58,645 nt of DNA from Solirubrobacterales bacterium (GCA_035554595.1 DATMIH010000170.1:1-58645); one strand, 5' to 3'; counted from the first letter of the stretch, positions 1 to 58,645 are shown. The notes: generated from the sequence alone by a model not told the origin. Numbers and translations: made by a program.

Positions 1-1614
1 ATCAAGAAGCTCTGCGCGGCGATGGAGGAACTGCAGCAGAAGGCGGGCAAGGAGAAGCTCGAGGTCGAGGCTCCCAAGATCGACGAGGGCCTGCTCAGCG
101 ACATCCGCTCCTCCCACGGCCAGGCGCTGGTCGACGCGATCGCGACCGAGGGCAAGCTCGAGCGCTACGAGGCGATCGACAAGGTCAAGGATGAGGTGGT
201 TGCCAAGTATGCGCCCGAGTCCGACGGCGAGGCAGACGAGAAGCAGGTGGCCGAAGTCAAGGCAGCCTTCGGTGCGATCGAGAAGGACACGATCCGCAAG
301 GCGATCGCCGTCGACAAGAAACGCCCCGACGGCCGTGCCCAGGACGAGATCCGGCCGATCGAGTGCGAGGTGGACATATCGCCCCGCGTGCACGGCTCGG
401 CGCTGTTCACCCGCGGTGAGACCCAGATCCTCTCCAACGCCGCGCTCGGCACGACCCGCATGGACATGCGGATCGACACGCTCGGCCTGGAGACCTCGAA
501 GAAATTCTGGCACCACTACAACTTCCCGCCCTTCTCGGTCGGGGAGGCCGGCTTCATGCGCGGCCCCAAGCGCCGCGACATCGGCCACGGTGCGCTCGCC
601 GAGCGCGCCCTGGTGGCGACGATCCCCAACGAAGAGGATTTCCCCTACGTGATCCGGGTCGTCTCCGAGACGCTCGAGTCCAACGGCTCCTCCTCGATGG
701 GCTCGGTCTGCGCCTCCTCGATGGCGCTGCAGGCCGCGGGTGTGCCGGTCACGGCCCCCGTCGCCGGCGTCGCGATGGGCCTGATCAAGGAGGGCGACGA
801 CTACATCGTCCTCACCGACATCGCCGGCGTCGAGGACCACCTCGGCGACATGGACTTCAAGGTCGCCGGCACCGCGGACGGGATCACCGCCCTGCAGATG
901 GACATCAAGATCACCGGCGTCACCTTCGAGATCCTCACCGACGCGCTGGAGCAGGCCAACAAGGGCCGCCAGTTCATCCTCGGCAAGATGGCGGAGGCGA
1001 TTGACGGCCCGCGCGAGCAGCTCTCCCAGCACGCGCCGCGGATCGAGTCGATCAAGATCGATCAGGAGAAGATCGGCGCCGTGATCGGCAAGGGTGGCGA
1101 AACCATCCGCGCCCTCTGCGAGGAGTTCGAAGCCGAAATCGACGTCGAAGACGACGGCACGATCCGCATCTACGCCCCGACCGGCATGCTGGTCGAAGCG
1201 TGTGTGGCGCGGATCCAGTCGATGACCAAGGAGGCCGAAGTTGGCGACCGCTACGAGGCCGCCAAGGTCGTCAAGACAACCACCTTCGGCGCCTTCGTCG
1301 AGTTGGTCAAGGGCACCGACGGTCTGCTGCACATCTCCAACGTCAAGCCGGGCGAGCGAGTCGACTCAGTTGACGACGTGCTCACCTCGGGTGAGGAGAT
1401 CGACGTCACCGTGGTCGAGGTCGACCGCGAGCGCGGTCGCATCGGCCTGCGCCTCTCCGACGATCCCTCGATCGCCGGCAAGAGCCCCGAGGAACTGGCC
1501 GCGGTCGGTTCCGGCGGTGGCGGTGGCGGTGGCAGCCGCAACGGGGGAGACCGTGGCGGCCGTGGCGGCCGCGAGGGACGCCGTCCCCGCGGCGGCGACC
1601 GCGAGCGGCGCTAA
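1..1614 (+). CDS. pnp: Polynucleotide phosphorylase (PNPase), 5'-truncated by window edge
   Basis: Frame 1 is open from base 1. Second RNase PH-like core, KH domain (IGKGGETIRAL) and S1 domain (TTFGAFVEL..GLLHISN) are recognisable, followed by a Gly/Arg-rich tail. Confidence 0.95.
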   Translation: MKKLCAAMEELQQKAGKEKLEVEAPKIDEGLLSDIRSSHGQALVDAIATEGKLERYEAIDKVKDEVVAKYAPESDGEADEKQVAEVKAAFGAIEKDTIRKAIAVDKKRPDGRAQDEIRPIECEVDISPRVHGSALFTRGETQILSNAALGTTRMDMRIDTLGLETSKKFWHHYNFPPFSVGEAGFMRGPKRRDIGHGALAERALVATIPNEEDFPYVIRVVSETLESNGSSSMGSVCASSMALQAAGVPVTAPVAGVAMGLIKEGDDYIVLTDIAGVEDHLGDMDFKVAGTADGITALQMDIKITGVTFEILTDALEQANKGRQFILGKMAEAIDGPREQLSQHAPRIESIKIDQEKIGAVIGKGGETIRALCEEFEAEIDVEDDGTIRIYAPTGMLVEACVARIQSMTKEAEVGDRYEAAKVVKTTTFGAFVELVKGTDGLLHISNVKPGERVDSVDDVLTSGEEIDVTVVEVDRERGRIGLRLSDDPSIAGKSPEELAAVGSGGGGGGGSRNGGDRGGRGGREGRRPRGGDRERR

Positions 1615-1617
1615 GCG

Positions 1618-2895
1618 TTGAGCCAAGCAGTTCTCAGCACGCAGGACTCGGGCGTCCGGGTCGTCACCGAGGAGGTCCCCTCGGTGCGATCCGTGGCGCT
1701 CGGTCTCTGGGTGCGCACCGGCTCCCGCAACGAGACCCCGGCCCAGGCCGGCGTCTCGCACTTCCTCGAGCACCTGCTCTTTAAGGGCACCGCGCGTTAC
1801 TCGGCGATCGAGATCGCCGAGAAGCTCGATGGCCTCGGCGCCTCGGTCAACGCGGCGACGGGCAAGGAGACCACGCATCTGCACGCTCGCTTCCTTGACG
1901 AGCACACCGAGGAGGTCTTCGACCTCTTGGCCGAGATGCTGTTGGCGCCGACCTACCCCGAAGTCGACTCCGAGCGCGAGGTAGTGCTCGAGGAGATCGC
2001 GATGTATGAGGACGAGCCGCAGGATCGCGTCCACGACATCCTCGCCGAGGCGGTATTTGGCCAGCACCCACTGGGTCGCCGCGTACTCGGCGAGGCCGAG
2101 GTGATCAGCTCGGTCCCGGTGCCCGATATCGAGGCCTACCGCAGCGCCCGCTATACGGGGGAGACGATCGTCGTTGGCGCCGCCGGCAACGTCGATCACG
2201 CCCGCATCGCCGAGCTCTCCCAGCGCCTCGTGCGTCCCCCGAGCGCCAGCGCCAACGGACAGCCGGCCTCGGCACAGACCGACGAGGCCGCCCGCCTCTG
2301 CTTCTACGAGAAGGACACCGAGCAGTACCACATCTGTTTCGGCGCTCCCGGCATCACCCGCGAGGACGAGCAGCGCTACGCGCTTGCCGTCCTCGACTCG
2401 ATCTTCGGCGGCTCGAGCTCCTCGCGCCTCTTCCGCGAGGTGCGCGAGAAGCGCGGCCTCGCCTACGCGGTCGGCTCCTACAACGAGCAGTACACCGACT
2501 CCGGCCTGATCGCCAGCTACGTCGGCACCCGCGAGGACAACGTCGAGGAGGCCTGTGCGATCATCGGCGCCGAGATGGCGCGCCTGCGCAGCGAGCCGGT
2601 CTCGGCCGAGGAGCTCTCGCGGGCCAAGGAGAACGTCAAGGGCCGCCTCGTCCTCTCCTCCGAGTCGACCGCGGCACGGATGTCGCGGATCTCGCGCGCA
2701 ACGCTCTTCAACCTGCCGATCGACAGCCTCGACGAGATGATCGCCAAGGTCGACGCGGTCGAGGTCGACGACCTGACCGCGCTGGCCACCGAGCTCTACG
2801 GTCCCGAGCGGCTCTCCGCCGCCTGCGTCGGGCGCGACGAGAGCCGCTTCCGCGAGGCGCTCGGGCCGGTCAGCGAGACCCTGGTCGCGGCATGA
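1618..2895 (+). CDS. M16 family zinc peptidase (insulinase/PepR-like)
   Basis: Inverted zinc motif HxxEH (HFLEH). The gene sits directly after pnp, as in actinobacterial pnp-pepR synteny. TTG start 4 nt after the pnp stop. Confidence 0.85.
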   Translation: MSQAVLSTQDSGVRVVTEEVPSVRSVALGLWVRTGSRNETPAQAGVSHFLEHLLFKGTARYSAIEIAEKLDGLGASVNAATGKETTHLHARFLDEHTEEVFDLLAEMLLAPTYPEVDSEREVVLEEIAMYEDEPQDRVHDILAEAVFGQHPLGRRVLGEAEVISSVPVPDIEAYRSARYTGETIVVGAAGNVDHARIAELSQRLVRPPSASANGQPASAQTDEAARLCFYEKDTEQYHICFGAPGITREDEQRYALAVLDSIFGGSSSSRLFREVREKRGLAYAVGSYNEQYTDSGLIASYVGTREDNVEEACAIIGAEMARLRSEPVSAEELSRAKENVKGRLVLSSESTAARMSRISRATLFNLPIDSLDEMIAKVDAVEVDDLTALATELYGPERLSAACVGRDESRFREALGPVSETLVAA

Positions 2896-3557
2896 TCAAG
2901 GTCGCGGTCTCCGGCGCCGCCGGGCGCATGGGCCAGGCGGTCTGCGAGGCGGTGGGGGCCGCCGCCGACGCCGAGCTGAGCGGCATGGCCGATCCGGCCC
3001 TGGAGGTCGAGCTGGCCGAGGTGCTCGGCGATGCCGACGTCGTCGTCGACTTCACCACGCCGGAAACGGCGCTTGCCAACGCCGAAGCCTGTCTGGCGGC
3101 CGGCGTGCATGTCGTCGTCGGCACCACCGGTTTCGATCTCGATGCGCTGAGGGCGGCGGCAGAGGCCTCGACCGCAAACTGCTTCGTCGCGCCCAACTTC
3201 GCGATCGGTGCCGTGCTGCTGATGGAGGTGTCGCAGACGATCGCTCGGCACATGCCCGAGTGCGAGATCATCGAGCTGCATCACGATCGCAAGCTCGACG
3301 CGCCCTCCGGCACCGCCAAGCTCACCGCCGAGCTGATCTCCGGCGCCGGCGGCAACGTCCACGCGCCGATTCACTCGGTGCGCCTGCCGGGCCTGGTCGC
3401 CCACCAAGAAGTGATCTTCGGCGGCGAGGGGCAGACACTCAGCCTGCGCCACGACTCGATCGACCGCCACTCCTTCATGCCTGGTGTGCTGCTCGCCGTG
3501 CGCAAGGTGGCTGATCTGCCGGACCGCTTCACCGTCGGTCTGGAAAAGCTACTCTGA
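2892..3557 (+). CDS. dapB: 4-hydroxy-tetrahydrodipicolinate reductase
   Basis: N-terminal GAAGRMG dinucleotide fold. Signature ELHHDRKLDAPSGTA. ATGA overlap with the upstream stop. Confidence 0.9.
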   Translation: MIKVAVSGAAGRMGQAVCEAVGAAADAELSGMADPALEVELAEVLGDADVVVDFTTPETALANAEACLAAGVHVVVGTTGFDLDALRAAAEASTANCFVAPNFAIGAVLLMEVSQTIARHMPECEIIELHHDRKLDAPSGTAKLTAELISGAGGNVHAPIHSVRLPGLVAHQEVIFGGEGQTLSLRHDSIDRHSFMPGVLLAVRKVADLPDRFTVGLEKLL

Positions 3558-3562
3558 GCGCC

Positions 3563-4441
3563 ATGAAGGAGATTCGCGGAGTCCTGACTGCGATGGCCAC
3601 GCCGTTCGACGAGAACGGTGCGGTCGACGAGGCCGCTGCGCTGAAGCTGGCCACCTACCTGCTCGAGCATGGCTCGCACGGCTTGGTGATCTCGGGATCG
3701 ACCGGTGAGGCGCCGACGCTGACCGACGAGGAGGCGCTGGATCTGCTCAGCGCGGTTCGCCGCGAGGTCGGCGATGAGGTGCTGCTGGCCTGCGGCACCG
3801 GGACCAACTACACCGAGCACTCAATCGAGTTGACAAAGGGCGCGGCCGACGCGGGTGCCGACGCGGCTCTGATCGTCACCCCGTACTACAACAAGCCCAA
3901 TCCGGCCGGCATCCAGGCCCACTTCGAAGCGATCGCCGCGGCGATCCCATCGATGCCGATCATCGCCTACAACATCCCTTCGCGAGTGGTGGTCAACGTG
4001 CCGCCCGAGGGTCTGGCCGAGCTCGCCAAGATCGACAACGTCGTTGCGGTCAAGCAGGCCAACAACGAGGAGATGCAGCCAATAGAGGGCATGGAGATCC
4101 TCGCGGGCAATGACGACGTCTTCCTCAAGACGCTCGAACTTGGCGGTGCTGGCGGCATCCTCGTCGCCTCGCACCTGGCCGGTCCACAGATGCGCGAGAT
4201 GTGGGACGCGGCGCAGGCCGATGACATCGACGGCGCTCGGGACATAGACGTGGGGCTTCGCCAGCTCTACGCGGCAATCGGCGTCACCACTAATCCGATC
4301 CCGGTAAAGGCGGGCCTGGCGATGATGAACTTGATTCCGACCGACACCCTGCGACTCCCCCTGGTGCCCGCCGATGCGGAGCAGCGGGCGACGATGCGGG
4401 CCGCGCTCGAAAGCGTCGGCCTCACCCCGGTGAATCCCTAG
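3563..4441 (+). CDS. dapA: 4-hydroxy-tetrahydrodipicolinate synthase
   Basis: DHDPS-family layout (TPF..G.VD, GSTGE, YNKP, YNIPSR). Adjacent to dapB. Confidence 0.9.
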   Translation: MKEIRGVLTAMATPFDENGAVDEAAALKLATYLLEHGSHGLVISGSTGEAPTLTDEEALDLLSAVRREVGDEVLLACGTGTNYTEHSIELTKGAADAGADAALIVTPYYNKPNPAGIQAHFEAIAAAIPSMPIIAYNIPSRVVVNVPPEGLAELAKIDNVVAVKQANNEEMQPIEGMEILAGNDDVFLKTLELGGAGGILVASHLAGPQMREMWDAAQADDIDGARDIDVGLRQLYAAIGVTTNPIPVKAGLAMMNLIPTDTLRLPLVPADAEQRATMRAALESVGLTPVNP

Positions 4442-6105
4442 TGCCCGCCGGCAAGCTGCGTGTGCTGCCGCTCGGGGGACTGGGCGAGATCGGCAAGAAC
4501 ATGACCGTGATCGAGTACGACGGCCGCATCGTCGTCGTCGATACCGGCCTGATGTTTCCGACGGCGGAGATGCTCGGCATTGACCTCGTCCTGCCGGACT
4601 TCTCCTACCTGCGTGATCGCGTCGAGGACATCGAGGCGATCGTGCTCACCCACGGGCACGAGGACCACGTCGGCGCCCTGCCCTACGTGCTGCGTGAGCT
4701 CGGCATGCCGCCGGTTATCTACAGCGGCCTGCTCACCGTCGGCATGGTCCGGGCCAAGCTCGACGAGCACAAGCTCAAAGAGGCGCCGCTTCAGGAGCTG
4801 CCGGCGGGGGAGAGGGTGCAGGCCGGACCCTTTGAGTTGGAGCTGATCCACCTCTCGCACTCGATCCCCGACGCCCGCGGCGTCCTGCTCACCACCGAGG
4901 TCGGCAACGTGCTGATGACTGGCGACTACAAGTTCGACCAGACTCCGGTCGACGGCCGGCCGGCGGACATCTCGCGGCTGGCGGAACTGGGGCGCGACGG
5001 CCTGACGTTGCTCTGCGGCGACTCGACCAACGCCGACCGCCCCGGCGTGGCGCCCTCGGAGTCGAGCGTGGGGCCGGCCCTACTGGAGACCTTCGGCGCC
5101 TGCGAGGGGCGCATCATCGTCACCTCCTTCGCCTCCAATATCCACCGCGTTCAGCAGGTGATCGACGCCGCCGTGCAGCTCGACCGCCGGGTGGCCCTGG
5201 TCGGCCGCTCGATGCGAAAAAACTTCAACATCGCCTCCAACCTCGGTATCGCCAAAGCACCGTCGGGCCTCTTCATCCAGCCGCGCGAGATCGAGAACTT
5301 CCCCGACGAGAAGGTGATCGTGATCTCGACCGGCAGCCAGGGTGAGCCGCTCTCGGCGCTGCGGCGGATGGCCAACAACGACCATCGCGACGTCGAGCTG
5401 CACTCCGGCGACACGGTCGTCTTCTCAGCAACGCCGGTGCCCGGCAACGAGCGCGCCGTCAACGAGACGATCGACCGCATCTTCGAGATCGGGGCCAAAG
5501 TGGTGACCGCGAAGGACGCGCCGATCCACGCTTCCGGGCATGGCTGGCAGGAGGAGCTGAAACTGATGCTCAATCTGACCAAACCGCGCTTCGTGCTGCC
5601 CGTCCACGGCGACCACCAGCGCCTGCGCCTGCACGCCGGGCTGGCCGAATCGGTCGGCGTCGCGCCCGAGGACATCTTCCAGGGGCGCAACGGCCTGCCG
5701 CTGGAGATCGACCAGAACGGGGCCGGCTTCGGCGAGGAGATCCACGCGGGAGTGATCTACGTCGACGGCGTCAACGTCGGCGAGCCCGACGACGTCGCCC
5801 TGCGCGACCGCCGCGAGATCTCCGCCGACGGCCTCTTCATCGTCGTTGCCACGATCTCCTCCGAGGACGGCCACGTCGTTGCCGACCCGGAGGTGCTCTT
5901 CCGCGGCGTCGCCTTCCTCGAGGAGGCCGACGCACTGGTCGAGGACCTGCGCGACCTGGTCGAGGACTCACTCGAGGACGCGGCCAAAGCGGGAACGCGG
6001 GAGCTGCACCTGGTCCAGGAAGACGTTCACGACGCCGTCGCCGGACTCGTTTACGAAAAGCTGCGGCGGCGGCCGATGATCGTTCCGGTCGTCGTTGAGG
6101 TCTGA
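4441..6105 (+). CDS. rnj: Ribonuclease J (metallo-beta-lactamase/beta-CASP RNase)
   Basis: HGHEDH motif, beta-CASP region and typical length. GTG start overlaps the dapA stop by 1 nt. Confidence 0.9.
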   Translation: MPAGKLRVLPLGGLGEIGKNMTVIEYDGRIVVVDTGLMFPTAEMLGIDLVLPDFSYLRDRVEDIEAIVLTHGHEDHVGALPYVLRELGMPPVIYSGLLTVGMVRAKLDEHKLKEAPLQELPAGERVQAGPFELELIHLSHSIPDARGVLLTTEVGNVLMTGDYKFDQTPVDGRPADISRLAELGRDGLTLLCGDSTNADRPGVAPSESSVGPALLETFGACEGRIIVTSFASNIHRVQQVIDAAVQLDRRVALVGRSMRKNFNIASNLGIAKAPSGLFIQPREIENFPDEKVIVISTGSQGEPLSALRRMANNDHRDVELHSGDTVVFSATPVPGNERAVNETIDRIFEIGAKVVTAKDAPIHASGHGWQEELKLMLNLTKPRFVLPVHGDHQRLRLHAGLAESVGVAPEDIFQGRNGLPLEIDQNGAGFGEEIHAGVIYVDGVNVGEPDDVALRDRREISADGLFIVVATISSEDGHVVADPEVLFRGVAFLEEADALVEDLRDLVEDSLEDAAKAGTRELHLVQEDVHDAVAGLVYEKLRRRPMIVPVVVEV

Positions 6106-6123
6106 CGCGAGCGTCCCGGCCCC

Positions 6124-6405
6124 GCGGGTCCTGTCGCCGCAGGAACCCCCACCCCTTCCGGTCGCTAAAGCGTCCTCAGGGGCGGGTCCCCCTACGGCGC
6201 CACCCCCGGGGAGGGTCGCCCCCGGCAGAGCTTGCTTACAAAGGACGACACCGCCCGTCTGAAAGAAGCTCTTTGCCCTTGCACGGATGAGCGGGTATCG
6301 AACCGCTCGTCGGGCGGGTGGCGTGGTGGCGGGGGTCCCCCATAGCGGAGGGCGCGCGAAGCGCGTCCGAGCACATGGGGGAGGGCCGCCACGACAGGAC
6401 CCGCC
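6124..6405. other. Highly structured GC-rich orphan intergenic region (candidate ncRNA or regulatory 3' region; strand unresolved)
   Basis: Long-range complementarity between 6126-6136 (GGGTCCTGTCG) and 6392-6402, with a competing pairing of 6181-6189 to 6397-6405. Internal hairpins at 6208-6225, 6224-6277, 6289-6308 and 6350-6368. No convincing ORF. Confidence 0.3.
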
Positions 6406-6443
6406 CGCCTAACCGCTTGTAGTTCGTTCGCTCACCCGCGCAC

Positions 6444-6489
6444 AAAAAAAAGGACCTGCCGGAGATGTTGGGGAGATCCGGCAGGTCCT
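6444..6489 (-). terminator. Rho-independent terminator of the histidine kinase operon
   Basis: Perfect 13-bp stem (6451-6463 / 6477-6489). It is followed on the minus strand by a run of 8 T (A-run 6444-6451 on plus). Confidence 0.85.
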
Positions 6490-6535
6490 TGTGTCTCGTC
6501 CGCGGATAAATCTAGGTCGGGCCGCTAAAGCGGAA

Positions 6536-8035
6536 CTAAAAGGTTCTGGCGGGTTGCTGGGCCGGTTGGAGGGGGAGGCGGACGCGGAATTGGGCGCCAC
6601 CAGAGGCGGATTCGCCAACTTCGACGGTGCCGTTGTGGGAGGTGGCAACGGCGCGGACTATGGCCAGGCCTAGGCCGCTACCGGGGCCGACAGCCGTGTC
6701 GGCGGGGCCCTCGCCGCGGACGAAACGGTCGAAGATCTGCTCGCGCAGGCGCGGGGGGATGCCGGGGCCGTCGTCGGCCACCTCGACCACCGCTTCGTCG
6801 CCGACGCGGCGGACGTGGAGTTCGATGCGGGCGCCAGGCGGCGTGTGGCGTGAGGCATTGTCGAGCAGGTTGAGGACCATGCGGTGAAGCTCGTCGGGAT
6901 TGCCCGTAACCGGTAGGGCATGCTGGTTGTCGATGTCAAGTTCGCGATCGCCCATCAGGGGGGCCAGCTCGACGGCGACGTTGCCGGCAATCTCGGCGAG
7001 GTCACAGGGGACGTGTTTTCCGGCTCGGCCGGCGTCGGCGCGGGCCAGCAGCAGCAGGTCCCCGACCAGGCGGCTCATCCGCTTCGAGGAGCGCAAGGCG
7101 GAGTCGACCATTGCCCGGTCTTCGTCCTGGCTCGGTGCGCCCAGCGAAGCCTGCAGAAGCTCGAGGTTGGCGAGGACGCTGGTCAGCGGCGTGCGCAGCT
7201 CGTGCGAGGCGTCGGCGACGAACTCGCGCTGCTTCTTCATCGCCGCCTCGCGCTCCGTGCGGGCGGCGTCGAGCGAGCGCAGCATCTGCTCCAGCGTGCG
7301 GCCCAGCTCGCCGACCTCGTCCTCAACCTTGGGGTCGGGCATGTGGCGCGACGGGTCCCCCGTGGCGGCGATTTGGCGCGCAGTGGCGGTCAGCGCCGAG
7401 ATCGGCCGCATCGCCCGGGCGGCGATCGCGAGCCCGGCGAGACTGGCGAGCAGAGTGCCGCCGAAGATCCCCGCGGCGATGAAAAGCCAGAGGCGATCGA
7501 CCGTCGAGTCGACGTGGGCGATGTTGCGGCCGTACTGAACGTAGCCGGTAGTGGCGCCCGTTTCGCTGCTGATTCGCGTGGTCGCGACCCGCATCTGACC
7601 GAAGTCCGAGAGACCCAGAGAGGAGGACGACCCCAGTTGCTCGGCATTGGTGCTTTCTTCCACCAGATGGCCTTCGGCATCGAAAACACGAGCCGAGGCG
7701 CCGTCGGGGCGAACGAAATCGTCGAGTTTGGGACCGCGGTAGAGCGTTCCGAGCGCCGTGCTGAAGACTCTGCTTTCGGCGGCGAGCGTCTGCGCGGCGC
7801 TGCTCACCTGGCGGTTGAAGTCGTCGCGGATGCGGCTGGTGGCGACCTGGCCGATAACCGCCCCGAAGACGAGCAGGATGACGAGTGTGAGCCCTGCCGA
7901 AACTCCCGCTAGGCGCCACCGCACCGGCCACGATGACGGTCTCAGGCGATCGCCATACGGCGTCCTCAGTCGCCCAAATAGCGTTGCTATTCGGGCTCCC
8001 TGCGTCCTTGTCTGGCGACGCCCGAGCCTCGTCAC
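6536..8035 (-). CDS. Sensor histidine kinase (TM-HAMP-HisKA-HATPase)
   Basis: H-box ASHELRTPLT, N-box LLDNASRHTP, G-boxes DDGPGIP and GSGLGLAIV. I chose the GTG at 8035, 1 nt after the response-regulator stop (TAAcGTG). The track ORF runs to 8164, where it overlaps the regulator. Confidence 0.85.
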   Translation of the reverse strand: MTRLGRRQTRTQGARIATLFGRLRTPYGDRLRPSSWPVRWRLAGVSAGLTLVILLVFGAVIGQVATSRIRDDFNRQVSSAAQTLAAESRVFSTALGTLYRGPKLDDFVRPDGASARVFDAEGHLVEESTNAEQLGSSSSLGLSDFGQMRVATTRISSETGATTGYVQYGRNIAHVDSTVDRLWLFIAAGIFGGTLLASLAGLAIAARAMRPISALTATARQIAATGDPSRHMPDPKVEDEVGELGRTLEQMLRSLDAARTEREAAMKKQREFVADASHELRTPLTSVLANLELLQASLGAPSQDEDRAMVDSALRSSKRMSRLVGDLLLLARADAGRAGKHVPCDLAEIAGNVAVELAPLMGDRELDIDNQHALPVTGNPDELHRMVLNLLDNASRHTPPGARIELHVRRVGDEAVVEVADDGPGIPPRLREQIFDRFVRGEGPADTAVGPGSGLGLAIVRAVATSHNGTVEVGESASGGAQFRVRLPLQPAQQPARTF

Positions 8036-8036
8036 G

Positions 8037-8732
8037 TTATTGCTTGAGCACGTAGCCGGCGCCGCGTTTGGTGTGCAGGAGGCGATCCTCGCCACCGGCC
8101 TCCAGCTTGCGGCGCAGGTTGGAGATGAAGACGTCGATCGTGTTCGTCGCCGCGGTCGGGTCATAGCCCCAGACGTCGTCGAGCAGCCGCTCGCGCGAGA
8201 CGACGAGGCGCTCGTTGCGCATCAGGTACTCGAGCAGCTCGAACTCGCGGTTGGTCAGCTCCAACTCGCGCTCGCCGCGTTTGACCTCGCGCGTGTCCGG
8301 GTTGAGGGCGAGGTCGCCGACTTCCAGCGAGGCGGCGCCTCGCGGCGGCCGGCGGCGCAGCAGGGCGCGGATCCGCGCCAGCAGCTCCTGACGCTCGAAC
8401 GGCTTAACCAGGTAATCGTCGGCGCCGCTGTCGAGACCGCTGACCCGGTCCTCGGTCTCGGCGCGGGCGGTCAGCATCAGGATCGGCACGTCACCCTCAG
8501 CGCGCAGGCGCCTACAGACCTCGACCCCGTCGAGCCGGGGGAGGCCGAGATCGAGGACGACAAGATCGGGGACAAAGCCGGTGGCTACATCGAGGGCCTC
8601 GACCCCGTCGGCGCTCGTCTTCACCTCGTAGCCCTCCTGGCGCAGCGAGCGGCGCAGGACGTCGGCGATCTCGGCGTCGTCCTCGACCACCAGCACGCGG
8701 CCGGTGGCGGTTTCAGGCTCCGTGGTCAGCAT
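8037..8732 (-). CDS. OmpR/PhoB-family response regulator
   Basis: Receiver motifs (VLVVEDD, VVLDLGLP, KPF) and a winged-helix C-terminus (RGAGYVLK). Confidence 0.9.
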   Translation of the reverse strand: MLTTEPETATGRVLVVEDDAEIADVLRRSLRQEGYEVKTSADGVEALDVATGFVPDLVVLDLGLPRLDGVEVCRRLRAEGDVPILMLTARAETEDRVSGLDSGADDYLVKPFERQELLARIRALLRRRPPRGAASLEVGDLALNPDTREVKRGERELELTNREFELLEYLMRNERLVVSRERLLDDVWGYDPTAATNTIDVFISNLRRKLEAGGEDRLLHTKRGAGYVLKQ

Positions 8733-8802
8733 CCACAGCGATGTTAGACGGACAAAGCGCGAATGCCGTGGAGATTTACCCCTGATTTAGGCCGCGTGCA
8801 GA

Positions 8803-8910
8803 GGGAATTGGGCGGGTCTTCCACTTAACTTTTTCGGTGGAGACGTCACGAGCTGGCGCCGCGAGGGATTGCCGAAAAAGTGCAAGACGTTCCAGGCCCG
8901 CCCAATTCCC
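8803..8910. repeat. Long imperfect inverted repeat in the divergent regulator/ftsK intergenic region
   Basis: Perfect 14-bp arms GGGAATTGGGCGGG (8803-8816) / CCCGCCCAATTCCC (8897-8910). An inner complementary pair is ACTTTTTCGG / CCGAAAAAGT. Confidence 0.6.
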
Positions 8911-8958
8911 TGTCCTCGGGGCGCAGGGGAGGCAGTCTCCACGTCGAAGGGGCTGCCC

Positions 8959-11115
8959 ATGTTCGTGCGTAACAAGAAGCGCGGCAAAGCTGCGCGCCGT
9001 AAGCCGAAAGCGAAATCCAAAGTCGCCGCCAAGGGACGGCTGCACTTGCCTCAGGCCCTGGAGCAGCGGCATCTGGATCTCATTGGCTTGTTCCTGATCG
9101 CCTCCGGGGTCTACCTGAGCTTCGTCCTCTTCTTCGGCTGGGAAGGCGGCAAGGTTGGCTACGGGATCGAAACTGCGCTGGTCTACCTCGTCGGCAGCGT
9201 CGGTGCGCGGATCGCCACGGTCTTGATGTTGCTGATCGGCGGCCTCCTCGTCACCGGCACCTCGATCTCGACCCTTGTCCGCGGCATCGGTCGCGGGCTT
9301 CGCCGGGTCTTCATGGGTAGCCGCGGCGCCGCACAGACCGCGATTCAGACCCGGCGGGACCGGCAGGAGGAAAAGACCTTCTCGTTTGAGACCCAGGCAG
9401 GTCCGACCGACGTGATGAGCGCCTATCCCGAGGAGGACGACGTCGAGCCCACCGTCGCGCTCGTCGAGGAGTCCGAGCCGGAGCTGGAAGAGGTCGAGGA
9501 GGCGGTCACCGAGAGCTTCGACGCCGAGCTGGCGGCGATTGAGGCCGAGGAAGATGCCGTCGCGGTCGACCCGATCCCCGAGCCCGAGCAGGTCGCTCTG
9601 ACCCCGCAGGGCAACAAGCGGGGCGTGACGATCTCCGAGGGCATCGACTACAAGCCGCCGCCGGCCAAATCCCTGGAACGGGGCAAAGGCGACAAGGGCG
9701 TCGACCCACGCGATCACGAGATCGTCGGCCGCAAGCTGGTCGAGACGCTCGCCCACTTCAAGGTCGAGGCGAAGATCGTTGGCATCGTCAGCGGCCCCCA
9801 CGTCTCTCGCTACGAACTGCGCTTGGCTCCCGGCACCAAGGTGAAGAAGGTGACCGAGCTCTCCAACGACCTCGCCTACGCGCTGGCCTCGACCGACATC
9901 CGCATCCTCGCCCCAATCCCCGGCAAGCAGGCGGTTGGCGTCGAGGTCCCGAACGCCCGCCGCCGCATCGTCCGCCTTGGCGACATCTACTCGGCTCGGC
10001 CCGAGAAGACCTCACCGCTGGTCGCCTGGCTCGGCAAGGGGATCGACGGCAACCCGGTCTGGACCGACCTGGCGAAGATGCCGCACGTGCTCGTCGCCGG
10101 CACCACCGGCTCGGGCAAGTCCGGTTGCGTCAACGCGATCCTCTCCTCGATCTTGATGCAGGCCTCACCCAACGACGTCCGCCTCGTCCTCGTCGACCCC
10201 AAGCAGGTCGAGCTCAACCACTACGAGAACGTGCCGCACTTGCTGACGCCGGTGGTCACCTCGCCGCGCCTTGCCGCGAACGTGCTGGCCAACCTGATCG
10301 GCGAGATGGAGAGCCGCTACGGGATCATGGGCCAAGCCCGCTGCCGCAACCTGGCCGAGCTCAACCGTGCCCGCGCCAAGGCCGGCGAACCGCCTTTGCC
10401 GCACATCCTCTGCGTGATCGACGAGCTCGCGGACCTGATGATGGTCTCGCCGGCCGAGGTCGAGGACTCGATCATCCGCCTCGCCCAGAAGTCGCGCGCC
10501 ACCGGGATCCACTTGGTCCTCGCTACGCAGCGCCCCTCAACCGACATCATCACCGGCACGATCAAGGTCAACATCCCTGCCCGGATCGCCTTCGCCGTCT
10601 CCTCGCAGACCGACTCCCGCGTGATCCTCGACCAGGGCGGCGCCGAGGCGCTGCTCGGCCAGGGCGACATGCTCTTCCGCGGTGCCGGTACCTCAAAGCT
10701 GCAGCGGATTCAGGGCGCCTTCGTCACCGAGGAGGAGACCGCCCGCATCACCAGCCACTGGGCCAAGCAGGGCGAACCTGAATTCGAGGCCGAGCTGCTC
10801 GAGGTGCACGAGGAGAAGGGCGTCGAAACCGAGGGTGACTTCGATCCCGACAGCGACGATCTGCTCGACGAGGCGATCCGCGTCGTGGTCGAGACCGAAA
10901 CCGCTTCCGTCTCGATGATCCAGCGCCGCCTGCGGGTTGGCTACACCCGCGCCGGCCGCTTGATCGACATGCTCGAGCGCCGCGGCGTGATCTCCGGCTA
11001 TGAAGGCTCCAAACCGCGACAGGTTCTGGTCACCGGGGCCGACCTCGCGCGCCTCACCGGCGGTGGCGAGCCCCAAGCGGTCGAGCCCGAGCCTTCGCCG
11101 GTCGCTCCCGAGTAG
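8959..11115 (+). CDS. ftsK: DNA translocase FtsK/SpoIIIE
   Basis: N-terminal TM helices, Walker A GTTGSGKS, Walker B VIDELADL, and a gamma winged helix (SVSMIQRRLRVGYTRAGRLID). ATG at 8959 is preceded by GAAGGGG. Confidence 0.92.
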   Translation: MFVRNKKRGKAARRKPKAKSKVAAKGRLHLPQALEQRHLDLIGLFLIASGVYLSFVLFFGWEGGKVGYGIETALVYLVGSVGARIATVLMLLIGGLLVTGTSISTLVRGIGRGLRRVFMGSRGAAQTAIQTRRDRQEEKTFSFETQAGPTDVMSAYPEEDDVEPTVALVEESEPELEEVEEAVTESFDAELAAIEAEEDAVAVDPIPEPEQVALTPQGNKRGVTISEGIDYKPPPAKSLERGKGDKGVDPRDHEIVGRKLVETLAHFKVEAKIVGIVSGPHVSRYELRLAPGTKVKKVTELSNDLAYALASTDIRILAPIPGKQAVGVEVPNARRRIVRLGDIYSARPEKTSPLVAWLGKGIDGNPVWTDLAKMPHVLVAGTTGSGKSGCVNAILSSILMQASPNDVRLVLVDPKQVELNHYENVPHLLTPVVTSPRLAANVLANLIGEMESRYGIMGQARCRNLAELNRARAKAGEPPLPHILCVIDELADLMMVSPAEVEDSIIRLAQKSRATGIHLVLATQRPSTDIITGTIKVNIPARIAFAVSSQTDSRVILDQGGAEALLGQGDMLFRGAGTSKLQRIQGAFVTEEETARITSHWAKQGEPEFEAELLEVHEEKGVETEGDFDPDSDDLLDEAIRVVVETETASVSMIQRRLRVGYTRAGRLIDMLERRGVISGYEGSKPRQVLVTGADLARLTGGGEPQAVEPEPSPVAPE

Positions 11116-11137
11116 ACCTCGGTAGGACAATGTCCTG

Positions 11138-11896
11138 ATGGACAGCGGTGTCGGCACGATCCTGCGCGAAGCGCGGAATCGCCGCAAGGTCGAGCTCTCC
11201 GAGGTCGAGGCGGCGACGAGGATCCGCTTTCGCTACCTGCGCGCGATCGAGGACGAAGAATGGGATGTCCTGCCAGGCGGTGCTTACACACGTGCCTTCA
11301 TCCGCACCTACGCCTCGTTTCTGGGCTTGGACGGCGATCGCCTGGTCGAGGACTACCGCGAGGGCGTCGAACCGTGGCATCGCGCCGACCCGGTGCGATC
11401 GCAGCCGTTGGGGGACCGGGCGCCGACCGCGCCCCGGGGCGCCCTGTTCGCCGGCCTGGCCGTGCTCGCGGTGGTTGCCGTCGCCGTCGCCGCGATCGTC
11501 GCCTTCCCTACCGGCGGGGGAGGAGGGTCTTCCCCGGCTCGGCCTGACAGGGAGCTGCTGAGGGGCCGCGAGGCGCCCTCGCGGGCAAAAGCCCCGCCGA
11601 CGCGCTCCGAGCCGGGCGTCACGGTGCGGCTGACAGCCAGCGCTGAAGTCTGGGCTTGCCTGCTCAACGCCAAAGGTAAGCCGCTGGTCAACGGCTTGAT
11701 TCTCGAAGCCGGAGCAGAAGAAGGGCCTTTCCACTCCGGTAGCTTCACGGTCTCTTTCGGCAACGGCGAGGTAAAGATGCTCATCGACGGCAGGGAAGCG
11801 GAAATACCGGCGACATCCAGCCCGGTCGGCTACGCGATCGACTCGGCGGGAAAGCTGACCGAGCTCGAAGAAGCCGAACGGCCCACCTGCGCATGA
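11138..11896 (+). CDS. RodZ-like HTH (XRE-type) membrane protein
   Basis: N-terminal HTH ([33 protein letters not shown]) with the [20 protein letters not shown] pattern, one TM helix, and a C-terminal beta-rich domain. Confidence 0.7.
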
Positions 11897-13179
11897 GCGA
11901 GGTACGGGCGGGCATAGTCGTCACCGGCACCGAGGTGCTGACCGGGCGGATCGCCGATCGCAACGGTCCTTGGCTTTCCGAACAGCTGGCCGAGCGTGGG
12001 GTGGAGGTGGCCCACATCCTCGTCGTCGCCGACCGGCCCGGCGACCTCGAGGCGGCGTTGCGCTTCATGGCCGCCGAGGGGATGGATCTGATCATTACTT
12101 CGGGCGGGCTCGGTCCGACCGCAGATGACCTCACCGCTGAGATCGTCGGACGCTTCGCCGGTCGCGAGATGGTCCTCGACGAGGAGATGGAGGAGAAGAT
12201 CGCCGAGATCCTGCGCGGTTTCGCTCGCCGTGCCGGCCTCGTCAACTTCGATCCCGAGGCCTTGCGCGAGGCCAACCGCAAGCAGGCGATCGTGCCCGAG
12301 GGCTCGATCGCGCTCGATCCGGTCGGCACGGCGCCGGGGCTCGTCGTTCCGGCAGGCGACAGCGTGGTGGTCGTCCTGCCCGGCCCGCCGCGAGAGCTGC
12401 AGCCGATGTGGTCCGCGGCGCTCGAGACTGCTCCCGTCGCGTCGGTGCTGGCGCGGGCGACGCCCTTGCGGGCCTACACGCTGCGCATGTTCGGAACTCC
12501 TGAGTCCGAGATCGCCAAGAGCCTGCGCGAGATCGAGGATGAGGGCGTGCCGCTGCCGGAGGTCGAGATCACAACCTGCCTGCGCCGCGGGGAGATCGAG
12601 ATCGACGTGCGCTATCGCGACCACGCCGCCGAGACGGCCGAGGCTGTGCGCGCCGGCCTGCGGGAGCGGCACCCCCGCCATCTCTTCAGCCTCGACGGCG
12701 AGACGATCGACTCTCAGGTCGCAGCGCTCCTGCAGGGCCACCGCCTCGGCCTGGCGGAGTCCTGCAGCGGCGGTCTGCTCGCCGCCCGCATCACCAACCT
12801 GCCCGGCGCCTCGGCCTACATGGCGGGCAGCGTCGTCTCCTACTCAAACGAGGCCAAGGCGGACCTGCTTGGTGTCGACCCGGCGCTGATCGAGGCCAAG
12901 GGGGCGGTCTCGCCGGAGGTAGCCGAGCAGATGGCGCGCGGCGCGCTGGAGCGCTTCGGCGTTGACGTCGCCGTCTCGATCACCGGTATCGCTGGCCCCG
13001 ACGGCGGCACGGAGGAGAAGCCGGTCGGCTACGTCTGCTTCCACGCCCGCCTCGCCGACGGCACGTCTCTCTCCCGCGATCCGGTGATCCCCGGCGGCCG
13101 CGCCGACATCCGCGAGCGCTCTGCGCTGGTCGGCATGCACCTGCTTCGCCTCCTGCTCAGGGGCGAAGAGGCGCCGTAG
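11893..13179 (+). CDS. cinA: CinA family protein (MoCF-binding domain + nicotinamide-nucleotide amidase domain)
   Basis: N-terminal [17 protein letters not shown] and C-terminal ESCSGGLLA PncC-like motif. ATGA overlap with the upstream gene. Confidence 0.88.
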
Positions 13180-13251
13180 TAGAGCGAAACGAGGCAAGCT
13201 CGTCACAGGCTGGTGTTGTCGCGTGCGTCTGGGGTCCGTAGCGTGGCCCGG

Positions 13252-13854
13252 GTGAGCAAGGAGCGATTGAAGAGCCCGCGAGCGCGACTATTCGTGGCCC
13301 TGGATCTGCCCGATGAGGTGCGTGACGGGGTCGTCGCCTGGGGTTGCCGTGAGCTGGGTGATCCGGCGCTGCGGGTGGTGGCGCCCGAGTCGCTGCACGT
13401 CACGCTTGCCTTCCTCGGCTACCTGCCTGAGCGAGAGATTGCCAAGCTTGGAGAGATCGTTGCCGGGCTCGGGGCGACGGCGCCCATGTTGGGGTTGGGG
13501 GATCCCCTCGCCAAGCCCTCTTTGCGCCGGGCGCGCCTCTTTGCCCTACCGGCGATCTCACCCGGCGTCGCCGCCCTGCAGCAGGAGCTCGAGCGGAAGC
13601 TGGTCGCCGCACGGCTCTATGAGCCGGAGAAGCGCCCGTTTTGGCCACATGTCACGGTCGCCAAAGTCAAGTCCGCGGGCCGGGGAACTAGGCGCCCGGC
13701 TGCGGTCGAGAGGCCGCCCGGAAGGCTGCCGAAAAGGCTCTTAGAGCCCGCTCTTTGCGTCCGGGTGACGCTCTACCGTTCTGTACTCCAGCCGCAGGGT
13801 TCGCGATACACCCCGCTGGCGCAAGTTGAGCTGTCCCGAGACGGGCGGCAGTGA
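13252..13854 (+). CDS. thpR: RNA 2',3'-cyclic phosphodiesterase / 2'-5' RNA ligase family (2H phosphoesterase)
   Basis: Two HxT motifs (LHVTLAFLG and PHVTVAKV). Start is uncertain: GTG 13252, or the upstream alternative at 13213. Confidence 0.75.
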
Positions 13855-13867
13855 GGTGAAAGAAGAG

Positions 13868-14950
13868 ATGGCAGACAAGAAGACGACGCCTTTGAACGAT
13901 GTCTCGGCGAAGGAAGCCAAGGCTAAGGACGCGGCCCTGGAGGCTGCGGTAACCCAGATCGAGCGCGATTTCGGGGCGGGCTCCCTGATGCGGCTCGGTG
14001 CCGACAGCAGGTTGCCGGTCGAAGCAATTCCGACCGGCGCCGTAGCGCTCGATTTGGCGCTCGGTATCGGCGGCGTGCCACGGGGGAGGATCGTCGAGAT
14101 CTTCGGCCCTGAGTCCTCTGGAAAGACGACGCTGATTTACCACATCATCGCCGAGGCTCAGGCCAAGGGCGGTGTCTGCGTCTTCATCGACACCGAGCAC
14201 GCGATGGACCCGATCTACGCCCGGGCGATCGGGGTCGACACCGACGAGCTGCTCGTCTCTCAGCCCGACTACGGCGAGCAGGCACTGCAGATCGCCGACC
14301 GCCTGATCGCATCTGCCGCCGTCGACGTGGTCGCGATCGACTCGGTCGCAGCACTGACGCCGAAGGCCGAGCTGGACGGCCAGATCGGCGACACCACCGT
14401 CGGCCTGCAGGCGCGGCTGATGTCGCAGGCAATGCGCAAGCTAGCCGGCAACCTCAATCGCACCAACACGGTCTGCGTCTTCACCAATCAGATCCGCGAA
14501 AAGGTCGGCGTTCAGTTCGGCTCACCGGAGACTCAGCCGGGCGGCCGAGCGCTGAAGTTTTACGCCTCGCAGCGCCTCGACATCCGTCGCATCGAGACCC
14601 TCAAGGACGGCACCGAGGCGGTCGGCAACCGGGTCCGGGTCAAAGTCGTCAAGAACAAGTGCGCGGCGCCCTTCCGCCAGGCCGAGTTCGAGATCGAGTA
14701 CGGCCAGGGGATCTCGCGCGAAGGCGAGCTGCTCGATTTCGGCATCGAGCACGACATTGTCCGCAAGTCGGGTGCCTTCTTCTCCTATGGAGAGACGCGC
14801 CTGGGCCAGGGTCGCAACAACGCCAAGCAGTACCTCGCCGAGAACCCCGAGATCGCCAGCGAGATCGAGGCCAAGGTGCGCACGGCACTCGGGATTGGCG
14901 ATGAGGTTGCCCCACAGCAGGACATTCCCCCGGTTGCAGAAGCCGCCTGA
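13868..14950 (+). CDS. recA: Recombinase A
   Basis: Walker [10 protein letters not shown] and the canonical RecA sequence throughout. ATG 13868 is preceded by GAGGTGA. The track ORF start at 13826 overlaps thpR. Confidence 0.97.
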
Positions 14951-15048
14951 GGTTGTCTGTTCAAGCAGGCCAAGGACGCAGGGAGCGTGGCGTGCTTTTG
15001 CACGCGAGCGACTGAGGACGCAGGCTTGCGCCGGACAGACAACCTCAG
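14947..15048. repeat. Conserved hairpin-embedded intergenic element, copy A (second copy at 48793-48883)
   Basis: Perfect 14-bp outer stem (14947-14960 / 15035-15048). The core at 14977-15023 (CGCAGGGAGCGTGGCGTGCTTTTGCACGCGAGCGACTGAGGACGCAG) is nearly identical to 48818-48863. Confidence 0.8.
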
Positions 15049-15067
15049 TGGATAGGATTCGCGCCGC

Positions 15068-15676
15068 ATGAGCAACGAAACCTTGTTTTTCGTCTGCGGA
15101 ATCGCACTCGCGGTCTCTGCAGTAGCCGTTAGCTTCATTGGCCTGCGGGTCAAAAGCTTCCCCGGCAAGGCCGGGCCGTTCGTCGCGCTCGTTTTCGCGG
15201 TCTTGATCGGCGCCACGGCGACCTTCGCCGTGCTGCACGCCAAGGATGAGGACAAGGCCAAGGCCGCGGAGCTCTCCAAGGCGGACGAAGAGGTCGAAAA
15301 AGAGGAGTCCTCGCCGGTAGAAAGGGAAAGCAAGGAAGCGCCGGCGGGCAAAGAAGCACCAGCGGCAAAGCCCGAAGCGTCTGCCCAGGGACCGGGGGGA
15401 ACGCTGCAGCTCGCCGCCTCGGAAAGCGCTCTTGCATTCGACAAGACCAGCCTGACCAGCAAGCCGGGCAAAGTCACGATCGACTTCGACAACCCCGCAG
15501 CGCTCGAACACAACGTCGCGATCGAGCAGAATGGCAAAGAAATCGCCATCTCCGAAACGCTTGCCGAAGGCAAAACCTCGGTCAGCGCCGATCTCGCTCC
15601 TGGCACCTACACCTACCTCTGCACGATCCCCGGTCATGCGGAAGCGGGAATGGAAGGGACACTCGTAGTCAAGTAG
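15068..15676 (+). CDS. Membrane-anchored cupredoxin (plastocyanin/azurin-like blue copper protein)
   Basis: N-terminal TM helix, a charged Ala/Lys/Glu linker, and a type-1 copper ligand pattern (EHNV ... C-TIPG-H-AEAG-M). Confidence 0.8.
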   Translation: MSNETLFFVCGIALAVSAVAVSFIGLRVKSFPGKAGPFVALVFAVLIGATATFAVLHAKDEDKAKAAELSKADEEVEKEESSPVERESKEAPAGKEAPAAKPEASAQGPGGTLQLAASESALAFDKTSLTSKPGKVTIDFDNPAALEHNVAIEQNGKEIAISETLAEGKTSVSADLAPGTYTYLCTIPGHAEAGMEGTLVVK

Positions 15677-15710
15677 CGAGTTGGGCCGCGCGGGCGCTAA
15701 CCTCGGCGGC

Positions 15711-17039
15711 ATGAGGAGCGGTAAGCGGTACCACGTCACGACGTTCGGCTGTCAGATGAACGTGCACGACTCCGAGCGGATGCGGGGGATGCTCGAGTCG
15801 CTCGGTTACCAGGAGGCCGAGGCCCCTGACGACGCCGACCTGATCCTCTTCAACACCTGCTCGATCCGCGAGTCGGCTGACAACCGCTTTATCGCTCGCC
15901 TTGGTGAGGCGAAGCGGCTCAAGAACGAGCATCCCGACCGGATCGTGGGGGTCGGGGGCTGCTGGGCGCAGTCGGTCAAGGACGAGGTCTTCCAGCGCTT
16001 TCCCTTCGTCGACGTCGCCTTCGGCCCAGGCCAGATTCACAAGCTGGCCGAGTTCCTCAACTCGGACTCGCTCAGCGCCCAGGGCTACTTCGAGTTCGAG
16101 GACTTCTCCGGCCACCTGCCGACCCGCCGAGTGCGCGAGTTCCAGGGCTGGCTGCAGGTCTCTCAGGGCTGCAACTGCAACTGCGCCTACTGCATTGTCC
16201 CCTCGACCCGGGGGCGCGAGGTCAGCCGTGACCCGGATGAGCTCGTGGCCGAGGCCCAGGCGCTGGCCGCCGACGGCGTGCGCGAGGTCACCCTGCTCGG
16301 CCAGAACGTCAACAGTTACGGGCGCGACCTGCCCAGGGGGTCTCGGATCGGCTTTGCGGAGCTACTGGGCCTGATCGACGGGATCGAAGGGATCGAGCGC
16401 ATCCGCTACACCAGCCCGCATCCCAAGGACATGAAGGAGGACGTGATCCGCGCCCACGCCGACCTTGCCTCGGTCTGCGAGCACATCCACCTGCCCCTGC
16501 AGTCGGGCTCGAGCACGATCCTCAGGCGCATGCGCCGCACCTACGATCGCCAGCGCTACATGGACCGCGTCTCGCTGATCCGCGAGCAAGTTCCCGACTG
16601 CGCGATCACCACCGACATCATCGTCGGCTTCCCCGGTGAGAGCGAGGACGACTTCGAGCAGACGCTGGAAGTGGTTGACGAGGTTGGCTACGACAGCGCC
16701 TTCACCTTCATCTTCTCGCCGCGCCGCGAGACCGAGGCGGCCGAGTTCGGCGATCAGATTCCACACCCGGTCAAGGTCGAGCGGATGGAGCGCCTGGTCG
16801 AGCTGGTGCAGCGGCGAGCCACTGAACGGGCTCAGCGGTTTGTCGGCCGCGAGGTCGAGGTGATGGTCGAAGGCACCAGCCGCACCGACGAGACGCGCCT
16901 GCGCGGGCGTAGCAGGCACAACAAGGCCGTCAACTTCGAGGGCACGGCCTCGCCCGGTGAGCTGGTCGAGGTCGAGATCACCGCCGCAACCTCTCAGACC
17001 CTTACCGGGACCGAGAGACTGCTCAGCCGCGCGCTCTGA
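15711..17039 (+). CDS. miaB: tRNA-2-methylthio-N6-dimethylallyladenosine synthase (radical SAM)
   Basis: UPF0004 N-domain (TFGCQMN), radical SAM CxxxCxxC (CNCNCAYC), and a TRAM-like C-terminus. Confidence 0.92.
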   Translation: MRSGKRYHVTTFGCQMNVHDSERMRGMLESLGYQEAEAPDDADLILFNTCSIRESADNRFIARLGEAKRLKNEHPDRIVGVGGCWAQSVKDEVFQRFPFVDVAFGPGQIHKLAEFLNSDSLSAQGYFEFEDFSGHLPTRRVREFQGWLQVSQGCNCNCAYCIVPSTRGREVSRDPDELVAEAQALAADGVREVTLLGQNVNSYGRDLPRGSRIGFAELLGLIDGIEGIERIRYTSPHPKDMKEDVIRAHADLASVCEHIHLPLQSGSSTILRRMRRTYDRQRYMDRVSLIREQVPDCAITTDIIVGFPGESEDDFEQTLEVVDEVGYDSAFTFIFSPRRETEAAEFGDQIPHPVKVERMERLVELVQRRATERAQRFVGREVEVMVEGTSRTDETRLRGRSRHNKAVNFEGTASPGELVEVEITAATSQTLTGTERLLSRAL

Positions 17040-17041
17040 CG

Positions 17042-17770
17042 GTGCGGGTAATCGCGATCTTCGGCCCTACCGGGGTGGGCAAGACTGGGGTCGCGATCGA
17101 GCTTGCGGAGTTGCTGCGAGAGCGTGGGGAGAATCCGGTTGCGATCTCCTGCGACGCGCTGCAAGTCTATGAGGGCCTCTCGGTCCTGACCGGTGTCGCA
17201 TCGGCCGAGGAGCAAGCACGACTGGAGCACAGGCTGGTCGGCCTCGTGCCGGTGACCGAGCGCTTCAACGTCGGCGATTACATGCCGCTGGCTCACGCGG
17301 AGATCGATCGGGCGTTGGAGGCAGGGCGGCGGCCGATCGTGGTGGGGGGCACAGGTCTCTACATGCGGGCGGCACTGGGGGAGCTATCGCTGGTCAAGGC
17401 GCCGCCGGAGTCCGAGGACTCGGAGCTGTGGTCAGCTGAGACACGGCACCCGACGGCGATCTTCGGCCTCGACATGGAGCGCGAGCGGCTCTACGAGCGC
17501 ATCGACGCGCGGACCGAGGCGATCGTCGCTGCCGGGGCGCGAGCGGAGGTCGAGCGGGCCGAGGCGGCGGGGCCGTCGCGAACGGCGCGCAAGGCGCTTG
17601 GCTTCGACGAGGTGCTCAGCGGCGACCTCGAGACTATGCAGAAGCGCTCACGCAACTACGCCCGGCGACAGCTGACCTGGATGCGCAAGGTTCCCAACCT
17701 GCGCTGGTTCGACCGCACGAACCTCGACGACGCCGAAGCGGCGATCCAGATCATTCGCAATCTCCGCTGA
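17042..17770 (+). CDS. miaA: tRNA dimethylallyltransferase (short form)
   Basis: P-loop GPTGVGKT and the YARRQLTW motif. Directly downstream of miaB. Confidence 0.85.
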   Translation: MRVIAIFGPTGVGKTGVAIELAELLRERGENPVAISCDALQVYEGLSVLTGVASAEEQARLEHRLVGLVPVTERFNVGDYMPLAHAEIDRALEAGRRPIVVGGTGLYMRAALGELSLVKAPPESEDSELWSAETRHPTAIFGLDMERERLYERIDARTEAIVAAGARAEVERAEAAGPSRTARKALGFDEVLSGDLETMQKRSRNYARRQLTWMRKVPNLRWFDRTNLDDAEAAIQIIRNLR

Positions 17771-17836
17771 GTTCGCCCTTTTGGGCGGATATGCACGACA
17801 AAAGGCGAAGTCAGTAGGGGGCAATAGGCTGGGGGC

Positions 17837-18682
17837 GTGCGATTCGAGAAGTGGCAGGCGCTGGGCAACGACTACTTGATCGTCGAGGGGGGCGAGCTCC
17901 CTTGGGAGCTGACGTCGGGGCGGGTGCGGCGAGTCTGTGATCCGCATTTCGGCATTGGTGCCGATGGAGTGCTCCTGCTCTCGCGCAGCGAGGATCCGGC
18001 TTACGTCGCCGAGCTGCGGATCTTCAACCCGGACGGCTCCGAGGCCGAGCTCTCCGGCAACGGTGCGCGCGAGGCGATCCTCTACCTGCGCCGCCACGGC
18101 TGGACCAAGGAGGACACTTTCTCGATCCTCACAGCGGCCGGCGCGGTGACGCCGACGATCACCTCGGAGCGCACCTGCTCGGTGGCGATGGGGCGGGCGA
18201 GCACTGCCTCCAAGGATTTTCCCGACGGTGGATCGGACGGCCGCGGCAGCCTGAGCAGCGGCGGTCGCGAGTGGGTCTTCCAGCACGTCTCGATCGGCAA
18301 CCCCCAGTGCGCGATCGTGGTCGGCGAGGAGCTCGAGAGCTTGGATCTGGGCGCGGTCGGACCCGGGATCGAAGGCAACGCGCTCTTCCCCAATCGCACC
18401 AACGTCTCCTTCCTGCGCATCGACGGCAGCCGAGTGCGGGCGCGGATCTTCGAGCGCGGCGTGGGGGAGACGCTCTCCTCGGGTACCGGCGCCAGCGGTG
18501 CCGCGGTCACGGCCTTCCTTAACGGCGCCCCGAGTCCGATCACGGTTGAGCTCGACGGCGGTGAGCTCGTGGTCGAGATCTCCGGCGATCTCGACGTAAC
18601 GTTGAGTGGCTGGGCCGAGCAGATCTGCGCCGGTGAGCTCTCGGCCGAGCTGCTGAGCGCACTCGCCGGCCTGGACGGCTAG
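17837..18682 (+). CDS. dapF: Diaminopimelate epimerase homolog with Ser in place of both catalytic Cys
   Basis: DapF motifs are present: ALGNDY, FNPDGSEAELSGNGAR, GNPQC, ERGVGETLSSGTGA. It occupies the conserved miaA-dapF position. S73 (TCC 18053-18055) and S215 (TCG 18479-18481) sit where Cys is expected. Confidence 0.8.
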   Translation: MRFEKWQALGNDYLIVEGGELPWELTSGRVRRVCDPHFGIGADGVLLLSRSEDPAYVAELRIFNPDGSEAELSGNGAREAILYLRRHGWTKEDTFSILTAAGAVTPTITSERTCSVAMGRASTASKDFPDGGSDGRGSLSSGGREWVFQHVSIGNPQCAIVVGEELESLDLGAVGPGIEGNALFPNRTNVSFLRIDGSRVRARIFERGVGETLSSGTGASGAAVTAFLNGAPSPITVELDGGELVVEISGDLDVTLSGWAEQICAGELSAELLSALAGLDG

Positions 18683-18694
18683 ATTTCCGCGCCG

Positions 18695-19864
18695 ATGGCG
18701 ATCTCGGATCCGTCCAAACGACTGGAGGCGATGCCTCCCTACAAGTTCCAGGAGCTGGAGCGGACGATTGCCGACAAGCGCGCCGCCGGCATCGACGTGA
18801 TCAGCCTCGGCATCGGCGACCCCGACGAACCGACCTACCCGCACATTGTCTCGGCGATGCAGGAGGCGGTGGCCGCGCCCGGCAACCAGCAGTACCCCAG
18901 CAACCGCGGACGCGAGGAGTTCCGGGGGGCCTTCGCCGAGTTTTATGACCGCCGCTTCGGGGTCGAGATCGACCCCGAAAGCGAGGTGATCCCCGCGATC
19001 GGCGCCAAGGAGTGCATCTACAACCTCTGCTTCGCCTTCCTCGATCCCGGCGACGTGGCGCTCGCCTCCGACCCGGGCTACCCGGTCTACACCGGCGGTC
19101 CGATCCTCGCCGGAGCCTCGGCCGAGCTGCTGCCTCTGGTGCCCGATCTCGGCTTCGCGCCAGACCTCAGCGCGATCCCGGCGGACGTGGCGGCAAAGGC
19201 GCGACTGATGTTCATCAACTTCCCCAACAATCCGACCGGCGCCGTCGTACCCGAGGGCTTCTTCGAGATGGTTGTCTCCTTTGCCCGCGAGCACGAGATC
19301 CTCGTCGTCCACGACAACGCTTACTCGGAGACGACCTACGACGGCTACGTCGCGCCCAGCTTCCTCGCCACCCCCGGCGCCAAGGAGATCGGGGTCGAGG
19401 TCTTCTCACTTTCCAAGGGTTTCAACATGACCGGCTGGCGCTGCGCCGCGATCCTCGGCAACGCTGAGGCGGTGCAGACCTACTGGCGGCTCAAGACCAA
19501 CGTCGACTCAGGCCTCTTCGAGGCCGTGCAGATGGCCGGCGTCGCCGCCCTCCAGGGGCCCAGCGGGCCGCTGGGGCGGATGAACGAGACCTACACGCGC
19601 CGCCGCGACCTCGTCGTCAACGCCCTGCGCGAGATCGGGGTCGAGGTCACCGCACCAAAGGGCACGATCTACGTCTGGGCCCCCGTGCCAGAGGGTCACA
19701 CCTCGACCTCATTCGCCGAGCTCGTACTCGAAGAGGCCGCGGTGGTCGTCTCCCCAGGCTCGATGTACGGGCCCAGCGGCGAGGGCTTCTTCCGCATCTC
19801 GCTGACCACCCCCGACGACCGCATCACCGAGGCGGTTGAGCGGATGCGTAAGTACCTGAGTTGA
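18695..19864 (+). CDS. dapL: Class I/II PLP aminotransferase, most likely LL-diaminopimelate aminotransferase (DapL type)
   Basis: MPPYKFQEL..ISLGIGDPD N-terminus, NPTGAV, PLP-lysine motif SLSKGFNMTGWR, and YVWAPVPEG. Adjacent to dapF. Confidence 0.65.
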   Translation: MAISDPSKRLEAMPPYKFQELERTIADKRAAGIDVISLGIGDPDEPTYPHIVSAMQEAVAAPGNQQYPSNRGREEFRGAFAEFYDRRFGVEIDPESEVIPAIGAKECIYNLCFAFLDPGDVALASDPGYPVYTGGPILAGASAELLPLVPDLGFAPDLSAIPADVAAKARLMFINFPNNPTGAVVPEGFFEMVVSFAREHEILVVHDNAYSETTYDGYVAPSFLATPGAKEIGVEVFSLSKGFNMTGWRCAAILGNAEAVQTYWRLKTNVDSGLFEAVQMAGVAALQGPSGPLGRMNETYTRRRDLVVNALREIGVEVTAPKGTIYVWAPVPEGHTSTSFAELVLEEAAVVVSPGSMYGPSGEGFFRISLTTPDDRITEAVERMRKYLS

Positions 19865-19875
19865 TCCGAGTCCAA

Positions 19876-19895
19876 ATCATCCCGCTCGGGAAGAT
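19876..19895. promoter_or_regulatory. hipBA operator palindrome 1
   Basis: ATCATCCCGCTCGGGAAGAT with the core palindrome TCCCG-N2-CGGGA. Confidence 0.65.
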
Positions 19896-19925
19896 TTGCG
19901 AACGATACGGTCCATAAATGGGAAA

Positions 19926-19945
19926 ATCGTCCCGCTCGGGAAGAT
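19926..19945. promoter_or_regulatory. hipBA operator palindrome 2
   Basis: ATCGTCCCGCTCGGGAAGAT, 50 bp downstream of copy 1. Confidence 0.65.
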
Positions 19946-19974
19946 TCTCTGGTATTACCGGTCGATTCCCTAAT

Positions 19975-19994
19975 ATCTTCCCGAACGGGATGAT
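19975..19994. promoter_or_regulatory. hipBA operator palindrome 3 (inverted orientation, overlaps the hipB start codon)
   Basis: ATCTTCCCGAACGGGATGAT is the reverse complement of copy 1 with one mismatch. A TAATAT -10-like hexamer lies at 19971-19976. Confidence 0.6.
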
Positions 19995-20208
19995 AAGCGG
20001 CCGTATTCAAACTCCTGAGCAGTTGGGTGCTCGCATACGCGAACGGCGCGTCGACTTGCGACTGACGCAGGAGGCAACCGCTGCCGTGGCCGCGGTGACG
20101 CCGAGATTGGTGGGGGAAGTCGAGCGGGGAAAGAAGACGGCACAACTCGATGGGTTGCTTCGCATATTGGGGGCCCTGGGCATCGACGTCATCGTGCAGG
20201 CGCGATGA
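19990..20208 (+). CDS. hipB: XRE-family HTH antitoxin (HipB-like)
   Basis: Cro/C1-type HTH (LGARIRERRVDLRLTQEATA). Its stop overlaps the hipA start (ATGA). I preferred the ATG at 19990 over the track start at 19918, which would run through the operators. Confidence 0.8.
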   Translation: MISGRIQTPEQLGARIRERRVDLRLTQEATAAVAAVTPRLVGEVERGKKTAQLDGLLRILGALGIDVIVQAR

Positions 20209-21476
20209 CGTGGCTTGATGTCTATTTCCATTCCGATCGCGTCGGCCGCCTGGAACGACTGGAGCAAGCGCGTCTCAAATTTGTCTACGAGCCGAGCTGG
20301 GTGGATGCGGGCGGAGCTCCGCTCTCGCTGAGCCTGCCCGTCAGGCTCGAACCCTTCGAGGACGGTGAGTGCCGGCCCTTCTTCGCCGGTCTACTACCAG
20401 AGGGCGATTTCCTCAAATCGATAGCGCGTGCCTTTCAGGTCTCCGCCGACAACCCCTTCAGCGTTCTCACGGAGATAGGGGGGGAGTGTGCGGGCGCTGT
20501 CTCCCTGGCCTCTCCGGGAAGCGAGCCGCCCTTCGTCTCGATTGCGCCTCCTACCTGGCTCGATGACAAAGGTCTGGGCGAGCTGCTCACCGAACTTCCC
20601 AGGCGGCCCCTGCTGATCGGCCTCGACGACGAAGACGAAGGCGTACGACTCTCGCTTGCAGGGGCCCAGGACAAGCTCCCCGTTCTCGCCCGAGATACGG
20701 AACTTGGAATCACGCGAGGGCGACCCCCCAGCACGCACATCATCAAGGCCCCTATTCCCGACGTCGAGGGCATGGTCGTAAACGAGGCCTTTTGTATGGC
20801 GCTGGCGAGGGAGGTGGGACTGACCGCTGCCGATGCATGCCCAATTCGGGCGGGCGGACAGGATGCCTTGCTGGTTACGCGCTACGACCGGACGCGCACC
20901 GGCATCTCGGTTCATCGAATCCACCAGGAGGACTTCTGCCAGGCGCTCGGTTATCTGCCCGAGCAGAAGTACGAGTCGGAAGGGGGGCCCGGCATCGAAG
21001 CATGTGGGCAGCTCCTTCGCGACAGGTCGGCCGCCCCGGCCCTCGACCTCTTTACCTTTCTCGACGCCCTGATCTTCAATCTGCTGATCGGCAACGCGGA
21101 TGCTCACTCCAAGAACTACTCGCTGCTGCTGGAGGGCGAGGGATCACCACGGATGGCGCCTTTGTACGACTTGCTTTCCACGCGGGTCTACGGCCACCGG
21201 TTTGGCCGCAAGATGGCGATGAAGTACGGCGGGGAGTACAGGTATGACCGGATCCGGGGCCGCCACCTCGATCGGCTCGCCAAGGAACTGGGAGTTTCCG
21301 CCGGGTTGACAAGGCATAGGGTCGCCGATCTTTCGAGCCGGATCATCGTCTCTCGTGAGCCGGCGCGACGGCGGTTGCCGAAGGCCCGGCAGGACGCTGA
21401 GGTGATAGGCGGAATTGAAGGCGTGATCGAGGACGCCGTGCAGAGACTGGCGACGGCGATAACCGAACCCGCTTAG
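20205..21476 (+). CDS. hipA: HipA-family serine/threonine kinase toxin (type II TA)
   Basis: HipA N-terminal coupling domain, the GAQDKLPV motif, and the catalytic loop GNADAHSKNYSLL. Confidence 0.88.
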   Translation: MTWLDVYFHSDRVGRLERLEQARLKFVYEPSWVDAGGAPLSLSLPVRLEPFEDGECRPFFAGLLPEGDFLKSIARAFQVSADNPFSVLTEIGGECAGAVSLASPGSEPPFVSIAPPTWLDDKGLGELLTELPRRPLLIGLDDEDEGVRLSLAGAQDKLPVLARDTELGITRGRPPSTHIIKAPIPDVEGMVVNEAFCMALAREVGLTAADACPIRAGGQDALLVTRYDRTRTGISVHRIHQEDFCQALGYLPEQKYESEGGPGIEACGQLLRDRSAAPALDLFTFLDALIFNLLIGNADAHSKNYSLLLEGEGSPRMAPLYDLLSTRVYGHRFGRKMAMKYGGEYRYDRIRGRHLDRLAKELGVSAGLTRHRVADLSSRIIVSREPARRRLPKARQDAEVIGGIEGVIEDAVQRLATAITEPA

Positions 21477-21477
21477 A

Positions 21478-22323
21478 TCACGCCGCTTCGCGCTCGGCGT
21501 GCTTCTGCCAGTACCGGTCCAGGCCGCGCCACTGGTATTGGGGCGGGACACACTGGATCAGCTCCTCGGCGGCCTCTGGGGTGTCAGCGGCTGTCGCGAC
21601 GCGCTCGCGGTGGCGGCGCTCGTAGTCGTCCTCTGTTAGCTCGCGGGCGAGGTCGGCCTCCTCACGCAGACGCCGGCGGACTTCCTCGAGGTGCTCTATC
21701 GGCTCCTCGATCGCGCCGAAGTGGGTGACGGCGAGGCGCTCGGGGCGCCATGACTCGACCAGGTTGATCGACTCGAGCCAGGTCTCGACGTCGATGTCGG
21801 GCGGGGGAGTGGGGGGCACGACCAGGTCGACGCCGGGGATGCGGACCGCGGCGACGTCGCCAACGAAGGCGGTGCCGCTCTCCTCGTGGAAGTAACAAAC
21901 ATGGTGAGAGGCGTGGCCGGGGGTGTAGGCGACCCGCATGCCGAGCACGTCCTCGCCGCCCGCCAGTGGCTTCACGTTAGCCTCGGGCACGGGCACGATC
22001 TCGCCCCAGAGGTACTCCATCCGATCGCCGTAGAGGCGCTCGGCGCTGGACAGGAGCTTCGAAGGATCGACCAGGTGGCGCGCGCCGCGCTCGTGGACGT
22101 AGACCTCGAGTTCGGGCCAGCGTCGCACCAGGGCGCCGGTCGCGGCGGCATGATCGAGGTGAATGTGAGTCAGCAGCAGCGCCCGCGGCTGCTCGCCGTC
22201 GATCGCCTCAAGCAGTGTTTCCATCGACGACTGCGGACCCGGGTCGACCAGCGCTCCGTCGACCTCCCAGCAGCCAATGACGTGCGGCCGCCCCAAGTGC
22301 ATTACGTCGATTACCCGCATCAT
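21478..22323 (-). CDS. MBL-fold metallo-hydrolase
   Basis: HxHxDH motif (THIHLDHAAA), plus a downstream His (YTPGHASHH). Confidence 0.8.
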   Translation of the reverse strand: MMRVIDVMHLGRPHVIGCWEVDGALVDPGPQSSMETLLEAIDGEQPRALLLTHIHLDHAAATGALVRRWPELEVYVHERGARHLVDPSKLLSSAERLYGDRMEYLWGEIVPVPEANVKPLAGGEDVLGMRVAYTPGHASHHVCYFHEESGTAFVGDVAAVRIPGVDLVVPPTPPPDIDVETWLESINLVESWRPERLAVTHFGAIEEPIEHLEEVRRRLREEADLARELTEDDYERRHRERVATAADTPEAAEELIQCVPPQYQWRGLDRYWQKHAEREAA

Positions 22324-22334
22324 CGCAGCCTAAG

Positions 22335-22398
22335 GGAGCCGGGAGAGGGTCTCCCGGAGCCTCCCCGCTGTTGCTCCGGGAGACCCTCTCCCGGCTCC
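22335..22398 (-). terminator. Very long perfect hairpin between two minus-strand genes (likely terminator/attenuator)
   Basis: 26-bp perfect arms (22335-22360 / 22373-22398) with a 12-nt loop. Each arm contains a nested palindrome (CCGGGAGAGGGTCTCCCGG). It starts 1 nt after the upstream gene's stop codon. Confidence 0.6.
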
Positions 22399-22399
22399 T

Positions 22400-23395
22400 T
22401 CACGCAGCCGGATCGGGGAAACGGTCGTCCCCTTCGAGCGTCTGCCGCATGCCCTCGTCCATGCCGCGCGGCGCGTAACCCAGCTCGCGTCCGGCCTTCT
22501 CGTAACTGGCCCAGAAGGTGACGCCGTCGGCCGAGGAGATCAGCTCGCGCAGGTTGGGTGGTTGCCCCATCAGCTTGCCGACCAGCGGCCCGATCGGCGT
22601 CATCGCCTTGATCAGTGGGGTCGGCATCGCGTGTTTGGGGGCCTTGCGGCCGCTGAGGTCGGCCACGGTCTGGATCGCCTCGCGCATCGTCGTCGCCGGA
22701 CCGCTGATCACGTAGGTCTCGCCGACCTTGCCCCTGTCGAGGGCGAGGACGATGCCGGCGGCGATGTCCTCCACATGCGAGAGGCAGATACCGAGCTCGG
22801 GGAAGGGCAGGAGGAAGAGGCGACCGGCGAAGAATTCGCTCAGCAGGTCGGCGATCTGGGAGGTGTCGCCCGGCCCATAGACGCCGCCGGGCTGAACGAT
22901 CACCCCGGGGAGGCCGTCCTCGGCCATCATCCGCTTGGCGATCCGGTGGCCCTCAAGCTTGGTCTCCTCGTAGTAGGAGGTGAATTCCTTGCCGGGGTGC
23001 TCGTAGCTCTCATCGACAACCTTGCCGTGGGTGTTGCCGAAGATGCCGACGGTCGAGACGTAGACGACCTTGCCTACTTTGGCCGCGAGGGCCGCTTCAA
23101 GCACACGTTCGCTGCCGCGCACGTTGGCCTCGTACATCGCCGGGTGCTGCTTGGCCGGGATCCCGACCTCGTACATCGCCGCGGCGTGGATCAGGCCGTC
23201 GCAGCCCTCCATGCCGGAGCGCAGGGCTTCGGCGTCGCCGAGATCGCCGCTGATGAGCTCGCAGCCGAGCTCCCTCAGCTTGCTCGCTTTCTCCGGGCTG
23301 CGGACGAGGCAGACGACCTGATCGCCGCGGGCGCGCAGCTGATGCACGAGCTCGCCGCCGATGAATCCCGTTCCTCCCGTTACGAAGACCTTCAC
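22400..23395 (-). CDS. NAD-dependent epimerase/dehydratase (extended SDR)
   Basis: VTGGTGFIGG Rossmann motif at the N-terminus when started at GTG 23395, and a YxxxK motif (YYEETK). The 5' extension to 23605 in the track lacks homology and overlaps hflX. Confidence 0.8.
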   Translation of the reverse strand: MKVFVTGGTGFIGGELVHQLRARGDQVVCLVRSPEKASKLRELGCELISGDLGDAEALRSGMEGCDGLIHAAAMYEVGIPAKQHPAMYEANVRGSERVLEAALAAKVGKVVYVSTVGIFGNTHGKVVDESYEHPGKEFTSYYEETKLEGHRIAKRMMAEDGLPGVIVQPGGVYGPGDTSQIADLLSEFFAGRLFLLPFPELGICLSHVEDIAAGIVLALDRGKVGETYVISGPATTMREAIQTVADLSGRKAPKHAMPTPLIKAMTPIGPLVGKLMGQPPNLRELISSADGVTFWASYEKAGRELGYAPRGMDEGMRQTLEGDDRFPDPAA

Positions 23396-23474
23396 GGAGC
23401 GTAAGCCTAGCCACCTACAATCAAGAAAGGTGCAGCGATCGAGAAACGGGCGGAAGGTGGAAACACGCAACGGC

Positions 23475-24740
23475 ATGGGTGGCGCCGGTGTTTCCAATCC
23501 GCGCGCCCGCCAGCGCGCCCTGGCGATCGGGATTACAAGTGGGCAGGAGGAGGGCGACCCGCTTGCCGAGCTGAAGGAGCTGCTGCGCACAGCCGGCGTC
23601 GCCACCGCCGGCGAGGCGGTGCAGCAGCGCGAAAAGCCCGACCCCGACCGCTACGTCGGCCGCGGCAAGCTGACCGAGCTCAAGGCCGAGATCGAGGCCT
23701 GCGACGCCAACGTCGTCGCCGTCGACGACGAGCTGGCACCGCGTCAGGAGCGCAATCTCGAGGCCGCCCTCGGGGTGCCGGTGATCGACCGCACCGCGGT
23801 GATCCTCGACATCTTCGCCGACCACGCCCACTCGGCCGAGGGCAAGCTGCAGGTCGAGCTCGCCCAGCTCGAGTACAACCTCGCCCGCATGCGGGGTCTC
23901 TGGACCCACCTCGAGCGGCTCGGCGGTGGCATCGGTACCAGGGGCCCGGGGGAGAGCCAGATCGAGACCGACCGCCGCCTCGCCCGCGACCGCATCGCGG
24001 CGCTGCGCCGCCGCCTCGGCAGGCTCGAACGCAACCGCGGCGTGATGCGGGCCCGCCGCGAACGCTCCTCGCTGCCGCGCGTCGCTCTCGCCGGCTACAC
24101 CAACGCCGGCAAGTCGACCTTGCTCAACGCCCTCACCGGGGCCGAGGTTGGGGTCGGCGACCGGCTCTTCCATACGCTTGACCCGACCACGCGCAGCCTC
24201 GAGCTCTCCGGTCGCGACTACCTCGTCACCGACACCGTCGGTTTCATCGAGAAGCTGCCGCACCAGTTGGTCGAGGCCTTCAAGGCGACGCTGGAGGAGA
24301 CCGTGCTCGCCGACCTGATCCTTCACGTAGTCGATGCGGCGGCGCCGGAGGAGCGCCGGGTGGCCGACATGCAGGCGGTCGACGAGGTGCTGGAGGAGAT
24401 CGGCGCCGGCGAGAAGCCCCGCCTGCTCGTCCTCAACAAGGCGGACTTGCTCGACCCCGACGAGCCGGCTGAGGTGCTGCTGCGCCATCCCGGCGCGGTC
24501 CTCGTCTCGGCACTGGATGGCACCGGGCTCGACCAGCTGCGCGGCGGCATCGAGACTGCCTTCGAGGACACCCTCGCCGAGGTCGAGCTGCTGATTCCCT
24601 ACACCGAGGGCGGCCGCCTGCACGAGCTACACGAGGTTGCCGGCGAGCTGGAGCGGACCGAGCGCGAGGACGGGGTCCTGGTCCGGGCCAAGGTCCCGGT
24701 CGCCGAGCTGCATCGCTTTGACGATCTCGCCGTCGTCTAG
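23475..24740 (+). CDS. hflX: GTPase HflX
   Basis: HflX N-domain, G1 GYTNAGKST, G3 DTVGF, G4 NKAD. Start is uncertain (ATG 23475 chosen; the ORF is open from 23361). Confidence 0.88.
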   Translation: MGGAGVSNPRARQRALAIGITSGQEEGDPLAELKELLRTAGVATAGEAVQQREKPDPDRYVGRGKLTELKAEIEACDANVVAVDDELAPRQERNLEAALGVPVIDRTAVILDIFADHAHSAEGKLQVELAQLEYNLARMRGLWTHLERLGGGIGTRGPGESQIETDRRLARDRIAALRRRLGRLERNRGVMRARRERSSLPRVALAGYTNAGKSTLLNALTGAEVGVGDRLFHTLDPTTRSLELSGRDYLVTDTVGFIEKLPHQLVEAFKATLEETVLADLILHVVDAAAPEERRVADMQAVDEVLEEIGAGEKPRLLVLNKADLLDPDEPAEVLLRHPGAVLVSALDGTGLDQLRGGIETAFEDTLAEVELLIPYTEGGRLHELHEVAGELERTEREDGVLVRAKVPVAELHRFDDLAVV

Positions 24741-24750
24741 GGTTGCGCTC

Positions 24751-25182
24751 GTGAAGCTGCCGATCTCGAGGCTCAACGACGACGCCGTGCTGCCCAGCCG
24801 CGCCCACGAGGGTGACGCCGGGCTCGATCTTTATGCCTGTGAGGCTGCGCACATCGGGCCAGGGGAGCGCTGGAGCGTCGGCACCGGGATCGCGGTCGAG
24901 ATCCCCGACGGCCACGCCGGCCTGGTGCTGCCGCGCTCGGGCCTGGCCAAGCGCCACGGCATCAGCCTGGTCAACAGCCCCGGCCTGATCGACTCGGGCT
25001 ACCGCGGCGAGATTCGCGTCCTCCTGCTCAACACCGACCCGGCCGAGGTCTTTCGGGTCGCGCCCGGCGACCGCATCGCCCAGCTCGTGATCACCCCGAT
25101 CGCCCCGGCCGAGCCGGTCGAGTCTGAGGCTCTCGCCGACTCCGCCCGCGGTGACGGCGGCTTCGGCTCAAGCGGCCGCTAG
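24751..25182 (+). CDS. dut: dUTP diphosphatase
   Basis: Motifs AGLDLYA, PRSGLA and GLIDSGYRGE. GTG 24751 lies just after the hflX stop. Confidence 0.9.
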   Translation: MKLPISRLNDDAVLPSRAHEGDAGLDLYACEAAHIGPGERWSVGTGIAVEIPDGHAGLVLPRSGLAKRHGISLVNSPGLIDSGYRGEIRVLLLNTDPAEVFRVAPGDRIAQLVITPIAPAEPVESEALADSARGDGGFGSSGR

Positions 25183-25913
25183 CCCAGCGCTGCCCGCCGC
25201 GCCGACTCGTGTGCCGCACGCTCGAGCCCGTCCTCGAGCGCTCCGAGCTCGGGGCGCTTGCCATAGCGACGCTCTAGCGCAAGCGCGATCAGGTGGTCGG
25301 CCAGCCAGGCGTTCTTGGGTAGCAGCGGCCCGTGCAGGTAGGTGCCAATCAGGTTGTTGAGCCACACACCCTCGAGGCCGTCCTCGCCGTTGTTGCCGAA
25401 GCCCTTCAACACCTTGCCCAGCGCCGCCGCCCCGGCGCCGAGGTGGGTCCGGCCGCCGTGGTTCTCGAAGCCGGCGAGGACCCGCGGTCCGTCGCCGAGG
25501 TCGACCTCGATCGCGACGTTGCCGATCAGGCGCGGCCCCGGGCTGCGGACCGTCTTCAGGTCGACCAGGCCGAGCCCCGGCAGGCTCTCATCGTCAAGCT
25601 GATAACTGCTGCCGAGCAACTGGTAGCCGCCGCAGACGGCGAGCACGACGGCGCCGTCCCCGGTCGCCTCCACCATCGCGACCTGCTTGCTCTCGACCAT
25701 GTCGGCGGCCACGACCCGCTGGTCGCGATCCTGGCCGCCGCCGAGGTAGATGAAATCGTGGGCGGTGGGATCGAACTCTTCGCCGGGACCGGCACTGGCG
25801 TAGGCAAAGTCGATGCCGCGCCACTCGCAGCGCCGCTGCAGGAAGAGGACGTTGCCTCGATCGGCGTAGATGTTCATCTGCTCGGGGTAGAGGGCGAGGA
25901 AGCGGAGCTCCAT
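25179..25913 (-). CDS. gatD: Lipid II isoglutaminyl synthase glutaminase subunit GatD (CobQ-like GATase)
   Basis: YPEQMNIYADRGN N-terminus and catalytic Cys motif CGGYQLLG. Same operon as murT. The ATG overlaps the upstream stop (TGATG). Confidence 0.8.
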   Translation of the reverse strand: MELRFLALYPEQMNIYADRGNVLFLQRRCEWRGIDFAYASAGPGEEFDPTAHDFIYLGGGQDRDQRVVAADMVESKQVAMVEATGDGAVVLAVCGGYQLLGSSYQLDDESLPGLGLVDLKTVRSPGPRLIGNVAIEVDLGDGPRVLAGFENHGGRTHLGAGAAALGKVLKGFGNNGEDGLEGVWLNNLIGTYLHGPLLPKNAWLADHLIALALERRYGKRPELGALEDGLERAAHESARRAALG

Positions 25914-26641
25914 CAAGCCACCTTCTCGAAGAGAACGACGGTGGAGCCGACGTGGGCTTCGGTCGCGGGTATCTGGCGTCGCCCGCTCGGGCGCAGACCG
26001 GCGGCGCGGCCCTCTTCTTCGAGCGTCTCGGCCGAGAGCATCGCCAGCTCGAGCTCGTTCAGCTCCTCACTCATGTTGCCGTCGGGATCGACCGTCTGGC
26101 GCAGCCGGCGCAGCAGGATCGCTTCCGGCAGTGCCACTGGCTCGAGCGGCAGGCTCGAGTAGATCCAGCCTTCGATCTCGCGCACGTCGGGCAGCGGCGG
26201 CGCGCTCGTGCCTGGGGGCGGCGGATCGGGCATCTGTTCGACGATCGCGAAGGCGGCGCGCGCACCCGGCAGCATGCTGTCGACGACGCAGGAGAGGCAG
26301 GAGACCCGCTCCTGACTATCGCTGAGCAGTTGGATCAGCTGCATCGGCGCGATCACCAGGCTGAACTTGGTCGCCATCGGTTCAAAGGCGCGGATGTCCT
26401 CTTGCTCGGCGTCGGCTGTCGTCCCGTGCCCCCTTTCCCAGATCGCCTCGACCAACTTCCTGTTGTGGTCGAAGCCGATCACGAGCAGGCCGGTCTTCTC
26501 GGCGAGGTGGAGCGTGACCCGCCCGGCGCCGCAGCCGAGCTCCAGAATCGGCTTGTCGGTTCGCCCGGCGAGCTCCTCCCAGAGGGCGAGGTCGGCGGTG
26601 TAGGCGCCGCACTCAACTTCGTGCCAGATCAGGCTGTTCAC
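25913..26641 (-). CDS. Class I SAM-dependent methyltransferase inserted between murT and gatD
   Basis: Motif I ILELGCGAGR and an acidic motif II (VIGFDHN). GTGA overlap with the murT stop and TGATG overlap with the gatD start. Confidence 0.8.
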   Translation of the reverse strand: MNSLIWHEVECGAYTADLALWEELAGRTDKPILELGCGAGRVTLHLAEKTGLLVIGFDHNRKLVEAIWERGHGTTADAEQEDIRAFEPMATKFSLVIAPMQLIQLLSDSQERVSCLSCVVDSMLPGARAAFAIVEQMPDPPPPGTSAPPLPDVREIEGWIYSSLPLEPVALPEAILLRRLRQTVDPDGNMSEELNELELAMLSAETLEEEGRAAGLRPSGRRQIPATEAHVGSTVVLFEKVA

Positions 26642-28008
26642 CGCCAGAACTCCTCGGCGAGGCCACGGTCCGCGAGCAGCTTGCGCAGCTCGAGCAGTGC
26701 CGTGTAGGTGGGCAGGGCGAAGAGGCGCTTGGGGGACTCCAAGAGCGCCCGGTCAAGCGAGTCCTCGACTCCCGGTACGACCAGGATCGAGCGCTCGGGC
26801 CAGCCGGCGTACTTAAGTCTCAGGGCCATCTCCGGCGCTCGCGTGCCGGCGCAGATGACGCGCCGCACGCCGCCGGCAAGCAGCTCAAAATCCGCATCCC
26901 AGATCCAGGAGACATCGCGCCCGTCGGCGATCCTGTCGTTGAGCCCAATCCAGAGGTCGAGCTTCTCCGCGCCGGCCTCGAGCATCAGCGTGCGCAGGAC
27001 CTCGTTGGCGCCGGCCGGGTTCTTGATCAGCAGGATCGAGAGCTGTGAGGAACCGATCGCGATCGTCTCGACTCGGCCGAAGGCGGCCCGCATCGTCTGC
27101 AGCGAGCTGGCGATCGTCGCTGGCGCCACCCCGAGCTCGAGCGCGGCGGTGACTGCGGCGAGCGCGTTGTAGACGTTGTAGAGGCCGGGCAGCGGCAGTT
27201 GCAGCTCGATCTCTCCTTGTGGGGTGCGCACGGTCACCAGCGAGCCCGACATCCCGCGCAGCTCGATCGCCGTGGCGGCGACGTCGGGCCGCGGCCGCGT
27301 GGCGCCGCAGTTGGGGCAGGAGTAGTGGCCGAGGTGGCCGACGAAGGCGCGCTCATAGGCATAGGGGTGGCCGCAGCGGCGGCAGTGCTTGGCGTCGAAA
27401 GCGTGCTGCAGCTCGGGCAGGGCCTGAGTCGCATCCTCGATGCCGAAATAGACGACCCCCGCGCGGGCCTCGCCGCTCTCCTCGCGACCGAGGTCGGCGA
27501 TCGCCGGGTCGTCGGCGTTGAGCGCGAAGCGGCTGTATCCGGTGCGCGAGGCGACGGCCTTGCCCCACTCGGCGGCGAGCGTCTCCATCTCGCCGTAGCG
27601 ATCGAGCTGGTCGCGGAAGAGGTTGCCGAGCACCAGCAGCGAGGGCTCGAGCTGGGAGGTGACCTTGGGCAGCCAGGCCTCGTCGACCTCAAAGAGCCCT
27701 TCGGAGCCCCGCTGCTCGAGCAGGGCGGTGGCAACTCCCCAGGTCATGTTTGAGCCGGCACGGTTGTGGACCGGGTGGCGGCCGTCGGCCTCGAGCGCGG
27801 CGGCGACCATCCCGGCGGTCGTCGTCTTGCCGTTGGTGGCGCTGATCAGCGTCGAGCCGCGATCGAGGCGCTTGCCGAGCCTGGCGATCGCGTCGGGCGC
27901 GATGCGCAGCAGCATCCGTCCCGGCAGCGTCGTGCCGCCGCCGCGTCCGCTCGCCCGGCTGGCTACGCCGACCGCGCGCGCCGCGGTGAGCTTTGCGCCG
28001 AACAGCAC
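26638..28008 (-). CDS. murT: Lipid II isoglutaminyl synthase ligase subunit MurT (Mur ligase family)
   Basis: Mur ligase P-loop ATNGKTTT, the MurT-specific Cys4 ribbon (CRRCG...CPNCG), and a C-terminal DUF1727-like domain. Confidence 0.85.
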   Translation of the reverse strand: MLFGAKLTAARAVGVASRASGRGGGTTLPGRMLLRIAPDAIARLGKRLDRGSTLISATNGKTTTAGMVAAALEADGRHPVHNRAGSNMTWGVATALLEQRGSEGLFEVDEAWLPKVTSQLEPSLLVLGNLFRDQLDRYGEMETLAAEWGKAVASRTGYSRFALNADDPAIADLGREESGEARAGVVYFGIEDATQALPELQHAFDAKHCRRCGHPYAYERAFVGHLGHYSCPNCGATRPRPDVAATAIELRGMSGSLVTVRTPQGEIELQLPLPGLYNVYNALAAVTAALELGVAPATIASSLQTMRAAFGRVETIAIGSSQLSILLIKNPAGANEVLRTLMLEAGAEKLDLWIGLNDRIADGRDVSWIWDADFELLAGGVRRVICAGTRAPEMALRLKYAGWPERSILVVPGVEDSLDRALLESPKRLFALPTYTALLELRKLLADRGLAEEFWR

Positions 28009-28905
28009 TCAGGCCTCAGCGGCGGCTGGGGCGAGCACGCTGAGTGCGCGAGGCAGGACGCGAACCGAGACCGGGAGTTCGGTCAGGTGCTCACCGTCGG
28101 CGTAGACGGGGAAGGGCCGGCTCGCCGTGATTTCCACCCGCGAGGCGCGGAACATCTGCACCTGCTCATCGTCGATGTGCGTGCCGTTGAACACCTTGCG
28201 CAGATTAGCCACGAAGCGCAGCTTTCCGACCTCGCCGACCGTGATCACGTCGAGCAATCCGTCGTCGAGCAGCGCCTCTGGCGCGATCCGCATGCCACCA
28301 CCGAAAGTGCTGTTGTTTGCGACCGAGATCGAGTAACCGCTGGTGCGGATCCGCTCGCTCTCGCTGCGGATCGTGAACCGCGCCGGCTTCCAGCTGAGCA
28401 GGGTGCGAAAGAGGGAGTACACGTAGACCAGGTTGCTGCGGATGATCGTGACCTCATTCGCCAGGCGGTTGCATTCGGAGTCGAAGCCGACGCTGATGAT
28501 GCCGAGGAAGCGTTTGCCGTTGGCCTCGCCGACGTCGATGCGCCGGCTCTCGCCGGCGGTGAGTACCGCCACGGCGGCGACCGGGTCATCGGGGATGCCG
28601 AGCACGCGGGCGAGGTCGTTGCCGCGGCCGCCGGGAATGATGCCGAGTGGCGTCTCCGAGCCCGCCATCGCGCCGCCGACCGCGCCGACTAGACCGTCGC
28701 CACTGATCACTACCGGGACCTCGTTCGCCTCCACGGCTCGCAGGGCCCGCTCGATCCCGTCCTCAAGCCCGCGCGTGCGCTCGACCCGGAAGGGGATTCG
28801 GCGCTGGTCTAGCTCCTGCTCGACCGCCGGCAGCAGCTTCAGCGTCCGCCCGTGCGCCGAGGCGGGATTGACCAGCAAAGTGAGTGGCATGCCCTCGATC
28901 TCCAT
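28009..28905 (-). CDS. Diacylglycerol kinase-like lipid kinase (DAGK catalytic domain; YegS/BmrU family)
   Basis: VNPASAHG, GGDGLVGAV and GGRGNDLARVLG motifs. Its stop directly abuts the murT start (TGAGTG). Confidence 0.8.
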   Translation of the reverse strand: MEIEGMPLTLLVNPASAHGRTLKLLPAVEQELDQRRIPFRVERTRGLEDGIERALRAVEANEVPVVISGDGLVGAVGGAMAGSETPLGIIPGGRGNDLARVLGIPDDPVAAVAVLTAGESRRIDVGEANGKRFLGIISVGFDSECNRLANEVTIIRSNLVYVYSLFRTLLSWKPARFTIRSESERIRTSGYSISVANNSTFGGGMRIAPEALLDDGLLDVITVGEVGKLRFVANLRKVFNGTHIDDEQVQMFRASRVEITASRPFPVYADGEHLTELPVSVRVLPRALSVLAPAAAEA

Positions 28906-28917
28906 CCGCGTCGCAGC

Positions 28918-29340
28918 CTAAATGTCGGCGACGGGAAGGCGTCTCCGCCAGAGCCGATGCCGGACTCCGCCCAGCCGGTCGGCAGGCGGCGCGCAGGCAA
29001 GAATCAGGCGCGCCTCGGGGCGCATGACGCGAGCGATCTCGCGCGGCGGCGGGCGGCCCGCGAAGATCACGACCAGGTCGAAGAACTCGTCGGGGAAGGG
29101 GAGCCGGCGCGGCGTGGCCTGCTTGAAGGCGACGCGGCCCTCGGGGTCGAGACCGACTCGGGCGCTCGCCGCTCGCACCCGTTCCGCCGAGGTGTCGGTG
29201 CCGCGTACCCGTGCCGAGGGGAACTCACGAGCGAGGAACAGCACCGGCTCGCCGTCCCCACAGCCGCAGACGAGCGCCCGCTCGGGTGCGGGAATGTCCA
29301 GTACCGCGCGGGCGAGGCGGGTTAGCGCGGACTCTTGCAC
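28918..29340 (-). CDS. Small SAM-methyltransferase-like protein (140 aa)
   Basis: Motif I-like LVCGCGDG, and an acidic residue after beta2 (RGTD). It is short for the fold. First gene of the murT operon. Confidence 0.5.
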   Translation of the reverse strand: MQESALTRLARAVLDIPAPERALVCGCGDGEPVLFLAREFPSARVRGTDTSAERVRAASARVGLDPEGRVAFKQATPRRLPFPDEFFDLVVIFAGRPPPREIARVMRPEARLILACAPPADRLGGVRHRLWRRRLPVADI

Positions 29341-29390
29341 AGCGCGATGATCGCAATTGCCGCGGGCCGATCCTCTAGGCTTCGCCGCCG

Positions 29391-30068
29391 ATGGAGCAGG
29401 GAACCGACCGTCGTTTGTTCATCCTCGCCGGCTTCGCGGTCGTCGCGGTCGTCGTCGTCGCGGCGATCCTGATCAGTCGCAGCGGTGGCAGTAGCGACTC
29501 CTCGACCACGGCCAGCTCCGGTGGCTGCAAGGAAGTCGAAGCGCCGGCGCCAAAGAAAGTCAGCTTCAAGGCGCCGCCCCAAACTGTGAAGAAGGGTGAA
29601 AAGCTGACCGCCGTAGTCGCAACGAGCTGCGGCAGCTTCGACATCGCGCTTGACTCGAGCCGGGCGCCGAAGACGGTCAACTCCTTCATCTTCCTCAGTG
29701 ATGAAGGCTTTTACGACGACCTCACTTTCCATCGCATCGTGCCTGGCTTTGTGATTCAGGGCGGCGACCCGCTCGGAACCGGTCTCGGCGGGCCCGGCTA
29801 CACCGTGGTCGAGAAGCCCCCGGCCAACCTCGCCTACACCAAGGGGATCGTGGCAATGGCCAAGAGCTCATCCGATCCGCCCGGCAGCTCGGGTAGCCAG
29901 TTCTTCGTCGTCATCGGAGCCGATGCGGGCCTGCCGCCGGAATACGCCCTGGTCGGCAAGGTCGACAAGGGCATGGACGTGGTCGAACAGATCGGCAAGC
30001 AGGGCACGCCGGAAGAAAAACCCAAACAGACGGTGCTGATCGAAAAGATCACCGTCGAAAAAGGCTGA
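29391..30068 (+). CDS. Cyclophilin-type peptidyl-prolyl isomerase, membrane-anchored/secreted
   Basis: N-terminal TM/signal segment, then FHRIVPGFVIQGGDP and SQFFV motifs. Confidence 0.88.
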   Translation: MEQGTDRRLFILAGFAVVAVVVVAAILISRSGGSSDSSTTASSGGCKEVEAPAPKKVSFKAPPQTVKKGEKLTAVVATSCGSFDIALDSSRAPKTVNSFIFLSDEGFYDDLTFHRIVPGFVIQGGDPLGTGLGGPGYTVVEKPPANLAYTKGIVAMAKSSSDPPGSSGSQFFVVIGADAGLPPEYALVGKVDKGMDVVEQIGKQGTPEEKPKQTVLIEKITVEKG

Positions 30069-30086
30069 CTGCACTAGTCTGAGCCG

Positions 30087-30539
30087 ATGGCGAAGGTCGA
30101 CGTAGGCGACGCGGCACCGGACTTCGAGCTGCCCGGCACGGGTGGCAAGACCTACAAGCTCAGCGATTACCGCGGGCGCAAGCTCGTGCTCGCCTTCTAC
30201 CCGGGCGATTTCACCGCCGTCTGCACCAAGCAGTTCTGCTCCTACCGCGACCAGGGTGAGAAGCTCGACCAGATCGGCGCCGAGGTGCTGGGGATCTCGC
30301 CGCAGTCGGTCGAGTCACACGAGCGCTTCACCCAGGAGAAGAGCCTCAATGTGCCGCTGCTCGCCGACGAGGACAAGGCGGTCGCCAAGGCCTACGGGGT
30401 GCTCGCCGGGCCGATGGTGCGGCGAGCCGTCTTCGTCATCGACGAGGAAGGGATCATCCGCCACCGCAGGGTGACTCTGGTCGGCCTCAGCTTCGAGTCG
30501 GTCGACGATCTCGCACAGGCAGTCGCCGCCGCCGGTTGA
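30087..30539 (+). CDS. bcp: Peroxiredoxin (BCP / AhpC-TSA family)
   Basis: [15 protein letters not shown] with the CxxxxC peroxidatic/resolving pair. Confidence 0.85.
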
Positions 30540-31369
30540 TGCCGCCGGAGGCGGTCGCGTTCAGCACCGGCGCCGCGCCGAGGATTCGCGGTGAGGCGGT
30601 GGGGGAGGGACCCCCGATCGTGCTCTGTCATGGCATCACCGCCACTCGCCACTCGGTAATTCACGGTTCGCGCCGGCTCGAGCGCGCCGGCCACACCGTG
30701 GTCAGCTACGACGCCCGCGGCCACGGCGAGTCCGACCCGGCGCAGGCGGGCGCGGGTTATGGATACCCGGAGCTGAGGGGGGACCTGGCGGCGGTGATCG
30801 ATGGGCAAGCCGGTGGGGGGCCCGTCCTGCTGGCGGGCCACTCGATGGGCGCCCACACGGCGGTTGGTTTTTCCCTCGAGGACCCGGCCCGCGTCGCCGG
30901 ACTGGTCGTAATCGGGCCCGCTTATGACGGCGAGATCAGCGAGGGCTCGTTGCGCTACTGGGATGGGCTCGCCGCCGCGCTCGAGCAAGACGGCATCGAC
31001 GGCTTCCTCGCCTACATCGATCGCGTTCAGGGCATCGACCCGCGCTGGCGCGACTCGGTCCTGCGCTTCACCCGCGAACGGATGGAACGCCATCGCCACC
31101 CCGAGGCGCTGGTCGCGGCGCTGCGGGAGGTGCCGCGATCGCGGCCGTTCGGGTCCCTGGACGAGCTCGAGGGCCTGGCGGTGCCGGCGCTGGTGGTTGC
31201 CAGCCACGACGCCGCCGATCCGGGCCATCCCTACGCGGTCGCCGAGGCCTATGCGGCGCGCATCCCCGGCGCCCGCCTGACCAGTGAGCCCGAGGGGCAG
31301 TCGCCGCTGGCTTGGCAGGGAGGGCGCCTCTCGCGCGAAATTGAGGCTTTCTACAGGGAGCTGCAATAG
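30539..31369 (+). CDS. Alpha/beta hydrolase
   Basis: Nucleophile elbow GHSMGA, and an HG oxyanion-like motif (CHGITA). Confidence 0.75.
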   Translation: MPPEAVAFSTGAAPRIRGEAVGEGPPIVLCHGITATRHSVIHGSRRLERAGHTVVSYDARGHGESDPAQAGAGYGYPELRGDLAAVIDGQAGGGPVLLAGHSMGAHTAVGFSLEDPARVAGLVVIGPAYDGEISEGSLRYWDGLAAALEQDGIDGFLAYIDRVQGIDPRWRDSVLRFTRERMERHRHPEALVAALREVPRSRPFGSLDELEGLAVPALVVASHDAADPGHPYAVAEAYAARIPGARLTSEPEGQSPLAWQGGRLSREIEAFYRELQ

Positions 31370-31379
31370 CGTGCCGGGC

Positions 31380-31811
31380 ATGAAAGCACCGGCCGAGGGC
31401 ACGCTGCGGGGAATTGCGACCTTCCTCGCCACTTTCGGCATCGGCGTCGCCACCTACATCGCGATCGCCGACTCAGGCGGCGGCTCGCCCGTCTGCATCG
31501 CCGGCGGCCACGGCTGCCAGACGGTTGCCGAAAGCTCCTACTCGCATCTAGCCGGGGTCAACATCGCGATCTTCGGTATCGGCGGCTACGTGGTGCTGCT
31601 CGCCTGCGCTCTGCTGCGCGGCGACGCCTTCCGCATGGTCGGCTTCGTCGTCTCGCTGATCGGCTTCGGCTACAGCCTCTACCTGACCTACCTCGAGCTC
31701 TTCACGATCGACGCGGTCTGCCAGTGGTGCGTGGCGAGTGCGGTACTGATGACCCTGCTCTTTGTTACCAACGCAGTGCGCATGCTGGCCTACGTCGGAA
31801 GCGAGCCATGA
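31380..31811 (+). CDS. Vitamin K epoxide reductase (VKOR) family membrane protein
   Basis: Four predicted TM helices, a loop Cys pair (SPVCIAGGHGC), and the active-site CxxC (CQWC). Confidence 0.8.
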   Translation: MKAPAEGTLRGIATFLATFGIGVATYIAIADSGGGSPVCIAGGHGCQTVAESSYSHLAGVNIAIFGIGGYVVLLACALLRGDAFRMVGFVVSLIGFGYSLYLTYLELFTIDAVCQWCVASAVLMTLLFVTNAVRMLAYVGSEP

Positions 31812-32578
31812 GCGGCCGCAGCGATCGCGAGGCGCGCCGCGAAGAGCGCCTGCAAGAAGAGCAGCAGGCCGGGGCGGCGGAGCGACGTCAGCGCATGGTC
31901 AAGCTGGCCAGCGCCGGCGCCTTTCTGGCGCTGGCCGTGGTTGCGGTCCTGATCGTGGTCAGCAGTAGCGACAACGGCGGCGGCGACAGCAGCAATATCG
32001 TCGAAGCCAAGGAGGTCGACCAGCTCCTCGCCGGAATTCCCCAGAAGGGCATGGTTCTGGGTGATCCGAGCGCCAAGGTGACGGTGCTCGAGTTCGGCGA
32101 TCTGCAGTGCCCGTTCTGCAAGGGATACTCAGAAGAAGTGCTGCCCCAGGTGATCGAAAACCGCGTGCAAGGCGGCGAAGCGAAGCTCGCCTTCCGCAAT
32201 TACACGATCATCGGCCCGCAGTCCAAGCCGGCCGGGGCGGCCGCAATCGCCGCTGGAGAACAGGGCCGCGGCTGGAACTTCGTCGAGCTCTTCTACCGCA
32301 ACCAGGGCACCGAGGACACCGGTTACGCCGACGACGAATTCCTCACGGCGATCGCCAAGGCCGCCGGGGTGCCGAACCTGGCCAAGTGGAACCGGGCGCG
32401 AAAGAGCCAGACCGTGATCGCGCGGGTCGAAGCGACGAGTGCCGAAGCCCAAGAACTGGGATTCAGCGGGACTCCGTCGTTTGCACTTGAAGGGCCCCGG
32501 GCAAAGGGAGTCGAAGCGATCGCAACGCCGGAATCGGCCGATGCGCTCGAATCGGCAATCGAAGACGCAGGGGGATAG
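31808..32578 (+). CDS. DsbA-like thioredoxin-fold thiol:disulfide oxidoreductase, membrane-anchored
   Basis: CPFC active site inside a DsbA-like fold, and an N-terminal TM anchor. ATGA overlap with the VKOR gene. Confidence 0.85.
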   Translation: MSGRSDREARREERLQEEQQAGAAERRQRMVKLASAGAFLALAVVAVLIVVSSSDNGGGDSSNIVEAKEVDQLLAGIPQKGMVLGDPSAKVTVLEFGDLQCPFCKGYSEEVLPQVIENRVQGGEAKLAFRNYTIIGPQSKPAGAAAIAAGEQGRGWNFVELFYRNQGTEDTGYADDEFLTAIAKAAGVPNLAKWNRARKSQTVIARVEATSAEAQELGFSGTPSFALEGPRAKGVEAIATPESADALESAIEDAGG

Positions 32579-33630
32579 TGGTCGGCAAGAGAGCGGCGGC
32601 AGCTGGGACAGGCCTCGCGGTGCTGGCGATCTTCGGCGCGATGCTGTTTCCAGCCGGCGCCGAAGCGATTAGCGGCGCCGAAATCGTCCAGCGACTGAGT
32701 CAGCAGCGCGAAGCAAACGGGATCCCGGGCGGGCTGATCGAGCGCCCGGACTGGTCAGCCGATTGCGCCAAGCACAACTACTACGGGGCGCAGACCGGTG
32801 AACTCAGGCACTCGGAGGACCCGAGCAGCCCGTACTACAGCGCCGAAGGCGACTGGGCGGCTGAAAACAGCGTCCTCGCCAGCGGTTCCAGCTGGAGTCA
32901 GGGAAATCCCTGGGAGGAAGCCCCGATCCACCTGATCCAGCTGCTGGCGCCGCAGCTGAGCGAACTGGGCGCGGCCGAAAACGACAACCACAACTGCGCC
33001 ACGACCTGGCCTGGATACCACCGACCCGAACAGACGAGCCTCACCGCCTACAGCTATCCCGGCAACGGCGTCTCCGGCGTTGTGCCGACCGAGCGGGCCT
33101 TCGAGTCGCCGTCGGTGCCGGGCGATCAGGTCGGCCTGCCTCAGGGCACCGCCACCGGACGTCACCTGCTCGTCTATCTCGCCGGCCTCGATCCCAGCGA
33201 CGCGCCGGACGTCACCGTCACCGCGACGCTCTCTGGCAGCAGTGGCGCCGTCGACCTGCGCGTGGTCGACTCGACCAACGAAGAGATCGGCGGCTATATG
33301 CCGCAGCCCTCGGCCTTCCTGATCCCAGCGCAACCGCTGAAGCCGCAGACGACCTACCAAGCGGACGTCAGGTGGTCGATGGAGGGTTCAGAGCTCTTTG
33401 ATCAGCGCTTCAGCTTCACAACCGGATACAACCCCGGCGAAGGGATCGTCCCGATCAAGAAGCGAAGCAGCCGTTGCCGCGGTTACTCACGAGCCGCACG
33501 CTCACTGCGTCGACGGGCTGCCAGGGCCCGTCTTCATCATCAGCCGGTCCGCTCACGCCAGATTGAGCGCTTGGCGAGACATAGGACCAGACAGGCCAAG
33601 CGCTGCTGGGCCAATCTACGCTCAGGTTGA
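32578..33630 (+). CDS. Secreted protein, possibly CAP/SCP-like N-terminal domain, with a very basic C-terminal tail
   Basis: Signal peptide (..FPAGAEA). The pattern resembles bacterial SCP domains (QQREANGIP...CAKHN...H). The GTG overlaps the dsbA-like stop by 1 nt. The family call is weak. Confidence 0.45.
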   Translation: MVGKRAAAAGTGLAVLAIFGAMLFPAGAEAISGAEIVQRLSQQREANGIPGGLIERPDWSADCAKHNYYGAQTGELRHSEDPSSPYYSAEGDWAAENSVLASGSSWSQGNPWEEAPIHLIQLLAPQLSELGAAENDNHNCATTWPGYHRPEQTSLTAYSYPGNGVSGVVPTERAFESPSVPGDQVGLPQGTATGRHLLVYLAGLDPSDAPDVTVTATLSGSSGAVDLRVVDSTNEEIGGYMPQPSAFLIPAQPLKPQTTYQADVRWSMEGSELFDQRFSFTTGYNPGEGIVPIKKRSSRCRGYSRAARSLRRRAARARLHHQPVRSRQIERLARHRTRQAKRCWANLRSG

Positions 33631-33698
33631 CATAACCACCATTATCGTGCGTTAGGTCGATTTGGCAGGGGGCCGACCTCCTCATAGACTGCCGCCCG

Positions 33699-34163
33699 AT
33701 GCGCCTCCCCGTCTACGAACCGGTCACCAAGGGCGTCCTGCTGGCGCTCTTCTCAGTCGCCGTCGCCAGCATCGGCGCCGCGTTCTTCCTCGGCGCGGTT
33801 CCGCCGGCCTCGCCGGACCTGCTGCAGAGCCTGGCCCTGATCGGCGCGATCCTGCTGCTGGGTTATGTAGTTGAGGTGATCTGGCTCGTTCCTCGCATGG
33901 GTCACGGCGAAGAACTCGAAGAATGGCTCGGCTTCATCGTCGGCGCCGCGATTGCCGACCTGCTGGCAATTGCCGTCGCCCTGCTCGGCGTCCAGCATCG
34001 CCTCGCCGGACACTCCAACTCGCTCGATGACCTCGGCCTCGCATTCGTCATCGTCTCACTCGTGGTCCTCGCCGGCACCCTGGTTGCTCAGCCGCTGCTG
34101 GCGCGGCGCTTCAGCGAGCCGGAGCCGGCCGAAGCCCGGTCGCCCGGCGCCGAGCTTCCCTAA
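33699..34163 (+). CDS. Hypothetical integral membrane protein (about four TM helices)
   Basis: Hydrophobic segments throughout. No recognisable family. Confidence 0.5.
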   Translation: MRLPVYEPVTKGVLLALFSVAVASIGAAFFLGAVPPASPDLLQSLALIGAILLLGYVVEVIWLVPRMGHGEELEEWLGFIVGAAIADLLAIAVALLGVQHRLAGHSNSLDDLGLAFVIVSLVVLAGTLVAQPLLARRFSEPEPAEARSPGAELP

Positions 34164-34795
34164 GCGGCGACCGCGCTGCCGCAGACCAGCGGGCGCACGA
34201 TCGGGGGCGTCTTCGGCAGCTCTCCCAACTCGACCAGCTCGAGCTTCAGCGGCGAGCCCTCGATCATCGCCACGGTGTCGCGGTTGCAGTGACAGCCATC
34301 GGCGAGAAAGCGCCAGGGCTTCTCAAGGCGGTCCTGCCAGCTAGCCAGGCCCGCCTCCTCGGCCCGCACGTGCTCGATGAAGAGCAGCTTGCCGCCCGGC
34401 TTGAGCACCCGCGCCGCCTCGCGCAGCGCCAGCTCTGGATCGGGGACCGTGCAGAGGACCAAGGTGAATACGGCCGTGTCAAAGCTGCCATCGGCGAACG
34501 GGAGCTCCTGCGCCGAGGCCTCGAGGAGCTCGACCCCTCCCCTGCCCGCGGCTTTTGCTCGAAGTTGTTTGAACATGTGAGGGTCGGGCTCGACCATGAC
34601 CAACTCACTTACCGCCCCGGGATAGAGATCGAGGTTGACACCGGTCCCAGCGCCCAGGTCGACCGTCCTGCCGCTCGCCCCGGACAGGACCTCACGGCGC
34701 ATGTCCCGCAGGCCGTTCTCCTCGGTGGCCTTCAGACCACGGTCATAGAGAGCCGCGAATGCTCGGCCCCAGGTGGCGTTGTAGATGGCGCCCAT
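34160..34795 (-). CDS. Class I SAM-dependent methyltransferase (type 11)
   Basis: Motif I VDLGAGTG, post-I acidic residue, and the LKPGGKLLFIEH motif. Confidence 0.8.
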   Translation of the reverse strand: MGAIYNATWGRAFAALYDRGLKATEENGLRDMRREVLSGASGRTVDLGAGTGVNLDLYPGAVSELVMVEPDPHMFKQLRAKAAGRGGVELLEASAQELPFADGSFDTAVFTLVLCTVPDPELALREAARVLKPGGKLLFIEHVRAEEAGLASWQDRLEKPWRFLADGCHCNRDTVAMIEGSPLKLELVELGELPKTPPIVRPLVCGSAVAA

Positions 34796-34828
34796 TGCGG
34801 AGATATACGACGGAACCCCGACTTGGGT

Positions 34829-35722
34829 TCAGGCGGCGTCGCGCTGCGCGGGGGCCGTCTCCGAAGCGGACTCGGTGGCCGCCGGCTCGCTCGCCGCCGC
34901 CCGCTCCTCGTAAGCCTGCCGGGCCTGCTTCGGCACGTTGGTCATGATCTTGTCGAGGCCCATCAGCCTGGCGACCGCCTCGCGTGCCCGCCGCGGCAGC
35001 AGCGCGCCAGCCGCGATCGTGTACTTCAGGTAGGGCGGCACGAAGACGTCGAAGCGCGGCACTTCGAGCGCGTCGACAATCTCGTTGGCGACATCCTCGG
35101 GCTCGACCTTCTTTACCCCGAGCGTGTCGGAGACACCTTCGGTGAGGGCGGTGTTGACCGTGACGGGCATGACGCAGGAGAGCTCGATACCCGTGCCACG
35201 AAGCTCACCCCGCACCGCCTCCGTGAAGCCGACGACGGCGTGCTTGGTTCCCGAGTAGGTCGCGATCCCAGGCACTCCCGCTTTGCCCGCCGAAGAGGCG
35301 ACGTTGACGATGTGGCCGCGATTGCGGGGCTGAAACCGCTCGGCCGCCAGCTGCGTGCCGGCGATCACCCCGTAGACGTTGATATCGAGCTGGCGTTTGA
35401 TCGAGTCGTCGGGCTCCTCGCCGAACGGCGTCACCGGCATGATCCCGGCGTTGTTGATCACGACGTCCAGTTGGCCCAGCTCGCGCTCGGCGGCATCGAG
35501 GAAGGCGGCGAAGGAGCCGCGGTCGGTGACGTCGAGCGACAGCGCGAACGTGCCGCCGCCCAGCTCCCCCGCGGTGCGCTCGGCCAGCTCGAGGTCGAGG
35601 TCGCCGATCGCGACGCGGCAGCCCTTGCGCACCAGCGCCGTCGCCGTCGCCTTGCCGATCCCCCGCGCACCGCCGGTGATCGCCACGACCCTGCCACTGA
35701 GGGACTGCCGCTGCTTTGCCAT
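34829..35722 (-). CDS. Short-chain dehydrogenase/reductase
   Basis: TGGARGIG, NNAG and YSGTKHAV motifs. ATG 35722 is preceded by GAGGAGGAGG. The track's 5' extension to 35878 is rejected. Confidence 0.85.
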   Translation of the reverse strand: MAKQRQSLSGRVVAITGGARGIGKATATALVRKGCRVAIGDLDLELAERTAGELGGGTFALSLDVTDRGSFAAFLDAAERELGQLDVVINNAGIMPVTPFGEEPDDSIKRQLDINVYGVIAGTQLAAERFQPRNRGHIVNVASSAGKAGVPGIATYSGTKHAVVGFTEAVRGELRGTGIELSCVMPVTVNTALTEGVSDTLGVKKVEPEDVANEIVDALEVPRFDVFVPPYLKYTIAAGALLPRRAREAVARLMGLDKIMTNVPKQARQAYEERAAASEPAATESASETAPAQRDAA

Positions 35723-35745
35723 CGGGACCTCCTCCTCGGCGACCG

Positions 35746-36939
35746 CTAGGCCGCCGGCTTGTAGACGGTGACCACGGCGGCGCCGCCGAGGCCGATGTTG
35801 TGCTGCAGCGCCAGCTTGGCGCCCTCCACCTGCCGCTTGTCGGCGTCGCCGCGTAGCTGCCAGGTCAGTTCCGAGCACTGCGCCAGCCCGGTCGCGCCCA
35901 GCGGGTGGCCCTTGGAGATCAGCCCGCCAGAGGGGTTGACGACGACCTTGCCGCCGTAGGTGGTCGCTTCTTCCTCGACCAGCCTGTGCGCCTCGCCCTC
36001 TGCCGCGAACCCGAGTGCTTCATAGGTGATGAGCTCGTTGGCGCTGAAGCAGTCGTGCAGCTCGCAGACGTCGACTTCCTCGGCGGCGACGCCGGCCTCG
36101 GCGTAGGCCTCGTTGGCGGCCTGCTTCGACATGTCGGAGCCGACGATCTTCATGCAGTCGGTGTCCTCGGCGAAGGTCGAGCTGAGGTCGGTCACCATCG
36201 ACTGGCCGGCGATCTCAATCGCCCGGTCGCCGAGGCCGTGCTCTTCGACGTAGCGCTCGGAGGCGACGATCGCGCAGGCCGAGCCGTCGGAGGTGGGTGA
36301 GCACTGCAGCTTGGTCAGCGGGTCGTGGATCATCCGCGCGCCCTTGATGTCCTCGAGGCTGTACTCGTCCTGGAACTGGGCGTAGGGATTGTTGACCGAG
36401 TGCTTGTGGTTCTTCCAGCCGATCCAGGCGTAGTGGTCAGGGTTGGAGCCGTACTTCTGCATGTGGTCGCGGCCGGCGTTGCCGAACATCTGCGGGGCCG
36501 GCGGTGACTGCTCGGGGTCGCGGATCTCGAACATCCGCATCGCGTGCTTGTCGAGCGCGTTGGTGCGGTCGGTGTACTTGACGCCGAGGCTGCCGGGCTC
36601 CATCTTCTCGAAGCCGAGCGCCAGGGCGCAATCGACCAGGCCGCCCTTGACCGCCTGGCGCGCAAGGAAGAGCGCCGAGGAGCCGGTCGAGCAGTTGTTG
36701 TTGACGTTGACGACTGGGATCCCGGTGAGGCCGAGCTGGTAGAGCGCCCGCTGGCCGTAGGTGGAGTCGCCGTAGCAGTAGCCGGCGAAGGCCTGCTGCA
36801 CGTCCTCGTAGGGAATGCCGGCATCGGCGAGCGCCTTCTCCCCCGCCTCCTTGGCCCAATCGGGGTAGTCGCCCTCCTTGGTCCCGGGCTTCTCGAACTT
36901 GGTCATCCCGACCCCGATCACGAACGTGCGGTTGCTCAA
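35746..36939 (-). CDS. SCP-x-type thiolase / lipid-transfer protein-like thiolase
   Basis: Thiolase fold with the active-site Cys in [10 protein letters not shown] and the C-terminal NIGLGGA. Confidence 0.8.
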
Positions 36940-37035
36940 AGTCTGCTCCTGTGTCGCCGCGAGCGCCTCTCGCGGTTTGGCTGGTCAGCCAGGAAATCTA
37001 CCGGTCGGACCGGTGCGGTGGCGATACTGCATTGA

Positions 37036-38016
37036 GTGATCGTCGACTGCGCCGTCTATGAGCAGGGAAAACGCCGTGCCGGCGGCCTCAGTCTCGACCA
37101 GGCGGGCAAAGCCTGCCGGACCGACGGCGGCTTCGTCTGGCTCGGCGTGGCCGAACCCTCGGCCGAGGAATTTGGAGAGGTCGCGCGCGAGTTCGGGCTG
37201 CACGAGCTTGCGGTGGAGGACGCGGTCAAGGCCCACCAGCGACCCAAGGTCGAGCTCTTCGGCGAGACCCTCTTCGTCGTTGTCAAGACCGTCACCCACC
37301 CCGATCCCTCTCCGAGCGGTGGCCACGCGATCGAGATCGGCGAGCTGCTGCTCTTCGTCAACCCCGACTTCATCATCACCGTTCGCCACGGTGCGGGCGA
37401 GCTGAGCTCGGTCAGGGAGCGGGTCGAGCGCCGGCCCGATCTGCTCACCCACGGCACCGGCGTCGTCCTCTACGCGATCCTCGACCACGTCGTCGACGGT
37501 TACGGCGACGTCTCCCAGACGATCGACGGTGAGATCCAGGCGGTCGAGCGCGAGGTCTTCTCCGAGGAGCGGACCAACCCGGCCGAGCAGATCTACAAGC
37601 TCGAGCGCGAGGTTCTCGATCTCTACCGGGCGGTGGCGCCGCTGCTGGAAGCGGTGGACGAGATCGACGAAGGCCGCTTCGAGGCAATCCCCGGCGAGCT
37701 GCACGACTACTTCCGCGACGTCCACGACCACCTCCAACGCGTCACCGGCCGGGTAACGAGCTTCCGCGAGCTGCTGAGCAGTGCCCTGCAGGCAAACCTG
37801 ACCCAGGTCTCGGTGCGCCAGAACGAGGACATGCGCAAGATCTCGGCCTGGGTCGCGATTGCCGCCGTGCCGACGATGGTCGCCGGCATCTACGGGATGA
37901 ACTTCGACCACATGCCGGAGCTGCACTGGCGCTACGGCTACTTCACCGTGCTCGTCCTGATCGCCCTGGTCTGCCTGGCGCTGTACCGGCGCTTCAAGCG
38001 CGTCGGCTGGTTGTAG
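37036..38016 (+). CDS. corA: Magnesium/cobalt transporter CorA
   Basis: YGMNF signature before the last TM helix, with the typical cytoplasmic N-domain. Confidence 0.9.
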   Translation: MIVDCAVYEQGKRRAGGLSLDQAGKACRTDGGFVWLGVAEPSAEEFGEVAREFGLHELAVEDAVKAHQRPKVELFGETLFVVVKTVTHPDPSPSGGHAIEIGELLLFVNPDFIITVRHGAGELSSVRERVERRPDLLTHGTGVVLYAILDHVVDGYGDVSQTIDGEIQAVEREVFSEERTNPAEQIYKLEREVLDLYRAVAPLLEAVDEIDEGRFEAIPGELHDYFRDVHDHLQRVTGRVTSFRELLSSALQANLTQVSVRQNEDMRKISAWVAIAAVPTMVAGIYGMNFDHMPELHWRYGYFTVLVLIALVCLALYRRFKRVGWL

Positions 38017-38062
38017 GAACCGCCGCTACCCGCTCGAAGCGTCAATCTGAAAAACTTGAGCA

Positions 38063-38668
38063 ATGAGCGGGAGGGCATTGCGAATCTTTCTGATCTGCGC
38101 GTTGACGGCCTTGCTAGCTGGCGTGACTGCTGCCAATGCTGGCGCCGTGGTGTGGAAATTCGAACACAAAGCGCTGGCCGGCTCGGAATCGATCGCCGGG
38201 GCTGCGGTTGAAAGCAGCTTGACGGCCCCTGGCTTGAAAACCGTCTGCGACTTTTCCTATGGCATGGCGATCTCGAATTCCAATTTGAAAGCCGCAGGAA
38301 AAATGAGCGAAGTCGCGATCAGCAACTGCCATACGGACAGCAAAGCCTGCACGGTCAAATCCAGCACGGCACAAAAACTTCCCTGGAGCGCGCACGGGAC
38401 GACGGTCGGGTCGACGAACTACGTCGTCGTCGAAGGAATCAAATTCAGCATCCTCTACGCGGGCGAAGAATGTGTCCTGGGGGAAACGCTGGTCACGTTT
38501 ACCGGGACTGCTGGTGGCAAATACGACAACACCGTCGGCACTTTCACTTTCGACAAAGCGAGTTTCTTGGCCACGGGCACCGCGATCGAAGGACTGACCG
38601 AATGGAACGCGACCTTCACGACTGAAGCGCTCGGTCCGCACAAAGGACAGCTGCTGGAACTCGGCTAG
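38063..38668 (+). CDS. Orphan secreted protein, compositionally atypical
   Basis: Signal peptide (..TAANA). Four Cys. Many A/T-ending codons (AAA, GAA, TTT, AAT) are visible, unlike the neighbouring genes. No family recognised. Confidence 0.55.
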   Translation: MSGRALRIFLICALTALLAGVTAANAGAVVWKFEHKALAGSESIAGAAVESSLTAPGLKTVCDFSYGMAISNSNLKAAGKMSEVAISNCHTDSKACTVKSSTAQKLPWSAHGTTVGSTNYVVVEGIKFSILYAGEECVLGETLVTFTGTAGGKYDNTVGTFTFDKASFLATGTAIEGLTEWNATFTTEALGPHKGQLLELG

Positions 38669-39738
38669 CCGGTGTTTGTTTCACCACGGTTTGGCCAGAG
38701 CAGGAAGGAGGCGCCGGCAATCGCTATGCCGATCGCGGTGGCGATGGCGCGCTGGCCGGCCGCGTGCAGCGCCCCCTCCCCAATCGAGTCTGCGAGCAGC
38801 ACCGCGTAGGTCGTAATCGCAGCGGTGAAGAGCGCGTACTGGACCGTCAACAGGCCGTAAGCGAAAGCGGTCGCGAGTGTCAGGGCAACGGCGACCGCCA
38901 CGCCATTGCCGCCGATCCACTCGGCCAGCGCGGTGGCCAGCACCAGGCCCACCACTGTCCCGACCGCGCGCAGGATCAGGCGGCGAAAGGTCTCTTCTTT
39001 CTCCGGGCGCAGGACGAAGAGGATCGTTAGCGGGATCCAGAAGCCGTGTTCGTGCATCCCGATCAGCCAGTAGACCGAGACGCCGGCGGCCAGGGCGGCG
39101 CCGAAGCGCAAGCCGTGGCGGAGGCTGGTTGAGCTCAGGCTCAGGTTCGAGCCCAGGGCGGCCAGGGCGGCGCGGCTGCTCCATCCCTCCGCTCCCCCCT
39201 CCTCGCTGCGGTCGCCGGCGATCCAGACGCAGACGGAAAAGGCCGCCTGCAGCAGTCCCCCAGCCGTCGCGAGCAGGAAGGCTGCGCCGATGTCGCCGAG
39301 GTCAAGCGGTAGGTCCTGGGTGATGACCAGCGCCAGCGCCACCGAGAGGCCGGCGATCGAGAGTCGCAGTGAGACCGAGAAGCAATAGCCGGCCGCTGCG
39401 CCAACCACCGCTATCGCGGCGACCGCCGGTAGGGCGCTCGATCCGGTCAGCACCCCCAGCGCCGCGGCAAGGCCGATCAACGGCGCGACGGCTGCCTGCC
39501 AGGCCGCCCGGGTCCGTGCCGGCGCGTCGAGCCCCGGAAAGCCGGCAAGCAGCGCGCCGGTGCCGATCGCCCCCTTGCTCGCGCTGCTCAGTCCCAGCTC
39601 GAGCAGCAGCGCCAGGCCCACCGGCACGGCGACCAGGGCGCCGCGGCGAAGCGCCGGCCCGGGCTGGCTCGGGCCGATAGCCAGCAGCGGCGACGCTCTT
39701 AGGCGGCTGGCGGTGCCGGCAGCGTTGAAGAGCTCCAC
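38665..39738 (-). CDS. FUSC-family (fusaric acid resistance-like / aromatic acid exporter-like) membrane protein
   Basis: Multi-TM protein with a GFWIPLTILFVLRPEKEETFRR.ILR..GT..G core. Start is uncertain because it overlaps the downstream gene's 3' end. Confidence 0.6.
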   Translation of the reverse strand: MELFNAAGTASRLRASPLLAIGPSQPGPALRRGALVAVPVGLALLLELGLSSASKGAIGTGALLAGFPGLDAPARTRAAWQAAVAPLIGLAAALGVLTGSSALPAVAAIAVVGAAAGYCFSVSLRLSIAGLSVALALVITQDLPLDLGDIGAAFLLATAGGLLQAAFSVCVWIAGDRSEEGGAEGWSSRAALAALGSNLSLSSTSLRHGLRFGAALAAGVSVYWLIGMHEHGFWIPLTILFVLRPEKEETFRRLILRAVGTVVGLVLATALAEWIGGNGVAVAVALTLATAFAYGLLTVQYALFTAAITTYAVLLADSIGEGALHAAGQRAIATAIGIAIAGASFLLWPNRGETNTG

Positions 39739-40040
39739 GCCGCAAGTCTCTCGTTGGCGGCGGCGGCGAGGGCGAAGGTCAAGGCGTAAGGGAGATGCTT
39801 CCGGCGGTAGCAGGGGCAGGGGTTGTCCTCACAGGCGACGCCGTCGTTGTCGCCATCGAGGCGGTCGGGGTCTTCCTGGGGGCCGCCGTGCTTGAGGAAG
39901 AAGAACTGGGCGGCTCGCTGGCTCTTGAAGTCGGCGCAGTCCTTGTCGGCGGCCGACGCCGTCGCCGGCAGGAGCAGCGCCGCGCTGATCGTCAGAGCGG
40001 CGAGGCAGAGGAGAAGCGGCTTGCGCAGGGCTAAGGGCAT
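39699..40040 (-). CDS. Secreted Excalibur calcium-binding domain protein
   Basis: Signal peptide (..ATASA), then a CADF...DRLDGDNDGVACED Excalibur motif. ATG 40040 is preceded by AAGGAG. Confidence 0.75.
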   Translation of the reverse strand: MPLALRKPLLLCLAALTISAALLLPATASAADKDCADFKSQRAAQFFFLKHGGPQEDPDRLDGDNDGVACEDNPCPCYRRKHLPYALTFALAAAANERLAAWSSSTLPAPPAA

Positions 40041-40890
40041 GATCGGACTCCTTACGTTCCTGGACAGGGACGCGGACGATCTTAAGATCCAAACCCGCCG
40101 GAGGGCCGCCCAAGTACCCTGGTGGGCCGTGCTTTTCGCCGCCCTGAGCACCGACCCGGCCGCCGGAGTCGGCATTTTCGCCGCCCTCGCCGCGGGGGTC
40201 GTCTCCTTCCTCTCCCCCTGCGTGCTGCCGCTGGTTCCGGGCTATCTCTCGGCCGTCAGCGGCGTCTCAGCGGCCGAGCTAGAGACGGCGGGCTGGCGGC
40301 GCATCCTCGCCCCCAGCCTGCTTTTCGTCGCCAGCTTCTCGGCGATTTTCGTCGCCGAGGGCCTGACCGCGACCGCGCTCGGCTCCGCCTTCCAGGACCA
40401 CGAAGAACTGCTCAGCAAAATCGCCGCGGCGCTGATCATCGCCATGGGGGTGCTCTTCGTCTCCTCGCTCTTCGTCACCCGCCTCAACCGCGAGTGGCAC
40501 GTCGATGCCCTGCTCGAACGGGCGGGGCGGGGCGGCCCGATCGTCGCCGGCGCCGCCTTCGCGATTGCTTGGACCCCTTGCATCGGCCCCACTCTCGGCG
40601 CCATCCTCACCGCCGCCTCACTGTCGGGCTCGGCCGCGCACGGTGCTCTGCTCCTGGTCGTCTACTCGGCCGGTCTGGCAATTCCCTTCCTGCTCACCGC
40701 GATCGCCTTCTCGCGCATGACCACCGCCTTCACCGTGGTCAAGCGCCACTACCAGGCGATCGTCGCCACCGGCGGCGTGATCCTGATCGCGATGGGCGTG
40801 CTGATCTGGACCAACGAGCTGACCCAGCTCAACTCCGAAGCCCAGCGCTGGCTCTCCGGCCTCGGCCTCGATTTCTGGAACAGCGTTTGA
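40039..40890 (+). CDS. ccdA: Cytochrome c biogenesis / thiol-disulfide electron transporter CcdA (DsbD TM domain)
   Basis: FLSPCVLPLVPGYLS motif and six TM helices. Start is uncertain (ATG 40039, or internal GTG 40128). Confidence 0.8.
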   Translation: MIGLLTFLDRDADDLKIQTRRRAAQVPWWAVLFAALSTDPAAGVGIFAALAAGVVSFLSPCVLPLVPGYLSAVSGVSAAELETAGWRRILAPSLLFVASFSAIFVAEGLTATALGSAFQDHEELLSKIAAALIIAMGVLFVSSLFVTRLNREWHVDALLERAGRGGPIVAGAAFAIAWTPCIGPTLGAILTAASLSGSAAHGALLLVVYSAGLAIPFLLTAIAFSRMTTAFTVVKRHYQAIVATGGVILIAMGVLIWTNELTQLNSEAQRWLSGLGLDFWNSV

Positions 40891-40895
40891 GCGCG

Positions 40896-40937
40896 CATCC
40901 GACTTTGACCACCCTCAGGCGGGGTCAAGGTCGGATG
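40896..40937. terminator. Hairpin between convergent genes (possible bidirectional terminator)
   Basis: 15-bp arms (40896-40910 / 40923-40937) with one mismatch. Confidence 0.5.
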
Positions 40938-40949
40938 GGCGCACCGGCC

Positions 40950-41231
40950 TCAGTTGTTGACGACCGGGACGACGGTCTCGAGCTCTTGGCCGACTGCCTC
41001 AGTCTCCTCCAGCCCCTCGCCGTCGAGGTCGCGGGAGCAGACGATGCGGAAGCGGCCGGTGCCGATCTCCGCGTCCGGCACGACGGGAAGGCCGCGGATG
41101 TGATCCCAGCCCAGCCGCTCGACCTCGAAGGGATTCATCCGCACCTCAGCCGCCGGGAAGGGGCAGCTGGAGTTGTGCTGGTCGATCGCCTTGGAGATCG
41201 CCTCGAGGTTCTTTGCCTCAGGAGAAGCCAT
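40950..41231 (-). CDS. Small hypothetical protein (93 aa)
   Basis: Only the 3' 93 codons of the 320-aa track ORF look protein-like. No family recognised. Confidence 0.35.
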   Translation of the reverse strand: MASPEAKNLEAISKAIDQHNSSCPFPAAEVRMNPFEVERLGWDHIRGLPVVPDAEIGTGRFRIVCSRDLDGEGLEETEAVGQELETVVPVVNN

Positions 41232-41259
41232 CGCCGGGAAGTCTAAGAGGGTCGTCCAG

Positions 41260-41676
41260 CTACAGGGTGCCGCCGGTGTCGTAGGTCTCGCCCGGCGTGG
41301 CGCCGAGTGCGAGCAGGCGCAGGCCGCCGGGGCCCGGCGTGACCTTGCGCTTGACCGAAGGGCCAACGCGAACGATGTGGTCGGGGCTGAGCTCGTAGCG
41401 CTCCCCGTCCGCTTCGAGCGTGCCGGAGCCGCGCAGGGCGACGTAGACCTCTTCCTGGCCCAGCTGCTGAGGGCGCTTGGCGAACATCTCGCCACCGAGA
41501 CCGTCCTCGGAGTGATCGTGTTCCGGGTATTCGTCGGCGCCAGGATCGAGATCGACGATCGAGATGCCAAAGGCGCTGATGCCGAGTCCTGCGGCAACTT
41601 GGACCATCGAGACCTTCTCAAAGTAGCCGTCGAGGGCGTTGAGGTCATCGATCTTGCTGTGGGCGACGTCGGCCAT
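41260..41676 (-). CDS. Cupin domain protein
   Basis: Cupin motif 1-like (PEHDHSEDG) and beta-barrel pattern (EVYVALRGSGTLEADGERYEL). Confidence 0.65.
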   Translation of the reverse strand: MADVAHSKIDDLNALDGYFEKVSMVQVAAGLGISAFGISIVDLDPGADEYPEHDHSEDGLGGEMFAKRPQQLGQEEVYVALRGSGTLEADGERYELSPDHIVRVGPSVKRKVTPGPGGLRLLALGATPGETYDTGGTL

Positions 41677-41741
41677 GTCGACACGCTACCCAGCCTCCCA
41701 GAGTCTGAATCGCCGTCTTCCCTCCCTCCTACCATCGGACC

Positions 41742-42830
41742 GTGGCCTTTGAGCGAACCGTCGCGCACCTCGACATGGACGCGTTCTACGCGTCGGTTGA
41801 GTTGCGGCGGCGGCCGGAGTTGAGGGGGAAGCCCGTGATCGTCTGCGGCTCGGGGCCGCGGGCGGTGGTGACGACGGCCAGCTATGAGGCGCGCAAGCTG
41901 GCGGGGATCCACTCAGCGATGCCGGCGGCCGTGGCGCGGCGGCGGTTGCCCGACGCGGTCTATCTACAGCCTGACTTCACCACCTATCGCGAGGCCTCGG
42001 TGCGGGTGATGGAGGTGCTGCGGAGCAATGCGGAGACGGTTGAGGTGGTCGGGCTCGACGAGGCCTACATCGACCTCACCGGGCTCTTCTCTCCGAAGGC
42101 GACGATGCGGCGAATCGCCAGCGAAATCCGTGAGCAGACCGGGCTGACCTGCTCGGTCGGTATTTCGGAGAGCCGCATGCTGGCCAAGATCACCAGCGAG
42201 CTAGGCAAGCCCGCCGGTCTTGTCGTGCTCTCGCGCGAGGAAGCGCTGGAGCGCTTCGCGGCTGAGTCCCCCGGCCTGATCCCCGGGATCGGGCCGAAGA
42301 CGGTGACCAAGCTCGGCGGGATGGGCATCCGCACCCTGACCGAGCTGCGCGCCCAGGACCCCGAGATGCTCGAGGGGGCATTCGGGCCGCGCCAGGGGCG
42401 CTGGCTGCACCGCCGCGCCCACCTCGAAGACGAGACGCCGGTGACGGTCGTGCGCGAGACCAAGTCGCAATCGGCCGAGACGACCTTCGACGTCGATATC
42501 GGCGACCGAGCCGAGCTCGAGAGTCACTTGGGACACCTCGCTGAGGAGCTCTGCCGCCGCCTGGGCAAGCGCAATCTGCGCGGCCGCTCGATCGGGATCA
42601 AGGTGCGCCTCGACGACTGGACCAACATCACCCGCTCGCACAGCGTCGCCGAGCCGACCAACGATCTCTCCGTGGTCGGGCCGATCGCCCTCGACCTCCT
42701 GCGGGCCTACGACCCGCCCCGGCCGGTGCGCCTGCTCGGCGTGCGGGTTGCCTCCTTTGAGAGCGAGGCCGAGGAGTCGGCCGAGCCCGAAGAGGAGCGC
42801 GATCAGCTGCAGCTCGGCCTGACCGCCTGA
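41742..42830 (+). CDS. dinB: DNA polymerase IV (Y-family)
   Basis: HLDMDAFYASVE and SVGIS motifs, and the Y-family little-finger region. Confidence 0.9.
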   Translation: MAFERTVAHLDMDAFYASVELRRRPELRGKPVIVCGSGPRAVVTTASYEARKLAGIHSAMPAAVARRRLPDAVYLQPDFTTYREASVRVMEVLRSNAETVEVVGLDEAYIDLTGLFSPKATMRRIASEIREQTGLTCSVGISESRMLAKITSELGKPAGLVVLSREEALERFAAESPGLIPGIGPKTVTKLGGMGIRTLTELRAQDPEMLEGAFGPRQGRWLHRRAHLEDETPVTVVRETKSQSAETTFDVDIGDRAELESHLGHLAEELCRRLGKRNLRGRSIGIKVRLDDWTNITRSHSVAEPTNDLSVVGPIALDLLRAYDPPRPVRLLGVRVASFESEAEESAEPEEERDQLQLGLTA

Positions 42831-42884
42831 AGCACCCTCCGCGGCTTCACAAAAGCTCTTGGATCGTGTGCGAAGATTGCTCGG

Positions 42885-44312
42885 GTGAGCGCCGACAGAC
42901 TGACCGGACTCGACTCGTCATTCCTGCACATGGAGCGCGCCGGCGCCCATATGCACGTCGCCTCGACCAGCATCTTCGTGGGACCGGCGCCGAGCATCGG
43001 CGAGTTCCGCGACCACATCGCCTCGCGGCTGCACCTGGTGCCGCGCTTCCGCCAGAAGCTTCGCTTCGTCCCCTTCGGTCAGGGCCGGCCGGTCTGGGTC
43101 GACGACCCGCACCTCAACATGGAGTACCACGTGCGCCAGACCGCGCTGCCGGCACCGGGCTCCGAGGAGCAGCTGCGCAACCTGGCGGCGCGGATCTTCT
43201 CCCAGCAGCTCGATCGCAGCAAGCCGCTCTGGGAGCTGTGGCTGGTCGAGGGCCTTGACGGCGACCGCTTCGCGATCGTCGGCAAGAGCCACCACGCGCT
43301 CGTCGACGGCATCTCCGGCGTCGATATCACCACCGTCCTCTTCGACACCGAGAAGGAACCGGACAACCCGCCGGCGCTGCCGCCCAAGTGGGCGCCGCGG
43401 CCCGAGCCAACCGATTTCAAACTGCTCAGCGACGCCCTGCGCGAGCGCACCACCAGCCCGCAGGAGATCGTCCGCGGTGTCCGTGCGGCGCTGCGTGGGC
43501 CGCGCCAGGTGCTGCGGGGGGTCGGTGCGACCAGCAAGATGGTCAGCGCCGGGATGGCGGCGCCGTCAACCCCCTTCAACGTCGAGATCGGCCCCCACCG
43601 CCGCGTCGCCTTCGTCCGCAGCGACCTCGGGGCGCTGAAGCAGATCAAGAACCAGCACGGCGGCACCGTCAACGACGTCATCCTCTCGGTCGTCGCCGGC
43701 GCGATCGGCAACTACCTGCGTGCCCGCGGCCACGACACCGAGGACCTCGAGATGCGGGCGATGGTGCCGGTTAGCGTGCGTGCCGAGGAGGAGCGCGGCG
43801 CGCTCGGCAACCGCATCTCGGCGATGATGGCGCCGCTGCCGATCTGGTGCGAGGACCCGGTGCGGCGGCTGCATCTGGTCAGCGAGATCATGGGTGACCT
43901 CAAGGGCTCCGGCCAGGCCGTCGGCGCCGAGATCCTCACTCGCATCGTCGACTTCGCCCCGACCACGATCGCCTCGCAGGCAGCCCGCCTGCAGCCGGCG
44001 CAGCGCTTCTTCAACCTCGTCGTCACCAACGTCCCCGGCCCGCAGTTCCCGCTCTTCGTGCTGGGACGGGAAATGGAATCGATCTTCCCGATGGTGCCGC
44101 TGGCCCGCCGCCAGGCGCTCTGCGTCGGGATCATGTCCTACAACGGCCAGGTCGACTTCGGCCTGATCGGTGATTACGACGCAATGGCCGACCTCGAGAG
44201 CTTCGGCCTCGATCTCGAAGGGGCGATCGCTGAGATCGCCGGGGCCGCAGCTACCGGCTCTCAGGGCAGCAGCCGAGCCGAGACGCGGAACGGCGCGCTG
44301 TCGGTCAAGTAG
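42885..44312 (+). CDS. Wax ester synthase/diacylglycerol acyltransferase (WS/DGAT)
   Basis: Catalytic HHxxxDG (HHALVDGISG) and the typical two-domain length. Confidence 0.88.
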   Translation: MSADRLTGLDSSFLHMERAGAHMHVASTSIFVGPAPSIGEFRDHIASRLHLVPRFRQKLRFVPFGQGRPVWVDDPHLNMEYHVRQTALPAPGSEEQLRNLAARIFSQQLDRSKPLWELWLVEGLDGDRFAIVGKSHHALVDGISGVDITTVLFDTEKEPDNPPALPPKWAPRPEPTDFKLLSDALRERTTSPQEIVRGVRAALRGPRQVLRGVGATSKMVSAGMAAPSTPFNVEIGPHRRVAFVRSDLGALKQIKNQHGGTVNDVILSVVAGAIGNYLRARGHDTEDLEMRAMVPVSVRAEEERGALGNRISAMMAPLPIWCEDPVRRLHLVSEIMGDLKGSGQAVGAEILTRIVDFAPTTIASQAARLQPAQRFFNLVVTNVPGPQFPLFVLGREMESIFPMVPLARRQALCVGIMSYNGQVDFGLIGDYDAMADLESFGLDLEGAIAEIAGAAATGSQGSSRAETRNGALSVK

Positions 44313-45631
44313 GCCCAGTCGAGGCGCCGGGCGCTGAAGCCCGAGGCGCTGGTGTCGGCGTTGGCCAGCACCGCGGTGAGGCGCCGGAAGCGCCCGGGGT
44401 GAGCCAGGTGCACGCTCATTGGACCGCCGTTCTGCTTGAAGCTGAGGGTGCTGACGACGTGACCCTGGCGCTCGCTGCCGGTTCTCCCGACCAGGGCGAG
44501 GCCAGCGGCGATCCCGTGCGGTGCCACGGCGTCGACGATGATCGCCCGACCCCCGCGAGCGTGCACGTGGAGCAGCTGGACGGTCGTGTGGTTGAGCGAG
44601 CGGGCGAGGATGCGGCCATCGAGTGGCAGGCTGCCCTGGCGCGAGACATCAGGGTATGAATCGCCCTCGGGGAAGACCGAGTCGGTTCGCCACTCCGGCA
44701 GATCACGGGCGAAGCGGGCGAAGTCACGACTGAAGTCCGAGTTGCCGGCCGCCTCGATCGCCGAGTTGTAGGCCGCAACCGAGAAGCCCCCCGGCCTGGT
44801 GTGCACGGCGCGCGCCCAGGCGTTGCGCACGATCGAGCGCCCGTAGCGGTGGGCCAGCCACTTGTTCCAGACCGCCGAGCCGTACTCCTTGATCGAGTTC
44901 GCGGTCAGCGGCGTGTCGTAGCGCTTGACCCAGCGCCGCACGTAACGCAGGTAGTCGTTGATGCCGTTGTAGACCTCGTCCTCCATCCAGACCGCGCTCG
45001 ACTCGGCGAACCAGGGGTCCTGATAGGCGTCGTAGCCGAACTGGAGGATGTGGTCGTACTCGTGGGCGAGGGTCACCTCGAGGTCGTGCTCGGGCGTGGT
45101 GCCGGGAAACTCGCTCCGGGCGTAGTCGTTGTCGAGTACCAGGTAGCCGTGCAGGTGGCGCGGCAGCCGGTGCCCCTCCGTGCTCTGGCCGCGGTCCGGC
45201 GCCGCGTAGCCGAAGAGCGCGCCGCCGATCTCGTCGAGGTAGATGTCGGTCTTGCCGCGCTCGCCACCCTTGCGACCGTCGGAGCGGGGCTCGCGCCAGC
45301 CGAGCTTGTCGTTCTCGATCGAGTGGACGTGTTCGGCCACCGCCTGTACCCGCTCGACGTAGTCGGGCACGCCGTCACCGTCGCTGTCGGCGAGGCTGGG
45401 GGCGTCGATGCCCTCGGCGACCCAGTGCACGCAGAAGTTGCGCGAGCAGGCGGGCGAGCGCGGCGCCTCGGGCACGGTGTAGGCGTTGCGGTTGGGATCG
45501 GGATGATCAGTCGGCCGGGCGGCCGGGGCGTGGAAGAACCACTGGCTGGCGGCGCTGGCGCCGGCGGGCACGGCAGCGAACACGGCGATAGACGCCAGCG
45601 ACGCTCCTATCAACCGCCAGCGGGACCGCAC
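44261..45631 (-). CDS. Secreted HExxH zinc metalloprotease-like protein
   Basis: Signal peptide (RWRLIGASLASIAVFAAVPAGASA) and HEYDH. Only the 3' ~456 codons of the 927-aa track ORF are used. GTG 45631 chosen (TTG 45640 possible). Confidence 0.6.
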   Translation of the reverse strand: MRSRWRLIGASLASIAVFAAVPAGASAASQWFFHAPAARPTDHPDPNRNAYTVPEAPRSPACSRNFCVHWVAEGIDAPSLADSDGDGVPDYVERVQAVAEHVHSIENDKLGWREPRSDGRKGGERGKTDIYLDEIGGALFGYAAPDRGQSTEGHRLPRHLHGYLVLDNDYARSEFPGTTPEHDLEVTLAHEYDHILQFGYDAYQDPWFAESSAVWMEDEVYNGINDYLRYVRRWVKRYDTPLTANSIKEYGSAVWNKWLAHRYGRSIVRNAWARAVHTRPGGFSVAAYNSAIEAAGNSDFSRDFARFARDLPEWRTDSVFPEGDSYPDVSRQGSLPLDGRILARSLNHTTVQLLHVHARGGRAIIVDAVAPHGIAAGLALVGRTGSERQGHVVSTLSFKQNGGPMSVHLAHPGRFRRLTAVLANADTSASGFSARRLDWAYLTDSAPFRVSARLLP

Positions 45632-45703
45632 GCGCGGCAATCTACAGGCGCGCTCAGCGTCCGGCGGCGATACTTCAGCCTTGATTCCCGCGAGGACATC
45701 GAC

Positions 45704-47371
45704 GTGCGCGTAGCTCTGGCCCAGATCAACCCGACCGTCGGCGACATCGACGGCAACGCGGCCAAGGTCGCCGATTGGATTGGCCGGGCCGAAGCCGAGG
45801 GCGCCGAGCTGACGATCTTTCCCGAGCTCTGCATCCCCGGCTACCCGGCCGAGGACCTCTACTTGAAGCGGCACTTCGTCGCCGCCAATCAGCGCGCGGT
45901 CGAGGATCTGGCTGGCGCTGTCCGCGGCACGACGGCGCTGGTCGGTTTCGCCGAGCCGGTTGCCGGCGGCGGCGACTTTCGCCACGCCCACAACTCGCTC
46001 GCCGTGCTCGCCGACGGCGCCGTGCAGGCCGTCTACCGCAAGAACCGCCTGCCCAACTACTCGGTCTTCGACGAGCAGCGCTACTTCGTCCCGGGCAGTG
46101 AGCCGGAGACGATCGAGCTCGGCGGCACCCGGGTCGGCCTGACTGTCTGCGAGGACGTCTGGACGCCCGGCCCGCCGGCGGAGAGCGAGGCCGCGGAAGG
46201 CGCGGTCTTGATCGCCAATCCCTCGGGCTCGCCCTATCACCGCGGCAAGGGCAGGGAGCGCGAAGTGATGTTCGCGGAGCGAGCCCGTGCCTACGGCGCC
46301 GCCTTCGCCTTCTGCAACCTGGTCGGAGGTCAGGACGAGCTGGTCTTCGACGGCCACAGCCTGATCGTGGACGCCGACGGCGCCGTGCTCGCCCGCGCCG
46401 CCCAGTTCGAGGAGGAGCTGCTGCTCTGCGAGGTCCCATCCCCCGCGCCCGAGGGCCTGCGTGAGCCGCTTTCCGACATCGCCGAGGTCTACGCCGCGCT
46501 GACGCTCGGCCTGCGCGACTACGTGCGCAAGAACGGCTTTCGCCACGTCGGCGTGGCGCTCTCCGGCGGGATCGACTCCGCCCTCGTCGCCCTGCTCGCC
46601 GTCGATGCGCTCGGGCCCGAGAACGTCAGTTGCGTGGTCATGCCCTCGCCGCATTCGAGCCCTGAAACACAACAGGACGCGCGGAATATCGGCGCCAATC
46701 TCGGCGTCGAGCTGCTCGAGATCCCGATCGAGGCGGCGATGGCGGAGTACGAGAGTGCCCTCGCCGGCTCGTTCGGCAACGCGAACGGTGGCTCCGCCGA
46801 GGAGCCGTTGCCGCGCGACCCCGCCAGGCCCTCGGAGCCCGACCTCGCCGCCGAGAACATCCAGGCGCGGATCCGCGGCAACATGATGATGGCGCTCTCC
46901 AACAAGCACGGCTGGCTGGTCCTCACCACCGGCAACAAGAGCGAGATGTCGGTCGGTTACGCGACCCTCTACGGCGACATGGCCGGTGGCTTCGCGGCGA
47001 TCAAGGATGTGCCGAAGACGCTCGTCTACGACCTCGTCCGCCACCGCAACCAGAGCGCTGGGCGCGAGCTGATCCCGGCCTCGGTCCTCGATCGGGCGCC
47101 CTCGGCTGAGCTGCGGCCCGACCAGTTCGACAGTGACTCCCTCCCCCCCTACGAGCTGCTCGACCAGATCCTCGAGTCCTACGTCGAGCGCGACGAAGGC
47201 CGCGAGGAGATGATCGCCGCCGGCCTGCCGGCCGAGGTGGTCGACGAGGTCGTGCGCATGGTCGACCGCTCCGAGTACAAGCGGCGCCAGGCGGCGCCGG
47301 GAATTCGAATCACGCCGAAGGCCTTCGGGCGGGACAGACGCCTGCCGATCACGAACCGCTTCGGCGGTTAG
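45704..47371 (+). CDS. nadE: Glutamine-dependent NAD+ synthetase (CN-hydrolase + NAD synthetase domains)
   Basis: Nitrilase-type triad context (FPELCIPGY, CEDVW) and the PP-loop SGGIDS. The GTG 45704 start gives VRVALAQINP. Confidence 0.9.
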   Translation: MRVALAQINPTVGDIDGNAAKVADWIGRAEAEGAELTIFPELCIPGYPAEDLYLKRHFVAANQRAVEDLAGAVRGTTALVGFAEPVAGGGDFRHAHNSLAVLADGAVQAVYRKNRLPNYSVFDEQRYFVPGSEPETIELGGTRVGLTVCEDVWTPGPPAESEAAEGAVLIANPSGSPYHRGKGREREVMFAERARAYGAAFAFCNLVGGQDELVFDGHSLIVDADGAVLARAAQFEEELLLCEVPSPAPEGLREPLSDIAEVYAALTLGLRDYVRKNGFRHVGVALSGGIDSALVALLAVDALGPENVSCVVMPSPHSSPETQQDARNIGANLGVELLEIPIEAAMAEYESALAGSFGNANGGSAEEPLPRDPARPSEPDLAAENIQARIRGNMMMALSNKHGWLVLTTGNKSEMSVGYATLYGDMAGGFAAIKDVPKTLVYDLVRHRNQSAGRELIPASVLDRAPSAELRPDQFDSDSLPPYELLDQILESYVERDEGREEMIAAGLPAEVVDEVVRMVDRSEYKRRQAAPGIRITPKAFGRDRRLPITNRFGG

Positions 47372-47799
47372 TCGCGCTGCGGGATCGGCCGCACCGCGAT
47401 CGTCATCTGGGCGAGGGCGCAGAGACGATCCTCGGCATCGTGGACCTCGGCTTCCCAGATCCAGGTGGTCCGGCCACGGTGGCGGGCCTTGGCTTTGACT
47501 TCCGCGTGCCCCTGGGTAACTGGCCGAATGAAGTTGACGCTGATCGACTGGCCCATCGCCATCATCCCGTCGCCCATCACGGCGAGGGCTGTGGCGCGGG
47601 AGCAGACGCTCTCGACCAAGCTCGAGATCACGCCGCCGTGCAGGAGGCCGACGGGCTGGCGCAGCTCATCTCGCAGCGGCAGGCGCACGCGGGCATGGTC
47701 GGGGTCATCGTCAAGCCACTCCGTGCCCAGCAGGGCGTCGAAATGGGAAAGCAGGCCGCGCGGGTCGTCGCTCATCGCCGCCAGCTTAACCTCAGGCAC
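47368..47799 (-). CDS. PaaI-family hotdog thioesterase
   Basis: GLLHGGVISSLVES motif. About 140 aa. Confidence 0.75.
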   Translation of the reverse strand: MPEVKLAAMSDDPRGLLSHFDALLGTEWLDDDPDHARVRLPLRDELRQPVGLLHGGVISSLVESVCSRATALAVMGDGMMAMGQSISVNFIRPVTQGHAEVKAKARHRGRTTWIWEAEVHDAEDRLCALAQMTIAVRPIPQRD

Positions 47800-47837
47800 G
47801 CCCTTGCCGAGAGCCGCTCGCGTAGGCTTCCCGATCG

Positions 47838-48785
47838 GTGGGGTTGACCGACGACCAGAAGGCGATGCTTCGTCTCCTCGCGCAGCGCGAGGAGGGCTAC
47901 GACGACATGGCGGCGTTGATGGGAATCAGCGTCGAGGAAGTGCGTGAGCGGGTCAAAGAGGCGCTGGCCGAGGTCGAGGAGCCGCCGGTTTCTGAGACGC
48001 AGCCTGAGCCTCCCGTCGCGCCCACTCCCCCACCGCCTTCCGCGCCAGCGCCCCCCGCGGTAGCAGAGCCTCCACCGACACCCGCGGCTGAGGAGCCGGC
48101 GCCGACTCCGCCCGCCCCGGCAAAACCGGCTGGCGAGTCAGGCTCCAAGTCTGCGACGACCAAAAAGCGCTCTGCCGAGATTCCCAGCCTCAAAGTCCCC
48201 AAAGACCGCGGCGCCCTGATCGGTCTCGGCGCCGGTGCGCTGGTTGTGATCGCGCTCGTGATCGTTTTGATCGTCGGCGGTGACGGCGGCGGCTCGAGCT
48301 CATCGGGCACCACTTCCGGCGAAGCGAGCCTGGCGGAAAACGCCAGTGCGGCGGCGGAAAACAAAAACTTGACCCAGGCGGTTCTCAGTGCCGATGACGG
48401 CAGCGATGCGAGCGGCCAGGCGATCTTCGGGCGCTTCAAGAAAAAGGTCCTGCTGCAGGTGACGGGCGAAGGGCTCGAACCGTCGAACAGCGGTGAGTCC
48501 TACGCGGTCTGGCTCTCGCACTCGGGCCAGGCGATGGTGCCGGTTGGCACCGTCAAGGTCAAAGACTCCGGCCAGCTTGCCGCCCGCTTCGAAGTGCCGC
48601 CGACGGTGCTGGTCCTGGTGGCGCGCGGCGCCTTCGATGAGATTCAGGTGACCCGCACCTCCGACAGCGCGCTCAGCGCCGCGATCGCCAAGGCACGCAA
48701 AACCAAGAAGGAATCCGCCTACACTGGCACCCCGGTGCTGAGCGGCAAGATCACCGGGCCGTTGGTCGGCGCCGGCGGCAAATAG
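47838..48785 (+). CDS. Single-pass membrane protein: N-terminal sigma-70 region-4-like HTH, Pro-rich linker, TM, extracytoplasmic RskA-like domain
   Basis: LTDDQKAMLRLL..YDDMAALMGISVEEVRERV HTH-like segment, PxP-rich linker, TM (LIGLGAGALVVIALVIVLIV), and a beta-rich C-terminal domain. Confidence 0.5.
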   Translation: MGLTDDQKAMLRLLAQREEGYDDMAALMGISVEEVRERVKEALAEVEEPPVSETQPEPPVAPTPPPPSAPAPPAVAEPPPTPAAEEPAPTPPAPAKPAGESGSKSATTKKRSAEIPSLKVPKDRGALIGLGAGALVVIALVIVLIVGGDGGGSSSSGTTSGEASLAENASAAAENKNLTQAVLSADDGSDASGQAIFGRFKKKVLLQVTGEGLEPSNSGESYAVWLSHSGQAMVPVGTVKVKDSGQLAARFEVPPTVLVLVARGAFDEIQVTRTSDSALSAAIAKARKTKKESAYTGTPVLSGKITGPLVGAGGK

Positions 48786-48792
48786 CACTCGC

Positions 48793-48883
48793 CTGAGTCG
48801 GCCAAGCAGATCAAGACCGCAGGGAGCGTGGCGTGCTCTGCACGCGAGCGACTGAGGACGCAGAGATGCGCCGGTCGAATCAG
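48793..48883. repeat. Conserved hairpin-embedded intergenic element, copy B (first copy at 14947-15048)
   Basis: The core at 48818-48863 matches 14977-15023, apart from a 1-nt shorter loop with one substitution (TCT vs TTTT). The flanks share CAAGCAG and TGCGCCGG and pair imperfectly. Confidence 0.8.
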
Positions 48884-50505
48884 ACGAGGAGCTTGCCGGG
48901 GTTCATGATCCCGGCTGGATCCAGTTGTTGCTTGACCGCACGCAGCACGTCGAGGCCCGTGCGGCCAACCTCGGCCTCCATGTAGGGAGCGTGATCGCGA
49001 CCGACAGCGTGGTGGTGGGTGATCGTGCCTCCGGCGGCGACGATGGCCTCGCTGGCGGCCCGCTTGACCTGGCGCCACTGCTCTACCTCGGCCCCCTCGC
49101 GCGAGCGCGAGATGAAAGTGAAGTAGAGCGAGGCTCCGTCGGCGTAGGCGTGTGAGAGGTGGCAGAAGACCAGGCCCGGTGTTCCCTGCCCGGCTAGGGA
49201 GTCGCGAATCGCGCCGCTAACGGCAGTGTGAAGCCCGGCCAGCTCGGTCCAGGTATGCGAGGTCTCTAGCGTCTCGACCATCGCCCCCATGCCGATCAGG
49301 GTGTCGCGCAGGTACGGGCCCTGGTAGCGGCCGTGCTCCCAGGAACGCCCGGCCGACCGCCCCAGGTAGACGCCGCCGCCGCGGTGCAGCTCGCGCACGC
49401 TCAGCGCCCGCCGCCTGGCGACCGACTCCTCCTCGCCCTCGAGGCCGACGACGATCAGCGAGCCGCCACGGCGGCGGCGCAGGCCCAGGTAGCCGCCAAA
49501 GAGATTGCCAGCGAGGCCGCGGGGGCCCGAGAGCGCCAACGAGACCTCGGTCTCTTCCTCGTCGGAGACGCGGATCACGTCGGGAAGGCCGGGCCCCTGC
49601 GCCAGCGCCCGCACGATCTCCGCCCCCGCCTCGAAGCTCTCCGCCATCCAGGCCTCGTAGCGACGCTGCCGGGGCTCTGGTCGCACCCGCACGGTCACAT
49701 CAGGAATCACGCCGAAGATGCCCTCGGAACCGATCACGAGCTCGCGCAGCGCCGGGCCAGCTGCCGTGTGTGGCGTCGCCAGCGTCTCCAGGTCGCCCGC
49801 GGGCGCGACCAAGCGCACCGAGCTGACCAGCGAGTCGAAGCGCCCATAGCCGCTCGATGCCTGGCCGGCCGAACGGGTCGCAGCGAAGCCGCCGATCGTG
49901 GCGTACTCGAAGGACTGCGGGTAGTGACCGAGCACCAGGCCGTGCTTGCCCAGCTCGACTTCGGCCTCAGGGCCGCGCAGGCCGGCACCGAGACGGGCGG
50001 TAAGCGAGCGGCGGTCGACCTCGACCGTGCGCAGCCGCGTCAGGTCGAGGCTGATCAGGCGCTCGTGGCTTTCGCGCAGCGGCTCGACCCCGCCGACCAC
50101 GCTTGTGCCGCCGCCGAACGGGACAACCGCAACGCCTTCCGTCGCGCACAGCTCCAGAACGCGTTTCACCCCGGCCGCGTCGGCCGGGAGAAGCACAGCG
50201 TCCGGCGCGGCATCGAGCTTGCCCGAGCGCAGGCGGGCGAGATCCACGTATCCGCAACCCGTCGCGTGGCGCAGGCGGTCCTCTGCTCCAGAGAAGACGT
50301 TCTCCTCCCCAACGGCTTCGATCAGTGCGGGTGGCAGAGCCTGGGCCGGCGGCAAATCGAAACCAGCGAGCTCTGGGAGAGGCGATGTCGGTCGCAACTC
50401 GCCGATCCGCCCGCGCAGCGTCTCCAGCGCCGGCCCGTCGAGCTCAGGCGTAATCGTGGGATCCCCCCACCCCCACCACTTCGAGTCTCGTCGCGGGCCG
50501 CTCAC
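48880..50505 (-). CDS. FAD-linked oxidase, alkyl-dihydroxyacetonephosphate synthase-like
   Basis: N-terminal KWWGWG, FAD-binding PFGGGTSVVGG, and a C-terminal HHHAVGRDH motif. Confidence 0.75.
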   Translation of the reverse strand: MSGPRRDSKWWGWGDPTITPELDGPALETLRGRIGELRPTSPLPELAGFDLPPAQALPPALIEAVGEENVFSGAEDRLRHATGCGYVDLARLRSGKLDAAPDAVLLPADAAGVKRVLELCATEGVAVVPFGGGTSVVGGVEPLRESHERLISLDLTRLRTVEVDRRSLTARLGAGLRGPEAEVELGKHGLVLGHYPQSFEYATIGGFAATRSAGQASSGYGRFDSLVSSVRLVAPAGDLETLATPHTAAGPALRELVIGSEGIFGVIPDVTVRVRPEPRQRRYEAWMAESFEAGAEIVRALAQGPGLPDVIRVSDEEETEVSLALSGPRGLAGNLFGGYLGLRRRRGGSLIVVGLEGEEESVARRRALSVRELHRGGGVYLGRSAGRSWEHGRYQGPYLRDTLIGMGAMVETLETSHTWTELAGLHTAVSGAIRDSLAGQGTPGLVFCHLSHAYADGASLYFTFISRSREGAEVEQWRQVKRAASEAIVAAGGTITHHHAVGRDHAPYMEAEVGRTGLDVLRAVKQQLDPAGIMNPGKLLV

Positions 50506-50948
50506 GTCAGCGCTCGTTCGAGTCCGTCAAGAGCTTCATCCAGCAGCGCTCCCTGCCCTCGCCGCATCATCGGCGAGCCCAGGCGCGAGAGCCCGCGCAG
50601 CGTTTGGGTCGCCGCCAGTGTCACCGCCGTGTTGTCCCCTTCGTCGCTCAAGGACACCTCGACGTCGTAGCGGCGCAGGTGGCGCTCGAACGGCGTGCCC
50701 GGGATCAGCTGTTCCCAGCCGAAGCGTTCCCCGTCGACGCTCCCGATACAGCGAAAGTCAGCGCGTACGCCCCGCCCCTCTGCGGTCCCCAGAACCTTGG
50801 TCCATTGCAGATCGGCTCCCTCCCCCTCAACGCTCTCGACTCGCATCGTCCGCGGCCACCAGCGCGCCAGTCCGTACGGATCGGAGACCAACTCCCAGAC
50901 CATGGCTTTTGGCGCTCCAACGCTGCGCCGGCGCGTTACCCGTGGCAT
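50502..50948 (-). CDS. SRPBCC (START/polyketide cyclase-like) ligand-binding protein
   Basis: Typical size (~148 aa) and the WELVSDPYGLARWWP N-terminal pattern. 4-nt overlap with the downstream oxidase. Confidence 0.65.
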   Translation of the reverse strand: MPRVTRRRSVGAPKAMVWELVSDPYGLARWWPRTMRVESVEGEGADLQWTKVLGTAEGRGVRADFRCIGSVDGERFGWEQLIPGTPFERHLRRYDVEVSLSDEGDNTAVTLAATQTLRGLSRLGSPMMRRGQGALLDEALDGLERALT

Positions 50949-50968
50949 CGCTGCGCTCCTAGACCGGT

Positions 50969-51712
50969 CTAGTCGCCCGCGAGTCTGCGGAGGTCTCGTA
51001 CGAGCAGCAAATGCTTGAGGTGGCTCACCGTCGCCGCCAGGCTCTCCAGGCTCTCCAGCGCCTCCTTGCGGCGGTCCGGGTTGCGCGAGCGCAGTGAGGG
51101 GCCGAGCAGCGCTTCCAGCAGGTTGGCCTCGCGGTCGGCCGAGGAGCGGAAGACGCGCAGGTTGCGGGCGGCGACGCCGACCCGCGAGAGCTCGTTGGCC
51201 GAGCGCACCACTTCGCGGTCGGTCTCGTCGTAAACCGTCTTCCCGTCGCGTTTCTCGGGCTGGACGATGCCGAAATTTTCCAGTTCGGCGATCAGCTCCT
51301 CGCGCGCGCCGGTCTCCTCGATCACCTCGTCGAGGGTCAGGTAGGCGCGCGAGGTGTTGACCAGGATCGCCCGTCGCACGGCCCCGCTGGAGGGTCGCTT
51401 CTCGCTGCTGCCGCCGGCCGGAACGAAGTCGCCGCCGGCCGCCAGCTCCTGGCGGATCACCCGCAGCGGCAGGAACTCGTCGCGCTGCAGGCGCAGGATC
51501 GTGCGTAGACGTTCGACATCGGACTGGCTGTAGAGGCGGTAGCCGCCGGCCGTGCGCCGCGGCGTCAAGAGCTTTTGGTCCTCGAGGTAGCGGATCTTCG
51601 AGATCGAGACGTCGTCGAACTCGCTCTGCAGGATCTTGCAGACGGCGCCGATCGTTAGCGCCTTGCGCGGGCGCGAGTCACGCGGGCGGGTCTGTTGCTC
51701 GGAGACGGCCAT
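50969..51712 (-). CDS. MerR-family transcriptional regulator (FtsR / Rv1828-like)
   Basis: MerR HTH (LTIGAVCKIL...ISKIRYLEDQKLLTPRRTAGGYRLYS). Directly downstream of the FHA protein, as in actinobacterial garA/odhI-merR synteny. Confidence 0.8.
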   Translation of the reverse strand: MAVSEQQTRPRDSRPRKALTIGAVCKILQSEFDDVSISKIRYLEDQKLLTPRRTAGGYRLYSQSDVERLRTILRLQRDEFLPLRVIRQELAAGGDFVPAGGSSEKRPSSGAVRRAILVNTSRAYLTLDEVIEETGAREELIAELENFGIVQPEKRDGKTVYDETDREVVRSANELSRVGVAARNLRVFRSSADREANLLEALLGPSLRSRNPDRRKEALESLESLAATVSHLKHLLLVRDLRRLAGD

Positions 51713-51715
51713 CGC

Positions 51716-52201
51716 CTACTTCTCCAGGTAGCTGAGCTTGTACTTGCCGACCTGGATCTCGTCGCCGTCGGCGAGGCGGTGGGACTCGATCCGGCGGCGG
51801 TTGACGTAGGTGCCGTTGAGCGAGCCAAGGTCATCGATGTAGAGGCCGTCGCGGCGGCGGACCAACAGCGCGTGGTTGCGCGAGACCGTGACATCGTCGA
51901 GGAAGACCCCGGCGTCGGGGCTGCGGCCGATGCTGACCCGGTCCTCGGCCAGCGGAAAGCTCTCGCCGGCGCGCCCGCCGCCGGCGCGGATCACCAGCGC
52001 GGCGCCGCTTCGCTCGACCGTCTCGTCGATATCAACCGGCTGCATCTCGCCGGTGTCATCGACGGTGTAGGTCATCGTCGTCGGTTCGTCGCCCCCGCCT
52101 CCATCGCCCTCGGCGGGGCCGCCGACGAAGGCGCCGCACTTCTGGCAGTAATTAGCGCCCTCGGGGTTGACGAACCCACATTCGGGACAGTGGACGGCCA
52201 T
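51716..52201 (-). CDS. Zinc-ribbon + FHA domain protein (GarA/OdhI-like position)
   Basis: CPECG..CQKCG ribbon, a Thr-rich linker (EPTTMTYTVDDTGE), and an FHA core (IGRS...D..VSRNHA...DLGSLNGTYVN). Confidence 0.8.
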   Translation of the reverse strand: MAVHCPECGFVNPEGANYCQKCGAFVGGPAEGDGGGGDEPTTMTYTVDDTGEMQPVDIDETVERSGAALVIRAGGGRAGESFPLAEDRVSIGRSPDAGVFLDDVTVSRNHALLVRRRDGLYIDDLGSLNGTYVNRRRIESHRLADGDEIQVGKYKLSYLEK

Positions 52202-52213
52202 CGCGAGCTCCGC

Positions 52214-52480
52214 TCAGGCGGCGGAGTCGTCCTCTGAAGAGGGCTGTTTGCCGGCGAGGATCTCGGTCAGCTGCGCAACGTCGTCACCGGAGAAGAGCGA
52301 CTCGCCCTGCTCACGCTTCTGTCGCAGCCGGTTGACCAGCTCCGCTCGCAAGATGTCGATCTTGCCGTGCAGAGTGCGGCGCTTATAGGAGATCTCGTTC
52401 TCCTCCTCGGTGAGCTTGTCGATCAGGTCCTTAAGTTCCTCATCGCTGAGCGAACCAAGATCGGGAAAGGTGTCCTCCAT
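52214..52480 (-). CDS. Small helical protein with a single RsiG-type c-di-GMP-binding motif (candidate RsiG-family anti-sigma)
   Basis: ATG 52480 is preceded by AAGGAG. The sequence LSDEELKDLIDKLTEEENEISYKRRTLHGKIDILRAEL contains E27-x3-S31-x2-R34-x3-H38-x3-D42. Confidence 0.55.
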   Translation of the reverse strand: MEDTFPDLGSLSDEELKDLIDKLTEEENEISYKRRTLHGKIDILRAELVNRLRQKREQGESLFSGDDVAQLTEILAGKQPSSEDDSAA

Positions 52481-52633
52481 CTCACTCCTTAGTTGCGGGT
52501 CTTGACCCCAGCTGAGGTCGGTCGAACGATTATAGGTCGCTGGTCCCAAGGTTCAACTGAAGGTTGAAGGTTGACTCCGCCCTTGCACGCTGACTTCGTC
52601 TTTGCAGACGAAATACCACCCCAAACGACAAAG

Positions 52634-53269
52634 TCAGCCGCGGGTGGAGCGGACTTCGCGGATTCCCGTTTGGGCGTAGAGGACGGTGGCGACGATCGCG
52701 AACCCGAGGCCGATGATCAGCAGGGCCGACGGGACCCAGCCGGCGAAGACCATGGCGAAGAAGATGCCGCCCATGATCGGGAAGACCGAGATCCGGCCCG
52801 GCCAGTTAACGCGGATCTCCACCCCGTGGCGCAAGCCGTACTGGCCGAGCAGGAGCATTGCCAGCTCGCGCACCGCAAGCAGGGCCAGGGCCCAGCGCGG
52901 CAGCAGCTCGAAGTGCCAGCAGACGACCGCGCCGGAGAGGATCGTCAGGCGATCGACCACCGGGTCGAGGATCGAGCCGAGGCGGCTGTACTGACCGGTG
53001 ATGCGGGCGAGGAAGCCGTCGAGGTAGTCGCCGGCGGCGATCAGCCAGAAGACGATCGCGGCCGGGGCGCTGCGCCCGTCGCCTGATTCGAAGGCGAGCC
53101 AGAGGAAAAGCGGCAGCGCCGCCAGCCGCAGGTAGCCGACCGCGTTGGGGATGGTCCAGGGGTTGAGCGGTTCGCCCTTGCGCACCTGGCGCGGTGGCGG
53201 GCCGCTGCGGTCGAGCCCGAAGAGGCGGCGGACGCGGCCACGGCCGAAAGGCGCCATGTCACTCATCAC
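52634..53269 (-). CDS. pgsA: CDP-alcohol phosphatidyltransferase (phosphatidylglycerophosphate synthase-like)
   Basis: DG(x)2AR(x)8G(x)3D(x)3D motif (DYLDGFLARITGQYSRLGSILDPVVD). Confidence 0.8.
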   Translation of the reverse strand: MMSDMAPFGRGRVRRLFGLDRSGPPPRQVRKGEPLNPWTIPNAVGYLRLAALPLFLWLAFESGDGRSAPAAIVFWLIAAGDYLDGFLARITGQYSRLGSILDPVVDRLTILSGAVVCWHFELLPRWALALLAVRELAMLLLGQYGLRHGVEIRVNWPGRISVFPIMGGIFFAMVFAGWVPSALLIIGLGFAIVATVLYAQTGIREVRSTRG

Positions 53270-53293
53270 GTACCGCCGGCGCCCGCGTCGCCG

Positions 53294-54808
53294 TTAGTAC
53301 GCCTTGCCGAACACGGCTTCGACGACTGCCGGCTTGCCGGTGAGGACGCAGGCGCTGTCGGGCGCCAGATGCTGGTCGAAGGGGATGCACCGAACCGAGA
53401 CCTTAAGCTCTTCGAGGAGCGAGGCCGACTCCGCCGCTTCGCTCCAGGGCGCCCTGACGAAGCCGCTCGCCGCGGCGTCCTCGTCGTCTCCCTTGAACCA
53501 CACTCGGAACTCGTCCAGGCCCTCGATCTCCCGGGCCGTCCTCGTCGCCAATCGCTCCGCTGCCAGCTCAAAGTAGCCGGCCTGAATCTGGTCGAGGACC
53601 GGCGCTATCCAGGTGCCGATCTCCCCCCGCGGCACGCTCTCCATGCGGAGGTCCTCATCGTCTCGGCGCCGCACCGCGACGACGCCCTGATCGAGGTCGC
53701 GGGGCCCGATTTCGATGATCAGGGGAACGCCCTTCCTGGTCCACTCCCAGCGCTTCGCCTGCCCCTCACGGTCGCGGAGGTCGGCCAGCACGCGCACCGC
53801 GCGACCCTGGAATGTCTGCTCGCGAATCTCGGCCGCCACGACCTCGACCTCGGCAAGGACAGCATCGTCATCCTTCCCCCTCAGCACCGGGATCACGACC
53901 ACCTGCTGCGGCGCCACCGTCGGCGGCAGGCGCAGGCCGACGTCGTCGCCGTGGGACATGATCAGGGCGCCGAGCAAGCGGGTGGAGACGCCCCAGGAGG
54001 AGGTGTGGACGAGCCGGCGCTCGCCGTCTTTGTCGAGGAAGTCGATCTCGGCCGCCTCGGCGAAGCTCTGCCCCAGGTAGTGCGAGGTGCCGGCCTGCAG
54101 CGCCTTGCCGTCCTGCATCATCGCCTCGATCGAGAGGCTCATCACGGCGCCGGGGAAGCGCTCTTCCTCGGGCTTCTCGCCGGTTATCACCGGCATCGCC
54201 AGGAACGACTCGGCGAAGCGGCGGTAGACCTCGAGCATGTCCTCGGTCTCGCGCCGCGCCTCCTCCTCGCTGGCGTGCGCCGTGTGGCCCTCCTGCCAGA
54301 GGAACTCGGTGGTCCGCAATAGGACCCGCGGCCGCATCTCCCAGCGCACCACGTTGGCCCACTGGTTGACCAGCAGCGGCAGGTCGCGGTAGGAGTTGAT
54401 CCATTTGGCGAACGACTTGCCGATGATCGTCTCCGAGGTCGGGCGCACGATCAGCGGCTCGGCCAGCTTGCCGCCAGGCCGCAGCTTGCCGGGGTCATCG
54501 GGGTCCTCTTCGAGCCGGTGGTGGGTGACCACGGCCATCTCCTTGGCGAAGCCCTCGACGTGCTCGGCCTCCTCTTCGAAGTAGCTGAGGGGGATGAAGA
54601 GCGGGAAGTAAGCGTTCTGGGCGCCGCTCGCCTTGATTTCCCGGTCGAGCTCGGCCTGCATCAACTCCCAGATCGCGTAGCCCCAGGGCCTGATCACCAT
54701 CGAGCCGCGGACGTGGGCCAGTTCGGCAACCTCGGCCTCGCGGACAACGCTCTGAAACCACGCCGGAAAGTCCTCTGCGCGGGTCGGCGAGATTCCTTTC
54801 GAGGCCAT
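53294..54808 (-). CDS. proS: Prolyl-tRNA synthetase (archaeal/eukaryote-like type)
   Basis: Class II aaRS motifs, no INS editing domain, and a C-terminal zinc-binding-like domain ending in Tyr (..FGKAY). Confidence 0.9.
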   Translation of the reverse strand: MASKGISPTRAEDFPAWFQSVVREAEVAELAHVRGSMVIRPWGYAIWELMQAELDREIKASGAQNAYFPLFIPLSYFEEEAEHVEGFAKEMAVVTHHRLEEDPDDPGKLRPGGKLAEPLIVRPTSETIIGKSFAKWINSYRDLPLLVNQWANVVRWEMRPRVLLRTTEFLWQEGHTAHASEEEARRETEDMLEVYRRFAESFLAMPVITGEKPEEERFPGAVMSLSIEAMMQDGKALQAGTSHYLGQSFAEAAEIDFLDKDGERRLVHTSSWGVSTRLLGALIMSHGDDVGLRLPPTVAPQQVVVIPVLRGKDDDAVLAEVEVVAAEIREQTFQGRAVRVLADLRDREGQAKRWEWTRKGVPLIIEIGPRDLDQGVVAVRRRDDEDLRMESVPRGEIGTWIAPVLDQIQAGYFELAAERLATRTAREIEGLDEFRVWFKGDDEDAAASGFVRAPWSEAAESASLLEELKVSVRCIPFDQHLAPDSACVLTGKPAVVEAVFGKAY

Positions 54809-54841
54809 TCCGGCGAGTCTATTTCCTGAGGCGCGAGAGCT

Positions 54842-56095
54842 TCAGGCTCGGGTGAAGCGGCGTCCCGCGGTGGGCGAGGCCTCCTCATCGAGCAGGACCT
54901 TGTCCGACTCGCCCTTTTCGGCCGCTTCGTGCTCCATCCGGGCGATCTTCTCCGGCGTCAGGTCGCCGGCGTTCTCCGCCTCGATCTTGGCCAGCCAGGC
55001 CGCGCCCTCGCGCGACTCGTTCTCATCGAACTCAACCGTACCGCGGTCGAGCGACTTGTCGATCTCTTCGAAGAGCGTGTCGACCAGCTTCTCCTGCGGG
55101 ACCTTGCGCAGCGGCTTGCCGTGGGCGTAGATCAGACCCTCGTTCTTGGCTCCGGCGATGCCGAAGTCCGCGTGCGAGGCCTCGCCGATCCCGTTGACCG
55201 CGCAGCCAAGCACGGCAACCTCGATCGGCTCGGCGTAGCTTTCCAGCCGCTGCTCGATTTCGGCGACGACCGAGTCCATGTCGAACTGCAGGCGGCCGCA
55301 GGTCGGACAGGCGATCAGGACCGGGCCGCGCTCGCGTAGCTGCAGCGCCTTGAGGATCTCCCAGGCGACCTTGACCTCCTCCTCAGCGTGGAAGGTCGAG
55401 AGGCTGATCCGGATCGTGTCGCCGACCCCGTCGGCAAGCAGCGTTCCCAGGCCGACCGCCGACTTGAGCGAGCCCGACCACTTGGTGCCGGCCTCAGTGA
55501 TGCCGAGGTGCAGCGGGTAGGGAATCTTCTCCGAGAGCAATCGGTTGGCGGCGATCGTGTTGGGCACGTTGGTCGACTTGATCGAGACCTTGAAGTTCTC
55601 GAAGTCGAGGCTCTCCATGAGCTCGACGAACTCGACCGCGGCCGCGACCAGCGCCTCGACCGGGCTCTCACGCTCGAGCGCGTGCAGGTGCTTGGGCAGC
55701 GAGCCCGAGTTGACCCCGATCCGCATCGGCACGCCGGCCGCGTTGGCGCGCTCCGCCACCTCGGCGACCTTGTCGCGGCCGCCGATGTTGCCCGGGTTGA
55801 GGCGGATGCAGTGGGCGCCCGCGTCGATCGCCTTCAGCGCCAGCGTGTGATTGAAGTGAATGTCGGCGATCACCGGGATCGGCGAGTCCTTGACGATCGT
55901 CTTCAGCGCCTCGACGTCCTCGTCGCGCGGCACGGCGCAGCGCACGATGTCGGCGCCCGCCTCGGCGACCTTGTGGATCTGCTCCATCGTCGCCGCCAAA
56001 TTGGCGGTCTCGGTCTTGGTCATCGTCTGCACCGCGACCGGAGCGCCGCCGCCGATCGGCACGCCGCCAACGAATATCTGCCGCTTGGAGGCCAT
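54842..56095 (-). CDS. ispG: 4-hydroxy-3-methylbut-2-en-1-yl diphosphate synthase
   Basis: GcpE family: TIM-barrel N-domain (VQTMTKT) and the 4Fe-4S ligand region (CPTCGR ... GCAVNG). Confidence 0.92.
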   Translation of the reverse strand: MASKRQIFVGGVPIGGGAPVAVQTMTKTETANLAATMEQIHKVAEAGADIVRCAVPRDEDVEALKTIVKDSPIPVIADIHFNHTLALKAIDAGAHCIRLNPGNIGGRDKVAEVAERANAAGVPMRIGVNSGSLPKHLHALERESPVEALVAAAVEFVELMESLDFENFKVSIKSTNVPNTIAANRLLSEKIPYPLHLGITEAGTKWSGSLKSAVGLGTLLADGVGDTIRISLSTFHAEEEVKVAWEILKALQLRERGPVLIACPTCGRLQFDMDSVVAEIEQRLESYAEPIEVAVLGCAVNGIGEASHADFGIAGAKNEGLIYAHGKPLRKVPQEKLVDTLFEEIDKSLDRGTVEFDENESREGAAWLAKIEAENAGDLTPEKIARMEHEAAEKGESDKVLLDEEASPTAGRRFTRA

Positions 56096-56156
56096 GTACA
56101 GAGCCTAGCGACGGGGCTTGGTTGCGCGGATTGAACCTTGGCCATGGGTGGCGCGT

Positions 56157-57971
56157 ATGCAGAAACGCATGGGGACGCAGATCCGCGGCAAAGGGAGAGC
56201 GGCTACTGACCGATGGCGGGTGCGCATTGGCCTGCCCCTGCTTGCCAGCGCCTTCCTCCTGCTCGCCGCCGCGCCCGCGCAGGCGACCTTCCACCTGATC
56301 AAGGTGCGTGAGGTCCACCCCGGCACCAGCGACGACAGCTACGTCGAGCTGCAGATGTACGCAGCGGGCCAGAGCCTGCTCAGCGGCCACGCGATGACCG
56401 TCTATAACGCCAGCGGCTCGTTGGTGCACAGCTCGACCTTCTCCGCCTCGGTCCCCAACTCGGCAAACCAGCAGACAGTGCTGATCGGCGACACCCGCGT
56501 GCAGGAAGCATTCGGCGTTGCCCCTGACCTCCTCGACAGCGGCCTCACGATCAGCGCCGCCGGTGGTGCCGCCTGCTGGAACGCCGGAGGCCTACCGGCT
56601 GACTGCGTTGCCTGGGGCAACTTCAGCGGCGGTGCGGCCCTCCAGCTAGCCACCGGCACTTCGGTGGGATCCCCGGTCTCGCCCGGCGGCATCACCACCG
56701 GCAAGGCGATCCGGCGCACGATAGAACCGGGCTGCCCGACCCTGCTGGAGGAAAGCGACGACAGCGACAACAGCGCTACCGACTTCGCCGAGGTCACTCC
56801 CGCCCCGCGCAACGACTCCAGCCCGATCAGCGAGCAGACCTGCGCCGGCGCGCCCAACACGGCAATTGACGACAAGCCAGCGTTGCGCTCAAACAGCAGC
56901 AGCGCCGAATTCACCTACGAAGCACCTACCGCGACCAGCTACCAATGCAAGCTCGACGCGGCGGCCTTTGGCGCCTGCCCAATCGGCGGGCCGGTGGAAT
57001 ACACGGGCCTTGCCGACGGCAGCCACACCTTCCAGGTGCGGGGCGTCAACGCCTCCGGGCCGGACCCGACTCCGGCCAGCTACACCTGGACGGTCGACAC
57101 CACTCCCCCGCTCGCCACGATCGACACCCATCCAGCCGACCCAAGCCCCGGCGCCACCGCCCAGTTCACCTACCACGCGCCGAATGAGCCGGGCTCGAGC
57201 TTCGAGTGCTCGCTTGACGGCACTCTCCCGTCAGCCTGCCCGACCAGCGGAATGACCTATCACGGCCTCGCCGACGGCGTGCACACCTTCGCCGTCGAAG
57301 CCACCGACGGCGCCGGCAATCAGCAGCTGGCCCCAACGGAATTCAGCTGGACGGTCGACAACTCGCTGCTCGACACAACGCCACCGCAGACGACGATCGA
57401 GTCGGGACCACCCGACCCGAGCGAAAGTCCGAGCGCCAGCTTCACCTACGCCTCGAATGAGCCGGGCTCCAGCTTCGAGTGCTCGCTCGATGGCGCGCCG
57501 TTCGCGAGTTGCCCGCCCGGCGGCATCTCTTACGGCGGCCTCGGCAACGGCCCTCACACCTTCCAGGTGCGCGCCACCGACCCCAGCAACAACACCGATC
57601 AGAGCCCCGCCGGCTACAGCTTTGAGGTGGCGCTCGTGGCGACGGCGCTGCCGGTGCAGTCCTCCCCACCCCCGTCGCCGCCAGCCATCCCATCCCCGGG
57701 CAAGGCAAAGCCGGTCGCGCCAGAGACGACGCTCACCGCCAAGCCCGCTGTTACGACGCGCGACCGCACCCCCACCTTTCGTTTTCGATCCGCGACCCGC
57801 GGAGCCAACTTTCAGTGCCAGCTCGATCGTGGTCGGTACCGGTCGTGCCGCTCGCCCTTCACGACCGCCCACTTGAGCCCCGGGCGGCACACCTTCAAGG
57901 TACGCGCCGTCCTTGCGAGCTCCACCGACCCGACCCCGGCGACCGCGTCTTTCAAGGTTCTGACGGGATGA
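56157..57971 (+). CDS. Secreted protein: N-terminal lamin-tail-like (LTD) domain + four tandem Ig-like repeats
   Basis: Signal peptide (..AAPAQA), then an LTD-like segment (FHLIKVREVHPGTSDDSYVELQMYAAG..MTVYNASG). Four repeats follow with the pattern F.C.LD....C.....Y.GL.DG.HTF.VRA. Confidence 0.7.
   Translation: MQKRMGTQIRGKGRAATDRWRVRIGLPLLASAFLLLAAAPAQATFHLIKVREVHPGTSDDSYVELQMYAAGQSLLSGHAMTVYNASGSLVHSSTFSASVPNSANQQTVLIGDTRVQEAFGVAPDLLDSGLTISAAGGAACWNAGGLPADCVAWGNFSGGAALQLATGTSVGSPVSPGGITTGKAIRRTIEPGCPTLLEESDDSDNSATDFAEVTPAPRNDSSPISEQTCAGAPNTAIDDKPALRSNSSSAEFTYEAPTATSYQCKLDAAAFGACPIGGPVEYTGLADGSHTFQVRGVNASGPDPTPASYTWTVDTTPPLATIDTHPADPSPGATAQFTYHAPNEPGSSFECSLDGTLPSACPTSGMTYHGLADGVHTFAVEATDGAGNQQLAPTEFSWTVDNSLLDTTPPQTTIESGPPDPSESPSASFTYASNEPGSSFECSLDGAPFASCPPGGISYGGLGNGPHTFQVRATDPSNNTDQSPAGYSFEVALVATALPVQSSPPPSPPAIPSPGKAKPVAPETTLTAKPAVTTRDRTPTFRFRSATRGANFQCQLDRGRYRSCRSPFTTAHLSPGRHTFKVRAVLASSTDPTPATASFKVLTG
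56850..57962 (+). repeat. Four tandem ~80-90 codon Ig-like coding repeats inside the LTD protein
   Basis: Repeat units lie at approximately 56850-57107, 57108-57386, 57387-57632 and 57720-57962. Units 3 and 4 are separated by a Pro-rich spacer. Confidence 0.7.
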
Positions 57972-58029
57972 GCCTTGATCGGCGACGAGGAGGAAGCACG
58001 AGCCCAGCGCTTGGCGTATACATTGCTAG

Positions 58030-58645
58030 ATGGACTGGTTTTCCCAACAAATCAAAGGATTCCGAGCATCGAGTCGGGTTCGGCTAACCCTCGGCATGCT
58101 GCTCTCCTACCTCGTCCTGCTGGTCCCCGCCCCGCTCGCCCACGCGACCTTCCATGAAGTGCTGATCAGCGAGCTTTATCCTGGCTCGACGGCGAGCCCG
58201 CAGTCGAGCTTCCTCGAGCTGCAGATGTACTCCGCGGGACAGAATTTCGTCGGCGGCCACACCATCACGGTCTACAAAGCAGACGGAGGCGTAGTTGACA
58301 CCTTCGCCTTCCCCAGCGATTTGCCCGGCAATGGGGTCAACCAGCAGACGATGCTGGTCGGCGACAGCGCCGTCGGGGAAGCCTTCGGTGTCACGCCCGA
58401 TCTCGTCGATCCCGGGTTCAACATCCCGGCGGCCGGCGGCGCCGCCTGCTGGGACGGCCTCGACTGCGTCTCCTGGGGCAGCTTCAGCGGACAGACTGCG
58501 CCCTCCAGCGGGGTTCCGGTTGATCAAGGGGGAATTCCCGACGGCAAGGCGATCGAGCGGCGCATCACCGCGGGCTCCTGCAGCAACTGGCTGGAACTAG
58601 CCGACGACACCGATGACAGCGACAGCGACTTTTTCGTCGCCGCCC
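58030..58645 (+). CDS. Paralogous secreted LTD-like protein, 3'-truncated by window edge
   Basis: The ORF is open to the window end, which is probably why it is absent from the track. Signal peptide (..VPAPLAHA), then FHEVLISELYPGSTASPQSSFLELQMYSAG..ITVYKADG and AAGGAACW..DCVSWGSFSG, collinear with 56286-56801. Confidence 0.7.
   Translation, partial: MDWFSQQIKGFRASSRVRLTLGMLLSYLVLLVPAPLAHATFHEVLISELYPGSTASPQSSFLELQMYSAGQNFVGGHTITVYKADGGVVDTFAFPSDLPGNGVNQQTMLVGDSAVGEAFGVTPDLVDPGFNIPAAGGAACWDGLDCVSWGSFSGQTAPSSGVPVDQGGIPDGKAIERRITAGSCSNWLELADDTDDSDSDFFVAA

Follow-up and report, generated by a model that had tools for sequence, protein, structure and literature searches.

Diaminopimelate epimerase (DapF) is the textbook cofactor-independent two-thiol racemase. 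It is also a long-standing antibiotic target, and its best inhibitors, the aziridino-DAPs, alkylate the catalytic cysteines. The two cysteines, His159 and Glu208 were called the four residues essential for epimerisation (PMC5885031), and recent structural and mechanistic papers on DapF, as well as a racemase review, treat the cysteine pair as universal. This review of 2021 explained the preference for cysteine by its easier desolvation and lower pKa (PMC8142540). Engineered Cys-to-Ser variants of DapF and of related racemases are strongly impaired, and were used because the change hinders catalysis (PMC12039745, PMC11602996).

The exceptions in the 2021 review are single Cys-to-Thr replacements only, which lead to unidirectional racemisation or dehydration. 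Like the protein described here, the Thr/Cys racemases EcL-DER and MMP0739 and the Cys/Thr proline-racemase-like dehydratases have a hydroxyl at a catalytic Cys position within a cofactor-independent fold, but they belong to other families and only one Cys is replaced; replacement of both bases by Ser is not among the cases listed there (PMC8142540). In staphylococci, a non-thiol route for the same reaction of lysine synthesis is provided by DapF2, an Alr2-like and PLP-dependent enzyme (bioRxiv 10.1101/2024.10.14.618325). DapF2 has an unrelated fold and needs a cofactor, whereas the protein described here is a true DapF homologue. In the searchable literature we found no report of natural Ser/Ser or other non-Cys DapFs; a closed-access mention or a database annotation is possible.

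The protein is encoded in a stretch of 58,645 nucleotides from a Solirubrobacterales bacterium (GCA_035554595.1, DATMIH010000170.1:1-58645), the whole of which is called the window below. It is a true homologue and a positional orthologue of DapF, and it lacks the catalytic cysteines that define the two-thiol class.

Fold and active-site residues of the window DapF

The gene and the codons of its active site are located as follows.

17837..18682, + strand: dapF homologue, intact ORF with GTG start, 281 aa, active site Ser73/Gln157/Ser215
18053..18055, + strand: codon TCC of Ser73, which takes the place of catalytic Cys73 (H. influenzae numbering) in the alignments to 9mro, 5ha4 and 3ejx
18305..18307, + strand: codon CAG of Gln157, at the position of catalytic His159 ('GNPQC' opposite 'GNPHC')
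18452..18457, + strand: Glu206-Arg207, at the positions of Glu208-Arg209; both the catalytic Glu and the Arg for the distal carboxylate are kept, and they are invariant in all groups
18479..18481, + strand: codon TCG of Ser215, at the position of catalytic Cys217 in the alignments

Two PF01678 domains were detected in the protein (E 1.3e-38), and its score against the NCBIfam equivalog TIGR00652 was 189.4 bits, above the cutoff of 114.65. In a phmmer search against PDB sequences all solved DapFs were matched with E values from 1e-42 to 1e-22, among them 9mro, 5ha4 and 3ejx (1e-42 to 1e-38). An AF2 model computed from an input alignment of 47 sequences reached a pLDDT of 91.6 and a pTM of 0.88, and Foldseek searches with this model retrieved DapF crystal structures at TM 0.82-0.89 (8qzy, 9mro, 4ijz, 5ha4, 1bwz). 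The protein is thus predicted to adopt the pseudo-symmetric two-domain fold of DapF, with two central helices toward the active site. These predicted helices (residues 74-86 and 216-228) start right after Ser73 and Ser215, which is the arrangement of the catalytic cysteines in DapF. The model of the bifunctional DapF/glutamate racemase of the Chlamydia type (NF038284) gave only 46.5 bits against a cutoff of 350. The original prediction, made from the DNA sequence, had assigned this ORF to the DapF fold, and the domain hits, the TIGR00652 score and the structural matches all agree with it.

In the phmmer alignments to solved DapFs, 'SEAELSGNGAR' of the window protein stands opposite 'SEPEMCGNGIR', and 'GETLSSGTGA' stands opposite 'GITLACGTGA', with no gaps around either motif. 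The PROSITE-type signature of Cys73, N-x-D-G-S-x4-C-G-N-G-x-R, is therefore not matched, since the window reads 'NPDGSEAELSGNGAR' with Ser73, and at the second position Ser215 is found within 'ETLSSGTGA' in place of Cys217. A catalytic Cys hidden by a shift of the alignment was ruled out by the lack of gaps at both motifs and by the agreeing helix boundaries of the AF2 model. The only nearby cysteines are Cys34 and Cys158, both of which are common in canonical DapFs too. Serine at both catalytic positions had been read from the DNA in the original prediction, and this reading was borne out by the codons, the AF2 helices and the comparison with solved DapFs, which confirmed both columns. What had been missed was the third replacement, that of catalytic His159 by Gln157.

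His occupies the 159 position in all of the 16 Cys/Cys and all of the 56 Ser/His/Ser sequences used for comparison. Thus three of the four residues called essential are replaced, and of the two helper residues only Glu206, at the position of Glu208, is retained. The roles of Glu208 and Arg209 equivalents were described previously (PMC12039745, PMC5885031), as were those of the DAP-binding residues seen in crystal structures (PMC12039745). In H. influenzae numbering the DAP contacts are N11, N64, G74, N75, N157, N190, R209, G218 and S/T219. The whole DAP-binding site is kept in the window protein, where N11, N64, G74, N75, N155, N189, E206, R207, G216 and T217 are present, and these residues are invariant in its clade.

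Group-wise comparison of alignment columns gave eight clade-specific changes, C73S, C215S, H157Q, R36P, E191S, W205F, A214S and A221G. A compensating new base was not apparent in the group-specific position analysis: beyond the two serines and a Val-to-Ile change, the two Ser/Ser lineages share no residue that Cys/Cys DapFs lack. An enrichment was seen for Tyr13 and Cys158, yet both are also present in canonical enzymes.

Compared with canonical DapFs (EC 5.1.1.7; H. influenzae, E. coli, M. tuberculosis, C. glutamicum, Anabaena, Arabidopsis), the window protein shares the two-domain fold, a TIGR00652 score above the cutoff, the DAP-binding residues, the Glu208 equivalent and the actinobacterial miaA-dapF-hflX gene position, but it has Ser for both catalytic cysteines and Gln for His159. 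The same substitutions at the same positions are found in the C73S and C217S mutants of H. influenzae DapF (PDB 2q9h, 2q9j), which are among the top structural matches. However, these are single laboratory mutants that hinder catalysis (PMC12039745), whereas in the window protein the double replacement is natural, has been fixed under purifying selection and comes with further changes specific to the lineage.

Conservation and pathway context in Solirubrobacterales

Ten other ENA contigs, assembled independently from different samples, encode exactly the same protein. Ser/Gln/Ser was found in each of the 120 closest protein clusters listed (84-94% identity), and again in each of 118 further matches listed from a profile built on more distant members, including Solirubrobacteraceae and Thermoleophilaceae MAGs, giving 238 of 238 listed protein clusters. 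At the genome level, Ser73, Ser215 and Gln157 are invariant in 80/80 species-representative GTDB genomes, the best 80 of 546, which are 73-85% identical and nearly all labelled Solirubrobacterales. A sequencing or assembly error is ruled out by the ten independent copies and by the invariance in relatives, so that both serine codons, as originally read, are real.

Within the same 80 genomes (best 80 of 546), Ser73 is encoded by TCC, TCG, TCA or TCT and Ser215 by TCC, TCG or TCT. Such synonymous drift of the codons under a constant amino acid indicates selection for serine itself. The dN/dS of dapF, calculated by the Nei-Gojobori method for related genomes against the window, was 0.26, compared with 0.16 for dapL, 0.14 for recA, 0.19 for miaB, 0.20 for hflX and 0.20 for miaA; the absolute values are approximate because dS is affected by GC bias. 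Hence dapF is clearly under purifying selection, which is perhaps slightly relaxed.

The following neighbours of dapF in the window were used to place it in its pathway.

2892..3557, + strand: dapB, 4-hydroxy-tetrahydrodipicolinate reductase, an earlier step of the same pathway (TIGR00036 188 bits, cutoff 122)
3563..4441, + strand: dapA, 4-hydroxy-tetrahydrodipicolinate synthase (TIGR00674 257.7 bits, cutoff 206)
15681..17039, + strand: miaB (TIGR01574 497 bits), part of the conserved actinobacterial miaB-miaA-dapF slot
17042..17770, + strand: miaA, a short form of 242 aa (TIGR00174 125 bits, below the cutoff of 148.65; assigned by synteny)
18695..19864, + strand: dapL, LL-diaminopimelate aminotransferase (NF006756 535 bits, cutoff 507), 12 bp 3' of dapF

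The gene order is dapB, dapA, RNase J, ftsK, cinA, recA, miaB, miaA, dapF and dapL, with hflX further downstream. Both contextual claims of the original prediction held: miaB and miaA lie upstream in the expected slot, with synteny in relatives, and the gene next door scores as a DapL-type aminotransferase. The association with DAP genes that is typical of the two-thiol class is likewise found here, because dapL adjoins dapF in 80/80 related genomes (best 80 of 546), mostly with a gap of 6-78 bp, and dapB and dapA are in the window. No terminator-like sites were seen from miaB to dapL, and no Rfam matches were found across the window. A second DapF, lysA, murE or ddh was not found within the window or the fetched flanks, and the 90 loci that were fetched showed no further DapF-like gene.

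All cultured Solirubrobacterales were reported with meso-DAP as the diagnostic diamino acid of the wall (PMC3035278), and hence either an epimerase or some bypass must operate in the order. The link from this report to the window gene is at the level of the order only, the DapFs of cultured Conexibacter, Solirubrobacter and Patulibacter not being among the matches. The names obtained from the cluster look-ups and the third profile search were only those of MAGs (Solirubrobacteraceae, Thermoleophilaceae, Gaiellales) and of Cryobacterium lyxosi.

Ser/Ser proteins in other lineages

When 1.84 billion cluster representatives were searched exhaustively with phmmer, the nearest relatives of the window DapF formed three groups, namely Ser/Gln/Ser, Ser/His/Ser and ordinary Cys/His/Cys proteins. 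Gaiellales is the sister order within Thermoleophilia. A protein from this order is Ser/His/Ser and 47% identical to the window DapF, and its locus, miaB-miaA-x-dapF-dapL-hflX, has the same arrangement as the window. Another protein, 51% identical and Ser/Gln/Ser, is encoded between miaA and hflX, and its gene shares the locus with a dapD-type succinyltransferase, an aminotransferase and an M20 dapE-like peptidase. This locus represents the succinylase branch and not the DapL branch.

A large Ser/His/Ser family with the consensus 'FNPDGSEAEKSGNGLR ... GNPHC ... ERGAGYTLASGSS' accounts for 119 of the top 120 matches of a profile search. Organism names exist for only a minority of the metagenomic proteins, and the named members of this family come from Verrucomicrobia, KSB1, Methylomirabilis, Planctomycetes, SAR324 and two cultured Nostoc strains. 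Like the window protein, this 'GYTLASGSS' family combines Ser/Ser with the DAP-binding residues, and its members frequently belong to lysine operons or are joined to LysA or MurE in one protein. All nine proteins tested from these groups, eight Ser/Ser members and one Cys/Cys control, exceeded the TIGR00652 cutoff. Unlike the window protein, the family keeps His159 and has its own signature of Lys72, Gln191, Tyr211, Ser218 and Ser219. Its identity to the window DapF is 38%, and that of Cys/Cys DapFs is 38.5%. Thus the family probably represents a thiol-free DapF lineage of its own.

In a neighbour-joining tree, which was crude and unbootstrapped, the Ser/Ser groups were not united as one clade. 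A single origin of Ser/Ser is supported neither by this tree nor by the identities between groups, and the sequences suggest that it probably arose more than once. Rather than being peculiar to the source genome, the Ser/Ser state is, as far as these comparisons reach, fixed throughout an order, and a large multi-phylum family shows it again. A survey of orthologues had been proposed originally, and fixation in relatives was found, while the recurrence in many phyla had not been foreseen.

On two KSB1-type contigs the order is lysC-dapB-dapA-dapF(Ser/Ser)-dapL-lysA, in which the Ser/Ser gene is the sole candidate for the step between DapL and LysA, and one contig carries dapF(Ser/Ser)-dapA-dapB. 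Fusions of LysA with DapF(Ser/Ser) were found in two different representatives, with LysA parts of 410 and 360 bits (TIGR01048 cutoff 298), and a fusion of DapF(Ser/Ser) with MurE in one representative, with a MurE part of 434 bits (NF001126 cutoff 373). Non-DAP contexts were seen for Nostoc, Cryobacterium lyxosi and two MAG contigs, the Nostoc copy being probably an extra paralogue. Overall, a tie to DAP metabolism was found in five of the nine contexts sampled outside Solirubrobacterales and in the three fusions.

In some members of the Ser/Ser family, DapF is joined to a methyltransferase or to a GGACT domain. Apparent 'fusions' of MiaA with DapF, together with odd residue triplets among metagenome representatives, were set aside as likely frameshifted gene calls; frameshifted stretches were present in at least two of these representatives (P0144 and P0148).

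A putative thiol-free epimerase and its alternatives

In our preferred reading, to which we give a probability of about 0.55, the window DapF functions as an epimerase from LL-DAP to meso-DAP, with hydroxyl instead of thiol groups as acid and base. The thiol/thiolate mechanism cannot operate here because both cysteines are serine and His159 is Gln. Of the three possibilities that had been left unranked originally, unusual epimerase chemistry has the most support, since in other lineages Ser/Ser DapFs are encoded where dapF belongs in lysine operons, or form fusions with LysA and MurE.

The gene would then encode the diaminopimelate epimerase of this lineage, as the orthologue of actinobacterial dapF in the miaB-miaA-dapF slot, and the enzyme would convert LL-DAP from the neighbouring DapL to meso-DAP for lysine and peptidoglycan. 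Such an enzyme is the simplest account of the retained DAP-binding site, the invariant serines, the purifying selection and the pathway context, from which we infer both the activity and the role of the serines: Ser73 and Ser215 would form the acid/base pair, either directly as hydroxyl/alkoxide or via a bound water, with Glu206 as the sole classical helper left. This reading is weakest in its chemistry, since laboratory Cys-to-Ser variants are strongly impaired (PMC12039745, PMC11602996) and three of the four residues called essential are replaced (PMC5885031); moreover, some Ser/Ser members lie in non-DAP contexts. Turnover of such a Ser/Ser enzyme would probably be modest. Modest rates may suffice, since the kcat of M. 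tuberculosis DapF is 0.15 s-1 (PMC8142540) and an E. coli dapF null grows (bioRxiv 10.1101/2024.10.14.618325), although the growth of this null also means that DapF activity is replaceable by other enzymes.

For the natural thiol-free DapFs as a whole we consider the odds about even that they are genuine active LL/meso-DAP epimerases. They would then be the first cofactor-independent amino-acid epimerases with two-base 1,1-proton transfer by serine hydroxyls, in the window lineage without the His helper, fixed in one actinobacterial order and probably independently in a multi-phylum family. The textbook two-thiol mechanism may therefore not be universal. If the serine versions are active, Cys is no chemical requirement for C-alpha deprotonation in the DapF fold, and models that rely on thiolate desolvation and helix dipoles must accommodate alkoxide or water-mediated transfer. 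Moreover, annotation rules based on the Cys signature would report gaps in lysine and peptidoglycan synthesis that do not exist, both in the abundant Thermoleophilia of soils and in several candidate phyla.

An unlikely reading is that the protein binds DAP without epimerising it, as a sensor, a regulator or a partner of, for example, DapL, LysA or MurE, and that meso-DAP comes from a DapF2-type racemase, a promiscuous racemase or Ddh. The replacement of three of the four residues regarded as essential (PMC5885031) next to an intact DAP-binding site is what such a binder would look like, and E. coli DapF itself is documented as a non-enzymatic partner of RppH (PDB 6d13 and 6vck, among the Foldseek matches). 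A bypass also has precedents in the non-homologous DapF2 and in the growth of E. coli dapF nulls (bioRxiv 10.1101/2024.10.14.618325), and dN/dS of dapF is slightly above that of the neighbouring genes. However, mere binding would not call for Ser in particular at the two catalytic positions, and this residue is nevertheless invariant between lineages of only ~37% identity. In the lysC-dapB-dapA-dapF-dapL-lysA operons the Ser/Ser gene fills the sole enzymatic step that would otherwise be absent, and none of the 90 fetched loci holds a second DapF-like gene. If the proteins are nevertheless inactive, the Ser/Ser lineages must hold an unrecognised route to meso-DAP, and the proteins would represent widespread pseudoenzymes that bind DAP and are encoded within lysine operons.

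It is rather improbable that the DapF scaffold with its DAP-like site was turned to another reaction, such as a unidirectional stereoinversion or the elimination or isomerisation of a DAP-related compound. The parallel would be the Cys-to-Thr change that turned proline-racemase-like epimerases into dehydratases, and natural Cys-to-Thr replacements in related superfamilies do alter the direction or type of reaction (PMC8142540). The members in non-DAP contexts or with methyltransferase or GGACT domains, as well as the additional lineage-specific changes near the site (H157Q, E191S, R36P, W205F, A214S), would fit such a change. Against it, the distal-site residues that specify DAP are all unchanged, DAP has no leaving group for elimination, and by position the window gene is orthologous to canonical dapF, lying next to dapL in 80/80 genomes (best 80 of 546). 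Between DapL and LysA or MurE, the sole reaction is that of LL-DAP to meso-DAP, which is the reaction of the preferred thiol-free epimerase.

That the gene is an inactive relic, as the original prediction had allowed, or an artefact, in a lineage using LL-DAP or outside lysine, fits the impairment of engineered Cys-to-Ser variants (PMC12039745) but is very improbable and largely refuted by conservation, given the identical protein in 10 other assemblies, the intact frame in 80 species genomes (best 80 of 546) and hundreds of clusters with invariant Ser and binding residues, the purely synonymous variation of the Ser codons, the dN/dS of 0.26 and the meso-DAP of all cultured Solirubrobacterales (PMC3035278).

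A thiol-free epimerase would be insensitive to thiol oxidation, and its site presumably immune to disulfide inactivation, so that Ser/Ser may offer a site proof against oxidation where the Cys pair is prone to disulfide formation. Disulfide inactivation is represented among the Foldseek matches by the 'oxidized DapF' structure of C. glutamicum, 5h2g.

DapF-like genes with serines at the catalytic cysteine positions, in other contexts than lysine biosynthesis

Ser/His/Ser DapF domains, with serine at both catalytic cysteine positions, are also found outside the window in fusion proteins, represented by the metagenome cluster representatives P0238 and P0247. In one architecture the fusion partner is a class I SAM methyltransferase domain (534 aa); in the other it is a GGACT domain, resembling gamma-glutamyl cyclotransferase (453 aa). 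Lysine biosynthesis does not account for these architectures. Moreover, two cultured organisms carry a Ser/Ser DapF-like gene without any DAP gene context:

L085 (Nostoc sp. FACHB-152 locus), 8001-8858: neighbouring genes for Uma2 nuclease and RecQ helicase
L088 (Cryobacterium lyxosi locus), 6664-7506: 9-kb contig, among HTH regulators and a methyltransferase

These two genes may be additional paralogues that serve a different function, and for the Cryobacterium lyxosi gene contamination is possibly the explanation instead.

Short forms of miaA and dapB

Two genes of the window are short:

17042-17770, + strand: miaA, 242 aa, TIGR00174 score 125 (cutoff 148.65)
2892-3557, + strand: dapB, 221 aa, TIGR00036 score 188 (cutoff 122)

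The miaA product is unusually short compared with the 294-327 aa found in Gaiellales, the sister order, and in another relative, and its TIGR00174 match is split into two stretches and falls below the cutoff. The 242-aa form is also present on nine of the ten other contigs with an identical DapF, the tenth being too short to contain the gene; thus the short miaA is a feature of the lineage rather than a truncation artefact. In dapB the TIGR00036 match likewise lies in two stretches, yet exceeds the cutoff; here a wrongly assigned start codon or a reduced N-terminal domain may be the reason.

Genes downstream of dapL

19918-21476: hipB/hipA-type toxin-antitoxin pair, inserted between dapL and an MBL-fold gene
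25179-28008, - strand: genes resembling MurT and GatD (lipid II isoglutaminyl synthase), below curated cutoffs

At the spot between dapL and the MBL-fold gene, hipA or hipB was found in only about 8 of 80 related genomes (the best 80 of 546 matches), hence the pair is a recent and variable insertion. The MurT- and GatD-like genes score far under the curated cutoffs (253 versus 800 and 173 versus 400, respectively), and their position near dapF is conserved in Gaiellales also, which suggests that peptidoglycan stem peptides are amidated in the class holding both this lineage and Gaiellales.

Other ORFs of the window

31724-32578: ORF with a weak match (82.8 bits, cutoff 190) to thioredoxin-like (seleno)lipoproteins of the Rcas_1661 family
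17648-19312, - strand: 554-aa antisense ORF that covers dapF and extends into dapL

Long shadow ORFs such as the latter are frequent in the window, which we attribute to its high G+C content, and this antisense ORF was handled as non-coding.
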